The notes under the pieces: model-generated
The model's database searches: none
What the model was told of the DNA's origin: nothing
Seen by the model: only the letters and a program-made list of their open reading frames with translations
Made by a program: the position numbers and the translations under genes
Source of the DNA: Promethearchaeota archaeon
Lineage (GTDB): Archaea; Asgardarchaeota; Hermodarchaeia; Hermodarchaeales; Hermodarchaeaceae
Length of the DNA: 18,477 nt
Assembly (NCBI GenBank): GCA_048939245.1
Contig: JBHLPR010000041.1
Location: forward strand, 1-18,477
Reading direction: 5' to 3'
Shown: positions 1 to 18,477 of the stretch, one piece after another
How positions within the stretch are numbered: position 1 is the stretch's first letter
How the letters are laid out: the number at the start of each line of letters is the position of its first letter

Positions 1-122
1 AGCCGGACAAGTTGATTCTCGCGGTTAGGGAGTTCAGGGGGAACAAAAGCTGGATGAAGTGTCTCTTCATTTTTGAAAACAGATGCACCTAATAGTGCCT
101 TTTCAATGATATTCTCGCCCAC
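1..122 (-). CDS. cdc6: Orc1/Cdc6 replication initiator, 5' part (runs off the left edge; not in the ORF track)
   Basis: Manual translation from GTG at 122 gives MGENIIEKALLGASVFKNEETLHPAFVPPELPNRENQLVRL, matching the Orc1/Cdc6 N-terminal signature (S-I/V-F-K-x4-L-x-P-x-Y/F-x-P-x2-L-P-H-R-E-x-Q). SD-like GGGGTG lies 5 nt upstream. Confidence 0.88.
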   Translation of the reverse strand, partial: MGENIIEKALLGASVFKNEETLHPAFVPPELPNRENQLVR

Positions 123-188
123 GTACGCACCCCGAAATAGTAAATCAGACAAGACTAGCTGATTCCGTGGACGAACTGAAGGTGCCGC

Positions 189-205
189 CCATAAAAGGAT
201 TTTCC
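189..205 (-). promoter_or_regulatory. Probable BRE/TATA promoter of cdc6
   Basis: Minus strand reads GGAAAATCC-TTTTATGG (purine-rich BRE then TATA-like box), about 70 nt upstream of the cdc6 GTG. Confidence 0.5.
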
Positions 206-250
206 ACACTCACGTAAAACTGACTTGGGTAAAACCGAAGTAAGACATTA

Positions 251-493
251 TTACTTCTTGCGTTTGTCTTTTCCTTTCTTACCGAGCCACCATTCAAGAT
301 AATCGCGGCGACGTTGGGACTTTTCTCTTTCGTCATCCTTTTCTCGAAAGGAAGAACGTTGTTCGTCCCAAAGCCGATCGAGCTCTGCACGAGATACGGC
401 GAGTCCACAGCGTTGACATACTTGACGGCCGCTCTTCGGATCGAAGCGCATTTTTCCAGCGCATTCGGGGCATGTTGTCAAATAATCCACCAA
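251..493 (-). CDS. Small Zn-ribbon protein of unknown function
   Basis: CPEC...CQRC Zn ribbon, charged helix, YLEWWL motif and basic tail. The start may be TTG at 481 (GGTGG SD-like motif upstream) rather than 493. Confidence 0.8.
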   Translation of the reverse strand: MVDYLTTCPECAGKMRFDPKSGRQVCQRCGLAVSRAELDRLWDEQRSSFREKDDEREKSQRRRDYLEWWLGKKGKDKRKK

Positions 494-574
494 TTAACTT
501 CTTTCAACTGTACCTCAATAACGTTCTTCTTAAATCATGCCCTGTTGGTATTCTTACTCAATTTTGATTCTTTC

Positions 575-2518
575 TTACTCAACAAGCATTGCTAACCAGT
601 TTTCAACCTCTCGTCGCTTATAACCAGATGCAGGGGCTGCAAGCACGGCCCAATTAATTGTGTCTTTTTGTCTTCTAGTTTTTGCATACCAAGTAACTGA
701 TACACGTCCTGAATCAAAGAGACTAATTTCCTTTACTCGTTTTGTCATCTTAATTCCTATACTCTTCGCTAGTCTCACTTCATCATCTAGGAGTTTACAC
801 GGATTGTCTTTAATTAAATCCCTTAAGAGCCTTGCACGTTGACGGACAACAGGACTGTCTTTAAGTTCAGTCAGCCGCCATAATTTTCCACCTAATAATA
901 CGTGTTTTTGGTAATCGCCACCCTTACCATAAGATACTTCTTTACCCCATCTGCGAACGAATTCTTTTAGTTCGGGTGAGATTCTTGATACAAATTCATA
1001 TTTCTTAGAAAGCGATCCACCATCTAACACTTTGGCCCTATTGATTGAAAACCATGCCCGTGATTGTTCTGTGAAAAAACACCCATCCTCAGGTATTACT
1101 TCTTGAAGGTATGCAACTTTAGTTCTCATATTGCCTTTCCGGATAAATTCAGGTAATCTGAACTCATGATGCAAGTGTTTGTCACCAATAGGAACCCCCC
1201 ATTTTGTTAAAATTCGACCAACAACGCTTGAGAAGACTAACCTATTTTGAGAAGTTTCATGGCAATGAATTTCACCTAAATGATTTCGAAACAAATTTCT
1301 TACATATTGTCTTCTCTCTTTATCACGTTCTGCATAGATAAGCTGGCTTCTCTGTATATGACCGTCACTAGCAATGATAGCATAAGCACGAGCACGAAAT
1401 TCACCTAATTTTTCACCCCTAGGAAATAGTGGATTAAATATACCACCACTATCATTTCGGGTTTTTCCAATCTTCATGATTAAAGGCTGGATGTTTACAA
1501 GCGATACGTTTAGTGAATCAAGAATGAAATGAAGATGTTCCCCTTTCAGATAGGATAGCTTATGTTCGATTTCTGTTGGGCGGGATTTAGTTTTTTCTTT
1601 GTTTTCAGAAACATCGGACATTTGTGTGATAAGCTTGCTGAATCCACGATTGGGTTTCGAAGTTGATTTATCTAAATCAAGGTTTTTCCTTGAAGCTTCG
1701 ACAAGTTTGATTGACGTCGCTGGGTTTTTGAAAAAGAAGAGCTCTTGATTTAAGATATTTAGCCAGTTATCTGAAGAGATATTTCGTCGCCAAAAGTAGA
1801 GTGCGGAATTGGTTATTCCAATTTGAAGCTTGTTATTCGCCTGTTGTGATATTTCAAGTCTAGCATTAATTTGATTTTCAATATCTTTTCGATTTAACTC
1901 AATATTTTTAGATATTTCCCGTAGCCAATTGGGACCTGTTCGCTGATATGGGAATAGTGTAGCGAAAATTACTTTGGGTGGATTCCTAATCGATGAATAA
2001 AGCCTTTCAAGCGTTTTCGAATAATCTGTCAGTTCGAATTCCTTATCAGGCTCATTAAGTGGTTTCAAATAGCGATGAACATCGGATGGATCTATGCAAC
2101 GTCGCTTTGCTTCGAGAGACAAGCTTCTTTCCCATTTTCGCCGTGCGGTTTCATGGATTTTCAAACTTCTTACGAGTTTTGGTTCGCTTTTGTCTCTCAC
2201 CCAATCTCTGACAGTTCCTGCGTTTATACCAGATCTACGAGAAATTTCATTACCTGATAGGTGGTCTAGTTGTGAACATCTCTGAAGTTTCTTGATTATC
2301 ACGAACTTTTCAGCCATTTGGCGATGTTCTTCAAAATCACCTCTTTCTCTGAAATAAGGATGACGTTCAATTAAAGCACTAAGAGAAGCAAGATTAGCAA
2401 TTTCTATCCTTGGTTCAGAGATTTCTTGCTCTTTTCCTACTTTGCTCTCACATTCTATTATTCGAGAGGAATTAGCAATTTTCAGATAGTCATTTGTTTT
2501 GGTAATTTCCGTCTCCAC
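575..2518 (-). CDS. Free-standing HTH + double-motif LAGLIDADG (DOD-type) endonuclease-like protein with no intein splicing domain
   Basis: HTH LSGNEISRRSGINAGTVRDWV (aa 87-107). Motif 1 YAIIASDGHI (D385). Block-D-like WGVPIGDK...RLPEFI (K447). Motif 2 AYLQEVIPEDGCF (D478). Block-H-like KLLDDEVRLAKSIGI. No N-terminal Cys/Ser Hint block and no C-terminal HN. Confidence 0.72.
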   Translation of the reverse strand: METEITKTNDYLKIANSSRIIECESKVGKEQEISEPRIEIANLASLSALIERHPYFRERGDFEEHRQMAEKFVIIKKLQRCSQLDHLSGNEISRRSGINAGTVRDWVRDKSEPKLVRSLKIHETARRKWERSLSLEAKRRCIDPSDVHRYLKPLNEPDKEFELTDYSKTLERLYSSIRNPPKVIFATLFPYQRTGPNWLREISKNIELNRKDIENQINARLEISQQANNKLQIGITNSALYFWRRNISSDNWLNILNQELFFFKNPATSIKLVEASRKNLDLDKSTSKPNRGFSKLITQMSDVSENKEKTKSRPTEIEHKLSYLKGEHLHFILDSLNVSLVNIQPLIMKIGKTRNDSGGIFNPLFPRGEKLGEFRARAYAIIASDGHIQRSQLIYAERDKERRQYVRNLFRNHLGEIHCHETSQNRLVFSSVVGRILTKWGVPIGDKHLHHEFRLPEFIRKGNMRTKVAYLQEVIPEDGCFFTEQSRAWFSINRAKVLDGGSLSKKYEFVSRISPELKEFVRRWGKEVSYGKGGDYQKHVLLGGKLWRLTELKDSPVVRQRARLLRDLIKDNPCKLLDDEVRLAKSIGIKMTKRVKEISLFDSGRVSVTWYAKTRRQKDTINWAVLAAPASGYKRREVENWLAMLVE

Positions 2519-2640
2519 TCCAGAAAAAACTTCAGTCCAATTTCCTTATCACTCAGTTGTTCAGTGTCATCCGTCTCTTTTTCATCATACTCCGGGGATT
2601 CGCGGAATTCAAAAGACCTACTGTCCCTCCCTTTGATCAT
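2482..2640 (-). other. 52-aa acidic ORF overlapping the endonuclease start, one base out of frame; possible frameshifted N-terminus of that gene
   Basis: ATG at 2640: MIKGRDSRSFEFRESPEYDEKETDDTEQLSDKEIGLKFFLEWRRKLPKQMTI*. It crosses a T6 run (2524-2529); one extra base fuses it to the 647-aa frame. Confidence 0.4.
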
Positions 2641-2723
2641 TGTTTGCAGCGCGGAATTTGATTTGTTTTTATGCCTTTCGGATTTCGTTCTATTCTCACA
2701 AAAGATGTATTGAAGGAACCTAG

Positions 2724-2739
2724 AAAAACGTACAAAAAA
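2724..2739 (-). terminator. Probable oligo-T archaeal terminator of glmS
   Basis: Minus strand TTTTTTGTACGTTTTT about 35 nt after the glmS stop. Confidence 0.45.
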
Positions 2740-2774
2740 GCAGTGTATGCCCTATATGACGCGTAAGTCCTGGG

Positions 2775-4607
2775 TTAAAGAACCGTTACGGCTTTGGCTA
2801 GATTTCGTGGTTGGTCTGGGTTATGTCCTCGCAAAATTGCTGCATAATATGCGAGTAGTTGGAGTGGTACAACATAACTGATTGGTGAGAAGTAAATCGA
2901 AGGGAGCACAGGTAATGTGATTGCTTGATCGCTGAGATTGATAAGTTTCTCATCTGCCTCTGAGCACACAGAGATGATTTGCGCTCCTCTTGCCTTCATT
3001 TCCATGACATTACCTTCCAAATGCCGACGTGTGTTATCAGATGGCGCAACAAAAACAATGGGGAAACCTGGCTCAACAAGGGCGATTGGTCCATGTTTGG
3101 ATTCGCCTGCAGGATAACCTTCTGCATGAACATACGCAATTTCTTTTATTTTCAGTGCCCCTTCCATTGCCGTAGATGTGCTTATACCTCGTCCAAGAAA
3201 GAAAAAGTTAGATTTGTTAAGATGTTCTTGGGCCGTTGCCTTAATCATGCCTTCTTGGTTCCGAATGACTGATTGGATAAGTTGCGGAAATTGGTTTAAA
3301 GATAGTTGCAAGTCCTCAGTTTCCTTCTTGGTCTGAGCACCAGTCATTTTGCCTAATGAGATGGATATTGATGCAAGGGTGGCAAGTTGAGTGGCAAAAG
3401 TCTTTGTTGCCGCAACACCAATTTCAGGACCAGCCTGTGTATAAAGAACTGAATCAGCAATCCGTGTAATTGAACTTCCTACTGTATTAGTGATGGCTAA
3501 TATTGTAGCGCCTTGGTTCTTGAGGTGTTTGACAGCGTGGAGGGTATCAATGGTTTCTCCAGATTGTGTAACAGCTAACACTGCTGTGTCAGCACCCAAG
3601 CTTTCTGCTACAGCATCAGAACCCTCTGATGCTATTATTCCATGAACTAGGCGATTTGCGATATTCGAAAACATGTACTTGGCAGCTAATGTGGCATGAA
3701 AAGATGTTCCAGCAGCAACGGTTAGAACATTCGTGTGGTTGTGAAGAATCTCAGTGAAGTTTTCAAGATCATCTTTTCGAATTCGAAGAGTATCAGTAAG
3801 CGCACGGGGTTGCTCATGTATTTCCTTTAACATAAAATGCGGGTACCCGCCTTTCTGAGCCATGTCAATTGTCCATTTGACGACAAGTGGTTCCCGAATT
3901 GGAAGTTTTGTCAGAGAACCTGACTCATCTATTCGGCTTATGAGCACCCCATTGGAGGTTAGATGGACAAGTTCATTATCTTCGATAATGATAGTCTTTC
4001 GTGTCATGGGTAGGAATGCTGGGACGTCTGAGGCGCAATAGACCCCTCGAGACCCTAGACCAACTACCAAGGGGCTTTCTTTACGGGTACATACTAGTTC
4101 CTTTCTTGTAGATTCTAACACCACAAGTGCATAGCTTCCCTCTAATTGTGGAATTATCTGAGCTACAGCGTCACCAAGATGATTTGTGTGTTTAAGAGCG
4201 TCTTCGATTAGATGAGGGATGACTTCAGTATCAGTTTGAGACCGGAATTGATGACCCTTCGCTAAAAGCTGTTCACGTAATTCTTGGTAATTCTCAATGA
4301 TTCCATTATGAACAACAGCAATATGATTATTGCAATCTGTGTGAGGGTGCGCGTTCACTTTGGATGGAGAACCGTGAGTAGCCCACCGTGTATGACCGAT
4401 TCCTATCGTTCCGGGTAAATTGTCAAAATTTAAGCGGTGGTGTATCTCGTCTATTTTCCCCTTATCTTTCTTTATAAAGAGAGTTCCATTAGATACAGTA
4501 GCGATTCCGCTGGAATCATAACCACGATATTCTAGCCGTTTCAATGCTTGACGCAAGATGGAGGCAATATTTCCTTTTAGATGAATTGCGCCAATAATTC
4601 CACACAA
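2775..4607 (-). CDS. glmS: Glutamine--fructose-6-phosphate aminotransferase (isomerizing)
   Basis: MCGIIG Ntn-hydrolase start, LEYRGYDSSG, GHTRWATHG, HNGIIEN, TQSGET, GESKHGPIAL, C-terminal PRNLAKAVTVL. 610 aa, TTG start. Confidence 0.98.
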   Translation of the reverse strand: MCGIIGAIHLKGNIASILRQALKRLEYRGYDSSGIATVSNGTLFIKKDKGKIDEIHHRLNFDNLPGTIGIGHTRWATHGSPSKVNAHPHTDCNNHIAVVHNGIIENYQELREQLLAKGHQFRSQTDTEVIPHLIEDALKHTNHLGDAVAQIIPQLEGSYALVVLESTRKELVCTRKESPLVVGLGSRGVYCASDVPAFLPMTRKTIIIEDNELVHLTSNGVLISRIDESGSLTKLPIREPLVVKWTIDMAQKGGYPHFMLKEIHEQPRALTDTLRIRKDDLENFTEILHNHTNVLTVAAGTSFHATLAAKYMFSNIANRLVHGIIASEGSDAVAESLGADTAVLAVTQSGETIDTLHAVKHLKNQGATILAITNTVGSSITRIADSVLYTQAGPEIGVAATKTFATQLATLASISISLGKMTGAQTKKETEDLQLSLNQFPQLIQSVIRNQEGMIKATAQEHLNKSNFFFLGRGISTSTAMEGALKIKEIAYVHAEGYPAGESKHGPIALVEPGFPIVFVAPSDNTRRHLEGNVMEMKARGAQIISVCSEADEKLINLSDQAITLPVLPSIYFSPISYVVPLQLLAYYAAILRGHNPDQPRNLAKAVTVL

Positions 4608-4640
4608 GTTAATTTGCCCCTATCAAACACTCCTAGCCCT

Positions 4641-4656
4641 TAGCATAAATTTTCCC
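4641..4656 (-). promoter_or_regulatory. Probable BRE/TATA promoter of glmS
   Basis: Minus strand GGGAAAA-TTTATGCTA about 35 nt upstream of the TTG start. Confidence 0.5.
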
Positions 4657-4667
4657 ATTTGGGATAT

Positions 4668-6263
4668 CTATAAGCGTTTAGTCACATAAGGTCCGTCATA
4701 ACGATAACCGTGCCGTAAATAATATTCTCTCGCTCCTATCCCACTGGTACATACAATTCGTTTTCTATCATATTTTTGTGCATACTCTTCAGCCGCAACT
4801 AAAAGCTGGGCACCAAGCCCCCGGTGTTGCCATGCATCTTCGTGAGTTGTTCCCAGCTTGATGGATTGCCCATAGATATGGAGTTCACGAAGTAGCGCCG
4901 CGTTTTTATTTTTAACTTCGGCTCGATGTGCTTGATCACTTGGTATACGAAGCCGAAGATATCCGACTAATGAGTCTTGTTCTAGATTTTCATAGGCGAA
5001 GAAAATTTCCTTTCCACCTGATGCTGGATATTCATCAATTCTAAGAGTTAATGCCTCGATTTCTGGTTCATCGTTACTTGTATCCATTTGAGATCTTTGT
5101 CTATATCCAACCTCACGATACCTGATGTTTTGCAGCTGGTATCCCCTATTTTCAGCATGCTGAAATACTAGTTGAGTTAGATTTCCTGCATTGGGGCCAG
5201 CCACGATTAGTCGTTTAGGGATATCGCGTTGCATACGTTGGATACGTACCCAGCGGGGTATGGAGGGCATAATATCAGCGATAAGGTCGACTACCTCTTC
5301 TGTCGTGTATGGAGCATATTCCCCTTTTCGCCAAGTTTCGAATAGGGCACTTCCGCGCAGTACCAGGCAAGGATAAATTTTGAGCATATCCGGTTGAAAT
5401 TCTTCTCGAGAGAATAAATCTTTGAAGACTTGTTGATCCATTTCTTTGGAAGAACCAGGCAGCCCTGGCATAATATGATAGCAAACCTTCAGTCCAGCGT
5501 CCTTGGCAAATTGGGTAGAACTAATAACATCAGATACTGTGTGACCACGACGAATTACTGTGTAGATTTCATCATAAATAGTCTGAACACCCAGTTCAAC
5601 ACGTGTGGCTCCCAGATTCAGCATTCTATCAATATGCGTCTGTTTGCAATAATCGGGTCGAGTTTCTATTGTTATTCCAACGGGTCGAATAGGCGCCTTT
5701 TCTGCTAATTTAATTGCTTCATTAAGGTCTTGAGCTTCACAATCATTCATGGCATCAAGACAGCGCTTCACAAACTCATTCTGATACTCTGTTGAAGCAG
5801 ACAAAAAAGTCCCACCCATTATGATTAGTTCGACTTTGTCAGTACTATGACCCATAGCTTCAAGCTGTTCTAATCGACTAACCATTTGAAGATACGGATC
5901 ATATTGATTCTGTCGTGCTCGAAGTGTGGCAGGTTCATCACCCACGTATGCTTTAGGAGCTGTGGGAATATTTGTTGGACAATAAGTACACTGACCTGGA
6001 CACTCCATTGGCTCTGTCATGACAGCAACGACACTTACGCCAGAAAGAGTGCGGGTTGGTTTCTTTCGAAGAATATGACTAACCTTTTTTTTCTCCTCTT
6101 CTGTTGCATATCCTAATATTTCAACATCTGAAGGAAACCGTGAGAGATGATATTTGCGACTAAGCTTTCGTTTATACTTCTGTAAATCCTCTTTGCTCTG
6201 AATTTTCCCTGACAATGCTGCTTGAAGAATTTCTTCGGCAACGCGCTGCAACCTTATTTCCAC
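4668..6263 (-). CDS. elp3: Elp3 tRNA uridine(34) carboxymethyltransferase (radical SAM + KAT domains)
   Basis: KKPTRTLSGVSVVAVM, CPGQCTYC cluster motif, KVELIIMGGTF, IETRPD, TRVELGVQ, KIYP, RELHIYG, QHRGLG acetyl-CoA motif, SGIGAREYY. Alternative TTG start at 6251. Confidence 0.97.
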   Translation of the reverse strand: MEIRLQRVAEEILQAALSGKIQSKEDLQKYKRKLSRKYHLSRFPSDVEILGYATEEEKKKVSHILRKKPTRTLSGVSVVAVMTEPMECPGQCTYCPTNIPTAPKAYVGDEPATLRARQNQYDPYLQMVSRLEQLEAMGHSTDKVELIIMGGTFLSASTEYQNEFVKRCLDAMNDCEAQDLNEAIKLAEKAPIRPVGITIETRPDYCKQTHIDRMLNLGATRVELGVQTIYDEIYTVIRRGHTVSDVISSTQFAKDAGLKVCYHIMPGLPGSSKEMDQQVFKDLFSREEFQPDMLKIYPCLVLRGSALFETWRKGEYAPYTTEEVVDLIADIMPSIPRWVRIQRMQRDIPKRLIVAGPNAGNLTQLVFQHAENRGYQLQNIRYREVGYRQRSQMDTSNDEPEIEALTLRIDEYPASGGKEIFFAYENLEQDSLVGYLRLRIPSDQAHRAEVKNKNAALLRELHIYGQSIKLGTTHEDAWQHRGLGAQLLVAAEEYAQKYDRKRIVCTSGIGAREYYLRHGYRYDGPYVTKRL

Positions 6264-6327
6264 CTGACCAGTATTCGCATATTGAATGAAAAGTGTATGA
6301 AGGAGCTCTAGAATGAGGTTTCTCAGC

Positions 6328-6501
6328 CTAGCGTCGAACAGCTTTGGGCTGTCCAGCAGGGGTCTGATTCAAAATGCGTTTGGTGTAGATTCTACGGTTG
6401 CGTAGACGAGGAATCGGAGTAACGCGTACTTTGCCCTCGACCTTTGGGGTTTGACTCCGAACTTTGCCGGCTTTTGTTAAGCTTCCGTGTGATCCTGGCA
6501 T
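6328..6501 (-). CDS. rps30e: Small-subunit ribosomal protein eS30 (57 aa; not in the ORF track)
   Basis: Manual translation MPGSHGSLTKAGKVRSQTPKVEGKVRVTPIPRLRNRRIYTKRILNQTPAGQPKAVRR* contains the hallmark HGSLxxAGKVRxQTPK. Confidence 0.97.
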   Translation of the reverse strand: MPGSHGSLTKAGKVRSQTPKVEGKVRVTPIPRLRNRRIYTKRILNQTPAGQPKAVRR

Positions 6502-6535
6502 TATCGTATCACTAACTCGGTGTTTGCATCTTAGC

Positions 6536-6610
6536 CTTTAAGGATTTCCATTTGCCGTACTGAAAAATGGGGAGTCAGATGGTTGTTTGGTATTAGGAAT
6601 CTTTTTACAG
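6536..6610. promoter_or_regulatory. Divergent promoters for rps30e (-) and the nop5 operon (+)
   Basis: Minus: GGAAAT-CCTTAAAG (about 6536-6549). Plus: GGAATC-TTTTTACA (about 6596-6609). SD AGGTGA at 6640-6645 precedes the nop5 GTG. Confidence 0.5.
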
Positions 6611-6651
6611 TGCCCTGAACTGGTAGGCATTACGCGAATAGGTGAAAGAAC

Positions 6652-7896
6652 GTGGATGGCTTTCTCATCTTTGGTATTGGAAAAGTATATTGTCTTGATG
6701 AGCACTTTTCAATAATTTCTGAAGCAGATTTAGGAGAAACCGTTGACGAGATTATACTAGTTTTTCATCGAATTCGCCGGGGAGTTGCGGATTCTCTTCT
6801 TGCAGAATTTTTTGGTACCTTAGATGAAAAAGCGGTTAATCGTATTTATGTTGAGTCACAAGTGGTTGCTGAGGATTTTTCGAGATTATATAATGTAAAA
6901 GCACTGCAATATGAGGATATAAGGCTGTGGCGCAAATTACGCCAAGATTTCCTTGATAGTGCAATTCCCTCTAAAGATGAGAAACGACTTCATGAGATTG
7001 CATTGGGAGTTTCCCGAATAGCAGTCCGAGAGGCGGCTGGACAAAATGATCAATTAATTATCCAAGCGATGAATACCTTAGACGATGTTGAAAAAGTCCA
7101 AAATTTGATGGTTTCTCGACTTCGGGAGTGGTATGGTTTGCATTTCCCTGAAGCCGCAAACGCCATTGAGAATGGGCAGACTTTAGCACGGATTGTCACA
7201 GAAGGAGGTTCTAGAAGAGATATTGAAGAGAATCCCAACTTATTGAAGTTACTAACGGACTCGTCTGTGAAAGCTGAACTGCTTGAGCAGTCAATCGGAG
7301 CAGAAATTCTTGAATCAGATATGGTAATGGTTCAATCATTAGCCCGTCAAATCCTTGATCTTTATACATTTCGAGAGCAACTTGAGAGATATTTAGACGA
7401 ATCAATGCATGTTCTCGCTCCAAACCTACGAGCATTGATTGGTCCTGTAATAGGAGCGCGTCTAATTGGATTAGCAGGAGGAATAGAGAAACTTGCCCGT
7501 TATCCAGCAAGTACTATCCAAGTACTCGGTGCTGAACAAGCACTCTTTCGAGCTTTAAAGACCGGAGCAAAACCTCCGAAACATGGTGCTATTTTCCAAC
7601 ACACCTTAGTCCATTCAGCGCCTTGGTGGCAACGCGGAAAAATCGCTCGAATACTTGCAGGAAAAATCGCTATTGCGGCACGAATTGATTTCTACTCAGG
7701 TCAATATGTAGCCGATGAGTTGAAACAAACTGTTCTATCACGGGTTGCTGAGGTTAAACGAAAATATCCGACCGCTCCGAAGCGACCACCATCAAAACCA
7801 CAAAAGCGACCTACCAAACGAAAACATTTCAGAAAAAAATCTAAATCACACGCACCGAAAAAGCGTCGAACCGATACGGAGAGGAAATCGTCTTGA
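6652..7896 (+). CDS. nop5: Box C/D sRNP core protein Nop5 (Nop56/58)
   Basis: RLREWYGLHFPE, APNLRALIGPVIGARLI, PASTIQVLGAEQALF, PPKHGAIFQH, RGKIARILAGKIAIAARID and a basic C-terminal tail. Overlaps fibrillarin by 4 nt. Confidence 0.97.
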   Translation: MDGFLIFGIGKVYCLDEHFSIISEADLGETVDEIILVFHRIRRGVADSLLAEFFGTLDEKAVNRIYVESQVVAEDFSRLYNVKALQYEDIRLWRKLRQDFLDSAIPSKDEKRLHEIALGVSRIAVREAAGQNDQLIIQAMNTLDDVEKVQNLMVSRLREWYGLHFPEAANAIENGQTLARIVTEGGSRRDIEENPNLLKLLTDSSVKAELLEQSIGAEILESDMVMVQSLARQILDLYTFREQLERYLDESMHVLAPNLRALIGPVIGARLIGLAGGIEKLARYPASTIQVLGAEQALFRALKTGAKPPKHGAIFQHTLVHSAPWWQRGKIARILAGKIAIAARIDFYSGQYVADELKQTVLSRVAEVKRKYPTAPKRPPSKPQKRPTKRKHFRKKSKSHAPKKRRTDTERKSS

Positions 7897-8588
7897 TTGA
7901 AATTAGAGAAGATAAAAAAAGACCTAGCCTTTTTTGGGCGCACCTAGATACAGGAGCAAAACGTCCTGCAACAAAGAATCTTACTCCAGGTAAAGCAGTA
8001 TACAATGAACAGATGGTAACTGTAAAATCCCACGAGTACCGAATTTGGGATCCACATAGAAGCAAGCTATCAGCAGCTCTACTTCGAGGATTAACTGCAT
8101 ATGCTTTTACTCCTAAGAGTTCAGTCCTTTATTTAGGTGCTTCTTCAGGTACCACTGCTAGCCATGTTTCGGACCTCCTAAATGCAGGTGGTCACGTATA
8201 CTGTGTTGAATTTGCTCCGCGGGTGATGCGGGATTTAGTACAGGTTTCTGCAACTCGAAAGAATATGATTCCGATTATGGCAGACGCTAGATATCCTGAA
8301 TCCTATCTTCAAATACCTGAATTGGTAGAGGTGTTGTATCAAGATGTGGCGCAACCAAACCAGGCGAAGATATTAGTAGATAATGCGCGGCGTTTTCTTC
8401 GACCAGGTGGAACTGCGTATGTTGCGATTAAAGCTCGGAGCATCGATGTTACCGAGAAGCCGTCCCGAATATTTGATCGTGAAGAAAAGACATTAGCAAA
8501 AGCAGGATTTACTGTAGTGGATCGGATATCTTTAGATCCTTACTCCGCCGATCACGTTTTTCTTAGCGCAGTGTTTGGTGAAGTGTAG
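7893..8588 (+). CDS. flpA: Fibrillarin-like rRNA/tRNA 2'-O-methyltransferase
   Basis: ATKNLTPGKAVYNE, YRIWDPHRSKLSAA, VLYLGASSGTTASHVSD, VEFAPR, YQDVAQPNQ, IKARSID. No GAR domain. Confidence 0.97.
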   Translation: MIEIREDKKRPSLFWAHLDTGAKRPATKNLTPGKAVYNEQMVTVKSHEYRIWDPHRSKLSAALLRGLTAYAFTPKSSVLYLGASSGTTASHVSDLLNAGGHVYCVEFAPRVMRDLVQVSATRKNMIPIMADARYPESYLQIPELVEVLYQDVAQPNQAKILVDNARRFLRPGGTAYVAIKARSIDVTEKPSRIFDREEKTLAKAGFTVVDRISLDPYSADHVFLSAVFGEV

Positions 8589-8590
8589 AA

Positions 8591-9025
8591 ATGAAGAAAT
8601 ATTCGGGTTTCCTTTCCGGGCTTGAACGAGAAATTGCCCAAATTAATGATCATATGCCTCGCACAAAGAAGTCGCTTTTGAAACTGCTTAGCGGGCGGTC
8701 ACCAAGCTTTGTCACACGAGATGGACAAAAGAGTTCAGTTCGATTGGAGGAATTAGAAGAAATTGCAGAGATTATTCCGTCTGAATATCATAGCCAGATT
8801 ATGTTACCGTTCATACTTCTACGAAGAACCTCGTTAGGACCTGGTGCACACACTATAGGTGGTTCAAAACTCGAACAATTCACGGTGTTACGTATTTTGG
8901 GAAAAATCGATTATCCTTTTCAAATGTGGCGTTCAGCACGTTTACCCCGAATTATTTATTCGCCTGAAGTGGGTCTCTTAAGGCAGAAATTACCCACTAC
9001 CCTTACAATAGGATTTGGCAAATAA
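8591..9025 (+). CDS. DUF61 (UPF0216) family protein
   Basis: INDHMPRTKKSLLKLL...VTRDG...EELE...LPFIL pattern, in the usual position after fibrillarin. Confidence 0.8.
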   Translation: MKKYSGFLSGLEREIAQINDHMPRTKKSLLKLLSGRSPSFVTRDGQKSSVRLEELEEIAEIIPSEYHSQIMLPFILLRRTSLGPGAHTIGGSKLEQFTVLRILGKIDYPFQMWRSARLPRIIYSPEVGLLRQKLPTTLTIGFGK

Positions 9026-9026
9026 T

Positions 9027-9986
9027 ATGCAGACGAAACAAAGATATCTGGATGAGGTGCGGGACGTTCTAGATTCTGCGGCACGAGAACACGCTACAAC
9101 TTTTACTCCAGAATATTGTTTTGATAGTATCATCGATGAAGGTTATGCACGGATTGTAATTAAAGCCAGCCAAACAATTGACAATGTTGAAGTACATGTC
9201 CGAGAAGAATTGTATAAAATCTGTTCTATTCTTCGATGTACCCCACTGATTATAGGAGAACGTACGCGGAAACGCCCCCTCCAAGATGGTGTGGTTCATA
9301 CTCGCGGATCGATTTCTGCAATTACACTTGAGACTCTGCGCCGAATTTTAGAAGAACACGCTTTTCCTTTTCTTCTAGCGAAAAAGGGCGGGGTTTACGT
9401 TATTATGGACGGAGAAAAAATGAAGAACGCACGAGAAGCAGGGGGTCATTCTCGTGGAGATATTGCAGAAAGAATGGGACTCTCAAGACGTGCTATATAC
9501 GAATATGAAAGAGGAACAATGAACCCCACGATTGATGTAGCCCTTCGTTTAGAGGAGCTTCTTGACACAACATTAATTGAACCGCTGAATCTATTTGGTA
9601 CCCTTAACACATCAAATAGAAGTAAGGTTACGCAAGAGCCTCTAAATAGACAAACTAAATTCACAAAAACAGCAATAGAAGTATTTTCTCGTTTAGGTTT
9701 CAATTCAACCCTGGCCAATGATGCGCCTTTTAACTTGCTCAACTCCCTTCGTAAGCATGTCATTTTAAGTTACTTGAAACAGCGCCTTGAACATCTTGAT
9801 GAAGAACGAATTGATTTTCTAGCAAAACTAGCGGATGTTCTCAATGAGAATCCGGTGATAGTTGCCTCAGAATCAACAACTGTCGATGCAATCAATGGCA
9901 TACCCGTTGTCTATCTCAAAGAGCTCATATCCCTTCATAAACCGAGTGAGTTCATTACGCTTATTCAAAGTCGGCGAGGAGCTTGA
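9027..9986 (+). CDS. Archaeal XRE/Cro-type HTH transcriptional regulator (COG1395-like)
   Basis: PLIIGERTRKRPLQDGVVHTR, KGGVYVIMDG, HTH SRGDIAERMGLSRRAIYEYERG, APFN. ATG at 9027 directly follows the DUF61 stop and is preferred over TTG at 9015. Confidence 0.88.
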   Translation: MQTKQRYLDEVRDVLDSAAREHATTFTPEYCFDSIIDEGYARIVIKASQTIDNVEVHVREELYKICSILRCTPLIIGERTRKRPLQDGVVHTRGSISAITLETLRRILEEHAFPFLLAKKGGVYVIMDGEKMKNAREAGGHSRGDIAERMGLSRRAIYEYERGTMNPTIDVALRLEELLDTTLIEPLNLFGTLNTSNRSKVTQEPLNRQTKFTKTAIEVFSRLGFNSTLANDAPFNLLNSLRKHVILSYLKQRLEHLDEERIDFLAKLADVLNENPVIVASESTTVDAINGIPVVYLKELISLHKPSEFITLIQSRRGA

Positions 9987-9987
9987 T

Positions 9988-11160
9988 GTGTACGAGGAAG
10001 ACAAGGAAGGAGCCATCAGCTTTCTCCGTCCACCCTTACAAAAAGTTCCAACAACAGACATGAAGGTCTTTTTCAATCCCAAATCTGAACTTAATCGAGA
10101 TTTAACCATGGTGGCACTCCAAGTATTTATTTCCAAATATGAGAAGACAGGAACCCGAGTGTGCACCCCCTTTGCTGGAACAGGTGTCCGCCCAATTCGT
10201 ATGGCAAAAGAGGTAACAGGCATCGAAAAAGTTATTGTGGGAGATTCGAATCCTGAAGCAGTCGAGCTTATTAGAAGAAACCGGGACATGAACGATGTTA
10301 AAGACGTGCTGGAAATTTTCCATAGCGAAGCCAATCATTTACTAAACCAGTATAGATCGTTCCATGAAAAATTTGATGTCATCGATATCGATCCATTTGG
10401 TTCTCCCAGAGAATTTTTTGATTCAGCTATTCGAGCGCTTAGGCCTCCAGCATTACTTTGTCTTACAGCCACAGATATGCCTGTCTTGGTGGGTATTCGA
10501 CGACGTGCATGTATTAAGAGATATGCAGCTGTGCCATTGAAAACAGAGTATTCGCATGAGCTAGCAGTACGGATATTGCTTGGATGTGTTATAAGAGAAG
10601 CAGTGTCCCAAAATATCGGATTATTCCCATTACTATCATTCTCAGTTGACCATTATATTCGGTTGTATCTTTTAGCTATAGAAGGAGACAAGAATTCGTG
10701 GAAGGCAGTGTCACAACTAGGATTCATAATTCATTGTAATCAATGTGGAGAAAGGACAGTTGCTAAAGGTTTGCTGCCGAGCATCAGAGGTTGCAAGCAG
10801 TGTAAATCGGAAAGAGAACAATTAGGTGGTCCTCTTTGGGTTGGAAAGCTTGGAGATAAATCATTCATAAAAAAAATGTGCCAGCATCTTGATAATTTTA
10901 GACTTGGAAACAAACGTAGAGCCTTGTCCTTGTTAAACACGATACAAGATGAAATAGACGGTCCAGCGACTTATTATGATCTCCATCAATTAGCAGATAA
11001 ATTGAATATACCAGTTCCACCTTTTCGGGATGTAATTGGTAGATTACGCCAAGCAGGAGCATTCTGCGTTCGAACCCATTATTCGCCACATGCGATACGA
11101 ACATCTGCTACAGAACAAACCCTCTCAGAGATCCTTTTAGCGCTTACAACGGAGGGTTGA
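9988..11160 (+). CDS. trm1: tRNA (guanine-26,N2)-dimethyltransferase Trm1
   Basis: VFFNPKSELNRDL, FAGTGVRPIR, DVIDIDPFGSP, LCLTATD, HELAVRILL, CxxC...CxxC, GGPLWVG, RTH. Start reassigned to GTG at 9988 (SD GAGGAG at 9976-9981). Confidence 0.95.
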   Translation: MYEEDKEGAISFLRPPLQKVPTTDMKVFFNPKSELNRDLTMVALQVFISKYEKTGTRVCTPFAGTGVRPIRMAKEVTGIEKVIVGDSNPEAVELIRRNRDMNDVKDVLEIFHSEANHLLNQYRSFHEKFDVIDIDPFGSPREFFDSAIRALRPPALLCLTATDMPVLVGIRRRACIKRYAAVPLKTEYSHELAVRILLGCVIREAVSQNIGLFPLLSFSVDHYIRLYLLAIEGDKNSWKAVSQLGFIIHCNQCGERTVAKGLLPSIRGCKQCKSEREQLGGPLWVGKLGDKSFIKKMCQHLDNFRLGNKRRALSLLNTIQDEIDGPATYYDLHQLADKLNIPVPPFRDVIGRLRQAGAFCVRTHYSPHAIRTSATEQTLSEILLALTTEG

Positions 11161-11164
11161 ATTT

Positions 11165-11788
11165 ATGGAGCGCTGGACGAAGAATGAGACATACCGCAGA
11201 AAAGCCCGAAAGACTGGCTATCGCTCTCGTGCTGCATTCAAGTTAGTTGAAATCGATGAAAGATTTGATGTATTAAAACAAGCTATACGGGTTGTCGATT
11301 TATGTAGTGCCCCTGGTTCTTGGTTACAAGTTGTTAAGGAACGTTGCATTGGCTCCAACGTAGTTATTATCGGAATCGATATGGTTCATATAAAACCGAT
11401 TCCGGGAGTTCATATCATTCAAAGCTCCATCGAATCCCCTGATTTAGTAACCCAAATACTAAGCAAATTAGAACAACCTGCGCAGGTTCTACTCAGCGAT
11501 TGTTCTCCAAAACTAACGGGAACTAAATCCCTAGACAGAGCTCGACAGCTTTGGTTAGCCAAACTGAGCTATGAATATGCTACAAAGATACTTGAAAAAA
11601 GAGGTCATTTCATAACAAAGGTCTTTCAGTCTATTGAATTTGACGACTTCATTACGAGTGTTGGCAATTCCTTTCGTTCAGTGAAGACCTATAAACCTCA
11701 ATCGTCATTTAAACGGAGTCCAGAGATGTATCTTATTGCAAAAGGATTTCGTGGAAATCCGTTACCCGTTAACCAAGGCGCCCCTTAA
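11165..11788 (+). CDS. rlmE: FtsJ/RlmE-family RNA 2'-O-methyltransferase
   Basis: GYRSRAAFKL, VVDLCSAPGSWLQ, VLLSDCSP, FITKVFQ, KPQSS...EMY; the K-D-K-E tetrad appears present. Substrate uncertain (see findings). Confidence 0.9.
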   Translation: MERWTKNETYRRKARKTGYRSRAAFKLVEIDERFDVLKQAIRVVDLCSAPGSWLQVVKERCIGSNVVIIGIDMVHIKPIPGVHIIQSSIESPDLVTQILSKLEQPAQVLLSDCSPKLTGTKSLDRARQLWLAKLSYEYATKILEKRGHFITKVFQSIEFDDFITSVGNSFRSVKTYKPQSSFKRSPEMYLIAKGFRGNPLPVNQGAP

Positions 11789-12104
11789 TCCAAGAATTGA
11801 GTTTTTCACATAACCATGGACTGGTTGGTTGACCGGCTCCGCATTGATCGATATCAGGACAAATAAAGCAAGGACAGCCCTCAAGGGTATCCCATTCTGC
11901 TTCATCATAATCTTGCCAAATTAAACGAACGGTGGATTTACCATCATGTTTTTCTTCAACTTTCTTGACTTGCCCGTTTTTACTCAGTGAGTCAATAATC
12001 GTAAGAAGCGTAGATTCTGGTTCCCCCATTTTTTTAACTAGGTCTGCAAGAAGGATGCCTTTTTTTCCCGCGTCCTTAAGGAGCTCAATAGTACCAGATT
12101 CCAT
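11769..12104 (-). CDS. tfeB: TFE-beta / RPC34-like protein (winged HTH + C-terminal Fe-S cluster domain)
   Basis: wHTH (GILLADLVKKMG...IIDSLSKNGQVKK) followed by PCFICPDIDQCGAGQPTSPWLCEKLNSW, next to tfb. ATG at 12104 is preferred because BRE/TATA lies at 12132-12146. Confidence 0.85.
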   Translation of the reverse strand: MESGTIELLKDAGKKGILLADLVKKMGEPESTLLTIIDSLSKNGQVKKVEEKHDGKSTVRLIWQDYDEAEWDTLEGCPCFICPDIDQCGAGQPTSPWLCEKLNSWIKGRLG

Positions 12105-12131
12105 GACATCATCTAGAAAACAGGTCCGCCG

Positions 12132-12146
12132 GATAAAAAGTCTTTC
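12132..12146 (-). promoter_or_regulatory. BRE/TATA promoter of tfeB (short-leader or leaderless transcript)
   Basis: Minus strand GAAAGAC-TTTTTATC about 28 nt upstream of ATG 12104. Confidence 0.6.
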
Positions 12147-12156
12147 AAACACCAAC

Positions 12157-12192
12157 TAAAAAGAAAGGAAAAAGGGCGAAAATATTCGCCCT
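12157..12192 (-). terminator. Hairpin plus T-rich tract terminator after tfb
   Basis: Perfect 8-bp stem AGGGCGAA-N4-TTCGCCCT (12173-12192) 11 nt after the tfb stop, followed on the minus strand by TTTTCCTTTCTTTTT. Confidence 0.7.
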
Positions 12193-12203
12193 ATGAATAC
12201 CCG

Positions 12204-13133
12204 TTAGAGAGGAACTTCCAAATCCAATTTCTCCACAAGTTCTTTGTAACGATTACGTACTGTCACTTCGGTGACTCGGGCTACAGCCGCAACTTCACGT
12301 TGCGTTCTTCGTGAATTAGCCAGAACACTAGCAACATAGATAGCGGCAGCAGCAACACCTGTTGGTCCTCGACCACTTGTCAGTCCCTTGTTAGCAGCCA
12401 TCTTCAGGATTTGAATTGCCTGAGCTTGAACTTCACCAAGTAATTTCAGTTCACTGATAAATCTTGGAACATAGTCTATTGGAGAAGTGGGAGGAATGGA
12501 AAGACGCAATTCGCGAGCGATAAAACGATAACTTCGTCCAATCTCTTTTTTACCAACCCTAGAAACTTCAGCTACTTCATCAAGCGTTCGAGGAATACGA
12601 GATTGGCGACATGCAGCATATAGAGCAGCAGCCGCAACTCCTTCAATCGAACGCCCTCGAATCAAGCGTTGTTCGACGGCTCTACGGTATAGCATTGCAG
12701 CGATTTCGCGAACGTTTCGTGGAAGACCAAGACTTGATGCCATCCGATCAAGTTCGGAAAGGGCATATGCGAGATTTCGTTCTGTGGCATCGGACACACG
12801 GATTCTTCGTTGCCATTTTCGTAAACGATAGATTTGTGCCCTACGTTTTGGAGCCAAGTCTTTTCCATAACTATCACGATTTCGCCAATCAATCATGGTT
12901 GAAAGGCCCTTATCGTGAATAGTAAAGGTGAGTGGCGCCCCAACACGCGCACGTTTATCACGTTGTTCTTGATCGAAAGCCCTCCATTCAGGACCTTCAT
13001 CGATAATCCGATCTGTGAGCACGAGTCCACAATTCATGCAAATAATTTCTGCTCTTGAATAGTCTTTCACTAGACGGGTAGTACCACAGTCAGGACAATG
13101 AGCGAGCGCAGAAGCACTTACTTCTTTCGTCGT
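12204..13133 (-). CDS. tfb: Transcription initiation factor IIB (TFB); true start lies upstream of the track call, probably ACG at 13133
   Basis: The frame extends upstream of 13070 to complete the Zn ribbon [32 protein letters not shown]-reader, two cyclin repeats, [12 protein letters not shown]. Gene identity is secure; the start codon is inferred. Confidence 0.95.
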
Positions 13134-13387
13134 TTCCCTACGCCTCCTTTAGGAGCCTTCTTCAGATAGAGAGTTGTCCCAGGAGGCACCATGGCGTCTT
13201 TAATTCTCGCTTCAGGTTTTAATGCAGCAAACGGTTGAATTGTTGGCCCAAAGATATCAATTACTTTCCCAATTTGTAAAGATTGAGATGAGAAAACACG
13301 TGTCCCTAGTCTTATAGCTTGGTTTAGACGCGCAATGATATTTCCTTGCGCGGAAATGTGTAGAACATGACCAATTCCTTGCAGCAG
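13118..13387 (-). CDS. gar1: H/ACA RNP component Gar1/Naf1 (not in the ORF track; probable CTG start)
   Basis: Manual translation (L)[57 protein letters not shown]...[18 protein letters not shown] shows the Gar1 signatures GxVLH and IGKVxDIFGPxxxP, in the usual position before tfb. Confidence 0.9.
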
Positions 13388-13452
13388 ATCGACTCCTGGG
13401 AAGGCCAGAATTGGGTCGTAAGGGGGATTAGAAGTTGAGAAACAGACCGTGA

Positions 13453-13468
13453 CTTAAAAACGTTTGCC
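13453..13468 (-). promoter_or_regulatory. BRE/TATA promoter of gar1-tfb
   Basis: Minus strand GGCAAACG-TTTTTAAG; shares the AAACG-TTT junction with the rps8e promoter. Confidence 0.65.
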
Positions 13469-13506
13469 TGCTTTTCTGCATAAATCACTTGACGTTTGTA
13501 ACCTCA

Positions 13507-13528
13507 TTCGGAAAATGCCCTTTCCGAA
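13507..13528. repeat. Perfect inverted repeat between srp19 and gar1
   Basis: TTCGGAAA-ATGCCC-TTTCCGAA (8-bp arms, 6-nt spacer). Confidence 0.7.
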
Positions 13529-13579
13529 CTAATTTATCCCTAATTTCGTTCACTTTAGCACTTGATAGCCGAGTAGCCA

Positions 13580-13882
13580 TTACTTCTTACCAACTGCTTT
13601 CAAAGTTTTCATGATTTTCGCAATTTCTTTTAGAATTTGAGTTTTTGTCTGATTTTCAGGCTTTTTAATGAGGACCACTCCAGATGTTCCCCACCAACTT
13701 GCCGGATATCGAGCCTTTGATTCGACAGTGAACTCCAAACCAAGGCGTTGAGCGGCTTTGGTAATCATTGAAGTTGATACAGCTGTCAATGCGAGTTTTT
13801 TAGGAACACGCCGACCCGCTTGACGACTTCGATTAGCTTCAAAATATGCTGGATAAATATAATAATTACCTGATTTCCGCAT
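13580..13882 (-). CDS. srp19: Signal recognition particle protein SRP19
   Basis: IYPAYFEANRSRQAGRRVPKKLA, AAQRLGL, YPASWW, KTQILKEIA. Confidence 0.95.
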   Translation of the reverse strand: MRKSGNYYIYPAYFEANRSRQAGRRVPKKLALTAVSTSMITKAAQRLGLEFTVESKARYPASWWGTSGVVLIKKPENQTKTQILKEIAKIMKTLKAVGKK

Positions 13883-13981
13883 TCTAGACCGCCTTCATAG
13901 CCTCCATTAGTTACACAAAAGCTTTGCTTTTCTTGTAAGTGAGCAAGGTTGAAAAGTTTTGAGCCAACGGGTTGGGATGTC

Positions 13982-14359
13982 ATGCATGAATTTTCTACAG
14001 CAGTTAGCATTGTTGATGCAGTAAAACGTGCTGCAGAAAGCTATGCTGCAACGAAAGTCGTGAGAATTACGCTTCAAATCGGAAAGCTATCCATGTTAAA
14101 TCATGACCAACTGCTTTTTGGAATAGACATTGCATCTAAGAACTCCATAGTAGAAGGAGCTAGGGTAACCATTGAGCCACTGACTACGAAAATTCATTGT
14201 CGAAAATGTGGCGCTGACTCAGAAATCGCCCAGGAAGGGCCTTTATACGACATTCTAACATCAATGGCATGTTCTCAGTGTCAATCAAAAGATGTGGAAG
14301 TAATTCAGGGAAGAGAGTGCGTGATCAAGGATATTCAAGCCGAAGTAGAAAAAGAGTAA
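13982..14359 (+). CDS. hypA: [NiFe]-hydrogenase nickel metallochaperone HypA
   Basis: The Ni-binding MHE N-terminus fixes the start at ATG 13982. IGKLS, CRKC...CSQC Zn site, GRE motif. Confidence 0.95.
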   Translation: MHEFSTAVSIVDAVKRAAESYAATKVVRITLQIGKLSMLNHDQLLFGIDIASKNSIVEGARVTIEPLTTKIHCRKCGADSEIAQEGPLYDILTSMACSQCQSKDVEVIQGRECVIKDIQAEVEKE

Positions 14360-14363
14360 CTGA

Positions 14364-14744
14364 TTATTCGATTTTAATCGCATCAACTACTCCGTTTTGA
14401 CCTGGACGACTAGTAACTAATGCTTTCCCTTTTTCTGTCTCAATTATTGTTCCCTTTGTTATGATGCCGCGACGATCGAGATCTACATTTGCTGGATTTT
14501 GTAATACCTGCACAATTTTGGTTTTTTCTGATTTCCCTGTAGCTTTATCCGTGACATTTGCATGCGAAGCAGCAAGTAGCCGGAATTTATGATTTCCACC
14601 GAGTGTGCGTTTGATTCGGAGCTTCTTTTCGCCCATGATGGTTTCGGTGGCTTGACTACCTCTTTCGTATTTACGATGCTTACGCGATGTCCGGTATCTT
14701 GCACCAGTGTGATATCTTTTTGACTTACCTTGCCAAAGGGGCAT
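14364..14744 (-). CDS. rps8e: Small-subunit ribosomal protein eS8
   Basis: MPLWQGKSKRYHTGARY, RTLGGN, NPAN, RRGIITKGTIIET, VTSRPGQNGVVDA. ATG at 14744 with SD GAGGT. Confidence 0.97.
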   Translation of the reverse strand: MPLWQGKSKRYHTGARYRTSRKHRKYERGSQATETIMGEKKLRIKRTLGGNHKFRLLAASHANVTDKATGKSEKTKIVQVLQNPANVDLDRRGIITKGTIIETEKGKALVTSRPGQNGVVDAIKIE

Positions 14745-14784
14745 TTTAGTAACCTCAGGTTTGAGACGAGACACAGCCTAGGAG

Positions 14785-14798
14785 CTATAAACGTTTCG
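14785..14798 (-). promoter_or_regulatory. BRE/TATA promoter of rps8e
   Basis: Minus strand CGAAACG-TTTATAG about 40 nt upstream of the ATG. Confidence 0.7.
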
Positions 14799-14868
14799 CC
14801 AATCCGATAATGGCAAAGCCTTTAGTTTCTTTAGCTTTGACTCATATGATAAGGTGGTAGCGATAACG

Positions 14869-15900
14869 ATGTCAAAACACAACGCACTTGTTGAACTTTC
14901 GCATGGAGCTGGTGGTCGTGCCATGGCTGAGTTTTTAGCAGATGTTATTTTTCCCCATTTCAAACTCAACCGAGTTGAAACTGGAATTGGATTACCTGAG
15001 GCTGATGATGGGGCAACGATTCCTTTAGACAAAATTGAGCTTGTAGTCTCTACCGATAGCCACACAGTGTCACCATTATTCTTTCCTGGTGGTGACATCG
15101 GGAGTCTTGCAGCGGCAGGCACCATTAATGATGTGGCGATGATGGGAGCTCAACCTAAAGCTATGACAAGTGCTTTGGTAATTGAAGAGGGATTCCCTAT
15201 CGATTCACTTCACAAGATCTTATCATCAATATCTTCAACGGCCACAGAGGATCAGGTCGCAGTTATAGCAGGAGACACAAAGGTGATTCCGAAAGGAGGG
15301 CTTGATCAGATGATAATTTGTACAACTGGATTCGGTTTAGTAGAAAAGGGGAAGGTCATCACAGATAGTGGTGTGAAAGTCGGTGATAAACTAATTATCA
15401 CGGGGACCATTGGTGACCATGGCATAGCCTTACTAGCAAGTCGTGAAGGTCTTTCCTTTGAAACCGACTTGAAATCAGACGTTGCGCCATTATGGTCATT
15501 GGTTCGGGAGGCGTTAAGGATTGGTGGAATTCATGCGATGAAAGATCCTACACGGGGAGGTCTTTCAGTAACTTTGAATGAGTGTGCAAAGAAATCTGGT
15601 GTTAGCTTGGAAATCGAAGAGGATAAGCTGCCTTTTCAACGAGAGGTGCTGGCAGCAAGTCAGATGCTCGGACTTGACCCACTTCAAGTTACCTGTGAAG
15701 GAAAGGCTCTTATCGCAGTGGAGCCTGACAAGGCTGAAGAAGTTCTTAAAGTCATCCGTGGCACAAAATACGGGAAAAAAGCGGAAATCATTGGAGAAGC
15801 AAAGGAAGAGCGTTCAGGCTTGGTATTAATGAAGACCGAAGTGGGTGGAACTCGAATTATCCAGCATCCTTGGGCAGAAGCAATACCTCGGGTCTGTTAG
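14869..15900 (+). CDS. hypE: Hydrogenase maturation carbamoyl dehydratase HypE
   Basis: LSHGAGG, STDSHTVSPLFFPGGDIGSLAAAGTINDVAM, GDTKV, SDVAPL, MKDPTRGG, CEGK, and C-terminal PRVC with the catalytic terminal Cys. ATG at 14869 follows AGGTGG. Confidence 0.97.
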   Translation: MSKHNALVELSHGAGGRAMAEFLADVIFPHFKLNRVETGIGLPEADDGATIPLDKIELVVSTDSHTVSPLFFPGGDIGSLAAAGTINDVAMMGAQPKAMTSALVIEEGFPIDSLHKILSSISSTATEDQVAVIAGDTKVIPKGGLDQMIICTTGFGLVEKGKVITDSGVKVGDKLIITGTIGDHGIALLASREGLSFETDLKSDVAPLWSLVREALRIGGIHAMKDPTRGGLSVTLNECAKKSGVSLEIEEDKLPFQREVLAASQMLGLDPLQVTCEGKALIAVEPDKAEEVLKVIRGTKYGKKAEIIGEAKEERSGLVLMKTEVGGTRIIQHPWAEAIPRVC

Positions 15901-15913
15901 CTCAAAAACTGAA

Positions 15914-16396
15914 CTATAATTGGTGTGATAATAGTGATGCAGTTTCACCGAAAATCTGTTCGATATGCTGGTTAAGATCAGGTGCACAAATCGAAGCCGG
16001 TTGAGGTTTGACCAGTCGGTCACCATATTTTGTGAGGAAGAGTTTCACGATGCGTTTTGCGATTGTTTCGATGAGTATCGGGCTAGAGGTTTTTGAACTA
16101 CTAATTACTAAAAGTCCATTTCGGAGTGGGTAGAATGTGTATCTGCAGGGTTCTGTTGTAATCGTTTCGATCTGTCCATCTGTGACTTCCTTAGCAAAAA
16201 GTGAAAGGGCGATGAAGAATCCTCCAAGAATCGCAGGATCGGGATGATTCTTGTGTGTAGTGAATATACGATAATAGAAAGGGCATCCGGATTCCTTGAG
16301 AATAAAAAGTGAATATAGTCCTTCAGGAGGACTAGGCTGGGAAACCGTATTGCTTTGGGAAGATTGGGGTAAGGATGATTGAGGGACGCGAGCCAC
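15914..16396 (-). CDS. Stand-alone longin-fold protein (sedlin/sybindin/Mon1-like), Asgard-type
   Basis: LYSLFILKESGCPFYYRIF (beta-beta hairpin), DPAILGGFFIALSLFAKEV (helix), three short strands, then helix IAKRIVKLFLTKYG: the longin beta2-alpha-beta3-alpha2 pattern. Confidence 0.75.
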   Translation of the reverse strand: MARVPQSSLPQSSQSNTVSQPSPPEGLYSLFILKESGCPFYYRIFTTHKNHPDPAILGGFFIALSLFAKEVTDGQIETITTEPCRYTFYPLRNGLLVISSSKTSSPILIETIAKRIVKLFLTKYGDRLVKPQPASICAPDLNQHIEQIFGETASLLSHQL

Positions 16397-16441
16397 ACTA
16401 GGAGCCTCAGATTATTTTAGCTTCCCTTGAGTTTGTAGAAG

Positions 16442-16467
16442 CAAATATAAACTAACAAAGTTAGTTT
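16442..16467 (-). promoter_or_regulatory. Longin-gene TATA box with an abutting palindrome
   Basis: Minus strand TTTATATT (16444-16451) overlapped by AAACTAAC-AAA-GTTAGTTT (16449-16467). Confidence 0.55.
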
Positions 16468-16503
16468 CGCAAAAGCAGGAGAGACCCAGGCAAATTTCAT
16501 CCT

Positions 16504-17052
16504 TTATTCTTCTACTGCAGCGGCTAATTCTGATTGTTCAATACGAATTTGTTTAATCATTCTTCGGAGTTGACCTTTGAGTTTTTTAATTTCATAAGCA
16601 AACCCGAAATAATCAGCGAACATTTCGGATGTAGTTAATTCTTTTGTACGTCCCACTGGTGTGGATTCAATGAAGCCATGGGATTCTAGATTCTTGATGT
16701 GTTTGTAGCTATGAGAGCCTCGGTATACAACAACTTCTGATTGGAGTATTGGCTGTGAAAGAGCAATATAGATGAGCGTCTTTAGTTCCCCAAGTGAGAG
16801 GAGACCTTGAGGCGCGAGATTCCCAACTTGTTCACTAAGTCCTGAATCAAGTTGTAAAACTAAACGTTGTCGGGGAAGACGTACAATTTCTAATGCTCCC
16901 GAACGTTTTTCGTATTCATCTATTAAGGTTTGAACACTATCTCGCACTTGTTTTAACGTAGATATTTGCGTAGCTTGCTGGATTTCATGAATGGTAAGAG
17001 GACGACCTGAGATATAGAGCGCCGCTTCTACTAATTTTGTAGCCTCATCCAC
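16504..17052 (-). CDS. scpB: SMC-Scp complex subunit ScpB
   Basis: VEAALYISGRPL, LKTLIYIALSQPILQSEVVVYRG, HIKNLESHGFI, GRTKELTTSEMFADYFG. GTG at 17052 (SD GAGGAGGG upstream, overlaps the scpA stop) is preferred over 17070. Confidence 0.92.
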   Translation of the reverse strand: MDEATKLVEAALYISGRPLTIHEIQQATQISTLKQVRDSVQTLIDEYEKRSGALEIVRLPRQRLVLQLDSGLSEQVGNLAPQGLLSLGELKTLIYIALSQPILQSEVVVYRGSHSYKHIKNLESHGFIESTPVGRTKELTTSEMFADYFGFAYEIKKLKGQLRRMIKQIRIEQSELAAAVEE

Positions 17053-17785
17053 TAACCCTTCCCTCCTCACTACGAGGATCTTGAACCCAGATCATTATAT
17101 CCCCAAATTGCTCTTCTTGGCTGATATTGACCTTATCCTCACTGATTAAATAGAGGAGGCTTAGAAAAACTCGGATGATATCAACGTGTGACATCCCATG
17201 TACAAAATCAGCAAAGGAAATTGGATTACTATCAAGGCTAGCTTCGATTAATTGGGTATGCAATTTTTTCATGGATTTAGTTAATTCAATTTTTGAACCG
17301 TCGAATTGAGGTATTGTTGGCAACGAATTGCCAACACCAATATTTCTTCTTCGTTTTTTGGGAGGGAAAACAAGCTCTCGTAATGCTTCAAGGAATTCTG
17401 TTGACGAGGTAGGTCGTATATTTCGACGGAAGGGAGGGCGGATTGGTGGTAGAAAGATGTCTTCTTCGATAACCCGAATGATTTCTTCTTCCTCTCGGCC
17501 AAATTCAAGTAAATACTCTGATTTTAATCGAAGTAGGATTGCTGCAGAAAGAAGGGCACGTCCACATATTCGAAGGTCGATGTGTTCAGCGTTGAGCAAG
17601 CGCCCGATAAATCCATTGACAAGTTCAGCGAGGTCGAGTTCCCAGGGACTGATTTTTTGTAACTCGAGGATGTCAGTGAGAACTCGCCATGGTTGATGAA
17701 ACCAGAATGGCTCAGGGCTACTTTCAGTCAACGATTTATCGTTCTCCTTTGGCAGTTCACAGTTTGTAGTATTTGATAAATGCAT
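17045..17785 (-). CDS. scpA: Kleisin ScpA
   Basis: ISPWELDLAEL, DLRICGRALLSAAILLRLKS, C-terminal FLSLLYL...ISQEEQFGDI; lies between smc and scpB. Confidence 0.93.
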   Translation of the reverse strand: MHLSNTTNCELPKENDKSLTESSPEPFWFHQPWRVLTDILELQKISPWELDLAELVNGFIGRLLNAEHIDLRICGRALLSAAILLRLKSEYLLEFGREEEEIIRVIEEDIFLPPIRPPFRRNIRPTSSTEFLEALRELVFPPKKRRRNIGVGNSLPTIPQFDGSKIELTKSMKKLHTQLIEASLDSNPISFADFVHGMSHVDIIRVFLSLLYLISEDKVNISQEEQFGDIMIWVQDPRSEEGRVSG

Positions 17786-17792
17786 CCTATAT

Positions 17793-17813
17793 AACCTGAT
17801 GTATTATCAGGTT
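17793..17813. repeat. Perfect inverted repeat in the smc-scpA spacer
   Basis: AACCTGAT-GTATT-ATCAGGTT. Confidence 0.65.
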
Positions 17814-17817
17814 TTCA

Positions 17818-18477
17818 CTAGGTTTTGCTTGTTCCCTCTATCATTAGCAATCCTTCTTCGAATTGTACCGAAAAAACCTGGGATACACCACTCACTAGTG
17901 CCACACCAAGAATAGTTTTCGCTAAACGGATTGTGATTTCATTATGTGAGATGACGAGAAATTGTGAGTTTTCAGAAAGGTTACTTATTAGACGAGCAAC
18001 TCTTTCTGTGTTATTCGGATCTAACGCTTCGTCGATTTCATCGAGGAAGTAGAATGGAGCAGGTTGATGAAGTTGTAAGGCAAACATGAAGGTTAATGCG
18101 GTAAGAGCTTTTTCACCACCAGAAAGAGCGTCAAGATATCGTACACGTTTTCCTGCTGGTCGAACTTTCATTCGAATCCCGCCAAGAAACGGGTTTTCCG
18201 GATTTTCTAATTCTAGTTGACCCTCTCCTTGAGTAAGTTGCTCATAGACATTAGCGAAATTGTGAGAAATACTCGTAAAGGAGGTCATGAAGACGCGGAA
18301 TTTTTCTTCTTCTGCTTTACGCATCGCATCAAGAATGGCTTCGCGTTCTTCTCGAATTCTGCTTTCTTTTTCTAAGATTTCATCATAAGCATGACGAATT
18401 TCCTCGAATCGTTCAACAGCTTTTTGATTAATCAGCCCAAGGTTTTCTCGTTCCTGTTGAAGGTTGGATAGCTCTCT
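17818..18477 (-). CDS. smc: Chromosome segregation ATPase SMC, C-terminal part (5' end outside the window)
   Basis: Frame is open to the window edge (RELSNLQQERENLGLINQKAVERFEE...). ABC signature LSGGEK, PAPFYFLDEIDEALD (Walker B/D-loop), QFLVISH. Confidence 0.97.
   Translation of the reverse strand, partial: RELSNLQQERENLGLINQKAVERFEEIRHAYDEILEKESRIREEREAILDAMRKAEEEKFRVFMTSFTSISHNFANVYEQLTQGEGQLELENPENPFLGGIRMKVRPAGKRVRYLDALSGGEKALTALTFMFALQLHQPAPFYFLDEIDEALDPNNTERVARLISNLSENSQFLVISHNEITIRLAKTILGVALVSGVSQVFSVQFEEGLLMIEGTSKT

Follow-up and report, generated by a model that had tools for sequence, protein, structure and literature searches.

An open reading frame of a Hermodarchaeia genome (G000), P0001, is probably a free-standing homing endonuclease gene, a selfish mobile gene that lies between glmS and a small TFIIB-type Zn-ribbon gene. 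This reading is based on empty alleles of the locus, occupation of the site in three host backgrounds, co-conversion of flanking sequence, decayed copies, and a patchy, multi-copy, site-specific family of relatives. Features are listed in Table 1 for the window, the whole 18,477-nucleotide stretch of DNA that was analysed. An earlier reading made from the letters alone (the sequence-only reading) had placed the gene between glmS and the cdc6 locus; the glmS side stands, but the Zn-ribbon gene comes first downstream and is followed by cdc6 and GINS, complete genes for which are found on NCBI contig L060. A protein identical to P0001 is called in NCBI assembly GCA_016550425.1 and in one Logan contig. 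The open reading frame and the whole insert have a G+C content of 0.38, versus 0.43 in glmS, Elp3 and the remaining window, which agrees with the lower G+C first noted relative to glmS.

Table 1. Features of the endonuclease locus, in window positions
Feature	Position	Strand	Remarks
HTH + double-LAGLIDADG endonuclease gene P0001	575..2518	-	free-standing, 647 aa, GTG start
HTH module, N-terminal	2153..2329	-	residues ~64–122; weak Pfam and weak fold matches
Middle region	1469..2041	-	residues ~160–350; confident fold, winged-helix-like ~160–250 and XRE/Cro-like HTH ~264–350
Predicted monomeric double-LAGLIDADG nuclease domain	578..1423	-	residues 366–647; VIA and Foldseek
D385 codon, acidic end of LAGLIDADG helix 1 (ASDG)	1364..1366	-	
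D478 codon, acidic end of LAGLIDADG helix 2 (PEDG)	1085..1087	-	
K447 codon (GDK), conserved basic residue	1178..1180	-	
Extra helices/strands within second LAGLIDADG half	797..1018	-	residues ~501–574; secondary structure of model
Element-borne spacer, glmS stop to endonuclease start	2519..2774	-	counterpart absent from empty alleles
Element-borne spacer, endonuclease stop to Zn-ribbon gene	494..574	-	alignment of 21 alleles
Putative co-converted flank, Zn-ribbon gene nt 1–36	446..481	-	derived codons 2–3 and 10–12; candidate recognition/resistance region
Segment lost in deletion allele	1391..2647	.	two mangrove metagenome runs
glmS, left host flank	2775..4607	-	Pfam SIS and GATase domains
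Small TFIIB-type Zn-ribbon gene, right host flank	251..493	-	Pfam Zn_Ribbon_TF; likely start TTG at 481
cdc6/orc1 5' end, runs past contig end	1..122	-	tblastn to congeners

The C-terminal part of P0001 is predicted to be a monomeric, two-motif LAGLIDADG nuclease that is apparently intact. The AlphaFold2 model of the protein (pLDDT 85, pTM 0.80) shows two tandem alpha-beta-beta-alpha-beta-beta-alpha halves at residues ~366–647, packed via their LAGLIDADG helices, and AlphaFold2, Foldseek and VIA all place there the double-LAGLIDADG domain that had been claimed. Every top match in a Foldseek search with the model is a LAGLIDADG protein. VIA comparisons with I-DmoI, I-Tsp061I, PI-PfuI and the TliVMA intein endonuclease give Z scores of 15–17.5 and rmsd values of 2.2–3.4 Å over 158–186 residues; comparison of the nuclease domain with WhiA gives Z scores of 14–17. 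In the model, D385 ends helix 368–385 and D478 ends helix 464–478. The retention of these residues and of K447, stated in the sequence-only reading, extends across 156 family representatives: the alignment column of D385 is Asp in 140 of 141, position 478 is Asp in 112 and Glu in 35 (total 147), the column of K447 (motif GDK) is Lys in 131 and Arg in 16, and that of G479 is Gly in 140 of 147. The domain comprises 282 residues versus ~190 in I-DmoI, and the estimate of roughly 90 extra residues in the second half was about right; the model places ~75–90 surplus residues (501–574) between beta-2 and alpha-2 of that half. In a strain variant, 17 codons of residues 501–574 are changed, nine of them with an amino acid change.

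Membership in the LAGLIDADG superfamily rests on fold and motifs, since curated sequence models and PDB sequences give no match. The Pfam LAGLIDADG families do not match P0001 at E≤1, a phmmer search of PDB sequences with P0001 returns nothing, a profile of the family has no match among PDB sequences at E≤1, and scans of P0001 with Pfam, NCBIfam, PHROGs and PADLOC identify no significant family. The only hits of this kind are a weak match to an intein-bearing RFC model (E 0.002) and one to a PHROG LAGLIDADG family (E 0.3).

Three DNA-binding-type modules, an HTH, a winged-helix-like module and an XRE-like HTH, may precede the nuclease, as weak matches to the predicted structure suggest. The HTH claimed from sequence agrees with sub-threshold Pfam matches at residues 71–122 (HTH_3, HTH_23 and HTH_28, E 0.06–0.2) and with weak fold-level matches of residues ~64–122 to a homeodomain, TrpR and the IstA N-terminus (Z about 3.8). 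When the N-terminal 327 residues are folded separately, the model is confident (pLDDT 93, pTM 0.90) and its HTH, winged-helix and XRE-like sub-matches remain weak (Z 3.5–4.9); no whole-domain match is found in a wide VIA search (Z<5) or with Foldseek (E>0.05), which is not proof of a new fold. Neither this model nor the full-length model has a Hint-like fold among its Foldseek and VIA matches, and VIA matches to intein structures are confined to their endonuclease domains. Structure searches thus bear out the reported absence of Hint blocks, and no host exons are found around P0001. An intein was considered and rejected: the open reading frame lies between glmS and the Zn-ribbon gene with start and stop codons of its own, and it has no Hint match.

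Comparison of the glmS to Zn-ribbon junction among relatives, which the sequence-only reading had proposed, reveals that the site is usually empty. The order glmS–Zn-ribbon–cdc6 is kept, and the Zn-ribbon gene is found, in 19 of 19 genomes of the host family. In 16 of the 18 other family genomes, a spacer of ~55–115 nt containing a conserved BRE/TATA-like motif separates the glmS stop from the Zn-ribbon start. The tally at the site is 16 empty alleles, two intact occupied alleles and one remnant, plus one allele with an unrelated insertion sequence (IS). The first occupied allele is that of the window. The second, on metagenome contig L035, carries an endonuclease 45% identical to P0001, and the gene immediately downstream is again the Zn-ribbon gene. 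The third, G004:C130, is the remnant, in which only residues 136–253 and the last codons are left; it has the 494..574 spacer in common with the window. Genome G004 holds both an empty and the remnant allele and so may be a strain mixture. In G010, an unrelated TnpB-type IS occupies the same spacer.

In the window, an insert of ~2.3 kb (the gene, its two spacers and Zn-ribbon nt 1–36; about 446–2774) replaces the ancestral 55–65-nt spacer of the genus. A TATA-like box, GATTTAAGAAG, at 526–536 in the element-borne spacer stands where ancestral alleles have ACAAAGAGTTAAAGCAC. Local alignments of the 2519..2774 spacer to empty alleles score no better than shuffles. No repeat pair, whether terminal inverted or direct and including a target-site duplication, brackets 494–2774; on this ground, an insertion sequence or transposon was rejected. 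A search of the insert and the window for stranded second copies of the end of glmS or the start of the Zn-ribbon gene finds none.

A further form of the locus is a deletion allele that has lost 1257 nt, comprising codons 1–376 and 129 nt upstream, with the contig joint at 1390|2648 in X2 and X6. It occurs in two mangrove metagenome runs, at deeper coverage than the coexisting intact form. Four metagenome runs yield solely occupied or internally deleted forms; a same-species empty allele, with glmS joined directly to the Zn-ribbon gene, is found in none of their contigs, which is not evidence of absence because contigs drop rare variants.

Phylogenetic comparisons place the occupied site in three host backgrounds, and the nearest relatives of each are empty. 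First, the glmS tree nests G000 (support 100/99) among empty genomes; glmS of the window is 77–84% identical to its congeners. Second, the Zn-ribbon gene of G004:C130 groups with those of G001 and G008, both empty. Third, the Zn-ribbon gene of L035 groups with those of G005, G002 and G006, all empty. The endonucleases that occupy the site form a monophyletic clade.

Zn-ribbon nt 1–36 is, on the pattern of substitutions, a co-conversion tract, because six derived bases are common to the occupied alleles and host-specific sequence follows. In the two same-genus occupied alleles, six sites within the first 36–40 nt are shared and derived, against three in the 440 nt that follow (Fisher p=1.6e-5), and after the tract each allele matches its own host lineage; from nt 39 on, 18 sites join C130 with G001 and G008. 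The signal covers no more than 36 nt, and just three occupied alleles are known, each on a MAG or metagenome contig. Residue Thr10 of the Zn-ribbon protein is present in all 14 alleles of the genus without the nuclease gene and is Lys, Lys or Val in the three occupied alleles. No co-conversion signal is found on the glmS side. A swap of the glmS 3' end, also considered, is not supported: TVL is the C-terminal sequence encoded by each of the 19 glmS genes, and the G000 gene is not excessively divergent over its final 240 nt.

These observations suggest the following homing cycle. The predicted nuclease would cut the empty allele, most likely in or near the Zn-ribbon start around codon 10, a codon altered in every occupied allele. 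From the altered Zn-ribbon codons 2–3 and 10–12, we infer that the empty but not the occupied allele would be cleaved. Repair of the break by homologous recombination with an occupied allele would introduce the gene and cleavage-resistant flanking codons, along with a TATA-like box as the new promoter of Zn-ribbon–cdc6–GINS. For such spread, cells of related Hermodarchaeia, or their chromosome copies, would have to exchange DNA. The degeneration phase of the cycle is seen in the G004:C130 remnant, in the 1257-nt deletion allele, and in fragments and stop-bearing copies across the family. The window copy may itself be past its active phase, as suggested by its long branch, its atypical composition, and the greater abundance of the deleted allele in two runs.

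The sequence-only reading had set two outcomes beforehand as counting against its proposals, lack of a LAGLIDADG fold and universal, syntenic, vertical inheritance; neither is observed. The fold is predicted, and the survey of homologues that it had suggested reveals a family that is patchy and multi-copy, with clades tied to particular sites; its proposal of a self-propagating intergenic homing element is supported by the empty alleles, host backgrounds, co-conversion and decay. Family matches occur in 58 of 251 Asgard genomes, mostly from two families, at one to eight per genome, many of them fragments or with in-frame stops; G000 carries three paralogs. The ~300 sequence clusters of the family are missed by current domain libraries, and a related-locus search of genome contigs with the single protein as query found no relative. 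Clades track insertion sites, most of them at [NiFe]-hydrogenase 3' ends; the sites are the Zn-ribbon gene, the 3' ends of group-4 hydrogenase genes, and the 3' ends of group-3 hydrogenase genes. An orthologous paralog pair has a dN/dS of 0.26–0.38, indicating purifying selection. The window copy has the longest branch of its clade and an atypical amino acid composition, and dS to its closest homologue is saturated.

The surroundings of other family members bear on a second reading, in which P0001 is a minimal representative, devoid of cargo, of a system that builds islands without an integrase, like the WHO elements of yeasts. The main role of the nuclease would be to plant and stack cargo at conserved gene ends; each insertion would replace a gene end, and any cargo of the window copy would either have been lost or never have been present. 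The paralog at G000:C74 has its stop codon 18 nt away from that of a group-4 [NiFe]-hydrogenase large-subunit gene, and the next 8 kb contain four stranded copies of the last 20–48 codons of the hydrogenase gene with one to three genes between them. The same tails are present in G003 and G008, most close relatives adjoin hydrogenase 3' ends, and many family members are 900–1600 aa long. However, the insert at glmS/Zn-ribbon is a single gene without cargo or stranded pieces of either neighbour, and we consider this reading unlikely for P0001; it would also extend the homing reading rather than compete with it.

It is less probable still that P0001 is a relic or passenger, which arrived with another element or when ordinary homologous recombination exchanged a variable spacer, with a nuclease that is inactive or uninvolved. 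The long terminal branch of the window copy and the excess of the deletion allele over the intact allele in two runs would fit such a history, as would the TnpB-type IS of G010, which indicates that this spacer tolerates insertions. However, every signature residue, catalytic or structural, is retained in the window copy and across the family, the open reading frame is full-length with a confident model, and a monophyletic endonuclease clade at one site in three host backgrounds is not what random insertion predicts. That P0001 is an immobile, domesticated WhiA-like DNA-binding regulator, the other proposal of the sequence-only reading, or an origin- or cdc6-associated factor, is very improbable: although it shares a LAGLIDADG fold and HTH modules with WhiA, a bacterial sporulation and cell-division regulator that scores on par with the nucleases (Z 17), and lies directly upstream of Zn-ribbon–cdc6–GINS, the gene is absent from the locus in most close relatives (16 of 18 other family genomes), its family conserves the catalytic acids that WhiA lacks and is patchy and multi-copy with pseudogenes whereas WhiA is inherited vertically, and its HTH modules are N-terminal rather than C-terminal.

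The homing reading finds a close parallel in the seg and mob genes of T-even phages, free-standing homing endonuclease genes that spread by 'intronless homing' (Edgell et al. 2010, PMC2988022), a process to which the cycle proposed for P0001 would correspond. Like P0001, they are stand-alone genes in spacers of conserved genes with presence/absence polymorphism; flanking markers are co-converted, and cleavage is believed to occur in an adjacent gene rather than at the insertion point. Unlike P0001, a LAGLIDADG protein with three putative N-terminal DNA-binding-type modules, the T-even enzymes are of the GIY-YIG or HNH type, and their genes reside in phages rather than on an archaeal chromosome; for P0001, cleavage and mobility are predictions. 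A second parallel is provided by the WHO elements and HO of yeasts (Coughlan et al. 2020, PMC7282813), in which a free-standing LAGLIDADG-type nuclease fused to an extra DNA-binding domain likewise lies beside a conserved housekeeping gene, a replacement and presumably resistant gene end is supplied, and decayed copies cluster. The stacked, stranded gene tails of WHO loci resemble those at G000:C74. However, WHO proteins retain intein (Hint) remnants and a zinc finger, whereas P0001 has no Hint fold and its extra domains are HTH-type, and at glmS/Zn-ribbon the neighbouring gene receives a new promoter and 5' end, and no stranded copy is left.

According to a review (PMC3943268), archaeal LAGLIDADG endonucleases travel as passengers in rRNA introns and inteins. 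I-DmoI and I-Tsp061I from rRNA introns and PI-PfuI and TliVMA from inteins have the same fold (Z 15.9–17.5) and helix-end acidic residues as P0001. However, they are embedded enzymes of ~170–200 residues, whereas P0001 is free-standing and has in addition a 330-residue N-terminal region and the ~75–90-residue insert in its second half. A literature search found no paper reporting free-standing LAGLIDADG endonucleases in Asgard archaea.

The glmS/Zn-ribbon locus represents an unusually clean natural experiment, with occupied, empty, remnant and deletion alleles and a mapped co-conversion boundary. Modular meganucleases that combine HTH modules with a LAGLIDADG core could also be obtained from the family. 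The hydrogenase tail arrays suggest, tentatively, that the HTH-LAGLIDADG family is a general integrase-free gene mover in Asgard archaea, which besides spreading the nuclease gene replaces conserved gene ends and stacks cargo; this broader role is possible rather than probable, and if it is true, Asgard cells would have to exchange and recombine DNA frequently. The locus itself indicates chromosomal DNA exchange and recombination among Hermodarchaeia, and thus bears on their population biology.

The order Nop56-Elp3-glmS-Zn-ribbon-cdc6 is kept in 19/19 genomes of the GTDB family, and in 16 of the 18 others the glmS stop and the Zn-ribbon start lie 55–115 nt apart (55–65 nt within the genus, where the glmS stop is immediately followed by a conserved BRE/TATA-like motif, ACAAAGAGTTAAAGCAC). 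G000, the genome of the window, has 2281 nt (494–2774) in place of the 55–65 nt spacer. The endonuclease gene is the sole gene there, and the new spacer on the Zn-ribbon side contains a different TATA-like box (GATTTAAGAAG, 526–536). Elp3 and glmS lie upstream of this ORF on the same strand, and a small TFIIB-type Zn-ribbon gene, cdc6/orc1 and GINS lie downstream. G+C content is 0.38 for the ORF and its two spacers and 0.43 for the rest of the window, in line with the lower G+C noted in the sequence-only reading. A protein identical to the product, P0001, is also called in an independent Logan contig and in NCBI assembly GCA_016550425.1, counted in Hermodarchaeia (Asgard archaea) by Eme et al. 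2023 (PMC10307638).

Features of the endonuclease locus in the window and of the hydrogenase locus L028 (G000:C74:16000-34000; region 7070-16451)
Feature	Coordinates	Strand	Remarks
Endonuclease ORF, window	575-2518	minus	647 codons, GTG start
Group-4 [NiFe]-hydrogenase large-subunit gene, L028	7070-8275	plus	adjoins paralog
Hydrogenase-linked paralog endonuclease of G000, L028	8293-10509	minus	stop 18 nt from hydrogenase stop
Stranded hydrogenase tails, L028	12781-12840, 13765-13908, 15447-15560, 16329-16451		1-3 genes between

Sequence libraries see almost nothing in P0001, whereas its predicted fold is clear. Pfam yields no LAGLIDADG match and only sub-threshold HTH matches at residues 71–122, PDB sequences match neither P0001 nor a 60-member family profile, and in NCBIfam there is a weak match (E 0.002) to an RFC model, in its intein-bearing part. 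An AlphaFold2 model built from eight sequences has pLDDT 85 and pTM 0.80, and LAGLIDADG proteins make up almost all of its top 50 Foldseek matches in the PDB. With VIA-align, residues ~366–647 match the TliVMA and PI-PfuI intein endonucleases, I-Tsp061I, I-DmoI and WhiA (Z 15–17.5, rmsd 2.2–3.4 Å, 158–186 residues aligned). The fold read from sequence is thus borne out, including the extra residues in the second half-domain (expected ~90; about 75–90, at 501–574). The two LAGLIDADG helices end in D385 and D478, and the acidic residues and block-D lysine recognized earlier are kept across 156 family representatives: D at position 385 in 140/141, D or E at 478 in 147/147, and K or R at K447 in 147/148. 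The active site is therefore under selection. The other earlier proposal, a domesticated WhiA-like DNA-binding regulator, is disfavored: WhiA is among the aligned structures, but the P0001 family differs from it in this selection on the active site. The N-terminal 327 residues, folded alone with 52 homologues, reach pLDDT 93 and pTM 0.90. They have no convincing whole-domain structural match, and sub-regions weakly resemble HTH, winged helix and XRE/Cro-type HTH folds (Z 3.5–4.9). No Hint (intein) fold occurs anywhere in the P0001 models, as the lack of Hint blocks had suggested.

Three occupied alleles lie in different host backgrounds. First, the five genomes among which G000 is nested in the glmS tree (100/99 support) are without exception empty. 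Second, the related genome G004 has an empty allele on one contig and, on contig C130, a remnant that retains only residues 136–253 and the final few codons. Next to it come the same element-type spacer and a Zn-ribbon gene that groups with those of G001 and G008, both empty. Third, a metagenome contig encodes P0003, the closest homologue (45% identity), immediately upstream of the same Zn-ribbon gene and cdc6 leader, and that Zn-ribbon gene groups with those of G005, G002 and G006, all empty. Both genera share the empty-spacer motif, and occupied alleles lack it; the empty state is therefore the ancestral one, with at least three gains or transfers of the element.

An alignment of 480 nt beginning with the Zn-ribbon start codon reveals a co-conversion tract. 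Of the derived bases common to the two occupied alleles of the genus, six fall in the first 36 nt (codons 2–3 and 10–12) and only three in the following 440 (Fisher p=1.6e-5), and from nt 39 onward 18 sites place C130 with G001 and G008, against G000. All 14 genus alleles without the nuclease gene have Thr at residue 10, where the three occupied ones have Lys, Lys and Val. The glmS 3’ end has no comparable signal. The transferable unit thus begins at the glmS stop and ends around nt 36 of the Zn-ribbon gene (window ~446–2774), the altered codons being the strongest candidates for a recognition or resistance site.

In four public metagenome runs, from sediment and mangrove, contigs span the entire stretch at ~93–97% identity and bridge both junctions. 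Two runs of one mangrove study also contain a form in which 1390 is joined to 2648, deleting codons 1–376 and the upstream 129 nt; it is deeper than the intact form (21.5 vs 10.3 and 14.4 vs 3.2). A divergent haplotype of similar depth has 9 amino-acid changes in 17 changed codons in the insert region. With occupied, decayed and deleted forms present, invasion, decay and deletion are all visible.

No inverted or direct repeats bracketing the insert, and no stranded glmS or Zn-ribbon fragments inside it, were found. An insertion sequence origin of the insert and an intein origin of the gene were tested and rejected. The same spacer in G010 (L043, G010:C126, reverse strand) holds an unrelated IS of ~1.4 kb, placed between the glmS stop, which it adjoins, and the ancestral TATA-like motif; it encodes a TnpB/IS605-OrfB-type protein with RuvC-like and Zn-finger motifs. 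Elsewhere in the window, a 319–323 aa gene at 9015–9986, amid Nop56-fibrillarin-Trm genes, has PDDEXK_19 nuclease and HTH_3 domains (precomputed Pfam matches, NCBI contig) and is the second nuclease-plus-HTH gene. In the gap that separates the Zn-ribbon stop from the cdc6 start, ~40 nt at 181–220 (GTTTTACGTGAGTGTGGAAAATCCTTTTATGG...) are almost invariant in the genus and the metagenome contig amid variable surroundings, a candidate cdc6 promoter/operator or origin-recognition-box-like element.

G000 has three paralogs, and 60 relatives have 0–11 matches each, many of them fragments, copies with in-frame stops or contig-end copies. A nuclease-domain profile finds the family in 58/251 sampled Asgard genomes, nearly all in two GTDB families (14/18 and 39/60). 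An exhaustive search gives 293 clusters, many with long N-terminal extensions (up to 1607 aa) bearing further HTH units. In most close relatives, no more than tens of bases separate the nuclease 3’ end from that of a convergent group-4 or group-3 [NiFe]-hydrogenase large-subunit gene. The Zn-ribbon-linked pair, seven group-4-linked genes and the group-3-linked genes form separate, well-supported clades in a maximum-likelihood tree; each clade therefore inherits its site specificity, the behavior expected of homing enzymes. The G003 and G014 copies are orthologs of the hydrogenase-linked paralog in G000, which is under purifying selection (dN/dS 0.38 and 0.26; hydrogenase 0.08 and 0.22).

At this paralog's locus, the last 20–48 codons of the hydrogenase gene recur in four stranded copies over the downstream 8 kb, and similar tails occur in G003 and G008. 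Stranded gene-end copies are the pattern of yeast WHO elements (PMC7282813), and the array suggests that WHO-like replacement of the gene end, with cargo, took place repeatedly. Another family member, at L012 (G004:C119), is abutted downstream of its stop by a convergent uvrB-like gene truncated to a 5’ fragment (Walker A region, then stops), possibly a further target or a disrupted gene. The third paralog of G000 (L029, G000:C100; 8033–10096, minus; surroundings 7864–10163) is flanked by 33 nt direct repeats (94% identical; 7940–7972 and 10131–10163). A tRNA-Val 3’-half copy (38 nt, 89% identical; 7864–7901) lies ~130 nt beyond its stop, and the intact tRNA-Val is at 7066–7142.

The gene is thus probably a free-standing homing endonuclease gene spreading by break-induced gene conversion. 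The intergenic self-propagating element first proposed from sequence best explains the empty and occupied alleles, the co-conversion tract and the site-linked clades. Among described mechanisms, intronless homing of the T-even phage seg and mob genes (PMC2988022) comes closest. Two alleles would meet in one cell by some presumed route, P0001 would cut the target allele at a putative recognition site, and conversion would carry in a replacement promoter and resistant 5’ codons for the Zn-ribbon neighbor. A literature search turned up no report of free-standing LAGLIDADG genes in Asgard archaea, and this locus is a particularly well-resolved case of one.

Follow-up and report, generated by a model that had tools for sequence, protein, structure and literature searches.

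The gene for the transcription factor TFB in the archaeal class Hermodarchaeia is best explained as being translated from an ACG codon that lies 9 nt behind a Shine–Dalgarno (SD) sequence, a reading to which, on comparison across the class, a probability of about 0.78 is given. The window analysed is the whole of an 18,477-nt stretch of DNA (contig JBHLPR010000041.1 of assembly GCA_048939245.1) from a Promethearchaeota archaeon whose genome is a 2.5-Mb draft MAG in 122 contigs; positions are those of the window, and (-) marks the reverse strand. In the proposed mechanism, tfb would be the second gene of a gar1–tfb operon and would undergo ordinary SD-directed initiation save for the ACG in the P site. 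Pairing of AGGAGG (13148–13143) with the 3' end of 16S rRNA would hold the small subunit 9 nt 5' of ACG. The normal initiator tRNA-Met(CAU) would then decode this codon despite a mismatch at its central position, yielding a TFB of 309 residues that retains its whole zinc ribbon and presumably begins with Met. The tfb start lies 13 nt before the gar1 stop, and ribosomes finishing gar1 probably feed it (translational coupling). The arrangement is fixed in the whole class as sampled and would be hard to revert, since NTG at this position gives TGA in gar1 and would remove the basic tail of its product. Initiation at ACG, the Met in first place, an output that is low or coupled to gar1 and a regulatory meaning of the arrangement are what we infer from the sequences.

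The tfb reading frame and its product

As proposed, the tfb coding sequence occupies 12204–13133 (-), as judged from Pfam and orthologs, and runs for 309 codons plus the stop from the ACG at 13131–13133 (-). The frame reads TAA (13151–13149), AGG AGG CGT AGG GAA, ACG (13133–13131), ACG, AAA GAA GTA AGT, and continues with GCT TCT GCG CTC GCT CAT TGT CCT GAC TGT; an earlier reading of the DNA from its letters and open reading frames (the sequence-only reading) had given this codon string, and it is correct with all its coordinates as read on the reverse strand. No ATG, GTG or TTG was found in the tfb frame 5' of the GTG at 13068–13070 (-) when the frame was read back to the TAA, and the claim that a canonical start is lacking before the zinc ribbon is thereby confirmed. 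The GTG is codon 22 counted from ACG; it is the start taken by public gene calls, which shorten the TFB of Hermodarchaeia in every case to 288 or 277 aa, and it is not conserved as a start.

The TFIIB zinc ribbon was located at residues 13–53, numbered from ACG (Pfam PF08271, E = 7e-19), and is followed by two C-terminal cyclin-like TFIIB repeats (PF00382, two stretches, E = 7e-50). Both CxxC pairs of the ribbon are intact only if translation starts upstream of 13097. Given the position of the ribbon, a start at GTG 13070 would remove the first pair, Cys-Pro-Asp-Cys (TGT CCT GAC TGT; 13086–13097 (-)), and the loss of this half of the ribbon, as claimed from the letters, is borne out by the Pfam match. 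Orthologs in 18 species match residues 1–309 at 91–100% identity, with synonymous sites saturated across Hermodarchaeia, and the tail before the first Cys comprises 12 residues here and 13–14 in relatives. With random codons the chance of meeting no canonical start over 17 codons is about 0.4, so the absence alone is not improbable; what goes beyond chance is a conserved and evidently translated half of the ribbon upstream of the first canonical start.

Conservation of the start region

The class was sampled through 19 species from one family and two genera; counts over 18 species refer to those with a contig reaching the tfb 5' end, and the codon comparison covers 17 species. AGGAGG (13143–13148 (-)), a 9-nt spacer (here CGTAGGGAA) and ACG are present in 18 of the 18 species, representing both genera, and likewise in two metagenome contigs from close relatives, which were the only others that the scan returned. 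An alignment of tfb 5' ends across related genomes had been suggested as a check on the start, and it places ACG at the same SD spacing in every species aligned; indeed, the SD-positioned ACG start of a 309-aa TFB, as put forward in the sequence-only reading, appears well supported by the comparative evidence. Since the same layout is found in 18 independently assembled species, an assembly error is excluded. In species of the sister genus an in-frame TAA forms the end of the spacer, directly before ACG, which leaves an open frame of exactly 309 codons and makes an upstream start impossible there, and in three of 14 same-genus species, the source genome included, a TAA (13149–13151 (-)) closes the frame five codons upstream of ACG.

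Codons 13–21 (CPDCG...) change almost only synonymously among the 17 species (Cys TGT/TGC, Pro CCT/CCA/CCG, Asp GAC/GAT, Gly with all four codons and Leu with four), and within the first ligand pair the changes are synonymous without exception. This pattern indicates that the ribbon half is translated, and the start must therefore fall within 12 codons, from ACG to codon 12. Among these, the first ACG is the only conserved near-cognate codon: the second in-frame ACG (13128–13130 (-)), a less likely start, varies to ACT, CCG and ACA, and codon 10 reads CTC, ATC, CTT or ATA. Only two of 121 four-fold codons with a conserved residue are invariant, namely codon 1 (ACG) and codon 5 (GTA), both of which lie in the overlap with gar1. 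Two four-fold third positions of gar1 (GGA, GGC) inside the tfb SD never change, and neither of the gar1-silent changes that would destroy ACG (AAA to AAG; CGA to AGA) occurs; for comparison, variation is seen at 28 of 37 comparable Lys/Glu/Gln sites, and in 23 of 38 columns with a conserved Arg both CGN and AGR codons occur. As the species are related, all of these figures are descriptive and are not probabilities.

A ribbon-less isoform from GTG 13070, which the sequence-only reading had entertained as a second product, found no such backing. The codon is GTG in 14 species, GTT in two and GTA in one, and it has no SD, so that a conserved isoform of this kind is not supported. At codon 5 (13119–13121 (-)), a GTG in place of GTA would still encode Val in tfb, would turn the gar1 stop from TAA to TGA and would create a canonical GTGA start–stop overlap; it is absent from the 17 species, among which 119 of the 121 four-fold sites vary, and its absence may mean that a strong start in this frame is avoided or that TAA is preferred as the stop.

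Pairing with 16S rRNA and the translation apparatus

The AGGAGG motif forms a perfect 6-bp duplex with CCTCCT in ...CACCTCCT-3' of 16S rRNA from two relatives, which were used as the 16S 3' end is unassembled in the source genome; this end reads ...GGATCACCTCCT in both genera. In the source genome, a canonical start is found near the beginning of a long open frame after GGAGG at 127 of 302 sites, compared with six of 95 sites for the CCTCC reverse-complement control. The spacer between GGAGG and ATG, GTG or TTG peaks at 9 nt (57 of 154 sites, in the frame least confounded by Gly-Gly codons), and the geometry of tfb, with its 9-nt spacer, therefore equals the genomic peak. The site thus has the 16S complementarity and the spacer of an SD-type start but not its canonical codon, which is replaced by ACG; this codon is one position off AUG, and the frame downstream of it bears the mark of translation in the synonymous-only codons 13–21.

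Initiator tRNA-Met(CAU) is ordinary (A1:U72 and a G:C-rich anticodon stem), as is the elongator tRNA-Thr(CGU), and no special initiator tRNA was found among the 22 tRNAs detected in the draft genome. The start of aIF1 is likewise ordinary, with GAGGT, 5 nt and then ATG. No significant RNA structure was found at the gar1–tfb junction (folding z = -0.25). A weak hairpin, in which an upstream CUCUCU-like stretch pairs with the tfb SD (columns 5–11 with 32–39 of alignment A1, about 13143–13176 (-)), has a consensus energy of -4.8 kcal/mol and two pairs that covary between the genera, with one event per pair; it could mask the tfb SD until gar1 has been translated. The 16S match in one same-genus relative (L240, positions 619–4212 of contig C71 in genome G006) spans about 3.6 kb where the model has 1.48 kb, pointing to large insertions or introns within the rRNA gene.

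The overlap with gar1

The gene gar1, which encodes a subunit of the H/ACA RNP (Pfam Gar1), occupies 13118–13387 (-) with 89 codons plus the stop, beginning at a CTG (13387–13385), and overlaps tfb by 16 nt, with the proposed tfb start inside its 3' end. The Gar1 domain begins at residue 4 counted from CTG, no ATG, GTG or TTG precedes it in the gar1 frame, and an SD motif seen both here and in relatives (AGGAG, 13393–13397 (-)) lies 5 nt before the CTG. At this start position, 5 nt after AGGAG, CTG is found in 13 same-genus species, TTG in four species and ATG in one; in the source genus both genes of the operon have weak starts. A TATA-like box, TTTTTAAG (13453–13460 (-)), which lies upstream of gar1 and is likely to be the operon promoter, recurs upstream of gar1 in relatives, and gar1 and tfb therefore probably share one transcript.

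The gar1 stop (TAA, 13118–13120 (-)) lies 13 nt downstream of the tfb ACG and in the +1 frame relative to tfb. Read in the gar1 frame, ACG is divided between two codons: its A ends a Lys codon and its CG opens Arg CGA, so that any NTG at this position makes TGA in gar1 and the basic RRKK tail of Gar1 is lost. It counts against the ACG start that ACG and its neighbouring invariant bases also encode the Gar1 tail: because a C-to-T change in ACG would stop gar1, the constraint on gar1 accounts for part of the invariance of ACG and for the absence of reversion to ATG. An ancestral ATGA overlap, in which a change of T to C would have extended gar1 and created ACG, was considered and is unsupported, given that a similar tail, KRKRNK, ends the non-overlapping Gar1 of Borrarchaeum/Sifarchaeum.

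Alternative explanations

One alternative is termination–reinitiation, in which ribosomes that stop at the gar1 TAA (13120–13118) restart at another in-frame codon (the second ACG, AAA, GAA or GTA 13121) and the SD serves only as a tether. The gar1 stop is indeed 13 nt after ACG, the block AAAGAAGTAAGT is invariant and, besides codon 1, only codon 5 (GTA) is invariant among the four-fold codons; but double coding accounts for the constancy of the block, and GTA, AAA and GAA do not resemble AUG in any way that is known to permit initiation. With the second ACG variable and no other near-cognate codon conserved, with an SD-to-ACG spacing that is the genomic optimum, and with tfb genes of Borrarchaeum/Sifarchaeum that have an SD and a weak start where there is no overlap with gar1, this explanation is considered improbable. 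Less credible still is a programmed -1 frameshift from gar1 into tfb, stimulated by the upstream AGGAGG and yielding a Gar1–TFB fusion. Bacterial dnaX is a known case of -1 shifting stimulated by an SD, tfb lies in the -1 frame relative to gar1, and A_AAG (13124–13127 (-)) is kept in 18 of 18 species with the SD 15 nt upstream of it; however, this is the only conceivable slip site, the junction contains no canonical X_XXY_YYZ heptamer, and the site is followed by no stable structure (z = -0.25; consensus -4.8 kcal/mol; no notable conserved helix). The best 120 TFB homologs are 277–335 aa long and contain no Gar1 domain, and Gar1 fused to the ribbon that enters RNA polymerase would be hard to reconcile with what is likely to be the main TFB. 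In the closest outgroup, moreover, the two genes are separate and non-overlapping and tfb has its own SD and ATT, which means that weak SD-led starts occur on tfb where a frameshift fusion is impossible.

Editing of ACG to AUG is the classic way in which organelle genes without ATG gain a start, and the C of the tfb ACG is invariant; C-to-U editing would here also create UGA in the gar1 frame. We know of no C-to-U editing of mRNA in archaea, and the other near-cognate starts (CTG, ATT) cannot become AUG by this route. A 151-nt contig of a same-genus relative, from a run recorded as RNA-Seq (X19), covers 13057–13199 and reads C, and the only two G>A differences of the run fall at 13292 and 13322, not at 13132, at a depth of about 3; since X19 is a contig, which hides minority variants, and may include DNA carry-over, it weighs only lightly on the matter. 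All runs were contigs and not reads, and a further one (X17) covers 13105–13158 thinly. Editing is considered very unlikely. A negligible probability attaches to artefact or decay, with an assembly or indel error hiding a canonical start or with this tfb copy being a pseudogene. The draft state of the genome, an out-of-frame GTG (13117–13115) after the gar1 stop and six further TFB-like matches in the genome might be cited in its favour, but the layout is identical in 18 species assembled by several groups and in the two metagenome contigs, and the GTG is lost in two species. Nor does the gene resemble a pseudogene, with its protein conserved at the level given above whilst synonymous sites are saturated, and this copy is the one in the genome most similar to the TFBs of other archaea (up to 82%).

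Weak starts on other genes and in other archaea

Near-cognate starts are in real use in the Hermodarchaeia lineage on gar1, on EndoV and on the gene for a PP-loop ATPase, as judged from aligned relatives. EndoV has CTG in some species and TTG in others at the same column of the alignment; in one of them a stop closes the frame two codons before it, and in the source genome the next canonical start would delete 70 residues of the domain. In six species the PP-loop ATPase has ATT or ATC at a spacing of 9 nt from GGAGG, where others have ATG or TTG, and in the source genome a stop lies one codon upstream of the near-cognate start. The EndoV and PP-loop starts were confirmed across relatives. Behind GGAGG, a CTG appears to start a further protein, secreted or membrane-bound, whose signal peptide is a textbook one, and an ATC possibly starts the small primase subunit. 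Together with EndoV and the PP-loop gene, these loci of the source genome (G000) are at C26 53026–53682 (L198), C3 5096–5923 (L197), C121 from 952 (L196) and C115 from 10462 (L201).

Genome-wide, an excess of near-cognate codons behind SD motifs was not clear of the noise codons TTT, TGT and GAA: CTG was found at 6–10 sites, and ATT and ATC were likewise near noise. In view of this lack of a bulk excess, the case for CTG and ATT starts rests on gene-by-gene comparison, and such starts are a small minority. ACG behind SD motifs is at background across the genome apart from tfb, and it is a second point against the ACG start that the machinery is not seen using this codon elsewhere in the genome. 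Each of the six other ACG candidates in the source genome seems either to fall outside genes or to precede a canonical start. A near-cognate ACG start was thus found only at tfb, where it never changes, whereas the start codons of gar1, EndoV and the PP-loop gene toggle between species.

Weak SD-led starts on tfb are recurrent among the archaeal loci compared. No canonical start precedes the ribbon in 40 of 189 TFB loci with an upstream stop; 32 of the 40 are rows from Hermodarchaeia (all of those from the class, several being the same contig twice) and eight come from elsewhere. Four tfb loci of Borrarchaeum/Sifarchaeum (L049, L050, L051 and L119) have GGAGGTG, 7–8 nt and then ATT, with a stop two codons upstream of the ATT in L119, and in these lineages gar1 ends about 35 nt before tfb. 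In another Asgard TFB group the ATT start comes immediately behind a stop, a single Hadarchaeales TFB starts at an ATT that is called as the start by NCBI itself (P0085), and one further TFB (L115) appears to use ATA; the ATT and ATA loci beyond Borrarchaeum/Sifarchaeum are L033 and L193, L071, and L115 (ATA).

Relation to known start codons

Starts at ACG and CUG are well known in eukaryotes, and eukaryotic or viral examples with ACG include AAV VP2 and Sendai virus C'. The proposed tfb start is like the near-cognate starts of eukaryotes and viruses (PMC4705826) in having a codon one base off AUG, presumably read by the normal initiator tRNA, and in being a weaker start whose efficiency would depend on a fidelity factor of the eIF1/aIF1 type; the source organism, furthermore, belongs to the archaeal group closest to eukaryotes. 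Eukaryotic ACG starts, however, use scanning and Kozak context and serve as the start of an alternative isoform, whereas the tfb ACG would be chosen by an SD duplex at a fixed 9 nt within an operon and would be the sole start of an essential-type gene. Published work also speaks against the proposed start: reviews give the archaeal start codons as AUG, GUG and UUG and do not accept ACG (PMC7531240, PMC4705826), and it has been shown in vitro that aIF1 discriminates against near-cognate codons, with Sulfolobus aIF1 rejecting AUU (PMC4705826). In ribosome profiling of Haloferax about 30% of putative alternative start sites were near-cognate and were set aside (PMC7261190). No paper describing an ACG start in archaea was found in a search of the literature lying outside most subscription journals. 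Compared with SD-led internal genes of archaeal operons that use termination–reinitiation (PMC7531240), tfb is typical in its SD complementarity, spacing and stop overlap, but its ACG falls outside both the accepted AUG/GUG/UUG set and the start list of NCBI table 11. The ATT, ATC and CTG starts of that table, such as the one of the Hadarchaeales TFB, are similarly weak and SD-led and occur in the same gene family; their mismatch is at the first or third position, whereas that of the tfb ACG is central and the codon goes unrecognised by annotation pipelines.

The AUU start of bacterial infC (IF3), to which the sequence-only reading had likened tfb, is also a conserved non-canonical start behind an SD on a core gene-expression factor. 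The analogy does not extend to the control loop: the infC product itself rejects the weak codon, whereas TFB serves transcription and is no fidelity factor of translation; as aIF1, which is such a factor, has an ordinary SD and ATG, no closed feedback loop of the infC type is evident. It is possible, as a hypothesis, that the level of TFB is tied to start-codon stringency (aIF1) and to the translation of gar1. More tentative, and with the odds clearly against it, is the proposal that selection has retained ACG for its weakness, so that an aIF1-sensitive start coupled to gar1 throttles the dose of the main basal TFB; TFB dose would then follow the state of translation and ribosome biogenesis, and the ACG, ATT and ATA starts of tfb would be a recurrent solution and not independent accidents.

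If the ACG start is true, the accepted set of AUG, GUG and UUG is incomplete in the archaeal group closest to eukaryotes. Public TFB calls of Hermodarchaeia and of Borrarchaeum/Sifarchaeum-like lineages are without half of the zinc ribbon, so that comparative or structural work on Asgard transcription that relies on these entries begins from truncated proteins, and gar1, EndoV and the PP-loop enzyme are likewise liable to be given the wrong start in annotation. At the gar1–tfb junction (about 60 nt), near-cognate initiation on an SD-led archaeal mRNA could be examined at one conserved site.

Genomic neighbourhood

The neighbours on the tfb strand are SRP19, gar1, tfb itself and a small winged-helix-like ORF, and Trm1, an FtsJ-type methyltransferase, HypA, ribosomal protein S8e, a HypE-like protein and ScpB are also encoded nearby. 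The ORF directly downstream of tfb (11769–12155 (-)), which is 128 residues long, gives a faint Rpc34-like winged-helix match (E = 1e-3, below the cutoff) and may be another transcription-related factor of the same cluster.
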